Assembly: GCA_964016885.1 (NCBI GenBank)
Contig: OZ024740.1
Coordinates: forward strand, 249,736,001-249,800,000
From: Eledone cirrhosa
Lineage: Eukaryota
Direction of reading: 5' to 3'
Length of the DNA stretch: 64,000 nucleotides
In this document: positions 1 to 64,000 of the stretch, piece after piece
Layout of the letters: each line of letters opens with the position of its first letter
Position numbering within the stretch: position 1 is the first letter of the stretch
Notes under the pieces: generated by a model
Told to the model about the DNA's origin: nothing
The model's input: the letters and a program-made list of their open reading frames with translations, nothing else
Database searches by the model: none
Translations under genes and position numbers: made by a program

Positions 1-2304
1 TCGGGAGATTCAGCCTAGGAGAGCGAAATGAGAGAGGAGAGCATCTGGTCACCATGGCGGAGGCGAGACGGCTCTACATCGGAAACAGCCTATTCAGGAA
101 GAAGAAGAGATGGACATGGGTATCGCCAAATTCTGAGCAATGAAACGAGATTGACTACATCTTGGTCGACAAGCGACGCATACTGCAGGATGTCTCTGTC
201 ATAACGCCATTCAACACTGGCAGTGATCATCGTCTGGTGAGGGCGAGGGTCGTCATCGACCGGACGAGGGGGAAGAAGGCGCTGCATTTGGCGTCGAAGG
301 AAGAACGCGTCCGGGTCTTCAACGAGGCGCAGCTGCAGGAAGCCATCATGCAGGAAAACTGGCGTCAAGGAGATGGCATAGACGCTGACTACGACTCACT
401 GATAAGGAAACTGAAGGAGTGCTGAGAAAGGCTAAGGGTGTGTTCCCGAGGGAGTGGAAGGGAAGAGTCTCGGAGGAAACTATGAAGTTGCTTGAGAAGA
501 GGAAGAATATGAAGTGGACACCTGAAGATCACCTCGAATATTCCCTTCTCAGCAGAGTGATACATCAACAACTGAAGAGAGACTTCGAGGCATACCGGAT
601 GGAGAAGCTCCTGAAGGCCGCAAAGGAAAAGAAGAGCCTCAAGAAATGCGAGAGGGACATGACAATGTACAGATCGGAGGTGACGACCCTGAAAAACACA
701 GCTGGAGTACCGGTCAGCGACAAGAGTGAGGTGGAAAAGGTTTGCCAAGACTTCTACACCAAGCTCTTCAAGTCTGCTGGGAATGTGCAGCCGTTGCCGT
801 CACTCCAACAGGAAGAAAATGTGCCACCCATCCTTGTCGGTGAGGTCAAAAGAGCCGTTGGCTTGATGAAAAGCGGAAAGGCGCCAGAGAAAGATGGCAT
901 AACATCGGAGGTGTTGAAGTCAGGCCGAGAGCAGCTCTGGAAAATCCTCGCCGAGCGATTCACACACTATCTGGATGAGGGAAGGATACCCTCACAGTGG
1001 AAAGAATCGAATACAATCCTACTATACAAGAAGGGCGATAGAGAAGATCTGAAGAACTACCGACCCATATGCCAGCTGTCTGACGTGTACAAGCTGTTCA
1101 CGAAGATAATCCTGAACAGGTTATCACGTCATCTGGACGAACAGCAACCCAGAGAGCAAGCCAGCTTCCGGAAAAACTACAGCATGATGGACCATATATT
1201 ACTCTGACACAACTGCTTGAGCGAGCAAAGGAGTAAAAGATGCCTCTTTGCGTCGCGTTCGTAGAGTACGAGAAGGCTTTCGACAGCGTCGAAATCAACG
1301 CAGTGCTGAACTCGCTGCAGAGGCAAGGAGTCGAGGTGCAATACGTTCAACTGCTCAGGGAGGCGAGTTCCGGATGCACCACTGACATATCTCTGCTGTC
1401 ATCACCCGCACGAGTGACGGTCGAGAAGGGAGTGAAGCAAGGAGATACGATCTCTCCAAAACTTTTCACTGCGTGTCTCGAGCAGATCATCAGAGGCATT
1501 GACTGGCAAGGCGGTGTCAACATCAATGGCGAGATATTTGCCCACCTCCGTTTCGCTAATGACATCGTACTCATCGCTGAAACCACGGATCAGCTTCAGA
1601 CCATGCTGACGGAGCTCGACATCAAAAGCTCTGCAGTAGGCCTCAAGATGAACCGCATGAAAACGAAGTTCATGCGGTCCGACAATGTACCAACAGGTTT
1701 AATGGTGGTTGGCAGCGATGAAATAGAGGAGGTGGAGGAATACGTCTACCTGGGACAAGAAGTGAACATGCGCCGAGACATTGAGAGGGAGATCTCGCAG
1801 AGAGTAAGGGCCGGCTGGAAGGCGTTCAACGGCATAAGGGATGTGCTCAAGGGGAGGTTGGACAAGACCACCCGCGCCAACCTCTTCAATAGCACAGTTT
1901 TAACTGCAATGTTATATGGCAGTGAAACTTGGGCTACAACGAAGAGAGAAGAGCAGAGGCTGGTAACGGCTCAAAGAGCCATGGAGAGATCAATGCTAGG
2001 AATCTCGTTGAGAGAGCACATCAGGAGCGAAGTCATCAGACAGACGTCCGGCGTGAGGGACGTCATCACGGAATATATGCGCAGCAAGTTCAGATGGGCT
2101 GGACACGTCGCCCGGTTCACCGATAATTGGTGAACCCGCGCAAGTGGAAACGACCACTCGGAAGGCCTCCACGAAGGTGGAGTTAGGATTTTAGGAATAC
2201 GATTGGGATGAGGAAAGCACAATCCAGAGAGGAATGGGCGGCGTTCTGTGACCAGCGACGCCGAATGGACGCCCGACAGACTGGTCGGTCAAGGTGATCA
2301 AGGG
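1..2304 (+). mobile_element. RTE-clade LINE, disrupted (APE C-terminus + RT); runs off the window start
   Basis: ORFs 162-425 (IDYIL..SDHR APE end), 419-1207 (KAPEKDG, NYRPI), 1240-2133 (EKAFDSV, GVKQGDTISP, RFAND with mutated catalytic D, YVYLG, WAGHVAR); frameshifts and a stop; ends at a TA/CA microsatellite. Confidence 0.92.
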
Positions 2305-2347
2305 GATATACATATACACATACATATACACACACATATATACACTT

Positions 2348-2407
<60 letters not shown>

Positions 2408-2628
2408 GGATTAACAAATAATAGTTAAATGCAGTCCACTTAGGTGAAGTCCAGTTATGGTATTCCAGGTAGTGGATGATATTAACGCTTGGCTTGGTTT
2501 GACTCAACAAGGCGTTTTCATAGTGATGCTGCGGGTATGCTGTAATTCCTATGTTGTAAACACTTGGAGTAATAATAAATCAGGAAAGAAAGTTTACATG
2601 GTTTGCTATACAAAAAAGTTTTTAATCA

Positions 2629-2741
2629 CATAGCTTACATTTGTTTCACTGAACTGGTATGTCTAGAGATCGCTATCCGCCTAATTTTGCGTCACTCGAT
2701 CGCCAATACAGAATTATAACCAGTCAGATCTTCGGAGCATG
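2629..2741 (-). ncRNA. Hammerhead ribozyme (family A, long stem II) in inverted pLTR copy 2407-2856
   Basis: Reverse complement of 5145-5257: catgct-CCGAAGA-long stem II-GAAA-caaatg-TA-agctatg. Confidence 0.75.
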
Positions 2742-2856
2742 CGAGAATGAAGAAAATACACAGGCAAGAAAAGAAAAGAAAATATGGAGTAGTTATGGCA
2801 TTCAATTAGAACAATAACAACAACAATTATTACAACAATGCTATCAATAAACTATT

Positions 2857-4371
2857 ATAATAGCGGCTAGAAGGACTATCGTAAAATTTGAAAATAACTA
2901 CTGGGTAAGAAAGGATAGAATAAATAGCTTCGATATTACAATGGGATCAAATGATTCTGCGCAAATTACAGATATTGTGGGGCTATTCATAGCACACAAC
3001 CTACATAAGGAATTCAGTAATCTCCAAGGAAGAATTTATAGGGACGACACGTTACTTATAGCTAGGAACCTAAACAACCAGAGCATGGAAAGACTAAGGA
3101 AAAATATTAGAATATTCTTCAAAAAACTATGCCTAAGTATTACCTACGAACTAAACCATAAGAAGGTAAATTTTCTAGATGTAACTCTAAATCTAAATAC
3201 TGGATTAATAGAACCTTTCCACAAAAATAATGAAAATCTTGCCTACATTAGTTACAACTCAAATCACCCCAAATCCATAATTAAATCCATAGCACGTAGT
3301 ATATTCCTCCGAATATCCCGCCTATCCTCAAACCTAGAAATCTTTAACGAGCATGCTGACTATTATAATGCAGCATTAAGTAGGGCCGGTCATAAAGATA
3401 AACTACAGTATATAGTGAATAAGGACAACATAAACAATCCTAGTAATTTCTACTCCAACCGCTCACATAATAATAGGAATAGCTTGACTAGACATAGGGT
3501 TAGACATGTAACACCTAGAGTAAACGGCCAAAACACTAATAACGTAAACCCTAGAAACAATAGAAGAAACAGACAAAGAAAATACCTATGGTTCAACCCA
3601 ATATTCAACTCCTCTATAAAAACTAGACTGCCCTCTACATTCTTTAAACTAATAGATAAACACTTCCCTATCTCGCATAGATATCACAAAATACTCAATA
3701 GATCTACTATAAAACTCTCTTTCTCAACAGCAGCTAACATAGAATCACACATACGCAAGATCAACCACAGAAATATCTCAAGTAAATCAATTGCACCTAT
3801 ACATAAGCACAAACTCATCACAACATCACAACCACAAGCGCATACAAACGCGCAGCAGCAAAACCCCATTGGGCATATATCACAACCCACTTATAACAGG
3901 GTACTAAATAGGAATGTAAAAGCTGCACAAAATAGCGCCTCAAACTGCAACTGTCACCTCCCAGATAGGTGCCCATTGGCGAACAGATGTCTCGATTCGA
4001 GCCTGGTGTACATGTGCACTGTCATCTCGGGTAACTCCACCTGGAATTACATAGGATCCACCGCGGGTTCTTTTAAGAAAAGATGGTATGTGCACAGGCA
4101 CTCAATGAAAAACCGAGCACTTATGGGTTCCACCACCCTCGCCAGAAACATATGGGAATTGAAGGACAGCAACGCTAGCTACACTATCAACTGGTCGAAG
4201 TTGTCGGCTGCTAAAACCTATAGTACAGGGATGTCCTATTGCGGGCTGTGTGATCTTGAGCTATTGTATATCCTTAGAAATGTTAAAAGGCTACTTAATA
4301 ATAAGTTAGAAAGATCTATCTTCTGCAGACATAGAATAGCCACTAAATTCATAAGATTCAAACCTCTGTGA
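2857..4371 (+). CDS. Penelope-like element (Naiad-type) RT + GIY-YIG endonuclease, 5'-truncated
   Basis: Frame open from 2857; FDITMGSNDSAQ, YRDD, VNFLDVTL, SNHP, WFNP, CNCxxxxxCPL, VY..YIGST..FKKRW..H, CGLC..E. Confidence 0.9.
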   Translation: MIAARRTIVKFENNYWVRKDRINSFDITMGSNDSAQITDIVGLFIAHNLHKEFSNLQGRIYRDDTLLIARNLNNQSMERLRKNIRIFFKKLCLSITYELNHKKVNFLDVTLNLNTGLIEPFHKNNENLAYISYNSNHPKSIIKSIARSIFLRISRLSSNLEIFNEHADYYNAALSRAGHKDKLQYIVNKDNINNPSNFYSNRSHNNRNSLTRHRVRHVTPRVNGQNTNNVNPRNNRRNRQRKYLWFNPIFNSSIKTRLPSTFFKLIDKHFPISHRYHKILNRSTIKLSFSTAANIESHIRKINHRNISSKSIAPIHKHKLITTSQPQAHTNAQQQNPIGHISQPTYNRVLNRNVKAAQNSASNCNCHLPDRCPLANRCLDSSLVYMCTVISGNSTWNYIGSTAGSFKKRWYVHRHSMKNRALMGSTTLARNIWELKDSNASYTINWSKLSAAKTYSTGMSYCGLCDLELLYILRNVKRLLNNKLERSIFCRHRIATKFIRFKPL

Positions 4372-5144
4372 ATCGAACCAACATAACATAGCTTTAAATT
4401 AGGATACATACTACCCACAGAAATATATTCATTAAGTATACTATTTCCTTCACAAGTCTATACCACACAATTGTCTGTTCATATATATATATATATAAAT
4501 CAGGAAAGAAGGTTGACAATTGTTTCTCTGAACAGCTGAGAAGGAGTAAGATTGTCTACCAACAATCTTACTCCTTCTCAGCTGCTGCAATCATTTGATC
4601 CTAGATCCTAATTTTTCTCATTTCACTACTACAATGTTACTTTACCTTCTTTTTGCCATAATTACAATTAGCACGCTTTTCTCTTTGCATGTATGTATAT
4701 TTTTGTACGAGTGTATATTGATGTGTATGTATGTGTCTATGTACACATATATGTGTATATATATTTATATATATGTGTGTGTGTGCGTAGATATATGCGT
4801 ATATTAATTCGTTAACCTCTGTATTAACTCTACAACTATTGAGCTTTGACAGTGGTCCCACTCATGTATACTGTTGAAGATGAAGAGAAAGAGTGTAAAA
4901 ACTAGCTTATCTTTATAATTTAAAATTGATACACACTACGATACTTTTTGCCTTATGACAGCTGGTTTTCACGCCGTAACATTAGATACATTATATACCC
5001 CCCACCTAAGTAATGTCAGGGTCTCCTTAAATAGTTTATTGATAGCATTGTTGTAATAATTGTTGTTGTTATTGTTCTAATTGAATGCCATAACTACTCC
5101 ATATTTTCTTTTCTTTTCTTGCCTGTGTATTTTCTTCATTCTCG

Positions 5145-5257
5145 CATGCTCCGAAGATCTGACTGGTTATAATTCTGTATTGGCGATCGAGTGACGCAAA
5201 ATTAGGCGGATAGCGATCTCTAGACATACCAGTTCAGTGAAACAAATGTAAGCTATG
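5145..5257 (+). ncRNA. Type I hammerhead ribozyme (family A)
   Basis: Stem I catgct/agc(t)atg; core CCGAAGA..GAAA; stem II base ctga-ctggt/accag-ttcag; stem III A-caaatg-T; GUA site. Confidence 0.75.
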
Positions 5258-5302
5258 TGATTAAAAACTTTTTTGTATAGCAAACCATGTAAACTTTCTT
5301 TC

Positions 5303-5352
<50 letters not shown>

Positions 5353-5600
5353 GAAAGAAGGTTGACATGGTTTGCTATACAAAAAAGGTTTTTAATCTCA
5401 TAGCTGACAATTGTTTCTCTGAACTGGTAGGTCTAGTGATCGCTATTCGCTTATTTTCGCGTTACTCGATCCTAAATCCTAGTTTTTCTCAAATCACTAC
5501 TACAATGTAACTTTACCTTCCTTTTGCCATAATTTTGCATGTATGTATATTTTTGTACGAGTGTATATTGATGTGTATGTATGTGTCTATGTACACATGC

Positions 5601-5708
<108 letters not shown>

Positions 5709-6070
5709 TACTTCGTTAACCTCTGTATTAACTCAACAACTACTTAGCTTTGACAGTGTTGTCCCACTCATGTATACTATTGAAGATGAAGAGAAAGACT
5801 GTAAATACTAGCTTATCTTTATAATTTAAAATTGATATACACTTCGATACTCTGTACATGCCAAACTCTTAATTTTGCCCCACGACAGCTAGTTTTACAC
5901 GCCGTAACGTTAGATACATTATACCCCACACCTAAGTAATGTCAGGGTCTCCTTAAATAATTTATTAATAGCATTGTTGTAATTGTTGTTATTGTTCTAA
6001 TTGAATGCCATTACTACTTCATATAGTAGCCTGTATATTCTTTCTTGCCTGTGTATTTTCTTCATTCTCG

Positions 6071-6183
6071 CATGCTCCGAAGATCTGACTGGTTATAATT
6101 TTGTATTGGCGATCGAGTAACGCGAAAATAAGCGAATAGCGATCTCTAGACCTACCAGTTCAGCGAAACAATTGTCAGCTATG
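6071..6183 (+). ncRNA. Type I hammerhead ribozyme (family A)
   Basis: catgct CCGAAGA ..81 nt.. GAAA caattg TC agctatg; palindromic stem III, GUC site. Confidence 0.82.
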
Positions 6184-6782
6184 AGATTAAAAACCCTTTT
6201 TGTATAGCAAACCATGTCAACCTTCTTTCCTGATTTATTATTACTCCAAGTGTTTACAACATAGGAATTACGGCATACCCGCAGCATCACTATGAAAACG
6301 CCTTGTTGAGTCAAACCAAGCCAAGCGTTAATATCATCCACTACCTGGAATACCATAACTGGACTTTACCTAAGTGGACTGCATTTAACTATTATTTGTT
6401 ACCCCGTATATATATATATACACGCACACATAGATACACACACACGCACATATATATATATATAAACATATATACACGCACACATGCTCATAAAAACATT
6501 TATACATATATACATATACCTACACCCACACATACATACACATATATATACACATACACATATATACTCGCATATACATATATACATACACACACATATG
6601 CACACGCATACATATCCATACATTCATACATATATTAATATATACACACACATACATAAACAATTAAGACATAACTGCGTATCTAATACTCACACATATA
6701 TACGTATGCATATTCACATACATACACATGTGAAAATATATACACATACACACCCGCACACCAATACACCCACATACACTAG

Positions 6783-6899
<117 letters not shown>

Positions 6900-7034
6900 A
6901 TAAGGAGTTGACGGACCCAGCATATTTATCAATGCCAGGACCGGTTGTATCTCAGTGTACTCAATAGCCAATGTAAGATACATTCCCAGATTATACACAT
7001 AGTTATTCGCTTCAATACAACACACGTAATAGTT

Positions 7035-7145
7035 CCCGGACTCGAGTTTCGGCCACACTTAATGCAGCAGTAGGGTGCACTGCATCCTCTGTTTGCATAT
7101 ATTATGCAACAATGCAAAATCGGCGTATGTGGCTTCATCAGCGGG
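7035..7145 (-). ncRNA. Type I hammerhead ribozyme with branched stem II
   Basis: Minus strand: cccg CTGATGA a-gccacat..gtgtggc-c GAAA ctcgag TC cggg; canonical core; two internal hairpins (tttgcat/atgcaaa, atgcag/ctgcat). Confidence 0.88.
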
Positions 7146-7215
7146 TATTGCCTAATCAATAACCAATCGATTGACAGAATCCATATATATATATAGAGAG
7201 AGAGAGGGAGAGGGA

Positions 7216-7281
<66 letters not shown>

Positions 7282-8639
7282 GGAATTGAAAATAGCACGG
7301 AAAATATATTTAAGGATCTGTTTTTCTTTTTTCTTTTTTGATTCGTCAAAATGACATTATTGAAAAAATGAGAGGGACAATTCTTTTAGAAAAAGAGTTT
7401 TATAATGTATACAAAATATATAAAATATAACCGGTTTCGATGTATCAATGAAATCCATCTTATCAAATGTTGAATATTACAATTTAAAAGTTTTAAAAAG
7501 AATTTAAAATTAGGCAGGTTTGTTCATCTTTCTTGTTGAGAAGAAGACAGGATCTAAAATGGAATAGTAGTAGTGGTGGTAGTTGTGTTTTTTCACACAA
7601 AACAAAATTATTTTTAAGTGGGGACATTTTCTGTAAAATAACAAGTATACTACAGAGCCGAAATACTTTATAAACAATAATCAAAGAGTGTTTAAAACAT
7701 TTAATCACTTACGATCGTTTCATCTTAGCACAAGGACGGATTCATTGGAGTATATTATATAGGTTGAAACACAAATATAATATCAGAAGTTTGTCATAAG
7801 AACATTAGGAGGATACATAATATGGGAAGTAAGCATAAGTATTTATATAAGAAAAGATAGCAAAGGGAGAAGAAGCATATGAAAAATATGAGCATATAAA
7901 TGGAATAAAATCAAATCTAGGAGCTGTTAAAAGCATAAAAAAAACAAAAAAAAACATGCTGCTATAGAAAGGTTAAGTATAGTGCAAGGCATATATCATA
8001 ATTAGTAAATAAATATATATCATAAGCATTACAAAAGTTTATAAAGTTAATAAGAGCAGGTGTGCAGTTCAAATATAAATTTAAATATATAAAAATACAT
8101 CTCCAAAAGATATTTTTAATATATAAAATGTTTGACTGCTTAATTCAGTCATAAAAATGAACTATTATATTTCAAACCATTCAAAGGTAATAATTGTTTC
8201 TACTTTAGGCACAAGGCCAGCAATTACCAGTGCATTACTGGTACTTTATTTGATCGACCCCGTAAAAAGGTAATAATGTTGAATAAGTATACTCAGCAAA
8301 ATAAAGATCAAAGGAATTAATGTTGAGTAAATATAATCAACAAAGTAAAAATCAAATATAGAGAAAGCACCACATATTTGAAAGCACCACATATTTGAAT
8401 AGAAGGGAGAAAGTCATATATGCTTAAGCACAAATAACTCCATCTTAACATAGAGTTTGAAAATTTATTGTTAACTGACGGTTAATACAAATTAAAAATA
8501 CAAGGGAGGTAATTCATATAAGACATTTTATAAGAGAGTTACAAATTATTAAATAGAAAAACAAATATTTATTAAGTCAAGATGTAATTATTTAGAAGAA
8601 TTTATTTAGGGCTAATGATTAAAGAACTAAAAAATAATA

Positions 8640-9254
8640 TGTAACGAATATTTGAGTTGTAACGATAAGTGGATAGATGGAATTGTTGGTATGATGGTTT
8701 CAATGTAAAGAATAATACCAGGATTGTGTTGTTACAAAGTTTATTTTATTATAACAATATTAAATTTGAATATTGAATGATGAAATCTATAACACAAAAT
8801 ATTCGTACAATAATTTGGTGGCTCTTCGAGCCACGTAAATACAAGTATCACACAATACGATTATAAGATAATTTGTATTGTATCAGAAATGGTGCGTGTA
8901 AAAATGCAAACAGTATTAACTTACTATGAATGCGTGTGTGTGTGTCAGTATATTTGCTTGTTTTAGCAGTAGTAGTAATCAGTCAGCCAGGCGGGTGAGA
9001 AATTAGTGACAGACTGGTTTTTCGTGACGCGAGCTTGTAAATGCGACTTGTCTTGTCTGTATATCACTTCTTTTCTAACCGGGCGTAAACAACTCTTGTA
9101 TTTATAAGGGTTGAAGTTAGAAGGATAGACATATCCTCCGACCTTTGGTTAGCATCTCCCAAGGGGTTGGTCTGTCGAGCGTAAACAACTCACCACGGCC
9201 TGTCCCAGAGGAGGGAAAGCTCAGATTCGGTTTCGAATCTTCGCCACCGTTATA
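8640..9254 (-). mobile_element. Probable solo LTR
   Basis: Ends TGTAACG...CGTTATA flanked by a 4-bp direct repeat AATA (8636-8639, 9255-9258); TATAAATA and AATAAA in the expected order on the minus strand. Confidence 0.6.
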
Positions 9255-9976
9255 AATATATTGACAAAATACAAATAAAATCATTTACCAATGTATACTA
9301 AACTGGTATGTATTATTAAAAAATTATATACATATGTTAAATAATATTAAAGGATAAAGAACTATATAAGTATTGAAAATATACTACTAAAAAAATAGAG
9401 AGTGAGGCAATGGTTAATATATAGTATGATATAAGCAAAAATAAATTCAAATATAAGTGGGGCTTGTTAAAATTAATAGAATAAAATAATAAAATAATAA
9501 GATGCCTAAATGTGAAGGGGTGGTTATAATAAATTGTAATCATAATTGAAGGGATCAGAAGGAGGATAAGAAGAATTCAATGATACTAATGTTACTAAAC
9601 AAATATGATGTATACATTGGTATAAGTTAGTTGCTAGGTTTAAAATAGTAAAAGAATGGTGGTTAATATGAGGACAAGTGAAACAAATCTTAAATTTCCC
9701 ATTTAATTAATTTAATTTAGAATAAGTAATAGTATGGGACTCAAGAAGGCAATTTATTGGGGGGTTTATAAGAGGAAGTTTTTGCAATCACATTTCAGGT
9801 CAGGGTGTAAGGTGTATTATTACTCTTCAGAAATGATATGAAACTAGATAAAGAGGTTGCATGCTTAAGTTTAGAGTTAAGTATGAAGATGGGAATTAAA
9901 CCTCGTCTTAAAACTATTCGGTGTAGAACCGATATAGGTTTTGGAGTTGGTGGAAGTTATGACAGTACAGGAATAA

Positions 9977-10150
9977 ATAATTGTTTCTACTTTTGGCACA
10001 AGGTCAGCAATTACCCAGTGCATTACTGGTACTTTATTTTATCGACCCCGTAAGGATGAAAGGCAAAGTTAACCTCGGCGGGATTTGAACTCAGAATGGC
10101 AAGGGCCGTAACTCTATGCGTCAAAGTATGGCGTCCAACCCTCTACCGAA
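9977..10150 (-). mobile_element. tRNA-derived SINE
   Basis: Minus-strand box B-like GAGTTCAAATCC; partial copies at 8189-8264, 28899-29110, 43552-43611 and 62517-62610. Confidence 0.75.
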
Positions 10151-10267
10151 TAAATAATATTCTTAACAAGGCAATTCTATGAAGAGGGGATACATTATTA
10201 GGCCTACAATTACAATATTATTATGACAAACTTGTGATATTATATTTGTGTTTCAAACTTTATTATA

Positions 10268-10314
10268 TACTCCGATGAAACCGGCCTTGTGCTAGGATGA
10301 AACGATCGTAAGTG
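10268..10314 (+). ncRNA. Minimal hammerhead ribozyme (U4C core)
   Basis: tact CCGATGA ..20 nt stem II.. GAAA cgatcg TA agtg. Confidence 0.65.
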
Positions 10315-10384
10315 ATTAAATGTTTTAAACACTCTTTGATTGTTACTTATAAAGTATATATATGTATGTATGTATGCATGTATG

Positions 10385-10419
<35 letters not shown>

Positions 10420-11180
10420 ATACTTTGGGAGGGTCATGCTCTCAATAAAAACACACGCACCTGTTATTATTTTTCACTTCAATTTATTATAAGTTTCAAG
10501 TTGGTTGGTTTGATAACCGGAATGTTGTTCAGATATTGCCAAAGCTCTTTCGCCACACATTCTGTGACTTCCTCAGTGACCAGGTTTTTATTTTGTGTCT
10601 CTCCTTTGTTCTGTCCTACGCCATCTTGTTTTTGTGTATTGTGTGTTGTCTGCTTAGTTTGTGCAGGCGTTACATCCGGGTATGTGTGTGTGTCTGTGTT
10701 TATCACTAGTTGGCTGTTTGTTTTATCTGTGTGTGTCAGATTTGTTTTGTTAGTTTGGTTTTTGTGTGTCTGTATGTCTTCATTTTGTCCTTAATTACTA
10801 GTTGCGATGTTGCTATTCCACTCATGTTTTCTGTTTAATTTTGGTTGGAGTTTGTTTATGTTTGTCGCCTCTGTGATTTGCCTGAGCATTGCATCTTTTC
10901 TGTGTGTGGAAATAATTTTTATCCCTATGTTCTCTAATGTACCCCTATGTTCTATTTTGGCATGTTGGTGGAGTACTGATGAGTTTTCCTATCCTGGAGT
11001 TCTCGCCAGTGTTCACTTATCCTATGCTATGAGCTGTTTCACCTATGTATGTTATATCCTTATTCCTACACTGTCCCTCAATACATCTTATGCTATATAC
11101 TACGTTCCTAGTTTTGCAGTTAGTTTGCAGGCTTAGGTTGCAGACTATGCATTTTCTATCAGCACAGGGGGATCTTTGGA

Positions 11181-11183
<3 letters not shown>
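10420..11183 (-). mobile_element. Neptune-type PLE 3' fragment (GIY-YIG + pLTR with HHR at 10538-10580)
   Basis: PCADRKCIVC..NCKTRNVVYSIRC..YIGETA; same family as 38323-40996; HHR gtca CTGAGGA..GAAA gagc TT tggc. Confidence 0.85.
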
Positions 11184-11259
<76 letters not shown>

Positions 11260-11308
11260 AAGATTGAAGAATAACATGGTCGGCTGTACAAAAAGGGTTT
11301 TATTTCAA

Positions 11309-11419
11309 GTATTAACAATTGTTTCATTGATCAGGTGAGTCTAAAGGCCGCTAATCACTCGAAGTTGCGTCACTCGACCTTAAATAGAGTGTTTACCTCT
11401 GATCAAATCATCAGAATAC
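11309..11419 (-). ncRNA. Hammerhead ribozyme (family A-related, long stem II)
   Basis: gtatt CTGATGA t-ttgatcag..ctgatcaa-t GAAA caattg TT aatac. Confidence 0.82.
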
Positions 11420-11420
11420 A

Positions 11421-11516
11421 GTATTCCGATGATTTGATCAGAGGTAAACACTGTATTTAAGGTCGAGTGATTAGCGGCCTTTAGACTCACCTGAGCAATG
11501 AAACAATTGTTAATAC
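11421..11516 (+). ncRNA. Hammerhead ribozyme, mirror copy with internal deletion
   Basis: gtatt CCGATGA..GAAA caattg TT aatac; palindrome 11255-11570 centred on 11420. Confidence 0.72.
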
Positions 11517-11703
11517 TTGAAATAAAACCCTGTTTGTACAGCTGACCATGTTATTCTTCAATGTTTCACTATTATTACTCCAAGAATAACCTGCATAGGA
11601 ATTATCGCGAACTCGCTACCTAACTATGGAAACCTCTTGTTGAGTCAAACAACGCTGTACATTAAAACTCTAACTGGATTACCTATAACGGTAACTTGTT
11701 ATC

Positions 11704-11790
<87 letters not shown>

Positions 11791-11814
11791 TACACACACA
11801 CACACATATATATA

Positions 11815-13790
11815 TTTAAAAGAACTAAAGTATAACTCTAGTCGGGTTCCTTAATTTTATAGTAAAAGGAGTAATGTGTTTTATGTTGACAAAAAGGAAT
11901 TACCTCATTTTTAGCATTTAATATGTTCAAATTTGAGGTCAATATTTCGAATGCCTCAGTTAAACAAAGATTACATTTGGATCTATTTCCCGCATATGGC
12001 CTTGCTGTATTAATTAGAGACCATTTAATATTATATTTAACCTTATCTTCTTTAAGGGACCAGATTAATTTTGCCAGAGAAGTTGTATTTTTCAGCTTCT
12101 TATTTTTAAACGAATGACATAGGATTTAGTTTTGAATTTATTGCCAGTAGCACCTATGTAATTAAAGTAACTATCATCTATCAATAACATTAGTTTTAAG
12201 ACATTTACTCCTAAATGGGAAATTATTAGGAATTCTACAATTACAATTAATCCCAAAAGGCCGACTACTATTATTGCTTATCCTTATGATCTCCACCAAC
12301 AAAAAAGTCACTGGTATACTTTGTTTTACCCCATTCCTTATTGTCAATATCAATTCCAGACACCCTACTATTTATTTGGGTGTTTACATTATTGTTAACA
12401 ATACTACCATTATTCCAAATATCAGTTTCACTAAAATTAAGACTGTGATTATTCCCATGACAAGTGAGTGTTGTATTTGCGATATTAAGAGTGGAAATAC
12501 ATTCAGTAATTGTATTAGTATCAACCATGATGTTGTTGCTATTAGTATTATTAGTGGTACTAATACATATATTATTTCTAGGGGTCCAGTATTAGTTATA
12601 AATCTACCTTAAAGGAATTAAGTTTCATTTTATTATTCATTACTATGTAATCCGCCAAATTAGGGGTTGTAGAAAAAGACAGTTTCACATTATTTCTATT
12701 TAGTATCTTAAAATATGTATGGTTGGGAGGAAAATTCCCAACCATACATATTTCACTATATCAAAAATAACTTAAGTATATTAGAAGCGACCTGAATACC
12801 GAATGGAGGATTATACCAGATGCATTTTTCCTTCTTAATTTATGTGTCTCATTATAACTACTCAATTTAATCAGTATATCATTTATATTACTACCTACTT
12901 TATCAATTAAATTTAGTTTAAAGTTGTCATTTGTAAGGTTAATAGTTGGTTTTAGACGAATTATCAATTTTAGTCATTATCATTCTTATTTTTATTTTTA
13001 TTTCTATTATTATAAAAACAATATGTAGATTTATTGCCATTCCTTGGATATGTACATTTAAAAGTATAGACCTCATTATAAAATTTATTATCAGTAAATT
13101 TATATATATAGATTTTTTAATCATGATCTATGTAAGACCTCATCATAGTAATTAGTATTCTGATTAAAAACATCAAATAGTACCTATTCTATTAGAAATG
13201 TTATTAATTATTGCTTTTTTAATAGATTTAGGGTGGTTAGAATATTTATTTACGCAAAATAGAACCTCACCAGGTTTATGGTATGGTTGGAAGGAATGAT
13301 CATTTAGGTCTAAACTGACATCTAAGAAATCAACAACCTTACCATTATTATCAATTGTAAAGTGTAAATGCTTCTTAACTCTCTCTAAAGCTGAGTAATT
13401 TTCAAAGGTAAGGAGAGCATCGTTGCGGTACAATCCTCCCCTGATAGCTGGAAACTTGGCCTTAAGTTTATCTAGAATAAGTAATCCAACCAGATCAGTT
13501 ACCTGTGCTGAGTCACTAGAACCCATAGTGACATCAAAATTATTCGGGCGATCCATCCTACTCCATAGATCCCTATTAAATTCTATTATAGTTCTTCTAG
13601 CTAGTAAAATTGTATCTATTTCAATTTGAGCAATGTCAGTAAGATCAACAACAAATGACAGAACTTTATCAAGGAGATAGGGAGAAATAGAGGCATAATA
13701 GTTATTTATGTCAAATTTGCAGGAATTTTAGTTTACTACAATTATTTAAGTTTTTAAACCAATTGTAACGTTAGCCCAGAGACTTAATAT
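11815..13790 (-). pseudogene. Decayed Naiad-type PLE (RT + GIY-YIG)
   Basis: KFDINNYYASI (~13700), FDVTMGSSDSAQVTDLVG, GLYRND, VDFLDVSL, SNHP (ORF 13173-13556); CNC and YIGAT near 12150-12250. Confidence 0.85.
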
Positions 13791-13843
13791 TATTTTATTT
13801 TTATTTGTGGAATTACTCTGTCAATTATCTTTTTACTTATTCT

Positions 13844-14018
<175 letters not shown>

Positions 14019-14029
14019 ATAAGAAAAAA

Positions 14030-14410
14030 GTCTGGAGCGGCTGGATTATCTAGAAGTGATAGGAAGAGACCAGACGACCTTACCCTTTGTCCCTGACTCT
14101 TGTTCTCCCTCCCACATCATGGACACCACGGTAAATGTGAGGGTCACTGCTTCCATTGCCAAACGGAATAAAATCTGGAAACACCAGGAACTATCAAACA
14201 ATTATTTTTCCTAGTCTGTGGCGTTTGAGACGTTTGTTAGAACTGGACCACAGGCATCGAAGTTCTTGTCATCGTTGGTGACTCGCCTTATTGAGGTGTC
14301 AGGTGATGCCTGTGAGGATGCTTAGCTTTTTTAGTGCCTTAGCTTCGCCATCATCTGTAGTAATGTTGCGAGCGTGTTGGCTTGCCTCGAAGATTTCTGT
14401 TGATCCTTGT
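14030..14410 (+). pseudogene. CRE-like non-LTR element, restriction-like endonuclease (REL) fragment
   Basis: Reads GLSRSDRKRPDDLTLCP*..K..K..EL..NYF..VAFETF. Confidence 0.65.
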
Positions 14411-14739
14411 GATGTGTGGCTGATTGTCGCACTTGGTGGCGAATTGATAGTCATTTTTATTTTTGTTTCTTATTTTTCCTTTCTCTCGCTCTGATCGTAT
14501 ATTTTGGTGCATTGTATTTGTAAGGTTCCTAGCAATAATTAATTGAAAACACACACCAGACTACCAGTAAGTTCCTTTTCTTCCTCTTTTTCTCCCCTTT
14601 CTTCTTTTTCCTTGTCTTATGTTTCGGAGGTGGTTTGAGGAGCATGACTCACAGTTGAGCACACTTATAGTTCAAATGCAGTTACAGCCATGCCACGAGA
14701 TAAGACTTGTACCCGGATGACCGATTCCATAAGCTGGTA

Positions 14740-16150
14740 CCACCATCAATTCGGCAGAAAGGCCCGTAGATGCTTGTTTCCCTGTTAATTTTGGAGGAAC
14801 CCCATTATGTTCCAGGAAATGATGTGGCTAGGCAGTAACAGCAGCTACCACAACTGGCTCTTTCAAACCTAGTCGCCTGTTTCATATCAGTGACCAATCA
14901 ACTGGTTTTCATTTTCTGAGGCAGCAACTCATATGACCAGGCACTTTATAAAGCACACACCTTTTTCATCACTCCACCGTCTTGTAAACCTGGACAGGAG
15001 AAACGCTTTCAATAGCATTAGGCAGGCTCACGTCTTAGAGACGTGTCTCAGGCGAGCCCCTCAATTTACCCTCTTGCTCACCTCTCGTACGGAACACCCA
15101 GCATACTCATGACTGCTGACAACAAGGTTACTTCCAGTAATGAGACTCATTCTGCCCGCTCGTATTTGCACTGGCAGTTGACAATGTTTCCCGCTCTACC
15201 CGGGCACCCTTCAGCGTCTGGTACATGGACAATGCGACCTTGGTGGCTCGGCTGAGACATAAGTTGAGGCCCTTTGGCTAACCATCCCAGTTCTAAAGCT
15301 CCACAGACTCGAGATCAATCCATCCAAGTCTGAGTTATAAATGTTAGCTACGGAGAGGATGAATTCCATGACGCCGTACTCAGCATTGATCCCATCTTGT
15401 CCGGGGCTCAGCTCATGCCCAAAGACACTGCCTGTATTCTTGTGTCTCCAATTCTCATGAAAGCCATACAAGGGGGCCTGGAGACTAATCACACAGACTT
15501 GTTGAGAATGGCGGAGAGTCTGACCTTATTGATATGCACCCAGTGCTCTTCCAAATTCTTGTTCACACTGCATGGTTCGCTCTGTTACCTTCATACAGGT
15601 TACCTTGGTGAAATCAACACCACCATCCAATGCTGAGTAGAACTCATCTGCAATGTTAGTTTCGACGGCTGCAGCTAGCAACAGGTGAAATTCCCAGTGA
15701 GGTTCGGTGGTCTCGCCCCCTGATCCGCTTCAGATCTGGTACTGCCAGCCTACCTCAGTCTGCTCTAGTCGCACCCTCATCAGCAAGATGGCCGAACCTG
15801 ACGTGGCCCTAGAACTGGAGCAGGCTCTGACTGACTGGACAGGTGAAGGTCACTCTGTCCCCAGTATACAAATGTCCAATGTAATTGGAACGACATCAAG
15901 TGCATGTCTTCCTTCAGGTGGATTAAGCCTGGCTTGGCTCAACATCACCTCGCCTGCTGCTGATTTGCTTCGCAGCCTAACAGTGGTGTGGGGCTCAATT
16001 TGGTACCCTCCTCATCAACCGATACCCTTCTTGATGACGAGTGCACTCATATCGGAGTGGCGCAACACATCAGCCTCTGCATCTGTGAGCCACATAAATG
16101 CTTTTGCGGGTGTCGCTGGCTATTGTCCGTTGAAATGCCTTTGCAGTTTT
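14740..16150 (+). pseudogene. CRE-like non-LTR element, RT + zinc-finger fragment
   Basis: VNLDRRNAFNSIR, PSIYPLAHLSYGTPSIL, WYMD(N), LEINPSKSE, CEPHKCFCG across broken frames. Confidence 0.65.
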
Positions 16151-16696
16151 GTCTGTGGAGCGCAGTTGAAACATTGCCTCGAAATAGGCGTAAAGCCTGT
16201 CAACCTTCTCCCCTCTCCCACTTTTTCTTCCATGGCCTAATAGTCCTTGCTTTATTTATACAATTAATTATGAAAACTTGAATTATTTACAAAAGACACA
16301 AATTAATACATTTTTAAATAAGTGAAAAATATCGGGTTAGAACCCAGGGCCCTCTATTATTGGAAAGTGAACTTCTTATTGTAGCAACATCAGTGAGATA
16401 GGAAATGCACTGTGTGCATAATGCTTTCTTCCATTGGAATAAGGTTTACAGGGTATGATGTTTCGTTGATTGGATCAATTTGCAATAAATTAGTGGTAAC
16501 TAACTAGATTATCGATCCCCGGTAGGCTTTGAACTCGGGACTTAAACATCGCGAATCATTTTTTCTGGCACTCTACAAACTCTACTGCATCACTGGTCAA
16601 GAAAATTAAAAATACATAGTCTTTACTTATTAACTGTTGAGCTAAGATTACAATTATACCTCTTTATCTGGCTGGAGAATTGTACATATAAACTCG

Positions 16697-16783
16697 CATA
16701 TCTGACAAGACATCGAAAAAGAGTCAGGCCCTGTCATCTTGATTGTACCCTGAGCTGATCGATATCGAAACAATTGCAATATG
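16697..16783 (+). ncRNA. Decayed hammerhead ribozyme (family C)
   Basis: catat CTGACAA gacatcga..tcgatatc GAAA caattg CA atatg, then AATAAA; two core mutations. Confidence 0.6.
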
Positions 16784-16872
16784 GCAATAAACTTTGTACA
16801 TATGCTGCAACACTGACTTCGATTTTTCTTAATCTCTCTCTCTCAATATATATATATATTCGATGACACCCG

Positions 16873-16930
<58 letters not shown>

Positions 16931-17095
16931 GGAAGTCACCGAATTCATCTTAGTGACACGCTATCCACGGCATAGCTCACACACTTAATGAAATAACAAG
17001 TGTGCAGTAAGTGTGCAGTTGATAGGCTGTTCATTGCATTGCAGAGCAAGCACAATTAATTCGTGAGTTTTATGGCAGCTATACACTGATCTATC

Positions 17096-17217
17096 TCCTG
17101 TATAGAATTCTGTTTTGTCGCAAACCTATAACATTTATTAGAAGCGTTATATGCAGAGGATTACGTAATGTTGGTAAACGTTACGCAATCCAGGTTAATT
17201 GCGACTCATCAGCAGGA
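17096..17217 (-). ncRNA. Hammerhead ribozyme with branched stem II, one core mutation
   Basis: tcctg CTGATGA gtcgcaa..ttgcgac AAAA cagaattcta TA cagga; internal hairpins ggattgcgtaa/ttacgtaatcc and tataac/gttata. Confidence 0.75.
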
Positions 17218-17411
17218 TCCCTGACAATAGCATAACGATCTATAGGGTGTAGACGATTAGCGAGTTCACTAGCTTACCAATTTTAGCAGTTCACTATCAT
17301 GCTATCATGTGACCTCCAAAATTGTGGCAGACAGTCGTGGAAAGAACACACTGATTGGTTGGTAGAACTGAATCAACTAGAAAGCGTGACAACAAATACT
17401 CACACATATAT

Positions 17412-17557
<146 letters not shown>

Positions 17558-17886
17558 CCTACTCTGCTTATAGCTTGTAGTGTAGGATGGGCAGAGAAAT
17601 GAACTCTTTTCTCTGAATGAACATGTATGTGAAAATTAATTTTTCTTCCCCTTTTTATTTTCATTTTATTATTATTATTATCACTATCTGTACAAATATG
17701 CAGCTTAACAATATTCTGCATATCCGCAATTGACAATGCATATAATGCTGAAACCGGTATTGTAAATAAATTAATGTTTTGATATTTCACTGAAAAAAAT
17801 CTCTTCAACATTTTCTACTGAAAAAATCTTTTTCCTTTCTACTATTTGTTTTCATATATATCAACTCGTGTGTTACTTTTTTACAT

Positions 17887-18045
<159 letters not shown>

Positions 18046-18589
18046 TACATAGTGTAGGTGATTCATTGAATTACTGGTGGTGGTACCACAACAAGCACTT
18101 TATGCACAGGTTGAGTGTATATATATATAAAATGATGAAGTTTCATTTTCATGTATTTAGTTTTTTAATGTGTATGGACCTGTTATGCACATTTCGCAGA
18201 GGATTGGCTCAGGGTCACCCATAGGAGTTATGAACCCGACTCCATTCTCGATCTGTCCTTCAGACTGGCATTTCGACAAAAAATATAGCATTTGTTATGA
18301 TTTGTGAGTCATTGTATCAGTAGTGACAATTCAGAGTTGCCGACAACTGGGATAAAGTCTTGAGCCAGCAGGCCTTGACCATGGACACGGCAAGCACCCC
18401 AATAGAATTACTCTCTTCCTATTCGAAGGAGGTATATCCCTCATCTGAGATGCCATATGTTGTGACATGTTCTCTAATTTCAACTTAATCGCTTCGGCCA
18501 CAAACTCTGGTACTGCGGCCCACTATGCCGAGGAAAGGAAGATAAACAAATAACAGGGATTTTCTGGCCACTTTCTATTTACACTGGTC

Positions 18590-20800
18590 GCCGTCCTGAA
18601 GAAATCAGGCCGTCCTGCGCCTGTCGGGGCATAAACAGCCACCTGCCCAAAAGCATAGCCTTCGCTGTTGGTCACGTCCAGCACCACCGACTTACCTTCT
18701 GGGTCCAGGTAGATGGTCCGTATCACGAGATCCATGTCTCTCCGAAACAACACAGTGACTCCGCCACCCGATCCCGGCCTGCTTTGAGATGCATACACAT
18801 CGTAACCGCCGAAGATGGGTGCGAAGGCATGTGCCTCGGAAATTCTGGTCTCGCTGATGGCTACCATATCTACGTTCATTGACCTGAGGTCAATGAACAT
18901 AGATGTGGTAGCCATGATGCTTCAATGATGACTCCAGGTCACGCGCATTTATGCTGCCTATTCTGAGTAAGGTCATGTCGAAAAGGAGTGGAAAAAGATG
19001 GGAAAGACCACTTACCTCCTTAGTTCTTGTGGAGGAAGGGTGGTTTTTCCGTCCTTCTGACTGTTTGTGGCCCTCTCCAGAAGGATGTCTTTATATATCC
19101 TCCTGGAAAGTATTTGCCGGAAATCTCCGACGTCCTTCGGGAATTTTAATTTTAATGTTGTGTATGTTTTCTGTGTGATACGAGTGACTTGTATGTGTGT
19201 GGGTGGTGTGAATTTTTGGGGTGTTGTATAGTCTTTCTCTGTGATGCTGGTGTTGTGTTGGATGTAGTGTAATAATTGTTTATTGTTCAAGTTTCATGCT
19301 GTGTAGTGTGTTTTGGTTTGGTTGCTTTGTTGTGGGTTTGTTTCTGTTTCGCTTGTTGGTGTTTTTTGTGGTGTTGGTGATGGTGGTATTGGGGTTGATG
19401 ATGGTGATGACGTTGGTGGATGCTGGTGTTGACGTAGCTGTCTTAACTTTCTTGTTTTTTTTTAGGGCGAAGGAAGAGGGTTCTTTCTTTTCTGGTTTCT
19501 TTTTTTTTACAGATACAGTTACCCACCCCTCATCTGTGTCACAATCCGTCTCCAGTTGTGAGAGGCCGGTGAGTGGAATGTCCTCCACAGGCGTTGGTGT
19601 TGGTTGTAGCATGGTGGAGGCTGGAGGTGCTGGTGCTACTTCTGGCGCAGTAGGCGGTGGTGGTGTTGGTCTTATTACTGTTGCTGCTACCATTTCTGCT
19701 GCTGGTTTTGCTGGTTGAGTCAGTGGGGTAGGCAGGAGAGGCGGCCTTAAATTTTTAGCCATCCCCTGAGGGTTGAAGGCCTTTAGGTGGGTTCCTTCGC
19801 CACAAACGACACACCAAGGCCTTCTACCTTCAAAGTTTACGCTAAGGTGGCGGTCGTCATTGAGGTCTATCACCTCTGGACTCTCTTGGATATTTTTCTG
19901 GTCTGCTTGGATCAGGAGCTCCATTCCAATCCGGGCCAGTTCTTCTGCTTTATTCTTATCACCTCGATCACCTTTGATTCGGCCTCGATATCAGCGAGGA
20001 CGGCAGCCATCAGCCAGGGAATTTCAATGGCTGGCGGAACCTGGGTCACACTCAATCTCATGAGCCTTTATCCACAGTAGCTCGGGACTAGTGTGAACTC
20101 GTCACTTTTTAGTGGATCCATGGAATGCTCTCTGGTTTCCTGTGGGGTTCCAAAGAATACATCCACGGTCTCATATCTTTGTCCACGTCTGATGTGGGTT
20201 TTCTGAGCCCACACATCTCCCAAAGCCTTTTGAATCTGGGACTCGGATGCCCGCTCCACTCGCCTGGCCTCATTCAGTTCTTCCTGGCTTACCTCAATCG
20301 TTTCGTTCTTGTTCGCCACTTCAGCAAAAGACACATTTGGTTTTGCGCTGGTGTTGGTGTTGTTGTTATTGTTATTTTTGTTATTATTATTTCTTGTTTC
20401 GATTGTTGTTGTTGTTGTTGTTGTTGTTGCGGTAGTGGTGGTGGTGGTGGTGTCAGGGGCGTTCGATGTGACTGTTGACATTGTGGGGGAATCCATTTTT
20501 TTTTATCACGAGACAATTTTTTTGTTCCAGTTGTTGCTGTGGTGGTGGTGGTGGTATCAGTGGTGTTGGATGCACTCTTCGACATTGTGGCAGTGGAGAT
20601 GGCTCCTTTAACACCGGTAGACATGGGCAAAGGTGGAAAGGCCCCAATATTATTGAGTGTCCGTTTCAGAAAGCATTATATATGGGCTTATAAACGGTTA
20701 ACAACAAATATTTTTCATAACTGGCAATTCAAAACAACTTAAAACAAGAAACCTTTAAGAGTTCACGATAAGACGTTTTCCTACGTAAGTCGTCAATAAT
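18590..20800 (-). mobile_element. L1/Tx1-like LINE 5' part: ORF1 (zinc knuckle) + start of ORF2 APE; disrupted
   Basis: ORF1 pieces 20068-20496 and 19280-19924 (FEGRRPWCVVCGEGTHLK); APE motifs IGSINAR, VDMVAISET, GGGVTVLF, VAVYAP (18590-18965). Confidence 0.8.
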
Positions 20801-20939
20801 AACGAAAAAACACCACTAGCAAACAAATCAATGAAAAACAAAAATCTACTGGTTGATTAAATAACAATGCGATTAATGGACAAAACACCATAAACACAAA
20901 TGAGACCAACCAACGAACACACAGATACAGAGAAGGAAC

Positions 20940-21385
20940 AATGAACAGTAACGAGTCTAACTGCAATTGTTGAGACCCTAACAGATGTCATATGCAAAAT
21001 AATTGTTTAGATCGAAACATTGTTTATGAATGTAGAGTAACAACGAGTAATGAAACATATAGATATATTGGTGCAACCTCTACAAGCTTTAAGGAAAGAT
21101 GGTATAACCATCGCCACACCCTTGAAAAAGTTGATAAATGGTCTAACACAGCCCTGTCGGAACTGATTTAGACGTTAAAAAATGACCAAGCACAATACTT
21201 TCTTTCTTGCTCTAAACTTTCATAATGATTTTCCTTATATAAACGGGTCTATATCATCCGGGTGTGACCTCTATTACCGAGACTTTGGATATCATAAAAA
21301 GTAGCCTCAAATTTTTTAATAAACGCTCCGACATACTTAATACATGCTTACACCAAATATATAAGACATTCCGCAGAATATATAG
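20940..21385 (+). pseudogene. Naiad-type PLE GIY-YIG fragment
   Basis: SNCNC*DPNRCHMQNNCLDRNIVYECRV..YIGATSTSFKERWYNH. Confidence 0.8.
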
Positions 21386-21860
21386 TTAAAACTTCCATAA
21401 GTAATATAAAATATACCATCAACTAATTAATAAAACATACATAAATATATAGATACATTGTAACCTCACTATCCAAGTATTAATATCTACAATTGAAACA
21501 CGTAAAATTAATCCCCCCCCCCCAAAGGTCATTCTAAGAAACAAATGAACCCCCTGGTAACTTGATATTCCAGCCAGCTTTCAATCACCAACGCCAGCAA
21601 CAATACTGTCTATCATTCCAAATAAAACTGCTTCAATATGAATCTAGTCATATGAGTACTGCACAGTGAGGTTAACAGCATGTTAAACCAGTAGCATATC
21701 AATGGATAGAAAAACACGTCTCACTTATTTATTATACTAAAACTCCGGGTGATACCTTACGGAGAAAATCCCAAGGAATACAAATCGAAGAGTGCTTCAC
21801 GTCTGTTTACGAAAAAGTCGGCAGATTTTTTATCAACCAACTTTCATGAACTGAATAAGT

Positions 21861-21904
<44 letters not shown>

Positions 21905-22140
21905 GTTTGCGTGTGTGTGCGCGCGCGCATGTGTGTGCATGTATGTATATTGGTTATGAATCGAAGTTGTAACCGCAATATAGCAGGTACTAATCGAATT
22001 TTTTGAGGCAGCGACAAGCACTCAATGGAGCGAGAAGATAATACATTATCGTCCAGAATAAACACAAAGTTAATAAACTGTGTTACCAAGAAAAGCGACC
22101 AAAAGCAGTGACCATACTTATACCACAACAGCGATAAATA

Positions 22141-22205
22141 CAAATTGATAAAAATTGATAAAAATTGATACAAATTGATAAAAATTGATACAAATCGATA
22201 AAAAT
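22141..22205. repeat. 10-bp tandem repeat (MAAATTGATA) x6
   Basis: caaattgata/aaaattgata array. Confidence 0.9.
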
Positions 22206-22567
22206 GTTCGATAGGTTTCTGGACTCTACATCTCAAGTTGCATAATGTCAGATATGTATTTCCACGATGGAACTGGAGTTCCTATCGTCGGCAGGTTTTG
22301 TTCCATGTATCTACGGTGGTTCGGTCAAGTGACAGAGGCATATTACCTATAGTAGTAAATTTGCCTTTCTCAAAATAGGAAGGTCAAGCTGGCCGAACTA
22401 TTGACGGTGTTGTTGTGAGGAGCTTGACCTTCCTATTTTGAGAAAGGTCACATGATGACAAAGCAATTTTCACAGCCTCGAAAAAAAAAGCTCCCAACTA
22501 GCGTTTATGAACAAAGAATAACTATATATATATATCAATGTATATAAACTATAATAAAGGTAGGTCT

Positions 22568-23298
22568 GCGGGACTGCGTACGGTTTATTTCTTTTAATCC
22601 AGTTAGTAAAATAAGTTGGATTACTTTGAATAAATAATTAATGAATATTACATAATTTATGTACTCAATTTCGTAAACAAAAATAATTTCGTAAAAATAA
22701 ATAATTTCAAATTGACTTCTTTTCAAAGTTGCATTTCCGGTATATCGTCGCCACCGCCACCACTTCAACTACCACATATATAGAAAGAGAGAGTGTGTGA
22801 TGAGAGAGAGAGAGATTATGATTTTCTACACACTGACGCGTATGAGCGTACACATACATACATCTATATGTATGAGTATATAACTATAATCGCACAAACA
22901 CAAACTTATAAAAATAGACGCCGACGGACATAATTCACACAAATACACATACTTTCACACAAACATACATACATTCACGCACACTTTCACACAAATATAC
23001 ATACATTCAAACATACTTCCACACAAATATACATACTTTCACACAAACATTCACACATATACTTTTACACACACATACAGTCATGATAGCGTTAGGTGAA
23101 TTGGAGATGGAAGGGTAAAACAAATATAACGTTTTATTTATTTATTAACTCTTTTTTTAAAACTTATCTAAACTATATTAAAGTAAGAAGCGCGGGACTG
23201 CGTACGGTTTATAATTTTTTTATCCCATTAGTAAAATAAGTTGGATTACTTTGAATAAATAATGAATGAATATTACATAATTTATCTACTAAATTTCG
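22568..23298. repeat. ~105-bp direct repeats (22568-22672, 23191-23298)
   Basis: Both begin gcgggactgcgtacggtttat and share agtaaaataagttggattactttgaataaataa. Confidence 0.8.
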
Positions 23299-23877
23299 TG
23301 GCTGTTCATTAAATATATTTTATTACTTATTTAAAGATTCACTTCTTTAAAATGTTCAAATGTCAGCACTTCCGGTTAGCGGTCGCTTAAATAAATATTC
23401 ATATATTTCTGTCACTAATTTTCTCCTAATGCAGTTTATATATAATATCGTCTTTTTTTAATGTATCATGGATTACGTTACTGATTACATAAGAGAGTGT
23501 AACACAGTCTTCGTTCAATTTCTGTGTATATTGTCAATTACGATTTTATTTGATGTATCATATCTATATGCATATATACTTGCGTATAATATCAATATAC
23601 ACTCTACACATGGGTGGTTCGGGTGGTTTTCTGCTAGCAAAGAAAAGGCAAAGGAAAAAAAGAAAGAGAAAAATCACAAGCAGGTAATACACACATCTTA
23701 GACCACAGAACAAAATGCAGGCGAAAGAGTGGAAAACGATCCGCTACCAGAGCAAAAGATAGCAATATAGAGAGGATCACTGGGAAACCTCTCTAATAAT
23801 TTTTGAGGCAGGCCAGCACGCTCACAGCGTTACCTGGGGTGATGGTGAAGCTGAGGTGCTGGAACAACCAAGTGCCC

Positions 23878-24722
23878 ATATATGTATACAGACGTACAGT
23901 AGTATGTATATATACATATATATATATATACATACATGCACACATATATATATATGTACGTATGGATTCAACGAACATTTATTATAATGCGCGGTGTGTT
24001 TGTAAACAAACATCCCGAATTAAGCCGTACAGTGTCTAGCAACCATCGTTGCTCATTTGTTCAACACTGACAAAGTATATACTTTCAGACGTTCAATCAC
24101 CTGGCAGGAATGTATACGTTGCTGACGATAGCTAATAAGCTTGAAACTAGTACAGCGTTCCTTTGTCAGTGTTGAACAAATGAGCAACGATGGTTGCTAG
24201 ACACTGTACGGCTTAATTCAGGATGTTTGTTTACAAACACACCGAGCATTATAATAAATGTTCGGTGAATCCATACGTACATATATATATATATATATAT
24301 GCATGTATGTATATATATATACATACTACTGTACGTCTGTATACATATATGTATGTACGTATACATACTTATATTTAAGTAACAGCCGTACTAAGAGTGA
24401 GAAATGAAATTTCGTTTCATTTTTTCCATTTATCGTTTTCGGTACCCCGGCCGATTAACTCACTCGATATGCAAATTAGGCTGCTCAGCCGTTAATATGC
24501 ATAAGGAAAGTATATACTTTCAGACGTTCAACCATCTGGCAGGAAGGTATACGTTGCTGACGATAGCTAATAAGCTTGAAACTAGTACAGCGTTCCTTTG
24601 TCAGTGTTGAACAAATGAGCAACAATGGTTGCTAGACACTGTACGGCTTAATTTTACAACCACACCGAGCATTATAATAAATGTTCGGTGAATCCATACG
24701 TACATATATATATGTGTGCATG

Positions 24723-24772
<50 letters not shown>

Positions 24773-24840
24773 CTACTGTACGTCTGTATACATATATGTA
24801 TGTACATATACATACTTATATTTATATATATATATATATA
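23878..24840 (+). mobile_element. ORF-less retrozyme-like tandem (435-nt period) with inverted 5' segment
   Basis: Identical minimal HHRs at 24116-24158 and 24551-24593: acgttg CTGACGA t-agct-aata-agct-t GAAA ctag TA cagcgt; ~23878-24074 is the reverse complement of ~24161-24350. Confidence 0.85.
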
Positions 24841-24950
24841 TATGTTCCCCACCACCACCTCACTCTCAAGAGCGTGAAACTAATAAACCTTTGTTCGTAC
24901 TGCCTCTCTGATTTGTTCCCGTTCAATTTTTTACTATATATATATATATA

Positions 24951-25366
24951 CTAGCTAATGTATCTAGCTTCTCCTGGGGTTAACAGATGATAAGAGAAGA
25001 TAGGTAGAAGAGAAAATGACTGTATTGGATGTTTGTCTGGTTGACAGTATGGGGCGAGACCATGGTGTGTGTGACAAAACAAAAAAGAGAAATAAATCTA
25101 CCAGATACACCAAATTCTTTGTTTTACTGTTAGTGCAGAGTATGTGAAGATTTCTAAGTGTTCCCACTTGTGAACAACCTACATATAACTGCCCATGGGT
25201 AAAAACTGATTCTCTCATATTCAATTCTACAACTTTGAGCCTGCGGTGGATGATGGAATTTCAATATTTTATATTATATATATATATATAATACCTTGTA
25301 AAATTTGATTTGATTTAGTCGAGCCGTTTGGGAGTGTATAAGGAAAATACAGACAGACAGAAAATG

Positions 25367-25370
<4 letters not shown>
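24951..25370 (-). mobile_element. Small non-autonomous Helitron with helicase C-terminal remnant
   Basis: VFTHGQLYVGCSQVG..KTKNLVY; 3' end CTAG followed by T on the minus strand. Confidence 0.75.
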
Positions 25371-25453
<83 letters not shown>

Positions 25454-25456
<3 letters not shown>

Positions 25457-26488
25457 TCATCATCATCATCATCGTCATCATCATTTTACGTCCACTTTTC
25501 CCTGCTTGGGACGAGTCTTATTCAGCACACTATCTCTCCACTTGTTACGGTCCTTCGTCATCTTCACTGTGAGCTTCAGCGATCTGAGGTCTGTTCTCAC
25601 CACCTCCGCCCATGTTTTTCGTGGTCTACCTCTACCACGTCAGTCTTCAACTGGAATTTCCTGGCACTTCTTCACACATCGGTCATCCTCCATGCGCATC
25701 ACATGTCCATACCACCGCAGTCTCCTCTCTCGCACACTACATTCTATCCCTCTCAGACACAGTTTCTCTCTCAACACATTCATGCTGGGTCGTTCACGCA
25801 CATTGACATTGCCCATCCAATGCTTGCCTCATTTCTCTCCAGTCGTCCCATATCCTCTGCAGTTGCTGCCCAAGTCTCACTACCATGCAGCATCGCGCTC
25901 CTCACACAGGCATCATATAACCGGCCTTTCGTACCCAGGGAGAAACCCTTCTTTGTCAGCAGAGGATGCAGCTCCCTAAAATTCTTCAACCCGTCCTTAT
26001 TCTAGATACTATGGCCTCGGAACACCCCCCTCCCATGATAATCTGATCTCCTAGGTACCGGAAGCTATCCACCACTTCTATAGCACCCGCCTGCATTTGA
26101 AAAATGTGTCTATTAATGCGACTTCTACTGTCTAATTTCCCTGTACATCTACTGCATACATATTTCTCCCTACCTGTTAGTGTGCTTGCTATCCCACTAC
26201 ATCTCTTGTGTACCCAGGATCTGCATTGTGTGCATTTTATAGAATTTATGCCAGTTCCTTTTCTGCATATTGAACATGGCCATTTCCCTGACGGAATCAG
26301 AGTTTTGTCCTCTTTTCTACTTATCAACACTTTTGTCTTAACTAGGTTTACTCTCAGTCCTCTTGCTTCCAACTGTTGTTTCCATACCCAGAATTTATTC
26401 TCCAGCTCCTCTACTGATTCTGCTATAAGAACCAGATCATCAGCATAGAGAAGTTCCCATGGACAGCCAGTCTTAAACTTCTCTGACA
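25454..26488 (-). mobile_element. RTE LINE 3' fragment (PHD-containing family)
   Basis: WELLYADDL, WPCSIC..CTQC..H.RC..CSRC, FRYLG; (GAT)n tail. Confidence 0.9.
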
Positions 26489-27545
26489 CCAGACGCAAGA
26501 GGCAGAGAAACACGCAAGGCAAGTGCTTCCTTAAAATACCACACGTGGGCAAGAATACCACCAACGCTATCCGCAGGGCTATACGGAGAGAGGGCCTCGA
26601 CATCCACCTGGACCACTCGAGCCCCTCCCTGCAAAGATGCCTCTCCAGGAAACCCGGGAAATCGACTAGCGCGTGTTCCCTCAGAAACTGTCTGATGCGC
26701 CATACGAACTGTTGCTTACGCACGTACGTCGTGTATAAGGTAGAATGAGACAAGTGCAACCACTACTATATCGGTAGCACAATCCGGCCGCTACACATCC
26801 GGATCAACAGGGCCTCGTCTTTTCTGAAACACATAACCAAATGCGGAAACAAGACGGAAGGCCCATTGTCACAGTGCTAGCGACAGAACGCAACGTCGGC
26901 ACGTTACGAATCAAGGAAGCACTTTGGATCAAACGCATAGGGCCACAAATAAATAACCGATCCGAGAGAAGCGAAATGAGATGGTTGTTGTAAACAAACG
27001 CGACAACACACACACACAGACACACACACACACATACACACATACAGTAGCATTCGATCGATTATTATTGTGTGTGTAGCACCGCCACCATCCACCGACC
27101 AGGCAGAATACTACTACCATACGAATATACTAGTGCTAGTACCTAAAACCAGCACAGATAAATAGTACAATGGATTGACAGCTAACGCCATCCCACTCCC
27201 ACATTAAAAGAACTACTTCGACCGTCGACCTCTGCTTGACCGCACTTATTCCGCGCGCACGCGCGCTCTGCAGTATACCTCACTTAGTCACCAACAGCGA
27301 ACAGCAGAGGACACGTAGGGTTCCTCTCCGACAGATACCCCCCCCCCCCCCTGTTGATGAATGCGAATCTGAAATATAGGGACAATTAAATCTCTCTCAA
27401 GTTTATTTTTTACGCTCTTTCCTACGTTCCTCTACACACTATACATCTCATTCAACATTCCCTTACATCTCTCTCTTCACCACCGGATCCTGTTACCCGG
27501 AGAATTACCCATCTGCATTGTTGAGGCTTCCAAAACGTCCAAAAG
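26489..27545 (+). mobile_element. PLE 3' fragment (GIY-YIG + 3' UTR)
   Basis: FLKIPHVG..C..RNC..CCLRTYVVYKVE*DKCNHYYIGSTIRPLHIRI. Confidence 0.75.
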
Positions 27546-27547
27546 AA

Positions 27548-30500
27548 TATATATATATAAATGCAAGTTTACGATTCTGCGTGTCCGCCTAAAACTAGCA
27601 AACTACCGGACCAAACTCCTCAAAATTACATGTACATATTCACTATACATTCGGACAGGTAACGGTCGAAAAAGTTTTACTTTGCAAAGCAAGAAATTCA
27701 TTTAAATTCAATTTATCTTATTTTCTAATGAATAGCAAAAGAGATCATCCATTTTGTTTTTTTATGTTCTCCAGTTTGTAGATAAGAGAGTAAGGAATGG
27801 GAGAGAGAAAGAAATAGAGTAAGAGATAAGAGAGAAAGAGAGAGAGAGTGGGAGATGGAAGAGATTGTAAGGGGATGAGAGAGAAAGAGAGAGAGTGAGT
27901 GGATGGGAGAGAGAGAGAGAGAGTAAGGGGATGTGAGAGAGAAAGAAAGAGAGTAAGGGATGAGAGAGAGAGAGTGGGAGATGGGAGAGAGAAAGTAAGG
28001 GGATGAGAGAGAAAGACGATGAAAGAGAGAGAGAGAGAAAGTAACCAGCGTTCTTAACTTTTATTTATTTATTATTTTTACACACTTTTTAACTCTCCCG
28101 CTTCCTTAACGTTATTTATCTTTTCTTTATTTTTTGTTCTCTATTCCGTAGAGAGAGGGGGGATGTGAGAGAGAAAAGAGAGAGAGAGAGTAATGGATGG
28201 GAGAGAGAGGGGGAAAGTAGCAAGCGTTCATTAACTTTTATTTATTTATTATTTTTACACACTTTTAACTCTCCAATGTTATTTATATTTTATTTATTTT
28301 TTGTTCGTTATTTTGTAAGGATGAGAGAGAGAAAAAAAGAGAGGAGATGAGAAAGAGAAAGGGAGTGAGGCGGATGGGGAGAAAAAGACAATAAGAAAAG
28401 AGAAAAGATGGGAGAGAGAAAAAAGTAAAGAGGCAGGAGAGAGGGAGGGTGATTGGAGGGATTCTTTACCTAACTTGTGTCTGCGTTTATATATATATAT
28501 TTACACACACATATGTGTGTTATGGGAAAGGAAGCGTTCTTTAGTAGACTATATATGTTACCATCAAAGCTTATTTTCTATATATGTCTAAAGAAATCAC
28601 AGATGCTTTTATAGAAGTTGTATATATGTGTTTTTAACAGACAAAAAAAAACCGGTATTTTTAAAAGATATTATTTGAATATATTATTTTCCGCTATTAT
28701 TTGAATTAACACAGAAAATATTTTTTTGTAATGTTTGTCGTTTTTGTGGATACAATCTGAAATCTCAATATTTTCTACATATGTCTAAAATTAATTACAC
28801 CTAATATACATTCATATAAAGAGATCATTTAAAACAACTTTACTGAGTGAACAATACATTCTATAGTTGTTTCTATTTGGGAAAGAGTGTGGTGTGTAAT
28901 AATTGTTTCTACTTTTGGCACAAGGCTAGCAATTATTCCAGTGCATTACTGGTACTTTATTTTATCGTGTGGTGTGTAATAATTGTTTCTACGTTAGGCA
29001 CAAGGCCAGCAATTACCCAGTGTATTACTGGTACTTTATTTTATCGACCCCGTAAGGATGAAAGGCAAAGTTAACCTCGGCGGGATTTGAACTCAGAATG
29101 GCAAGGGCCATTGTGGTGTGTAATAATATCACTTCAAATGCCTAAAAAACGTTCCAGATCATTATATGGAAGGTCATCTTCAGAGGCTAAGAGAAAGAAA
29201 ACACGGCGATCTGAAGAAAGTGAAGAAGTTCGGCATGCCCGTCTAGCTGCTAACAGAGCCCAAACAGCTTTAGCACGAGCACACCATTTGGATGAAAGGG
29301 AACAAAGGACTGCTGCTACACGAGAACAACAAATTAAAGAACAGCAGCAAATCAGACAAAATGCTAATCAAGCACATCGTTTCTACTGCCCGAGCAGGAG
29401 AACAAGCCACAAGTAAAATGAACTGGCTGATGGGTGCTTTTTCTTATGACCCCCAAAAGGACTACAGCAATAATCCACAAATCAACATTGGGAAAATGAA
29501 CAAATGCTGCCAGTATTGTGGTGCCAAGAAGTGGGCAGCAGAAACACCAAGTCTATGCTGCTCAAAACAATACAAGAACCTCCTGAATTTCTGAAGAATC
29601 TGCTCCTTCAGCATACACCAGAAGCACGACACTTCAATAAATACATCATAAAATATAATTCTGCCTTTCAAATGACATCTTTTGGGGCTGATCGGAACGT
29701 GATTGACTTTAGATTCTGTACAACTTATAAAATTCAGGGACAGCGTTACCACTTAATGGATGGCCTTCTGCCACTTTCACAGGAGCCTCACAAATTTGTG
29801 CAGGTTTACTTCATGGGTGGAAATGAAACACAGGCACAACAAAGATGTATCAATGTCCATGGTGGATTGCAGTTCTACATAGTCATAAAGTTACAAGAAA
29901 TGCTTCACCAACATCACATGTATGTCAATGTATTTAAATATGCACTGGAGCATATGAACAAAACCAGAGATCATAAAATCATCATTAGGGCAGACAAACG
30001 CCCAGATTCAGAACTTGAACGCAGATTCAATGCACCTGTCACTGATGAAGTTGCAATCATAATGGTTGATGAACAGCATGAATGGTGTGACATTGTTTTG
30101 CAAAAACAAAGTGGACATTTGGAGCGAATTTGTGAAACTCATAGAGCCTATGATTCACTCCAATATCCGCTCATCTTTTGGAATGGTCAAGATGGATATC
30201 ATTTTCAGCTACGGCAGATCAGCCCAGGAATGGGACAAGAAACTGGCTGATCAATCAGCTGCAAAGAATTCTATGCTTATCATTTCATGGTACATGATCA
30301 CTTCAACCAAGTTCTGCGATTCAAAGAAGTAACCAGCCAGTTCATGGTGGACATGTATGCCAAAATTGAAACAGAAAGGAATCAAACTAAGTTGAGGGCA
30401 GATAACTCCATCCACCTTAGAGATGCCATCAATTCTGATGTTGACCCAAGAAATATTGGCCAGCCAGTCATACTACCATCAAGCTTCACGGGAGGACCAC

Positions 30501-33500
30501 GTTACATGCATGAACGTACGCAAGATGCAATGGCCTATGTCAGAAAATTTGGTCGGCCAGATCTCTTCATTACATTTACATGCAATTCAAACTGGTCAGA
30601 AATATCAAATGAATTATTTCAAAATCAAAAACCAAAGGATCGACATGACCTCATTGCTTGGGTTTTCCATGAAAAACAAAAAAAAAAATTCATCTGGCTC
30701 CTAAAAGAAGGAAGAATCTTTGGTGAGCTTAGTGCTTGGATGACCACTATTGAGTGGCAGAAGAGAGGTCTTCCTCACTCTCACACACTAATCTGGTGCA
30801 AGGAGAAGATAAGACCAGATGATGTTGATAAGATCATTTCAGCAGAGTTGCCTGATAAAGGTGGTGATCCAGAGCTCTTTGAAACCATCAAGTCCAAACT
30901 CATTCATGGTCCCTGCATGAAAGATAAAAAATGCAGCATACATTATCCTAGAGCTTTTATTCGGGAAACTCGGGCTGACAATAATGGATACCCCCTTTAT
31001 CGTAGGCGTAGACCAGAACATGGAGGCAATACTGCAAGCCTAACAGTTCGAGGAGAGGAGCTGCTGACCATAAACAATCAGTGGGTCGTCCCACACAACA
31101 AATTGTTGTGTAAACTTTTAAAAGCTCATATCAATGTTGAGTATTGCAGCTCCGTCAAGGCAATCCTATATGTCACAAAATATATCAACAAGGGCAGTGA
31201 CATGGCTATCTTTATTACTGACAAAGAACTCAATAATGGTGGGCTGGATGAGGTCAAACGGTATCAAACAGGTCGATACATCTCCAGCAATGAGGCTATC
31301 TGGCGAATCTTTGGATTTGATATCCACCAACGCCACCCAACAGTGGTCAACCTCGCAGTCCATCTGGAAGATGGACAGAGAGTGTACTTCACTGAGATCA
31401 CTGCTCATCAGTTGACACAAGCATCACATGACACTACACTAACTGCTTTCTTTAAACTCTGCCAGAATGATGAATTTGCTCGATCCCTCCTAAATACTGA
31501 AGTCCCAACATATTACACCTGGACCAATTGCAAGACCTGGAATCGAAGAAAGCAGGGTCATTTAGTGGAAGGTCATGAAGTCAAGTTAAGTGATGCTATT
31601 GGGCAAGTTTACAATGTCCATTCCAACAACAGAGAATGTTTTTATTTACGGCTACTTCTATGCAGAAGTAGCTGTTCGAGGACCAACCTCATTTGAGGAT
31701 TTTAGGTGCTTCAGAGGAAGGGAGTGCGCAACATACCAAGAAGCATGTAAATAACATGGACTCCTGCATGACAATGGACACTGGAAGAAGTGCCTCGAAG
31801 AAGCAGCAATCACTCAAGCAGCCAGTCAAATAAGACAATTATTTGCTATTATGCTCACAGCATATGGAATTGATGAAGCTCATTTACTCTGGCAGGAGTA
31901 CAAAAACAATATGTCGGACGACTATCTACACCTCGCCCAAAGACATCATGGCAATATGTATATGGAATATACCCCCAGGATTTACAATCAAGCTCTCTGT
32001 GACCTGTCCCATCGAGTTCAGGCAATGAATAGCACATTAGCTAACTGCGGGATGCCAGAGCCAGATGAAGAAATGGAGGTAGCACAAGACATTTTTCAGG
32101 AGACAAACTATGATATTCATGCATTGCGTAAGTTTGTGGATGAAAATGAACCTCGATTGATGGATGACCAGAAATATACCTACCACAACATCATCGAAAA
32201 CATTCAAAATGACAGGGGAGGACTTTTCTTCATCGATGCTCCTGCTGGCACAGGCAAGACATTCCTCATAAACCTCCTGCTTGCAAAAGTTCGCCAAAAG
32301 CAACATATTGCCCTTGCTGTGGCTTCAAGTGGCATTGCAGCAACACTTCTGGATGGAGGAAGAACTGCATACTCCATGTTTAAGCTGCCCATAGATCTCA
32401 CACGGCATGAACAATCTTTTTGCAACATCAAGAAGAACTCACCCAAGGGCAAGCTTCTGCAAACATGCAAGATGATAATTTGGGATGAAGCTACTATGAG
32501 CCATAAAGGAGCAATTGAAGCTTTGGACCAGACGATAAGGGATCTGAGAGAAAATAGTTGCATAATGGGTGGAGTGACAATGGTTCTTGCTGGTGATTTC
32601 AGACAAACTCTGCCTGTAATTCTTCGAGGGACTCGAGCTGATCAGGTCAATACCTGTCTGAAAACATCCTATCTCTGGCCCCACTTTCATGAGCCTTACA
32701 ACCAACATGCGAGTGCACTTAACTGGTGACGAAGGTGTCAGTGAGTTTGCCATCCAACTACTTAAATTGGGAAATGGACTTCTTGAAAAGGACTCCAATG
32801 ACCATATTCAGTTGTCATTTGGCCATATCATTGACACAGAACAAGAACTGATTGCCAGAGTGTTTCCAAACATTCAGACCAGGCAATGCGATCCGAAATG
32901 GCTCTGTGAACGAGCAATCTTAGCACCTAAAAATGTTGCTGTGAAAGAAATCAACAGAAGGCTGCTGGAGATATTACCGGGAGAGAAAATATGCTACAAA
33001 TCAGTTGACACAATCACTTCTCAAGACCAGGTTGTAAACTATCCAACTGAATTTTTGAACAGTCTTGAACAAGTGGGAATTCCTCCACACAACCTGATAC
33101 TGAAGCTTGGAGCATCGGTTATGCTACTCCTCCAAAACTTTGTAATGGCACAAGACTCATCATCAAAAATATGATGTCCAATGTTCTAGAAGTTGCAATC
33201 ATGTCAGGAAAATTTGCTGGTGACAATTGTTTCATTCCCAGAACACCTCTGAAGCCAACTGATTTGCCATTTGAATTTCAAAGACTTCAATTTCCGATCA
33301 GGCTCAGTTTTGCCATGACCATTAATAAATCTCAAGGGCAATCATTGAAAGTCGTTGGGTTGAATCTGGCAGATCCTGTCTTTTCACATGGTCAACTCTA
33401 TGTTGGCACAACAAGGGTTGGGAACCCTGATTGTCTCTTCATTGAGGCACCACAGGGCAAAACCAAGAAGGTTGTTTATCCAGAGGCTTTGGAATGAGCA

Positions 33501-34454
33501 ATGTTGTAATTCCTCATTCAATGACAATACACACAGATCCTAATTCCTTAGTCATGTAGTTTGCAAGGAATTCTGAAGCCGCAAATTTACTGCATGGTGT
33601 TACTTTGGAAGAATATGCAGGCATTTCCGGGTACCTCTGCTATATAAAGTAATATAAGTGAGGACTTTGTTGGGTAGAAATAGCAGCCAAATTTCCTTCA
33701 AATCCCACCTTACTTTCTCAGGTATGTATATATAAGGAATGGTTCTATATGATAACTCGATCTACTAGAAATATTAACAAAATCCATTTCAAATCACAAA
33801 CAACTGTCTTACACACATACATGTGTGTGTATGTATCAATGTATGTCATGTGAGCCACTATAACTGTTGGTATAGCTAATAGAAATAAAAAAAAATCTAC
33901 CTCAAACAAGATCCTAGTGCCATAGAGGCAAAGATTGGTGAAAGGTACAGTGTACAAATTTAAATACTTTCCCCAAATTACAGAAATGAGTAAGTAAATG
34001 TTTCATTCAATCATAAACCAATGCTAAATATATTTTCTTATTTTATTTATGGTTTTTAAAATAGTCTTTCCATGTTGTTTGAATTTCAGAGGTTCAGATT
34101 GTACAAAAAAAAAATATATATATAAGAAAGAAAAGGATAAATTAAAAAAAATCTCAATGTATTTTTTTGGTCATACCCTTTTCACTGACAACATACCTAA
34201 TGATTCTTCTATGAGTAAAGCATTATATAAGCTGACTGTAATAGGGAGCAGTATTAAAAAAATCACCACTGGAAAAAACTAATATTTTTATCTAGATGAT
34301 TTACTTTGACCAAACGGCAATAAATATTCTGCGATAATTCCTACTTTGGTTAAAATTCAGCAATCATATTTGAATGGTCAAATATTTTGTAATGTGTACC
34401 AAATATATTTTAACTTTCATAAAATACCCGGGTATCACCGGGTAGCTCAGATAG
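27548..34454 (+). mobile_element. Helitron, near full length, decayed
   Basis: Rep + Pif1 helicase inside; 3' hairpin tacccgg-gtatca-ccgggta (34425-34444) then ATAG|T (CTAG variant); 5' boundary approximate. Confidence 0.85.
29138..33497 (+). pseudogene. Helitron Rep-helicase (RepHel), frameshifted
   Basis: CQYCGAKKW..CC; PSSFTGGPRYM, FITFTCN, IEWQKRGLPHSH, YVTKYINK; DAPAGTGKTF, IIWDE, GDFRQ, FAMTINKSQGQ, FSHGQLYV. Confidence 0.95.
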
Positions 34455-34482
34455 TATATATATATGTATATATATATATATG

Positions 34483-34817
34483 AAGGCGTATGGCTTAGTG
34501 GTTAGAGCATTGGCCTTGCAATAGAAAGGTTGTGAGTTCAATTCTCAGACCGGGTGATGTATTGTTTCCTTGAGCAAGACACTTTATTTCACATTGCTCC
34601 AGTTTACTCAGCTGTAGAAATGAGATGACAGGGACTGGGGTCCATATCATTCCACTGCAAAGTGGACGTGTAGGCGCCACGGAAAAAAAGCACCCAGCAC
34701 TCACTGTAAATGAGGTTGGTGTTAGGAAGGGCATCCAGCTGTAGAAATCAAGCCAGAATCAGTTCCCGTCCCACCCTTGCAAGCAGGGAAAAAGCGAACG
34801 TAAAATGAAATGATGAT

Positions 34818-34819
<2 letters not shown>
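34483..34819 (+). mobile_element. tRNA-derived SINE with RTE-derived 3' tail
   Basis: Box A TGGCTTAGTGG, box B GAGTTCAATTC, ccttgagcaagacactt central domain; tail nearly identical to RTE 3' end 52480-52590. Confidence 0.85.
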
Positions 34820-34876
<57 letters not shown>

Positions 34877-34884
<8 letters not shown>

Positions 34885-36205
34885 CGTAAAATAAGAAAAT
34901 TATAAAATTAACTTACTTACTAAAAAATCACTTCCAACTAATTAGTTTCTGGAATGGAGTAAATATATTTTCCGAAGAAACATATTGAAAATCATTCCGT
35001 CATCAGGAAAGTCTTTTTCCGTGTAAGTCTCCAGGCATAGCGAGGACTCTGGAAACTTATTAAAAAAATAATTCAGTGGAAAGGAAATAGCGAAGCGTGG
35101 ACTGGATTCCTAGCCATTGAGAAAATCACTGCCTCTACGTCTGTGGCAAATTCAAAAAGAATCAATCACGTGACATCGAGGTCAATCAGTGGAAAGCGAG
35201 TGGTTAATAAGACAGCGGCCAGCCTACTACCATAGTAGCAGTCATGGCCAAATATTGCTCGACAAATGAATTGGAGATAATTATCAAAAAGAATTTGCCA
35301 CAGACGTAGAGGCAGTGATTTTCTCAATGGCTAGGAATCCAGTCCACGCTTCGCTATTTCCTTTCCACTGAATTATTTTTTTAATAAGTTTCCAGAGTCC
35401 TCGCTATGCCTGGAGAATTACACGGAAAAAGACTTTCCTGATGACGGAATGATTTTCAATATATTTCTTCGGAAAATATATTTACTCCATTCCAGAAACT
35501 AATTAGTTGGAAGTGATTTTTTAGTAAGTAAGTTAATTTTATAATTTTCTTATTTTACGTCTCTCATATTATTGTTCTGCAACCCCATGCATTGAACCAC
35601 AATGTTAATAAGACAAAACCTATATATTTGCTAGCATTGATATGCATCTGTGTGTATATAAATGTTACTAGATATAAATTCCTTATAATTATCTCCAATT
35701 CATTTGTCGAGCAATATTTGGCCATGACTGCTACTATAGTAGTAGGCTGGCCGCTGTCTTATTAACCACTCGCTTTCCACTGATTGACCTCGATGTCACG
35801 TGATTGATTCTTTTTGAATTTGCCACAGACGTAGAGGCAGTGATTTTCTCAATGGCTAGGAATCCAGTCCACGCTTCGCTATTTCCTTTCCACTGAATTA
35901 TTTTTTTAATAAGTTTCCAGAGTCCTCGCTATGCCTGGAGACTTACACGGAAAAAGACTTTCCTGATGACGGAATGATTTTCAATATGTTTCTTCGGAAA
36001 ATATATTTACTCCATTCCAGAAACTAATTAGTTGGAAGTGATTCTTTAGTAAGTAAGTTAATTTTATAATTTTCTTATTTTACGTCTCTCATATTATTGT
36101 TCTGCAACCCCATGCATTGAACCACAATGTTAATAAGACAAAACCTATATATTTGCTAGCATTGATATGCATCTGTGTGTATATAAATGTTACTAGATAT
36201 AAATT

Positions 36206-36208
<3 letters not shown>
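34877..36208 (+). mobile_element. ORF-less retrozyme-like element (family B): inverted copy + tandem 525-nt units, three HHRs
   Basis: HHRs 34930-35012 (-), 35432-35514 (+), 35957-36039 (+): actttc CTGATGA c-ggaatg..cUUCGg..cattcc-a GAAA ctaattag TT ggaagt; (TA)n on both sides. Confidence 0.9.
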
Positions 36209-36281
<73 letters not shown>

Positions 36282-36846
36282 ATGTATAAATATGTGTGTG
36301 CGTGTGTACATATGTGTATGTATGTGTGTCTGTGTGTGTGTATACATGTATGTGTGCATATGTGTATCTATCTATCTATATGTGTGTGTGTGTGTGTGAA
36401 TATTTGTGTACATGTGCGTATATATATATAGAGAGAGAGAGATGGGTGTGCACGGGTATTTTTGTAGATGTACACATGGACGTGTGGATATATATGTCCG
36501 TGTCGATATATGTGTGTGTATGTGTATGTGTCTGTATGTAGGCGTGTATATGTATATGTGTGTGTGTGTATATATATGTATATATATGTATATTTATGTG
36601 TGGAGATATCGGTGGTATACGAACATTAAATCTAGCAGTAAATGGCAGGCCAACGACCTCCCATGCCTGAACGCACATGACAGCTTGACCGGAGGACAGA
36701 CAGCCGCCACCCCGAGGATAGACTGATGATGATGGAATATTTGAACCAATGAACGGGCGTAAAACAGCGTCATGCTAATATGTGCTGTAGATAGCTAATA
36801 GCTGAAGATTTGAACACACAGAAACGGAGACAAACTCATATACTAA

Positions 36847-36938
36847 GCATATCTGATGACCTTTCGATTACTGAGTCAGGTTCTATCTATAATAGGTCTT
36901 GCCTCGAGCTGATCGATAGCGAAACATATGTAATATGT
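36847..36938 (+). ncRNA. Hammerhead ribozyme (family C)
   Basis: gcatat CTGATGA ..tcgat..atcga.. GAAA catatg TA atatgt; decayed relative at ~37605-37695. Confidence 0.82.
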
Positions 36939-36952
36939 TATTAAATATGTTA

Positions 36953-37021
<69 letters not shown>

Positions 37022-37795
37022 AAGAGCCTATGTAGCCGGTCCCGATAAAATAGACTCCCAGGATATTTAGCCGGCAAGAGTGTCAGATACCATGAGTTGT
37101 GGCCTGAGTTAAGACAATTTGGAATCTTTCCCACCATCAATTGTTAAAAAAGCAAGTTTAAATTATTTAGTCATCATCTTATAATTCTGCTTGTGTTTTG
37201 TACATTCGTAACGTACGTTACGCTTTAGTTACATACACACATATCTACTGAGTTCTCTGGCTGTTTAGCCGGTAAGAGTGTCAGACACCATGAGCTGCGT
37301 AGCCTATTCCTATATATATATATGCAGAGACCTGCCACATCCACACCCACACCCAGCACCTTAGCCTCACCACATACATGCCACAATGTCTATGAAACAG
37401 CCAAAACACCACATGCACCGCAACTCACACCACCGCACCCCACCCCCACCTCATCATTATGATCTTCCCCCCACCTATTGCACATGCCAAAACATTCCTC
37501 ATAGCAAAACCACCAATCAAAACAAACATTAACTGACCACCATAAATGAATGTGAATCATTACATTTCTAAGCCCTACAGGTTCATTCTGTCATTATCAC
37601 AGCAGAGGTTCTGGTAAGCTTTTGATTCCAGAGTCGGGCTAGATCGATACAGATCAAACCTTGAGCTGATCAATAGCAAAACTCGTGTCACTACTCAATA
37701 AACGTAATGAAGACTTACCAAATCGTCCTTTTATTATTATTATATTTACACTCTGTTTAGTTCTACATCTCGTTACAGACGTGAAACTACGCATC

Positions 37796-37831
<36 letters not shown>

Positions 37832-38322
37832 ATACTTTGGGAGGGTCATGTTGCCAATAAGAAACACACGCACCAGTTGCTTTCACTTCAATTTAATTTA
37901 ATATATATTTATAAATTTACAAATTTATAAATTTCTGGTTGGTTGGTTGGTTCCACAACCAGATAGTTGTTTATATATATATAGTCATAGTTCTTTCGTC
38001 ACACACTCTGTGACCTCTTCAGTGACTGGGGATTTCTTTCTTCGTTTCTGTGCTTTTCCTTTCTTCTATCCTACGCCATTTTGTTTGTGTGTGGGTTGCG
38101 TGCTCAGTTTGCGCATGCGCCACATCCGGGTGTCTGTGTGTGTTTGTGTTCATTTTTCTATTTTTCTATTTATATTTGTTTGTTTATTTATTTATTTTTG
38201 TTGGTTGGTTGTTTGTTCTATGTGTGTGTGTGTTTTCATTTTGTCTTGTGTGTGTTTTCATTTTGTGTGTGTTTTCAATTGTAAGTTGTTTATATATGTG
38301 TGTGTGTGTTTTCATTTTGTCC

Positions 38323-39621
38323 TTAATTGTAAGTTGTGATGTTGCTGTTCCACTCATATTTTCTATTTAATTTTGGTTTTAATTCTTTTATGCTTACTGC
38401 CTCTGTAATTTGCCTAAACATTGCGTCTTTCTTGTGTGTGGATTCTATTTTTATTTCTATGCTCTCTAATTTACCCCTGTGTTCTATCTTAGCATGTTGG
38501 TAGAGCACAGATGATTCTTTACTATCTTGGAGGTCTCGCCAGTGTTCATTTATTCGTTCCCCTATACTACGAGCTGTCTCACCTATGTACACTATATTTT
38601 TGTTTCTACATTGTCCCTCAGTACATCTTATGCTATATACTACATTTCTAGTTTTACAGTTAATATGGGGGCTTATTTTACAGGTTATACATTTCTTATC
38701 TATACATGAGGGTCTTTGGAACGGGTATGTCTTGCTAATAAGTGTTTTTACGGAGGTACCAGGTCTTTCTACTATCTTAATATTGAGATTATGTTTCTTT
38801 AGGGCCCTTCTAAATTTGTAGGCTAGTTCACCTCTAGGGGTTGTATTGATGAACATTACACTCTGGTATTTATTGCTATCATACCATGAGTTTATTCTAT
38901 TGGCCTTGTTCTTAGTTCTTTCTATTCTATTCCAAAATTTGCTCCTATACAAGGGGCAGGTCCCATTTATGTCATTATTTACCATTTTTTCCCATTTGGT
39001 TCTGGCTCCTTTATACACTCTGATTCTATCTCTCTGATTGTAGCCAGAGAACTGCATACGGTGGATGAAGTGTTGTATGTGTCTCTCTAGTTCTTCGGGG
39101 TTGCACATGCGGGACACATTTCTCATCACCCGTATCAAATCCGCAATCAGTATGTTGATTTTGGTATGGTCCGAAATGGCCGAGTTTCGGTGGATCAGAT
39201 GTTTGGAAGTCATGGGTTTGGCATAATGGGAATGGAGGATTTGTTTTTGGTTGTTAATAGTATCTAACCAGAGCTCTGTGTCTAGTACAGGTAATCGATG
39301 GTTGGGGTGTCTACTTGGGTAGTCTATAGTAACTCTAATGCTCTGGTGGATGGAGTTTGCTATTTGCTGGATGCTTTCCATTGTGTTTTTCTCAGGTTCC
39401 TGACTGTTCTTTAGTGGGGGTGTCTTAACTACGATGTTTATATCATCTACGTAGCGGGAGTACATTATCAGGGTTAATCTGTCTTCTAATTGTTCTTTAA
39501 GTTTTTGTTTAAGTCTACTGTCCCACCATACCATGAACAAGTTAGCTATGTCGCCTGCAATGCTAACACCAATGGCTGCTCCTTCCTCTTGGGCATATGT
39601 TTTACCATTAAATTTGAACAT
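38323..39621 (-). CDS. PLE partial RT + zinc finger + GIY-YIG (left arm)
   Basis: YAQEEGAAIG, RYVDD, LPVLD, CIDKKCITC, NVVYSIRC..YIGETAR..RINEH. Confidence 0.92.
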   Translation of the reverse strand: MFKFNGKTYAQEEGAAIGVSIAGDIANLFMVWWDSRLKQKLKEQLEDRLTLIMYSRYVDDINIVVKTPPLKNSQEPEKNTMESIQQIANSIHQSIRVTIDYPSRHPNHRLPVLDTELWLDTINNQKQILHSHYAKPMTSKHLIHRNSAISDHTKINILIADLIRVMRNVSRMCNPEELERHIQHFIHRMQFSGYNQRDRIRVYKGARTKWEKMVNNDINGTCPLYRSKFWNRIERTKNKANRINSWYDSNKYQSVMFINTTPRGELAYKFRRALKKHNLNIKIVERPGTSVKTLISKTYPFQRPSCIDKKCITCKISPHINCKTRNVVYSIRCTEGQCRNKNIVYIGETARSIGERINEHWRDLQDSKESSVLYQHAKIEHRGKLESIEIKIESTHKKDAMFRQITEAVSIKELKPKLNRKYEWNSNITTYN

Positions 39622-39697
39622 ATGTTCCTTAAGGGTTAATTATGTTATAAAAATTAATTATAAAAATTAATTATAAAAATTAACCCTTAAGGAACAT

Positions 39698-40996
39698 ATG
39701 TTCAAATTTAATGGTAAAACATATGCCCAAGAGGAAGGAGCAGCCATTGGTGTTAGCATTGCAGGCGACATAGCTAACTTGTTCATGGTATGGTGGGACA
39801 GTAGACTTAAACAAAAACTTAAAGAACAATTAGAAGACAGATTAACCCTGATAATGTACTCCCGCTACGTAGATGATATAAACATCGTAGTTAAGACACC
39901 CCCACTAAAGAACAGTCAGGAACCTGAGAAAAACACAATGGAAAGCATCCAGCAAATAGCAAACTCCATCCACCAGAGCATTAGAGTTACTATAGACTAC
40001 CCAAGTAGACACCCCAACCATCGATTACCTGTACTAGACACAGAGCTCTGGTTAGATACTATTAACAACCAAAAACAAATCCTCCATTCCCATTATGCCA
40101 AACCCATGACTTCCAAACATCTGATCCACCGAAACTCGGCCATTTCGGACCATACCAAAATCAACATACTGATTGCGGATTTGATACGGGTGATGAGAAA
40201 TGTGTCCCGCATGTGCAACCCCGAAGAACTAGAGAGACACATACAACACTTCATCCACCGTATGCAGTTCTCTGGCTACAATCAGAGAGATAGAATCAGA
40301 GTGTATAAAGGAGCCAGAACCAAATGGGAAAAAATGGTAAATAATGACATAAATGGGACCTGCCCCTTGTATAGGAGCAAATTTTGGAATAGAATAGAAA
40401 GAACTAAGAACAAGGCCAATAGAATAAACTCATGGTATGATAGCAATAAATACCAGAGTGTAATGTTCATCAATACAACCCCTAGAGGTGAACTAGCCTA
40501 CAAATTTAGAAGGGCCCTAAAGAAACATAATCTCAATATTAAGATAGTAGAAAGACCTGGTACCTCCGTAAAAACACTTATTAGCAAGACATACCCGTTC
40601 CAAAGACCCTCATGTATAGATAAGAAATGTATAACCTGTAAAATAAGCCCCCATATTAACTGTAAAACTAGAAATGTAGTATATAGCATAAGATGTACTG
40701 AGGGACAATGTAGAAACAAAAATATAGTGTACATAGGTGAGACAGCTCGTAGTATAGGGGAACGAATAAATGAACACTGGCGAGACCTCCAAGATAGTAA
40801 AGAATCATCTGTGCTCTACCAACATGCTAAGATAGAACACAGGGGTAAATTAGAGAGCATAGAAATAAAAATAGAATCCACACACAAGAAAGACGCAATG
40901 TTTAGGCAAATTACAGAGGCAGTAAGCATAAAAGAATTAAAACCAAAATTAAATAGAAAATATGAGTGGAACAGCAACATCACAACTTACAATTAA
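39698..40996 (+). CDS. PLE partial RT + zinc finger + GIY-YIG (right arm, identical protein)
   Basis: 432 aa identical to the left arm in the ORF track. Confidence 0.92.
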   Translation: MFKFNGKTYAQEEGAAIGVSIAGDIANLFMVWWDSRLKQKLKEQLEDRLTLIMYSRYVDDINIVVKTPPLKNSQEPEKNTMESIQQIANSIHQSIRVTIDYPSRHPNHRLPVLDTELWLDTINNQKQILHSHYAKPMTSKHLIHRNSAISDHTKINILIADLIRVMRNVSRMCNPEELERHIQHFIHRMQFSGYNQRDRIRVYKGARTKWEKMVNNDINGTCPLYRSKFWNRIERTKNKANRINSWYDSNKYQSVMFINTTPRGELAYKFRRALKKHNLNIKIVERPGTSVKTLISKTYPFQRPSCIDKKCITCKISPHINCKTRNVVYSIRCTEGQCRNKNIVYIGETARSIGERINEHWRDLQDSKESSVLYQHAKIEHRGKLESIEIKIESTHKKDAMFRQITEAVSIKELKPKLNRKYEWNSNITTYN

Positions 40997-41550
40997 GGAC
41001 AAAATGAAAACACACACACACATATATAAACAACTTACAATTGAAAACACACACAAAATGAAAACACACACAAGACAAAATGAAAACACACACACACATA
41101 GAACAAACAACCAACCAACAATAAATAAATAAATAAACAAACAAATATAAATAGAAAAATAGAAAAATGAACACAAACACACACAGACACCCGGATGTGG
41201 CGCATGCGCAAACTGAGCACGCAACCCACACACAAACAAAATGGCGTAGGATAGAAGAAAGGAAAAGCACAGAAACGAAGAAAGAAATCCCCAGTCACTG
41301 AAGAGGTCACAGAGTGTGTGACGAAAGAACTATGACTATATATATATAAACAACTATCTGGTTGTGGAACCAACCAACCAACCAGAAATTTATAAATTTG
41401 TAAATTTATAAATATATATTAAATTAAATTGAAGTGAAAGCAACTGGTGCGTGTGTTTCTTATTGGCAACATGACCCTCCCAAAGTATAACAATATCGGT
41501 TTCAACACACGATTTCAGATAAAGAATCTTGCTAAACAAATTCAGAAACG

Positions 41551-41586
<36 letters not shown>

Positions 41587-41659
41587 GTTTATGTGTTTGT
41601 TCTGCGAGATTCTTGATGTGAAATCGTGTGTTGAAACCGATATATTATCAATAGAAACA

Positions 41660-42140
41660 GATGCACCATATAATTTTCATTTTATCTTTATTGTTCGTTA
41701 TTTATTTATTTATCAAAGTTCTTTCGTCTTACATTCTGTGACCTCATCAATGGTTATCCGTTTTATGCCTCCTTTTTTTCCCTTGTAAGAATAAAGACAC
41801 ATACACAAAAAAGACATAAATAGAAAAACAGCAAACAATACAAACCCACACAGACATAAAACACACGTAGACATGACAAACACAAAAACACATACACACA
41901 GAATAGACACAAAACACAAAAAACGCACCACAAAACAAAGACAAGATAGAGCAGAAGTTTAAGACCAGGAAAAAGATGAGGCACAAAACAGATAATCATT
42001 GAGGAGGTCACAGAATGTGTGATGAAAGAACTTTGGTAAATAAATGAATAACGAATAATGAAGAGAAAGTGAAAATTACAGTGCGTGTGCTCCTTTCTAT
42101 TGACAATATTGGCAACATGACCATCCCAAAAAATAACAAT
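41660..42140. repeat. Older head-to-head pair of Neptune-type pLTR fragments with decayed HHRs
   Basis: 41712-41754 (-) TTGATGA..GAAA gaac TT; 41995-42037 (+) TTGAGGA..GAAA gaac TT. Confidence 0.7.
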
Positions 42141-42192
42141 GTATGCATTTATATATGTGTGTGTGTATATATATATGTGTGTGTGTGAGAGA

Positions 42193-42224
<32 letters not shown>

Positions 42225-42482
42225 GGGTAAGAAATTGCGTATTGATCCTCCTACACACTACCCTAACTAGCTGGCTGGTCACTGAAATAATGTTTCCTTC
42301 CTAAAGAAAATGAAGATCAGCTGCCGTTATTAAAGCAGTAACAAAGAAGCACATTCTAATTAATTAGGCTTTACATGGACAAGGGAATGTAACCACCCCA
42401 TCCTTGTGACACGTTGTGATGTGTAAGTAAGAGAGAACAATGTGTCTCACCTTTCTTTCCATTGACTGTCGTAAATTAGTGG

Positions 42483-42557
<75 letters not shown>

Positions 42558-42649
42558 AAATTCAAAATTATAAGAAAGTCAAAGATATGCAATCATCATT
42601 TATTCTTTCATTTCTATGCATTTTTCTATACGGCTAAAATACCACATCC

Positions 42650-43700
42650 ATTTGCAGAACAACTGGAAATTATCAGTTAACAATTATCCATACAATGGGT
42701 GCTTTATCCCAACCATATATCTTCAAGAAATCTTATTCAGATACAAAACTAAAACATAATAAACACTCACTCACCCATTGAATATGAAAATAAAAAAAAT
42801 AAAAACACAAGAAAATTATATAAGTACAAACAATAAAAACTACGAAAATAACAAGAGTGGCTGAAGAGAGAATAAACTCTAAAACAAACAACCACAGTAA
42901 TAATCTAATAAACACAAAAATCAAAAGTAGACCTAAATACAACGATAAATCTAAACCCGTAGTAATAAAATTCCTAACGAATTTAAAGATAACCAGAATG
43001 AACCTAAAACAAATTATACACCACTATGAACTTGTAAATCAAATCGCAGAAATTCCACTACGTGGTTCAACTCTCCTTTCAGTAAGAACTTAGCCTCCAA
43101 TATACCAAAATTATTATTTAATATCCTAGCGAAAAACTTCCCTCCAGCCTACCACTATCACTCAATATTTAATAAGAATACTATAAAAATATTGTACTCT
43201 ACTTCATCTAACGTAGCTAACTATTTACTATCCAGTAATAATAGGAAAATAGAAAAATATAATAATCCTTCAATTATTACTACCCAAAACTTTCAAATTC
43301 CATTATTTATACAGAATTCAGACTTAACGATACAATATCTAACAATAATAAAAAAAAATAAAACTGTAGAAACCCAGATGCCTGTCCTCTTATGTACACC
43401 AATAGTTCAACATTGTTAGCTAAATATATATGGAACTTTAAAGAGGCCAACATTGAATACTTGATTAATTGGAAGATACTGAAAGTAGCCCATTCATACC
43501 AGGCCAGAAGAAAAAGATGAAACTTGTCTTAAGGAATGTTATATTTTAAAATAAAGTACCAGTAATGTACTGGGTAATTGCTGGCCTTGTGCCTAAAGTA
43601 GAAACAGTTATATTTTAAAATCAAAACAAGTAATCCTTAACAGAAAATCTAAAATTCTCTCCACATGCCCACACAAATGTTCTCAATCCTTCTATTATAG
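42650..43700 (+). pseudogene. Heavily decayed Naiad-type PLE fragment
   Basis: KNFPPAYHYHSIFNKNTIKILYST; YIW..K..NIEY.INWKILKVAHSY. Confidence 0.7.
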
Positions 43701-44080
43701 TAAATATTAGAAAACTAATTTATATAAATCTTAACCATTTTACAATTTAACACATATACATAACAAAACTTAATATTACTCCATTAATTCTAAATAGTAT
43801 CAAGAATTAAAATTAACAAAAAAATGGAACGTAATATTTATTTATGAATTAAAGTATCTATGTACGTCTGTATATATGTCTGTACCTTTCATGCAGCTTT
43901 TTTATACCTTTATCCATTCTTTGTTTCTTTATATAGGGTTCCACCCCTTTTTCTATATTTTTAGTATTTTTATAATTTTTTCATATCTTTTTTATAGATA
44001 TTCACCTATAAACATCATGTATATGGTGAAATTTAGATAAATGTATGTATGCATGTATGGATGCTTATATATATATATAT

Positions 44081-44951
44081 GAGTCGCCAGTGTCCGCGCA
44101 TCGCCTGGAGACTCGGCTGAGAATGACCTCCCTGATGACGCAATGAAATTCTCAACGGTTCATTACGTAACTGTCTTTATCCCATTGCAGAAACTAATTA
44201 GTTGGAGTGAAAATTTAAGTAAGTAAGTTAATTTTTTAAAAAAATTTTTTCAAAAAATTTTCTTATTTTACGTCTTTTATATTATTGTTCTGCATTCTCC
44301 TGCATCGAACCACCTAGGTACTATGACATAACCTGTGTATTTGCTGGCATTGGCGTACATCTGTGCGCTTATGTTAGTAGATATATTAAATTATCTATAT
44401 TTATCTCCAAATCACTGATTTGTCGAGCAAACCTGCCAAAACCACTTCTAAAAATTTTTTTTGGGGGTGTTAGTAGGCGCTTGTCATCTTACCACCCCAT
44501 TCCTACTGACTAGCCTCTGTGTCACGTGATTGATTCTTTAGAATCGGCCATATGATCAGTGGCAGTGAGAATTTTCAGTAGCTGGAATCCAGTCCTCGAT
44601 AGCTGTTCCATTTACCGAATTATTATTATTTTTATATGAGTCGCCAGTGTCCGCGCATCGCCTGGAGACTCGGCTGAGAATGACCTCCCTGATGACGCAA
44701 TGAAATTCTCAACGGTTCATTACGTAACTGTCTTTATCCCATTGCAGAAACTAATTAGTTGGAGTGAAAATTTAAGTAAGTAAGTTAATTTTTTTTTAAA
44801 ATTTTTAAAAAAAAATTTTCTTATTTTACGTCTTTTATATTATTGTTCTGCATTCTCCTGCATCGAACCACCTAGGTACTATGACATAACCTGTGTATTT
44901 GCTGGCATTGGCGTACATCTGTGCGCTTATGTTAGTAGATATATTAAATTA

Positions 44952-44956
<5 letters not shown>
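44081..44956 (+). mobile_element. ORF-less retrozyme-like tandem (family B relative, 557-nt period), two HHRs
   Basis: HHRs 44128-44207 and 44685-44764: ctcc CTGATGA c-gcaatg..cattgc-a GAAA ctaattag TT ggag; (TA)n on both sides. Confidence 0.9.
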
Positions 44957-45010
<54 letters not shown>

Positions 45011-45011
<1 letters not shown>

Positions 45012-45349
45012 CAATATTAAATAAATGGAAACTATATTTATAAAACCATATTTATTTCATTATATATATTTCAGGGATATCATATTAACAATATGCTATG
45101 CCTTCCTCAGACAAAATACAATATAAACAGTTTTATAGATAAATAGATTCGACATACCGTAACAACATCGACTTGTATTTGAAAAGGTTCGATGTTGTTA
45201 CGGTATGTCGAATCTATTTATCTATAAAACTGTTTATATTGTATTTTGTCTGAGGAAGGCATAGCATATTGTTAATATGATATCCCTGAAATATATATAA
45301 TGAAATAAATATGGTTTTATAAATATAGTTTCCATTTATTTAATATTGT
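45011..45349. repeat. Fold-back palindrome (~160-bp arms) carrying two HHRs
   Basis: 45242-45307 (+): tattttgt CTGAGGA agg..cct GAAA tatata TA atgaaata; mirror at 45053-45118 (-). Confidence 0.85.
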
Positions 45350-45434
45350 AAATATACTCCAAATACTTGTCGAGTGCTTTTATATCAGTTATAAATATTT
45401 ACTAGTTGTAACCCAACAACTTAAATATAACTTT

Positions 45435-45485
<51 letters not shown>

Positions 45486-45674
45486 TATATCGGGTCGTCA
45501 GCGACTAAACTGGCAACCCCACCATGTTCACTTGGTGAAGAGGGGGATTTTGGACACCCTGCAGGACAAAAAACAAAACCTGACAAAGGGTGGAAGAACT
45601 CATAAGAATCAACAACCATCCAAAAGTGTGTAAATATGTATATACATATATACATATGTATATATATATATATC

Positions 45675-48600
45675 CGGACTGCCTGGCGCTATAAAAGACA
45701 GATTCTATGAGACACTGATGCTCACTACCTCCCAAATAACCGACAGTGACTATATAGTTATTGCTGGCGACCTAAATGGCCACGTTGGTCAACATTGTGA
45801 CGGCTATGACGGAATCCACGGAGGCTATGGGTTTGGTACTAGAAATGAGGAAGGCTCCAGAATCCTGGAATTCTGTGATGCAAATAACCTAACTATCTGT
45901 AACACTAACTTCAAAAAACGAGACAATCACTTGATCACCTACAGATCGGGGGAACATACCAGCCAGGTAGATTATATCCTTACCAGAGGACGTGACAGAG
46001 TGTCTGTTGTAAACACTAAATCCATGAAGAATGCACCCCATGAAGAATGCACCTCCCAACATAGCCTTATAGTTAGTGACCTCATAGTCAGGACGAGGCG
46101 TACTAGACAACAGAAGAGGACTATCCTGAGGAGAAAACTATGGAAGTTAAAGGACCCCACAGCCAGAAATAAATTTCAAAGCATGTTACTTGATGCTTTC
46201 AACAGTAAGGAAGAGCAATTAGAGTCAGATGATATAGAGGAACAGTGGGAATTCCTGAAAGCAAACCTGCTGACGGCGGCAGACAAAGTCTGTGGCTGGA
46301 GCAGGCCTGTAGGTAGGAGGAGAGTAACATGGTGGTGGAACAGTAAGGTGGAGGAGTCAATTAAGGCCAAAAAGCAGGCTTGGAAAGTATGGCGGGATGG
46401 AGGAAGTAGAGTAGACTATCAAGTGGCCAGGAGGGAAGCTAGGAGACAAGTGTACTTCGCAAGAAGAGAAGCAGAGGAAAGAAAGTTCAAGCATGTTCTA
46501 CAACGTGAGGACCAAAAACGTGAGGTGTTCAGGATTGCTAGGCAATGTGTCAAGGAAAACCGTGATATTGTCGGGGAGAAGTGTGTCTTGAATGATGATG
46601 GTGTACTTGCCATCACTGACGCTGATAAGAAGGTAGCTTGGAAGTGTCACTACGAAAGGCTTCTAAATGAGGAGAATAAATGGGAGAAAGACAGTCTCCC
46701 CCACATTGACCCAATAGAGGGACCGGCAGTGTTAGTCGAAGGTAGTATAATAAGTAAGGCAATCAAAGATATGAAGATGGGTAAGGCGGCTGGGCCTTCG
46801 GAAATAGTTGCTGAGATGCTGAAGGCCTCTGGAACGGTGGGACACACCATGGTCACCCGGATAGTAAACCAAGTCATACAGAATGGGGTTGTTCCGAAGG
46901 ACTGGCGTAACAGCATCATCATTAACTGTTACAAGGGTAAAGGAGACGCCCTAGATAGGAGTAACTATAGAGGCATTAAATTAATCGACCAGGTCATGAA
47001 GGTCACGGAAAAAGTTATAGCGCAACTAATCAGAGAGAGAATTGATCTAGATGAAATGCAGTTCGGTTTTGTGTCAGGCAAAAGTACCACAGACGCTCTT
47101 TTCATTGTACGAAAACTACAGGAGAAGTACCTAGCTAAAAGTAAACCCCTATACTTAGCTTTTGTCGACTTGGAGAAAGCCTTCGACAGAGTCCCCCGTT
47201 CCATTATCTGGTCGGCTCTTAGAAAACTAGGTGTTGACGAATGGCTTGTGAGAGCTATACAAGCCATGTATAAAGAAACAGTCAGCAAGGTTAGAATTAA
47301 CAACGAATATAGTGAAGAGTTTAGTGTAAAAGTTGGTGTACATCAGGGCTCTGTTCTTAGCCCCCTACTATTTATTATTGCCCTTCAGGCTATAACAGTG
47401 TAGTTCAAGACCGGCTGCCCATGGGAACTCCTATACGCAGATGATCTAACGCTCATAGCTGAATCAATGGCCGAGCTAGAGAAGAAATTCCAAACATGGA
47501 AGCATGGCCTAGAATCAAAAGGGCTTAAAATTAACCTGGCTAAGACTAAAGTTCTAGTTTGTAGGAAAGAAAATAAGGCGATGGTCCCTTCCGGGAAATG
47601 GCCATGCTCAGTGTGTAGGAAAGGCGTAGGTAGAAACTCCATTTTATGTCCCAAATGCAAAGTATGGGTGCATAAAAGATGTAGTGGGATCACAGGTAAG
47701 CTAACTAAGAACATAGATTTTACATGTGGCCGGTGCTCTGGTGCAATATGTAGCAGCAAGTGCCCACAAAATACTAGCTCTTTCAATTGCGCAGAGGGTT
47801 CTATAGAAATAGTGGACAGCTTCCGTTACCTGGGTGACAAAATCAGCAGTGGGGAGGGTGCTCTGAAAGTACAGTAGCTAGAGTCAGAACTGGATGGAAA
47901 AAGTTCAGAGAGCTTATACCACTATTAGTCACTAAAGGGTTCTCCCTAAAAATGAAAGGCAGGTTGTATGATGCCTGCATACGAACAGCAATGTTGCAAG
48001 GCAGTGAGACCTGGGCATTGTGTGCAGAGGATATACGCAGACTAGAGAGGAACGAAGCTTGCATGCTCCGCCGGATGTGTAATAGTAACATACGCGAACG
48101 GCAAAGCATAAGCGAACTAAGGAAAAAATTAGAAATAAGAGGGATCAGATGTTGTTTACTCGAGAGAAGGCTACGTTGGTATGGTCACGTGATGCGCATG
48201 AAAGACGACAGCTGTATAACAAAGTGCAGGGCAATAAAGATAGACGGTAGCTACGGAGTAGGCAGACCCAGAAAAACCTGGGACGAGCTGATAAATTCCG
48301 ACCTCACACACTTATACCTCTCCAAGACAATGTCACTGGACCGAGACCTTTGGCGGTACTCAGTAATAGAGAAGACCCGCCTTACCTAAATACAAAGTAA
48401 ACCTACTACAGTCAGTAGGCATCTCTAACAAAATACGCCCCCGTCACACCACCACCCCATCCACACCGCCCCTTTCAATGTAAAGTTATGTTGGTACCAC
48501 AACATCCAGGCCGAAACAAATGAGGTCGTGTAGGTGTCACGACAAAAAAAACAGACAGTCCACGCTGTAATGTGGCCGTGTAGACAACACGGTAAAAACC

Positions 48601-48778
48601 TCCCAGCCCCACACTGTAAATGTGGTTGGTGTTAGGAAGGGCATCCAGCTGTAGAAAACCCGCCAGACAGTCCTATGCAAGCAAGTCAACCACTCTTGCC
48701 TCAAGTGGGAAAACTCCCGTCCAAACCCATGCAAGCGTGGAACATGGACGTTAAACGGTGATGATGATGATGATGATA
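45675..48778 (+). mobile_element. RTE LINE (APE-RT-PHD), 5'-truncated, one stop and one frameshift
   Basis: ORFs 45718-47403, 47467-47877, 47952-48389; GDLNGHVG, AFVDLEKAFD, GVHQGSVLSP, YADD, LRWYGHV; (GAT)n tail. Confidence 0.95.
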
Positions 48779-48976
48779 TATATATATATTTTTTTTAATG
48801 CTTACCTGTCTTTTCTCTTTTATCCTTTACACTCCTAGATTGAACGTGATTCTTACAAACTTGTGGAGTTACCCCTAACCGTACATTGAAACCGTCCATG
48901 AAACTGGCTGTCTTAACCACGAACTGGATTACAATAAGCAATTTTCTGCTTCCCTAACTATATATATATATATATA

Positions 48977-49325
48977 TCATCATCATCATCATTTTCGTTT
49001 AACGTCCATCTTCCACGCTAGCATGGGTTAGACAGGAGTTGTCCCACTTGAGGCAAGGTTGGTCGGGTGGCTGTCTCGCTCATATAGGACTATCTGGCAG
49101 GTTTTCTACGGCTGGATGCCCTCCCTAACACCAACCACATTTACAGTGTGGAACTGGGAACTTTTTATGTGTTACCTACACGGCCACATTACAGCGTGGA
49201 CTGTGTGTTTTTTTTGTCATGACACCCACACGATCTCGATCTCATTATCTCATTTATTTGGACTGGATGTTGTGGTACCAACTTTACAGAGAAAGGGTGG
49301 TGTTGGTGGGAGTGGGAGGATAGGG
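48977..49325 (-). mobile_element. RTE 3' UTR fragment, inverted relative to 48450-48778
   Basis: Diverged reverse complement of the neighbouring RTE 3' end, with (GAT)n tail. Confidence 0.8.
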
Positions 49326-49971
49326 TAGGGTATAATTTAAAAAGTGAGAATGGGGCTCTGTGGTTACCAATAAATATTATTTAGAAAACACAGGGTCAAT
49401 TTCCGCTCACTGGCTGTCTTTTTGGATCACTAATGTTTCGAACGCATTAAAGAGAGTACATTTCACCACAGTGCGTTAATAGTTAAAATGGATAGCTATT
49501 CGGGAAGAAACACAACGGACAATAACAAAGAGACCACTAATAAAAAAACACAAGGAACAAAGAAAGATATACCGATAGAGAAAGGGAAAAAGACAAAGGC
49601 ACATGAATGTGTGGTAGTAACCGAGGGGAAAAAAGGGAAAGAGTTAATACTAAGTTGCCGAACGTAAGTTCTGAAAGCATATTAACAACAAGCGGGACTG
49701 AGAGAAACAAACAGAAAGCAACGAAGGAAAAATGGAAGTGAGCAGAGGAGTGGAAAAGTAGTAAAAGAACAGAGAGAGAGAGGGGAGAACGGAGATAGAA
49801 AGAAGCAGAGGTCACAGCAGTAAATTAATATGAATTAAAAAAAGGAGAATGGGGAAGTGTGGATATTATTTAGAAAACCTGAGAGAAAACACAAGCACAA
49901 GGACAATTCCCAATCATCGGCTGTTATATATATATATGACAGCCGAAGAGTGGGAATTATATATATATATA

Positions 49972-52690
49972 TCGATATGTAACACAAACTTCAAAAAACC
50001 CGACAACCATCTGATTACCTATAGACCAGGGGAGCATTCTAGTCAGATAGATTTTATCCTCATCAGAGGATGTGACAGATGGACCATCGTGAACACAAAA
50101 GCCTTCCCTATTGAGGAGTGTATCTCCCAACATAACTTAGTTGTCAGCGACATCATTGTCAGAACTAGACGAACTTGGAAACAGAAGGCAACCTGGAGAA
50201 GAAAGATCTGGAAGCTGAAAGACCCCTCAGCCAGTAACAGATTTAAAGATATTTTACTCAATGCCTATGACAGTAAAGAAGAACAGATACAGACATTCAA
50301 TGTAGAAGAGCACTGGGAGTTCCTAAAAAAATAAGCGACGGACGAGATCTGTGGTTGGAGCAAGACCACAGGCAGGAAGAGAGTGACTTGGTGGTGAACA
50401 ATAAGGTAGATGAGGCAGTTAAGGCCAAGAGACAGGCATGGAAAGAATGGAAGAATGGGGGAAGCAGGGTATATTACATAGAGACCAGGAGGGAAGCTAG
50501 GCGACAAGATACTTAACTAGAAGGGAAGCGGAGGATAGAAAATTCAAGCATGTTTTGCAAAGTGAGGACCAGAAACTGGGGTGTTCAAGATTGCAAGGCA
50601 GTGTGTCAGAGAGAATTGTGATGTCATTGGAGATAAGTGTATCCGGAATGATAAAGGGGAGCTTGCTCTCACAAGTGCTGAGAAGAAAGATGCATGGAAG
50701 AGCCATTATGAAAGATTACTAAATGAGGAGAATGCATGGGAAAAAGAGACCCTACCCCAACTGGACCCTATAGAGGGGCCAGCAATACAAGTCAGCAGCA
50801 GCGTAGTAAGTCAATCAAAGATATGAAGACGGGGAAGGCAACTGGTCCAGCGGGTACAGCTGCCGAGATGCTGAAGGCATCTGGGTCGGTAGGTCACACT
50901 ATAACCACACGTATCTTTAACCAGGTAATACTAGAAGGTGTCATACCAAAGGATTGGTGCAGCAGCACCATTGTCAACTGCTACAAGGGTAACGGTGATG
51001 CACTAGATAGAGGAAACTATAGAGGTATAAAGCTGATGAAAGTAACAGAAAGAGTTATAGCACAGTTGATTAGGGACCAGGTGAAATTAGATGAGATGCA
51101 ATTTCGGTTTGTACTTCCTTGTGAGGAAGTTACAGGAAAAGTACCTATCTAAAAATAAGCCGATCTACCTGGCATTTATCGATCTGGAGAAAGCCTTTGA
51201 CAGAGTCCCCCATGCTATAATCTGGTGGGCTCTTAGAAAACTAGGAGTAGATCAATGGCTTGTGACAGCTGTACAAGCCATGTATAGGGGAGCAGTCAGC
51301 AAAGTTAGGATTAGCAATGACTATAGCGAGGAATTTAGCATACAGGTCGGTGTCCACCAGGGCTCTGTTCTTAGCCCTCTCCTGTTCATCATAGTTCTGC
51401 AGGCAATAACGGAGGAGTTTAAGACCGGATGCCCATGGGAACTCCTGTATGCAGATGACCTCGCACTTATAGCTGAAACTATGGTAGAACTAGAGAACAA
51501 ATTCCAAACATGGAAGCAGGGACTAGAAAGAAAGGGTCTCAAAGTCAACCTGACAGAGACTAAGGTCCTTGTAAGTAGACGAGAAAACAGAACCCAGATC
51601 TATTCAGGGAAATGGCCTTGCTCAGTATGTAGGAAAGGTGTAGGTAGAAACTCCATCCTCTGCCCCAAATGCAAACAATGGGTACAAAAGATATGTAGTG
51701 GGATCTCAGGAAGCTTAACTAAGAATGTAGGCTTCACATGTAGCAGCTGCGCTGGGACAGCAAGCAGCAAACAGCCACAGGAAACAAGCACCACCAAACT
51801 CTGGGAGGGCTCTGTAGAAACAGTAGATAGCTTCTGCTACCTAGGTGACCAAATTAGCCACGGAGGTGGGTGTTCGGAAAGTACAATAACTAGGGTAAGA
51901 ATGGGATGGAAGAGGTTCAGGGAGCTATTGCCACTACTAGCTGCAAAAGGCTTTCCCTTCAAAATGAAAGGCAGACTGTATGATGCGTGTATACGAACAG
52001 CAATGTTACATGGTAGTGAGACCTGGGCACTGTCTGTAGAAGACTTGCGTAGATTAGAAAGAAACAAAGCTTGCATGCTCCGATGGATGTGTAATAGTAA
52101 TATACGCAAATGGCAAAGCATAAACGAATTGAGAGAGAGACTGAGCATAAGAGGAATCAAATGATGTATGCAGGAGAGGAGGTTGCGTTGGTATGGACAT
52201 GTGATGTGTATGAAGGAGGACAGCTGCTTAAAAAAGGTGCAGAGCACTAGAAGTTGATGGAAGCCGCGGAGATGAGGTGATAAAAGCCGGCCTTACCCAA
52301 TTGCACCTCTCAAAGGTGATGACACAGAACTGTGACCTCTGGCGTCACGCAGTAATACAGAAGGCCCGACCCCCCACGGGTACAAGCCGAAGCTGAAGCA
52401 TATAGACAACATGCCCCCACCCCCTCCCACTGCAAAGTGGTCGTGGAGGTGCCATGGCAAAAAAGCACCCAGCCCACACTGTAAAGTGGACGTGTAGGCA
52501 CCACGGAAAAAAAGCACCCCGCACTCACTGTAAATGAGGTTGGTGTTAGGAAGGGCATCCAGCTGTAGAAATCAAGCCAGAATCAGTTCCCGTATGAGCA
52601 AGACATGGTCAGCCAACTGGACACTGCCCATAACAGGACAACCCGACTAACCCATGCTAGCGTGGAAGAATGGACGTAAAAAGGTGACGA
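49972..52690 (+). mobile_element. RTE LINE (APE-RT-PHD), decayed
   Basis: ORFs 49849-50334, 50581-50826, 50736-51152, 51091-52164; same family as 45675-48778. Confidence 0.92.
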
Positions 52691-52892
52691 TATATATATA
52701 TATATAACGGAATACTCCTATGTTTTACCTGGTGAACATTCAAAACTGAATCTGAATTGTTGGGAGTTCCCACTATTGTCCTGTCAAGAGACAACTACGA
52801 TAAACGTATATACCACTTAACCAGTGACCCCAGGCTCTTAACAGATGAAACACACATCGCTACCCATATATACACATCCTTCAGCTATAGGG

Positions 52893-53601
52893 TTAAAGCG
52901 TGGAAATATCTGAGGCCCCCAGTAGACAACTGATGAGGAAAACTGCCCCCTCCCGTTCTTGCTTTCTTCTTATTCTCACTCCATTTTAAGCTACCTTAAC
53001 TAGCAACTACACAGTCAATCCTATTCTCCATATATTTTATCATGTTTCTCTGTGACCCGTCTTCTCTCTCCTTCTACCTACCTATTTCGTTCCTATCTAC
53101 TCTTACCCCACTTTCTTCCTCTCCCTTTCTCCCTCTCACTTTCACTCATCCTATCTCTGTCTGCCACCTCATTGTTTCCCTCGCCTGACCCTCTAGCACT
53201 CCTTTTCTCACTTACAACTGTTGGGATCAGACGTGTGTCTTTTTTTCTCTCGAACACACAGTCTTGAACTTAAGTTCTGTTATCGCTGTGGTCTTGGATT
53301 TTCTTACCTTAAGTTGCTCGCACATTGCTCGGTTTGTTGTTTTTTTTCGCTGTTTTTTTTCACTGTTTTCTCTTTTCCTTTCTATTTTCCTTCCCTCCCT
53401 CCTCCGTTTTCCCAATAACTTACCCAGTTATTGACGCTCTGGGCAGTAGATATCTTGTCTTTAAAGCATGGAAATATCCAAGACCCCCAGTAGACAACTG
53501 AGGGACCCCCCCCCCTCTTCTTGCTTTCTTCTTATTCTTACTTTATTTTAAGCTACCTTAACTAGCAACTACACAGCCAATCCTATTCTCCATATATTTT
53601 A
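52893..53601. repeat. ~145-bp direct repeats (52893-53040, 53461-53601)
   Basis: Shared ttaaagc.tggaaatatc..cccccagtagacaactga..aagctaccttaactagcaactacacag. Confidence 0.8.
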
Positions 53602-54410
53602 CATATATGTATATATGAATGTATAGTATATTTGATAATATACTGTATGTTTATTTAAAAACATTTTGAAGACCATCCGCTATGAGTTTTAAAGTAGTAA
53701 CTATGTCACTTACTTTGTCTCGGCAAAAATGATATGTGTGTGTGTAAATAAATGACTTCTGCAGGACTAGAATTGTCTCATTCATGTGAAATCACCAGGA
53801 AAGTCAGATAAAACTCTATCTGACTTTCATTTGAATGAAATTCTAGTCTTGTAGAAGTCATTTACATATAAAATGAAGATGCCTAGACTATAATAATGTA
53901 TTAAGTACCTTTTTCAACTGTAGCCTCCTCCCAATACCCATCAGGAATCCACCAGTAATTATATATATAAATATAACATAATATCATTTATATATATATA
54001 ATATATAATTGTTTCTACTATATATACATATATATATATAAAAACAAATAGTAGAAAGGAAAAAGATTTTTTCAGTAGAAAATGTTGAAGAGATTCTTTC
54101 AGTGTAATATCAAAACATTTATTTATTTATAAAGAGGATATTTATGCATTTAATAATGGTATTGTTTCTAAAAATATCTATTTGGTATTTTATCTTAGAA
54201 GAAATCATCAACATTGACTTTGTGATTTTGCCACAAAAAAGATTCAGAGTTACTGAAATACTAATTCCATCTTTAACAGAAACCTCCAGATTCAGGGGAA
54301 TGGAGAAAATTTTATCACAAAAAGGATTCAGAGTTATTGAAATACCAATTCTATCTTCAGCAGAGACTTCAGGGGAATGGAATCGATGAAACCTGTTTTC
54401 TCCATTTCCC

Positions 54411-57400
54411 TTAAACTCCTGTTATAGCCTGAAGGGCAATAATAAATAGGAGGCCTTGATGAACCTTTACCCTAAATTCTTCACTATATTCATTGTTAAT
54501 TCTAACCTTTCTGACTGTATCTTTATACATGGATTGTATAGCTCTCACAAGCCATTCATCTACTCCTAGTTTTCTAAGAGCCCACCAGATAATGGAGCGT
54601 GGGACTCTATCAAAGGCTTTCTCCAAGTCAACAAAAGCTAAGTAGAGAGGTTTACTTTTAGCTTGGTACTTCTCCTATAGTTGTTGTACAAGGAAAAGAT
54701 TATCTGTGGTACTTTTACCTGGCACAAACCCAAACTGCATTTCATCTAGATCAATTTGATCTGTGATTAGTTGCGCTATAACTCTTTCTGTGACCTTCAT
54801 GACTTGGTCAACTAACTTAATGCCCCTATAGTTTCCTCTATCCACGGCGTCTCCTTTGCCCTTGTAGCAGTTAACGATAATGCTCCAACACCAGTCCTTT
54901 GGTATGACCCCATTCTGTATTACCCGGTTTACTATCCGGGTGACCATAGTATGTCTCATCATTCCAGATGCTTTCAACATCTCAGCAACTATCTCCGAAG
55001 GCCCAGCCCCCTTGCCTGTCTTCATATCTTTGATTGTCTTATTTATTATACTACCTTTAACTTGCACCGCTGGTCCCTCTACGGGATCGATTTGGGGCAG
55101 ACAATCTTTTTCCCATTTATTCTCATTTAGTAGTCTCTCGTAGTGACACTTACAAGCTACCTTCTTATCAGTATCAGTGAGGGCAAGTACACCATCAGCA
55201 TTACGGACACACTTCTCCCCGAGAATATCACAGTTTTCCTTGACACATTGTCTTGCAATCATGAACACCTCACATTTTTGGTCCCCACGTTGTAAAACAT
55301 GCTTGAACTTTCTATCTTCTGCTTCCCTTCTTGCAAAGTACACTTGTTTCCTAGACACTTGATAGTGTTCTCTACTTCCCTCATCTCTCCATACTTTCCA
55401 ATTTGTCACTGGCTGTGGGGTCCTTTAACTTCCATATTTTTCTCTTCAAGGTAGTCCTCCTCTGTTGTCGAGTACGTCTAGTCCTGACTATGAGGTAACT
55501 AACTATAAGGCTATGTTGGGAGGTGCAATCTTCATAGGGGAGGAATTTAGTGTTTACAACAGACACTCTGTCACGTCTTCTAGTAAGGATATAATCTGGC
55601 TGGCGTGTTCCCCTGATCTATAGGTGATCAAGTGATTGTCTTAATTTTTGAAGTTTGTGTTACAGATATATTTCTTTATTAGCCACAGGGGCACAAAAGA
55701 AGGGGACAAATACAAAGGGGGAAGTTTACATACAATAAAAACGTGTAAAATGTTATCACAGATGGAATTTAAAAGTTAGTCGATTTTCCCCAATAGAGGG
55801 AGACAGTTTATATGGGTAACACATACCCCCGAAAAAAAATGTGCAACCCTCATCTCCAGGAGTACGAAGAGCTTGTACTCCTTTCCTCTCCTCCTCCTTT
55901 TCCTCAACCTACAGGCTGATATAGAGAGAAGGCCCATTCACTCGGGCCATTCTCGCCACTTTCACCCACCTTTCATAAAACTTGCTGGGGTACAGCACCT
56001 CTCTCTCCATCCTGATTCTTCTTCCAAAGTGGTATTTGAAAAAAAGAATCAGTTGTTGGCCGGAGAGAAAGGTGTCTGACCTCAGCCCTTTCAACCTTGT
56101 CCACCATACAACCTCTTTCGCCATAGCTATCACACAAAGGAAAACCGCCTCTCCTTCATTTTTGAAGGAGGGTGGCGGTTTGATCATGACAATGGACTCG
56201 GTGGTCAACTGGATTGGTCCCACCCGCGACAATAGTCGTTCTACATAGCCCCACAGGTCAGTGACGCCCGGGCAGTGTATGAATGCGTGCGCGACGGTTT
56301 CTTCGTCTCGCACGCACCTCGGACAGATCTTTTTTGCAGGGTCCCTGCCCGGGCGCCCATGTCTGTAGAGCTTGTCTCGAACTGGTAGAGCTCCTCGGTA
56401 GCACTGCCAGGCCAGGGACTTTTGGAAGTTGTCCATCGGTCCCGGGCGGAAGGTCCTACCGAACAGACTGGCCAGTTCATCTTCCTCTACGCCTAGAGTT
56501 TCACCGAGCGCGTCGTCGCACTTGCTGCGGACCAACCCTCTATAGAATGATGAAGTGGAGTCTCCACTGATCGCCGGGTCCGCCTGCCAGAGGGCTGTGA
56601 GCGCCTGAGCACATTCGATGTGCCAGTCGCCCATTTTCCTCGGTCTCTGCTTGACCCAGGACTGCAGCTCGGTCAGCGAGACGAGTCGTGGGAAGGCTCG
56701 CCTCACGAACGGGGCCCACACCGGTTGTCCGGTGAGGAATACGTAGAGATGCCGCAGCCTGAGCGCGTGTTTGCGCATCGTCAACCACGGCATCCCCAGC
56801 CCTCCGTTAGAAGGGTGTTGGCAGCAGATGGATCTTCTCACCAAAGGAGCCCGCCTCTTCCAAAGGAATCGGAAGAGCGCGCGCTCCATTTTGGCGAGCG
56901 TTTTGGCTGGACAAGGCACGACGGTCAAGCGGTAGTAGATGGCGGACGCTATAAAAGTGTTCGCCACCTCCGCTCGACCTTTCAAGGATAGACAGATAGT
57001 TAGGTTATTAGCGTCACAGAATTCTAGGATTCTGAAGCCTTCCTCATTTCTAGTGCCAAACCCATAACTCCCATGTATTCCGTCGTAGCCATCACAATGT
57101 TGTCCAACATGACCATTTAGGTCGCCGGCAATAATTCAGTAGTCACTGTCGGTTATTTGGGAGGTAGTGTGCATTAGCGACTCATAGAATCTGTCTTTTA
57201 TAACGTCAAGTAAGCCAGATTGGGGTGCATAAGCGGATATTATTGTCACAGTAGTTCTATTTAGAACTAGTCTTATTTTAATTATTCTGTCATTCATATT
57301 TATGGCAATTATCTTATCTACCCATTTTTCAGCTAACATAATTCCTACTCCACCCAGTCTGTTGTCATTTCCCACCCAGAAAAGTTTATAGCATCGTTTT

Positions 57401-57750
57401 TTACCCACAATGAATCTAGCAGACCTACCCCTTCACCTAGTCTCCTGAACACAACAAACATCAACTTCCTTACGTTCAAGCATCTCTACAACCTCATTTG
57501 AGTGGCCTTTCAATGTGCCTACGTTCATGGTACCAACTCTGAAGTTTTGGATGTGGTTGGGTGGGTGGAATGGATGGGTTGGAGGTGCAGTGAGGGGTGG
57601 GGGATGGAATTATGTTGGTCATCCATGTCTGAAATAAAGAGTTCTTGCATTCCTGTCTGGCAGCGTGAGGTAAATTTATCTTTATCTGTGACATTGTCAT
57701 TGAGTATTCAGACTTTTCAAATTCCGTAGTTCATTTAGCAAACCGAAAAG
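54411..57750 (-). mobile_element. RTE LINE 5' two-thirds, interrupted by an L1/Tx1 insertion
   Basis: LRVGTMNVGTL, VDVCCVQETR, ISAYAPQSG; RT to EKAFDRVPR. Confidence 0.9.
55669..56991 (-). mobile_element. L1/Tx1-like LINE 3' fragment nested in RTE, 7-bp TSD
   Basis: ORF 55909-56985 (FRFLW, NGGLGMP, CPRC..ETVAHAFIHC); TSD ACAGATA at 55662-55668 and 56992-56998; AATAAA at the 3' end. Confidence 0.9.
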
Positions 57751-59003
57751 CAACCAGGTCTAAACTTAGAGTAATAACTGAGGTGGTGGCTTTGCTATAG
57801 AGATTTGGTAAGAGAAGTTACTATAAACCGCTGAGTTATGATTGGACCAAATGGCAATGGTGGTGTGTGGGGATGGGGGTGTTGGGGAAATGGGTAACTT
57901 TAGGAGAAGATTAGTTTCTAGAAAGGGTCCAATAAATTGAGGCATATTATTGAAAAAACACATTTGAATAGAAATGAAAACAATAGAAAGGTTTGAGTAT
58001 AAATGAGAATTCGAGAGAAAAAGTGATTAGATTCTAACGAACATAAATAACAGATTAAATATTGCTGGCCAAATGGACTACGAAAAAGGGATATATATAT
58101 AAATATATATATATATATACAGTAGCAGACTAGCTCTAAAAATATTGGTTGCCAAGTGATAAAGGAGAGCCATCCACATGTAGAATGCTATCATTTAATT
58201 TTTATAACAAATAAATAACATTTTCAAAAAATACATAAATGGAAACAAAAAAGTGCAATCAATTTTTTGGCAGAAAAAAATGTAACTTTTTTTTACTAAT
58301 TATAGTGTATGTGGTGCTATTAAGTTAGACATGGCCGAAACCTATCAAAGTTATATATACTATACATATTACTGGCAGTAATACCAAATGCAAATACAGA
58401 ATGATATAATTGAATTTTTAAATAATTTTGAATGTATAGTATACTGTTATTTTTTAAGTATACTGTTATTTTGAAAATTTTTAACCAAACTGAAAATAAA
58501 GTCCCATAAATCTATAAATCAATTTCAATATTTTTAATGAAGACTTTTTACTGTCAAAGAGATAACTATGTTTTCTTAAGAAAATCACGACATTGCAGTC
58601 AATACCACATCTTCATACATATGCAGCATTTGTTTGTTTGTTCATTACAAAGGAGATTTCTTTCAAACAACTTGTACATATATTGTTTTTTTCTTAAACA
58701 TACATATGCCAAGAATTCTATCACCAATTTGATTTCTCCATTCCCTCTAAAAATAAAGGATAAATTTACATGGTTTTAATTTCTTCTACTTTTAATATTT
58801 TACTTCCTTCTTTTATTCGTTTTTCCCTACTCTTGTCAATACTATTTTTATAAGGCCCTTATAAAATTTTCAAAATAACAGTGTATTATACATGTACCAA
58901 TTTTTTTATCTTTAAATAATTGGTGCATATTCTAAAATAGTTTACTTGTAGTGCACACTTTACACATTAACAAATAGTTCAAAATTGTATTACATGCAGT
59001 CCA

Positions 59004-59570
59004 CTAAATTAAGATCAATCGATTGAGTTCACTAGATGATTGTGTAAATCTATCAGTAATTGCTTCTGCATCCAATTCATTTAACAAATCCTTCCCAATG
59101 AATAGCAACATATAGGATTCCAAGTTCTCCTCAGACAGTGAATTTCTTAACCTTGACTTTATGACCTTTAGTTCTGAAAATGACCTCTCACATTGGATTT
59201 GGGTAACTGACAGTGTGCAAATGACTTTATAAAGTTCATAAAGATTATCATATGCCTTGTCATGAAGTCTGTTGGATGCCAGAACATTTAGTACACATGA
59301 TCGGAAAGTGATGCAAATTTTACAGTTGTTGCAACTGGAACCCATATTCTCACCATCATTGAACAATAGCTTTAATGCATCAAAGAACACAATTCCAATT
59401 TTACTTGATCTTTGCTGATTTGTGGAAACAACTTAATAATGCCATCCAATACCCTTCTCTTCAATAGTTTTAAACTTTGCTGGGTCCAAGCTGGATAAAT
59501 CTTTATGCAACTGATTGTGTTATACAAAGTGTGATTATAGTGACTGGACAATGTGATCCACTATTAGGTT
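59004..59570 (-). pseudogene. hAT transposase C-terminal dimerisation domain remnant
   Basis: LYKVICTLSVTQIQCERSFSELKVIKSRLRNSL. Confidence 0.85.
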
Positions 59571-59617
59571 AAGACTGCTCCAACCTACCCAATGGGCACC
59601 CTGCAGTAAACACACAG

Positions 59618-60400
59618 GTGCTGACCACATCATGCAACTGCAGAAACCCCATCTCATGCTCCCTTAGTGAAAAACTTAGTTTACCAATGCAGGGTTACAA
59701 CCCTCAACTCTGTGCACATATATACATAGGAGCAATGCCTATGAGCTTCAAGGACAGGTGGTATAATCACTGCTACTCCTTTGATAGGATCGACAAACGG
59801 AAAAGTACAACCTTTCCCGAATTGATCTGGAAGCTCAAGCGGGACAAGACCCAGTTCTCTTTGGTCTGGTCCAAGGTTAGGGAGGTACCTTCAGAGGGAA
59901 GCAGGTCTGGCATTTGCAGCCTCTGTCTGAGTGAGGTCCTCTAGATACTCAGGGGTGGAATAAGTATAATCAATCGCAGGGAAGATTTCTTTTGGTGCTT
60001 GTCGATGCCTAAGGACAGGAACTTTCCTCAAGATATATGGATAGCAACCCTACCACACTGAGTACCGGGGACACCAACCCCGCCCACTGCACCTATCTCT
60101 TCTTTCTCCTCTTCCTGTCTCAATTAGCATCTATAAACTAAATCTGACCAATGGGAAGGAGGTGAATTCTACTGCTGCTTGTATTCGTTCATTCTAAATC
60201 ATATACGATCAGTACTTTGAGAAAACAACACCAAACTTCAGCACTGAAATAGAAAATCAAAAGTAAACTTTATTCCATCGTTATGTTTTTCTGTTTTTTT
60301 TCTGTTCACATTCTAGCTGTCTGATGAGGTCAGGGGTGTTGTATAATGGTTATCACTGAAATATATATATAAGCGAATATGAATAAACAAAGTTTAATTT
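59618..60400 (+). mobile_element. Naiad-type PLE 3' fragment with weak HHR (60326-60375)
   Basis: CNCRNPISC, YIGA..SFKDRWYNH, CSLCLSE; downstream gctgt CTGATGA ggt..act GAAA tatata TA. Confidence 0.75.
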
Positions 60401-60423
60401 TAACTTTCACACTTCTTGTTTAT

Positions 60424-60468
<45 letters not shown>

Positions 60469-60483
60469 TATATATGTATATAG

Positions 60484-60557
<74 letters not shown>

Positions 60558-60685
60558 CTATATACATATATATGTGTGTGTATATGTGTATGTGTGTTTT
60601 TATTGCTTCTTTATCAATGGGAATATGAACAGAAGACAGTCTTGGGTGTGTGCCTGTATATATAAACTTATACATATACACACAT

Positions 60686-60737
<52 letters not shown>

Positions 60738-60768
60738 GTATATTATATATTGTTATATATTATATAAT

Positions 60769-60804
<36 letters not shown>

Positions 60805-60895
60805 AATGAGGGTGTGGTAAGATACCAGGTGGACCATAATGCACCAGAGTATGCAATACTTAGGGTAGTAGAGTGGGTAATAGAAAAGAGTCAGG

Positions 60896-60990
60896 ACACC
60901 AACGGCTGAGCTCCAGCCGTTTCGACAGCTAGATCCTACTAAGTCACCAATATTAGAATGGTGGGAATCTACCTGAACTCATCAAGGGGT
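60896..60990 (-). ncRNA. Decayed hammerhead ribozyme with full stem III
   Basis: acccc TTGATGA g..c GAAA cggctg-gagct-cagccg TT ggtgt. Confidence 0.6.
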
Positions 60991-61143
60991 AGAGTTCATA
61001 TATGGGCATGTAGTCAAAGCAAAAAAAGCAAAAATATCTAAGCAAAAAAAATCATAAAGGTTTTTCTTGTTGTCTTTCTTATATATATATATATATATAT
61101 ACAAAGTGTTAAAACGATCAAATTTTAGTATAGAACATTTACT

Positions 61144-61190
61144 TGCTGACAGTTGTTTCTTCCAGAGGGAAGTCTGGAATCATCGGAGCA
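61144..61190 (-). ncRNA. Minimal hammerhead ribozyme (U4C), inverted at the 5' end of a Naiad PLE
   Basis: tgct CCGATGA ttccaga-cttccc-tctggaa GAAA caactg TC agca. Confidence 0.8.
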
Positions 61191-61199
61191 TAAGGAATG

Positions 61200-62508
61200 T
61201 TGACTTGTTAACTTCCTGGACGTCACTCTCTACTTAGACTCTAAAAAATACACACCATATCATAAACCTAATGAAAAACTTTTCTATGTTAATACCAACT
61301 CTAACCACCCTAAATCTGTACTGACCTCAATCATTAAAGGGGTATCTAATAGAATCTCTAGCCTTTCTTATGAGAATACATTTAATCGTAACTCCCAATA
61401 CTATAATGAAGCCTTAGCCCGTTCCGGCCATAGAGATAAAATTAAATTTAAACCTAAATCGTCAACCACCCATAGACAACCTAATATAATTTCACACAAC
61501 ATGGCCATGAATAAAAGTAAATATGATCATAGTATTGAAAACCCTGACTCCTATACAAAGGGCACCATAAAAAAAGTTAAATCCCACCACAGCAATAATC
61601 CTAAGAAACACCACAGAAAGAAAAATATAGATAAGAAGGAACCTAACACCACACAAAACAGTAGTATGAATAACAACCATAAGAAGAATAGAAGAAGTAG
61701 TACATTTTTTAACCCTCCGTTCAACTTAAATGTATCAACAAACATACCTAAAGCTTTCTTCTCTACTCTAGACAAAAACTTCCCAACTAACCATAAATAC
61801 CACAACCTATTTAACAAAAACACAATTAAAATATCCTACTCCACCACACCTAACATAGCAGACGATATAGCCAGCACCAACAAGAGAAAGATTAAAAAGT
61901 ACTTCAAATTACACCAAAGTAATAATGTCCAGCATAGAAATAACCTGAACAATAACACAGTACAAGACCATACAGCAAGTCACACTAATAATACTTACCA
62001 TAATCATAATACTAGAAGTAGAAACAAAAACAACCACTCAAAATACCCCCTTAATCAGTATACTAGTAAACAAAACAATTGTAATTGTAGGCCTAACAAG
62101 ACATGCCCATTAAATAAGAACTGCCTAATTAAAGACATTGTCTACTCCGGTACTGTAACCGCTAATCACATCTCGAAAGTATATATAGGCTCAACATCGA
62201 ATAGCTTTAAGACCAGATATAATTCACACCTTCATTCATTCAGAAACCCTAAACTTAGCAACATAACCTCACTATCCACATACATACACTCATTAAAATC
62301 AAGTAATATACCATATACCTTAAAATGGGAAGTGATAGCTAAGGCCCCTTCATATAGACCACCTAACAAATTTTGTAACCTTTGCACCCTTGAGTCTAAA
62401 AATATTATTCACTCTAACCTTAGCCTCCTAAATAGGAAATCAGAGATCTTCTACATGTGTTCACATTACCATAGATTCTCGTTCCACTACTTCAAATCTA
62501 GTAACTAA
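61200..62508 (+). CDS. Naiad-type PLE RT C-terminus + GIY-YIG, 5'-truncated
   Basis: VNFLDVTL, SNHP upstream of ORF 61501; FFNPPF, CNCRPNKTCPL, VY..YIGST..FKTRY..H, CNLCTLE. Confidence 0.9.
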
Positions 62509-62729
62509 TAATAATAATAATTATTATTTCTACTTTTGGCACAAGGCCAGCAATTACCCACTGCATTACTGGTACTTTATTCTATCGACTCCGGAAGGAT
62601 GAAAGGCAAAAATAATAATAAAAATAAAAATAAAGACCAATGTCGGAGATAACACTAGACCACCACCTTTTAATTTATCCAACTAGACTAAAGGTTCTCA
62701 ACGGGGGGGCATTTATTTATCTATTTATT

Positions 62730-63430
62730 TATACTTCTCTTAGGTCAGTGTTGTTTGTTTGGGTGTTGTTGTTATTCCATTCATTTTTTCTGTTTAGCCT
62801 TGGCCTTCTAAGTTCTATTTCACTGGCCTCTCTGATTTGCCTATCTGCTGGGTCATTTCTATGTTTAGATATTATTCTAATTTCTATGTTGTCTATGTTA
62901 CCGTTGTGTTGTTGTCTGGCATGTTCGTATAGTACTGAACTGTTTTTTCGTCCTTTTAGTTCCCCCCAGTGTTGGTCTATTCTTTCACCTATGCTACGAG
63001 CTGTTTCGCCTATGTATGTTGTTGTCATGTTTCTGCAAGTACTCTCTGTACATCTTATGCTATAGACTACGTTTCTAGTTTTACAGTTTATCCAGGGGTT
63101 TGATACATTTCCTATTAGTACAGTGGGTTTTCTTAAAAGGGTAGGTTTTGCTGATCAGGGATTTTATGGTGGTTCCTGGCTTTTCTACCACCTTAATCTT
63201 TAAGTGGGTCTTTCTCAGGCCTTTCTACACTGGTTAGGTAATTTCCCTCCAGGGGTAGCGTCCACAAACATGACACTCTGGTATCTCTGGTTGTCGTACC
63301 ATGAGGTGGCTTTCCCTATCTTATGTCTAGCCCTATCTAAGCTATTCCATGATTTGCTCCTGTATAATGGGCAAATTCCTTTCATGTCCAGTTCTATGAG
63401 GGTCTTATACTTCTCCGTGGCTCCTTCATA
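62730..63430 (-). pseudogene. Neptune-type PLE fragment
   Basis: ICPLYRSK, YQSVMFV, YIGETARSIGERIDQH, PRLNRK. Confidence 0.85.
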
Positions 63431-63607
63431 TACATACATATATTTATATATATATAAATCTACATACATACATATATACATACATACATTTACGTATGTA
63501 TATAGCTATGTATTTATACATTTGTATATATACATGCATTTATATTTAAGCGTGTAAGGTTATATATATATATATATGTGTGTATGTGTGTGTATAATAT
63601 ATATATT

Positions 63608-63649
<42 letters not shown>

Positions 63650-63900
63650 GCAGTGTGACAAGAAACTTGTTTCCCAACCACATATTTCCGGGTTCAGTCC
63701 CACTGCCCGAGCCGACCAAAGCCCTGTGAGTGGATTTGATAGATCGAAACTAAAAGAAGCCCGTCGTATATATGTATATATGTCTGTGTGTGTCTTTGCA
63801 TTTCTGTTTGCCCTCCCACCAATGCTTGTTGGTTTGTTGACGTCCCCATAACATACCAAGGTGATGTTCCAGCATGGGCGTAGTCCAGAGACAGAAAAAA
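63650..63900 (+). mobile_element. SINE fragment
   Basis: Box B-like GGTTCAGTCCC followed by gtgagtggattt..gaaactaaaagaagcccgtcg, recalled from octopus repeats. Confidence 0.6.
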
Positions 63901-64000
63901 AGTAAAATATATATATGTGTGTGTGTGTGTAGAAGAGGGGTCTCAAACTCAAGGACACAAAAGGGCTATTACGTCCTGGAGGAGAGGCACAGTGGACCAA

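What the first reader, a model, noticed from the sequence alone, without database searches (positions are those of the whole stretch)
44081..44956. Sister element (557-nt monomer) shows compensatory changes against the 35-kb element
Seen: stem II base ggaatg/cattcc becomes gcaatg/cattgc; stem I actttc/ggaagt becomes ctcc/ggag; an upstream hairpin aagtttccag/ctggagactt becomes gagtcgccag/ctggagactc; the distal stem II hairpin changes sequence but stays paired (acggtt/aactgt). The core, the CTAATTAG palindrome, a downstream gtaagtaag (splice-donor-like) and gtcacgtgattg (E-box-like) are retained. Inference: selection on RNA structure and possibly on an internal promoter.
Basis: partly seen in the sequence, partly recalled or inferred. 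Interest (0 to 1): 0.75.

Follow-up and report, generated by a model that had tools for sequence, protein, structure and literature searches.

The report
Pseudoknot-braced hammerhead retrozyme, Penelope-inserted
This is one of thousands of copies of a small non-coding jumping repeat whose hammerhead-ribozyme-shaped RNA motif keeps its base pairs across subfamilies; it likely cuts itself with the help of a predicted pseudoknot and is likely pasted into TA repeats by a Penelope-type retrotransposon enzyme, a variant of a known kind of element.

Summary
44081-44956 is 1.6 copies of a 557-nt unit with a type I hammerhead motif, set in (TA)n, about 70% like the 35-kb element. The motif pattern matches 10,848 times in this genome (reversed control 0). 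Across subfamilies stem II and its distal hairpin covary (two pairs at E<0.05 against a tree-based null). Stem I and the upstream hairpin stay paired but are not significant. No ORF. Promoter and splice donor are untested: both motifs are conserved but each is also one strand of a hairpin. Cleavage, circles and the partner enzyme are not shown. Verdict: a non-LTR retrozyme / non-autonomous Penelope-like element with a variant ribozyme. This scan already described what appears to be the same family on other DNA (e1-9585305).

The parts
44081..44637 (+). Unit 1, 557-nt non-coding monomer; 5' junction falls in TA microhomology
44638..44961 (+). Unit 2, partial, ends at fixed end 2 in (TA)n
   Evidence: 1 difference in 249 unmasked sites from unit 1
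44081..44114 (+). Upstream hairpin (GAGTCGCCAG / CTGGAGACTC)
   Evidence: z -2.3; 89% paired in 25 representatives; no significant pair with tree null
44119..44123 (+). GAGAA, 5' strand of predicted pseudoknot (pairs with 44149-44153)
44128..44131 (+). Stem I 5' strand (pairs with 44204-44207)
44132..44138 (+). Hammerhead core CUGAUGA
   Evidence: sequence
44139..44189 (+). Extended stem II: C44139.A44189 mismatch at base, 6-bp stem 44140-44145/44183-44188, internal loop with UUCUC 44149-44153, distal hairpin 44155-44160/44169-44174
44190..44203 (+). GAAA core, short stem III in palindrome ACUAAUUAGU, GUU triplet; predicted cut between 44203 and 44204
   Evidence: sequence; position inferred from hammerhead consensus
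44219..44271 (+). Hairpin GTAAGTAAG (44219-44227) with CTTATTTTAC (44262-44271); the donor-like motif is its 5' strand
44278..44284 (+). Fixed end 1 (unit position about 202), inferred first reverse-transcription start site
44398..44404 (+). Fixed end 2 (unit position about 320-324), inferred second start site; used at 44956-44961 in this copy
44519..44535 (+). TGTCACGTGATTGATTC, E-box-like conserved stretch; also 5' strand of a predicted hairpin
44676..44764 (+). Second copy of the ribozyme motif (core at 44689; predicted cut 44760/44761)
34879..36208 (.). Sister subfamily (525-nt unit): inverted arm 34879-35296 ending at end 1, tandem arm 35291-36208 ending at end 2, in (TA)n; carries the A-U form of the middle pseudoknot pair

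Best explanation
The stretch is a non-coding tandem repeat with a type I hammerhead motif and fixed 3' ends in TA repeats, and it likely spreads as a non-autonomous passenger (non-LTR retrozyme) of a Penelope-like retrotransposon, with selection acting on its folded RNA. Shown: thousands of dispersed copies, no ORF, covarying stem II, two fixed 3' ends, variable 5' ends, inverted second arms. Inferred: transcripts fold so that GAGAA upstream of stem I pairs with UUCUC in the stem II internal loop and docks the stems; the ribozyme would cut after GUU, probably slowly or as a dimer through the ACUAAUUAGU palindrome, given the C.A base of stem II; unit-length RNA would be circularised; a Penelope endonuclease would nick (TA)n and its reverse transcriptase would start at one of two fixed sites after the GUAAGUAAG hairpin, run round the template for more than one unit, and copy the second arm from the other site.
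For: Copy number 10,848 vs 0. Stem II pair 2 takes all four Watson-Crick forms and pairs in 19 of 19 clusters; pair 5 is U-A or G-C in 19 of 19. Tree-null E 0.033 and 0.017 for stem II pair 2 and a distal pair. On a tree of upstream flank these states fall on nested clades. Pseudoknot middle pair: G-C 21, A-U 4 of 25; genome-wide G-C pattern 8,905, A-U 990 raw (partly double counted), A.C 58 scattered over subfamilies. A distant family keeps GAGAA/UUCUC, the core and a non-canonical stem II base in 22 of 23 rows; a third has AAGAA/UUCUU with the first pair A-U in 23 of 24 scored of 30 loci. Ends: 51 end 1, 43 end 2, 2 other; 13 of 13 two-armed insertions have one of each. This matches the Penelope tail, inverted copy and (TA)n target (PMC8557442) and two internal RT start sites (PMC11167929). 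Arm starts are spread around the unit and arms run through the cut site, up to about 1.9 kb, as expected of a circular or uncut multimeric template. One composite insertion joins end 2 without TA to a truncated Penelope-like ORF (L070).
Against: No cleavage, circle or transcript is shown. Rfam finds no hammerhead here. The minimum-energy fold of the ribozyme region alone is not the active fold and is no better than shuffles (z 0.6 and -0.6). Pseudoknot, stem I and upstream hairpin pairs are not in the top 25 of the tree-null test, and an unmodelled pair scores as high as stem II pair 5 (both E about 1). The A-U pseudoknot form is confined to GGAAUG-type subfamilies in the 100 rows seen, so it may be a single event; A-rich and U-rich strands pair easily by chance. 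No autonomous element with this unit as its terminal repeat turned up. Copies starting at the cut site are not clearly enriched (6 of 37 TA junctions by hand count). Units within an insertion are only modestly closer (0.96-1.2%) than between insertions (1.7%). Eight of nine Xenopus retrozymes tested did not cleave (bioRxiv 10.64898/2026.07.22.740005).
Confidence: 0.8

Rival explanations
1. The units are solo or tandem pseudo-LTRs left by 5'-truncated insertions of an autonomous Penelope-like element, so the promoter-like and donor-like motifs are that element's internal promoter and 5' UTR intron.
For: Penelope pLTRs hold a promoter, an intron and a hammerhead (PMC8557442; PMC4209133). The E-box stretch and GTAAGT are highly conserved while their pairing partners drift.
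Against: Units close on themselves head to tail in arrays of up to about 3.4 units with no ORF. None of 132 partly overlapping family loci had a Penelope-like ORF running into the unit from upstream on the same strand. No conserved acceptor seen.
Confidence: 0.1
2. The element is Penelope-mobilised, but the hammerhead-like fold is kept as a protein-binding or template-recognition structure and does not need to cut; the template is an uncut multimeric transcript.
For: C.A at the stem II base and GUU triplet; most arms run through an intact cut site; Anolis Penelope ribozyme mutants still insert in vitro and the ribozyme cuts only with protein (PMC11167929).
Against: The catalytic letters are what three distant families share, with variation mainly at the free position 7; a mismatch at the stem II base is tolerated in an active axolotl hammerhead (PMC7229834).
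Confidence: 0.25
3. The pairing changes are a by-product of shared descent or DNA-level palindrome repair in a neutral repeat.
For: Few subfamilies, poorly resolved tree (14 of 28 branches open); most helices are not significant with the tree null.
Against: Four Watson-Crick states at one pair with no mismatch among clusters; G.U wobbles in the transcribed sense and UUCG loops in many distal hairpins; a pseudoknot-type pairing is hard to explain by hairpin repair.
Confidence: 0.04

Closest known systems
Metazoan non-LTR retrozymes (Cervera and de la Pena 2020, PMC7229834; Li, Clavereau and Pollet 2026, bioRxiv 10.64898/2026.07.22.740005)
   Same: Non-coding tandem units with one type I hammerhead each, low GC (35-38%), highly self-paired, thousands of copies, proposed Penelope dependence.
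   Different: Longer unit (521-571 nt vs about 170-400 in the 2020 paper; within the 51-972 range of the 2026 preprint); extended stem II with internal loop and predicted pseudoknot instead of the usual loop contacts; two fixed ends and inverted arms, which the parts I read do not describe for retrozymes; circles not shown here.
Penelope-like element pseudo-LTRs and their hammerheads (PMC4209133, PMC8557442, PMC11167929)
   Same: (TA)n target, partial tandems, inverted 5'-truncated copy, tail on one end only, extra nucleotide after A9, palindromic stem III, long stem II.
   Different: No ORF; tail about 120 nt rather than 30-40; an extra A between C11.1 and G12 (or read as a C.A pair) not mentioned in the passages read.
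Pseudoknotted hammerheads and stem II mismatch variants (Perreault et al. 2011, PMC3088659; axolotl HHR_Amex2)
   Same: Watson-Crick helix joining stems I and II (about 40% of their hammerheads); mismatch at the stem II base tolerated (U.U).
   Different: Here the helix joins the 5' tail of stem I to an internal loop of a long stem II, and the mismatch is C.A (U.G or A.G in a distant family).
Type-SGC permuted hammerheads (Eckert et al. 2023, PMC10085705)
   Same: Hammerhead core with a helix bracing stems I and II.
   Different: This motif is in the ordinary type I (CGS) order.

Membership tests
Type I hammerhead ribozyme | Core CUGANGA, GAAA and NUH in C-G-S order with three helices | tested here: met
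   Sequence
Type I hammerhead ribozyme | Canonical G10.1-C11.1 pair directly on the core | tested here: not met
   C.A in 18 of 19 clusters precedes the G-C pair; mismatch variants are known and active
Type I hammerhead ribozyme | [quoted passage not shown] | tested here: inconclusive
   Predicted 5-bp pseudoknot, 98% paired with two compensatory states, not significant with tree null
Type I hammerhead ribozyme | Site-specific self-cleavage | not testable with these tools
   Indirect test by copy starts was weak
Type I hammerhead ribozyme | Match to an Rfam hammerhead model | tested here: not met
Non-LTR retrozyme | Tandem non-coding units each with a type I hammerhead, at least two in a row | tested here: met
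   44132 and 44689; 43 distinct unit-length spacings; no ORF of 100 aa or more in the element
Non-LTR retrozyme | Dispersed multi-copy, low GC, self-paired unit | tested here: met
Non-LTR retrozyme | Expressed as unit-length linear and circular RNA | not testable with these tools
   No RNA holder listed
Penelope-like element, non-autonomous | Fixed 3' ends with a tail on one end, inverted 5'-truncated copy, (TA)n target | tested here: met
Penelope-like element, non-autonomous | Sequence link to an autonomous partner | tested here: inconclusive
   None found; one composite insertion
Penelope-like element, autonomous | RT plus GIY-YIG ORF | tested here: not met
Penelope-like pseudo-LTR | Internal promoter and spliceosomal intron | not testable with these tools
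   Motif conservation only; no GT..AG joint in two contig sets of unknown kind
Type-SGC hammerhead | Non-circular block order S-G-C | tested here: not met
   Order is C-G-S (sequence; for the definition)

The most novel reading that the evidence does not exclude
An old lineage of animal retrozymes (at least three families in this genome) uses a distinct hammerhead design, braked by a non-canonical pair at the base of stem II and braced by a pseudoknot into a stem II internal loop, so that its RNA circle survives long enough for a Penelope reverse transcriptase to start at two fixed hairpin-marked sites and copy both arms; the circle carries its own E-box promoter, and the L070 composite records the partner enzyme switching templates onto it.
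Probability: 0.3. Interest if true: 0.65.

Novelty: new variant of a known kind. Interest (0 to 1): 0.42.

Why it matters
How retrozymes are copied into animal genomes is proposed but not shown; the 2026 preprint argues for Penelope dependence from co-occurrence and trees. Here the insertions themselves carry Penelope end marks, and many subfamilies give natural compensatory variants, so cleavage, pseudoknot and start-site tests can be designed directly. The ribozyme form is missed by Rfam, so standard screens undercount it. Each ingredient has precedent, and the scan has met this family before, which caps the surprise.

Tried and rejected
Rfam at gathering and E-value thresholds: nothing relevant. 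RNA runs: no RNA holder listed. Two contig sets of unknown kind showed head-to-tail joints and one non-GT..AG skip, which says nothing on splicing or circles. Autonomous partner: 8 downstream regions of one Penelope-like family carry a different hammerhead (a ninth locus was mis-oriented); no ORF link in the two distant families; no match in the Craig et al. supplement. Metagenome scan gave one chance hit. SGC permutation rejected. Covariation outside the ribozyme: upstream set, no pair under E 4; downstream set was contaminated by TA-run rows and discarded (output partly cut). Start-at-cut-site test: 4 of 121 arm starts within 3 nt, 3 of them artefacts of the reference start, in a sample biased to intact ribozymes; 6 of 37 TA junctions in the first 100 of 278 rows: inconclusive. 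Search for more composites: one hit, an ordinary internal unit. A decayed Penelope-like frame at 43.0-43.7 kb seen by eye was not confirmed by tblastn or Pfam. The G.U state of the pseudoknot pair was not counted. Lunse et al. 2017 on Penelope hammerhead variants did not appear as a held paper and was not read; bioRxiv supplements and most other supplements were not seen and may hold this ribozyme form.

Full report
Observation. The stretch 44081-44956 holds a 557-nt unit and a 324-nt partial repeat between (TA)n runs. It is about 70% identical to the element at 34879-36208, which has a 525-nt unit, a tandem arm and an inverted arm. Of the changes listed, stem II shows one true double change; stem I shows a wobble swap and a pair lost on both strands; the upstream hairpin shows one double change, one wobble swap and one broken pair.

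What it is. The unit carries CUGAUGA, a long stem II, GAAA, a short palindromic stem III and GUU, in type I hammerhead order. Rfam does not detect it. The window lies in a 3.0-Gb genome; earlier scan notes call it cephalopod, which I did not test. A DNA search scored 40 of 1,706 candidates and gave 151 matches, whole units at 95-100%. The core pattern matches 10,848 times against 0 for the reversed control. No ORF of 100 aa lies in the element.

Covariation. Sequences were collected by the core pattern, so core invariance inside this family is built in. Among 19 clusters, stem II pair 2 is C-G 2, U-A 6, G-C 6, A-U 5 and pair 5 is U-A 10, G-C 9, all paired; the position below the stem is C.A in 18. 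For 25 representatives and 34 pairs, 93.6% of cells pair against 87.8% shuffled (0/500) and 29-51% slid; that shuffle ignores relatedness. My tree-aware test (G-test with APC, substitutions re-dealt on the tree, 40 representatives, the 10 loci picked for the A.C mismatch left out) gave E 0.017 for a distal hairpin pair and 0.033 for stem II pair 2; stem II pair 5 and one unmodelled pair had E about 1; stem I, upstream hairpin and pseudoknot pairs were not in the top 25. A tree of upstream flank, poorly resolved, places GUAAGG, GUAAUG and GCAAUG stems on nested clades, so the double changes happened in steps. Four whole units folded as circles score z -4.0 to -7.2 against 25 shuffles each, while the ribozyme region alone does not fold into the active form.

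Pseudoknot. An all-pairs scan pointed to GAGAA upstream of stem I pairing with UUCUC in the stem II internal loop: 98% paired, middle pair G-C 21 and A-U 4 of 25. Genome counts with slightly different patterns: G-C 8,905, A-U 990 raw with some double counting, A.C 58 scattered across subfamilies. The A-U form sits only in GGAAUG-type subfamilies in the rows seen, so it may be one event. Two distant families were found by looser patterns. One (30 loci fetched; 2,701 candidates) keeps GAGAA/UUCUC, the core and GUAAGUA, with C.A 8, U.G 7, A.G 6, U-A 1, A.A 1 at the stem II base. The other, older (611 candidates) has AAGAA/UUCUU, first pair A-U in 23 of 24 scored of 30, middle pair G-C in 15 with several rows out of register. 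I put the pseudoknot at about 0.7.

Insertion anatomy. Terminal units end at one of two sites: 51 just after the GUAAGUAAG/CUUAUUUUAC hairpin, 43 some 85-125 nt further on, 2 elsewhere. All 13 two-armed insertions scored have one end of each kind. The 5' starts of 121 arms are spread round the unit and arms reach about 1.9 kb. This is the partial tandem, inverted copy, one-sided tail and (TA)n bias described for Penelope-like elements (PMC8557442: passages and section 11), and the tail is the distance between two internal RT start sites in the Anolis element (PMC11167929: parts 1-2 of 4). No autonomous partner was found. In one locus, L070, end 2 is joined without TA to a truncated Penelope-like ORF of the family that also lies at 38-41 kb in this window, the other side is joined to an inverted arm of the 24-kb ribozyme family, and (TA)n flanks the whole. 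Template switching by one enzyme would explain it; nested insertion would too. No second case was found.

Promoter and splice motifs. CACGTG is intact in 36 of 44 upstream representatives and the stretch is the best conserved there. It is also the 5' strand of a predicted hairpin (z -3.1), and I saw none in the distant-family stretches printed. GTAAGT is present in 67 of 74 downstream rows and in the first distant family, but pairs with CTTATTTTAC; the third family has a hairpin there without it. In both cases the motif strand is steadier than its partner, which leaves room for a second role. No RNA data could test this.

Cleavage. Not shown. That GUU is a weaker triplet is recalled, not from a call (one search found nothing on it).

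Comparison. Non-LTR retrozymes are tandem type I hammerhead repeats expressed as circles, with Penelope elements proposed as mobilisers (PMC7229834: passages and parts 2-4 of 6; bioRxiv 10.64898/2026.07.22.740005: parts 1-3 of 5). Penelope hammerheads have an extra nucleotide after A9, long stem II, palindromic stem III and many compensatory changes (PMC4209133: parts 1-2 of 4). Pseudoknots brace about 40% of hammerheads and a U.U base of stem II is tolerated (PMC3088659: passages). It is not a permuted type (PMC10085705: outline and passages). Searches showed no paper on this family or this combination; subscription papers and most supplements were not seen.

Verdict. A real, RNA-selected element: a non-LTR retrozyme with Penelope-type ends and a variant hammerhead. 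New variant of a known kind, already noted by this scan elsewhere in the genome. Interest 0.42.

Noticed in passing
window 37800-41550: Head-to-head palindromic insertion of a truncated Penelope-like element: two 438-439 aa frames (weak RVT_1, E 0.0016) with compact hammerhead motifs at 38022 (-) and 41298 (+); same family as the ORF fused to the retrozyme in L070.
   Followed up: partly
window 23900-24830: Another tandem hammerhead-like repeat (CTGACGA...GAAA at 24122 and 24557, 435-nt spacing) with an inverted part; an inverted arm of it forms one side of the L070 composite.
   Followed up: partly
window 36850-36950: Hammerhead-like motif with a very long stem II insert, ending in (TA)n.
   Followed up: no
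window 29000-33500: Broken Helitron: Helitron_like_N (E 8e-47) and PIF1 (E 3e-58) frames.
   Followed up: partly
window 45634-48389 and 49800-52200: LINE-type endonuclease and reverse transcriptase frames with stops (RVT_1 E 9e-21 for the first).
   Followed up: partly
window 45013-45350: About 170-nt perfect inverted repeat beside the element's 3' TA run, with a CTGAGGA motif on each arm.
   Followed up: no
window 43030-43700: Frames that look by eye like a decayed Penelope-like C-terminus just upstream of the element; not confirmed by tblastn or Pfam.
   Followed up: partly
L006, L013, L017, L018, L028 (G000:C28:45.83-45.86 Mb): The same multi-unit insertion with its TA flanks is repeated at least six times: secondary tandem amplification of a whole insertion.
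   Followed up: no
L190-L219 and L230-L259: Two distant retrozyme-like families with the same ribozyme layout; the first also shows inverted arms and TA ends.
   Followed up: partly
L229 (G000:C1:27.458-27.466 Mb): About 140-nt satellite in which some units match a loose hammerhead pattern; no stems checked.
   Followed up: no
L082-L110: Very abundant Penelope-like family (58,293 first-look candidates) with a different hammerhead about 1 kb after the ORF.
   Followed up: partly
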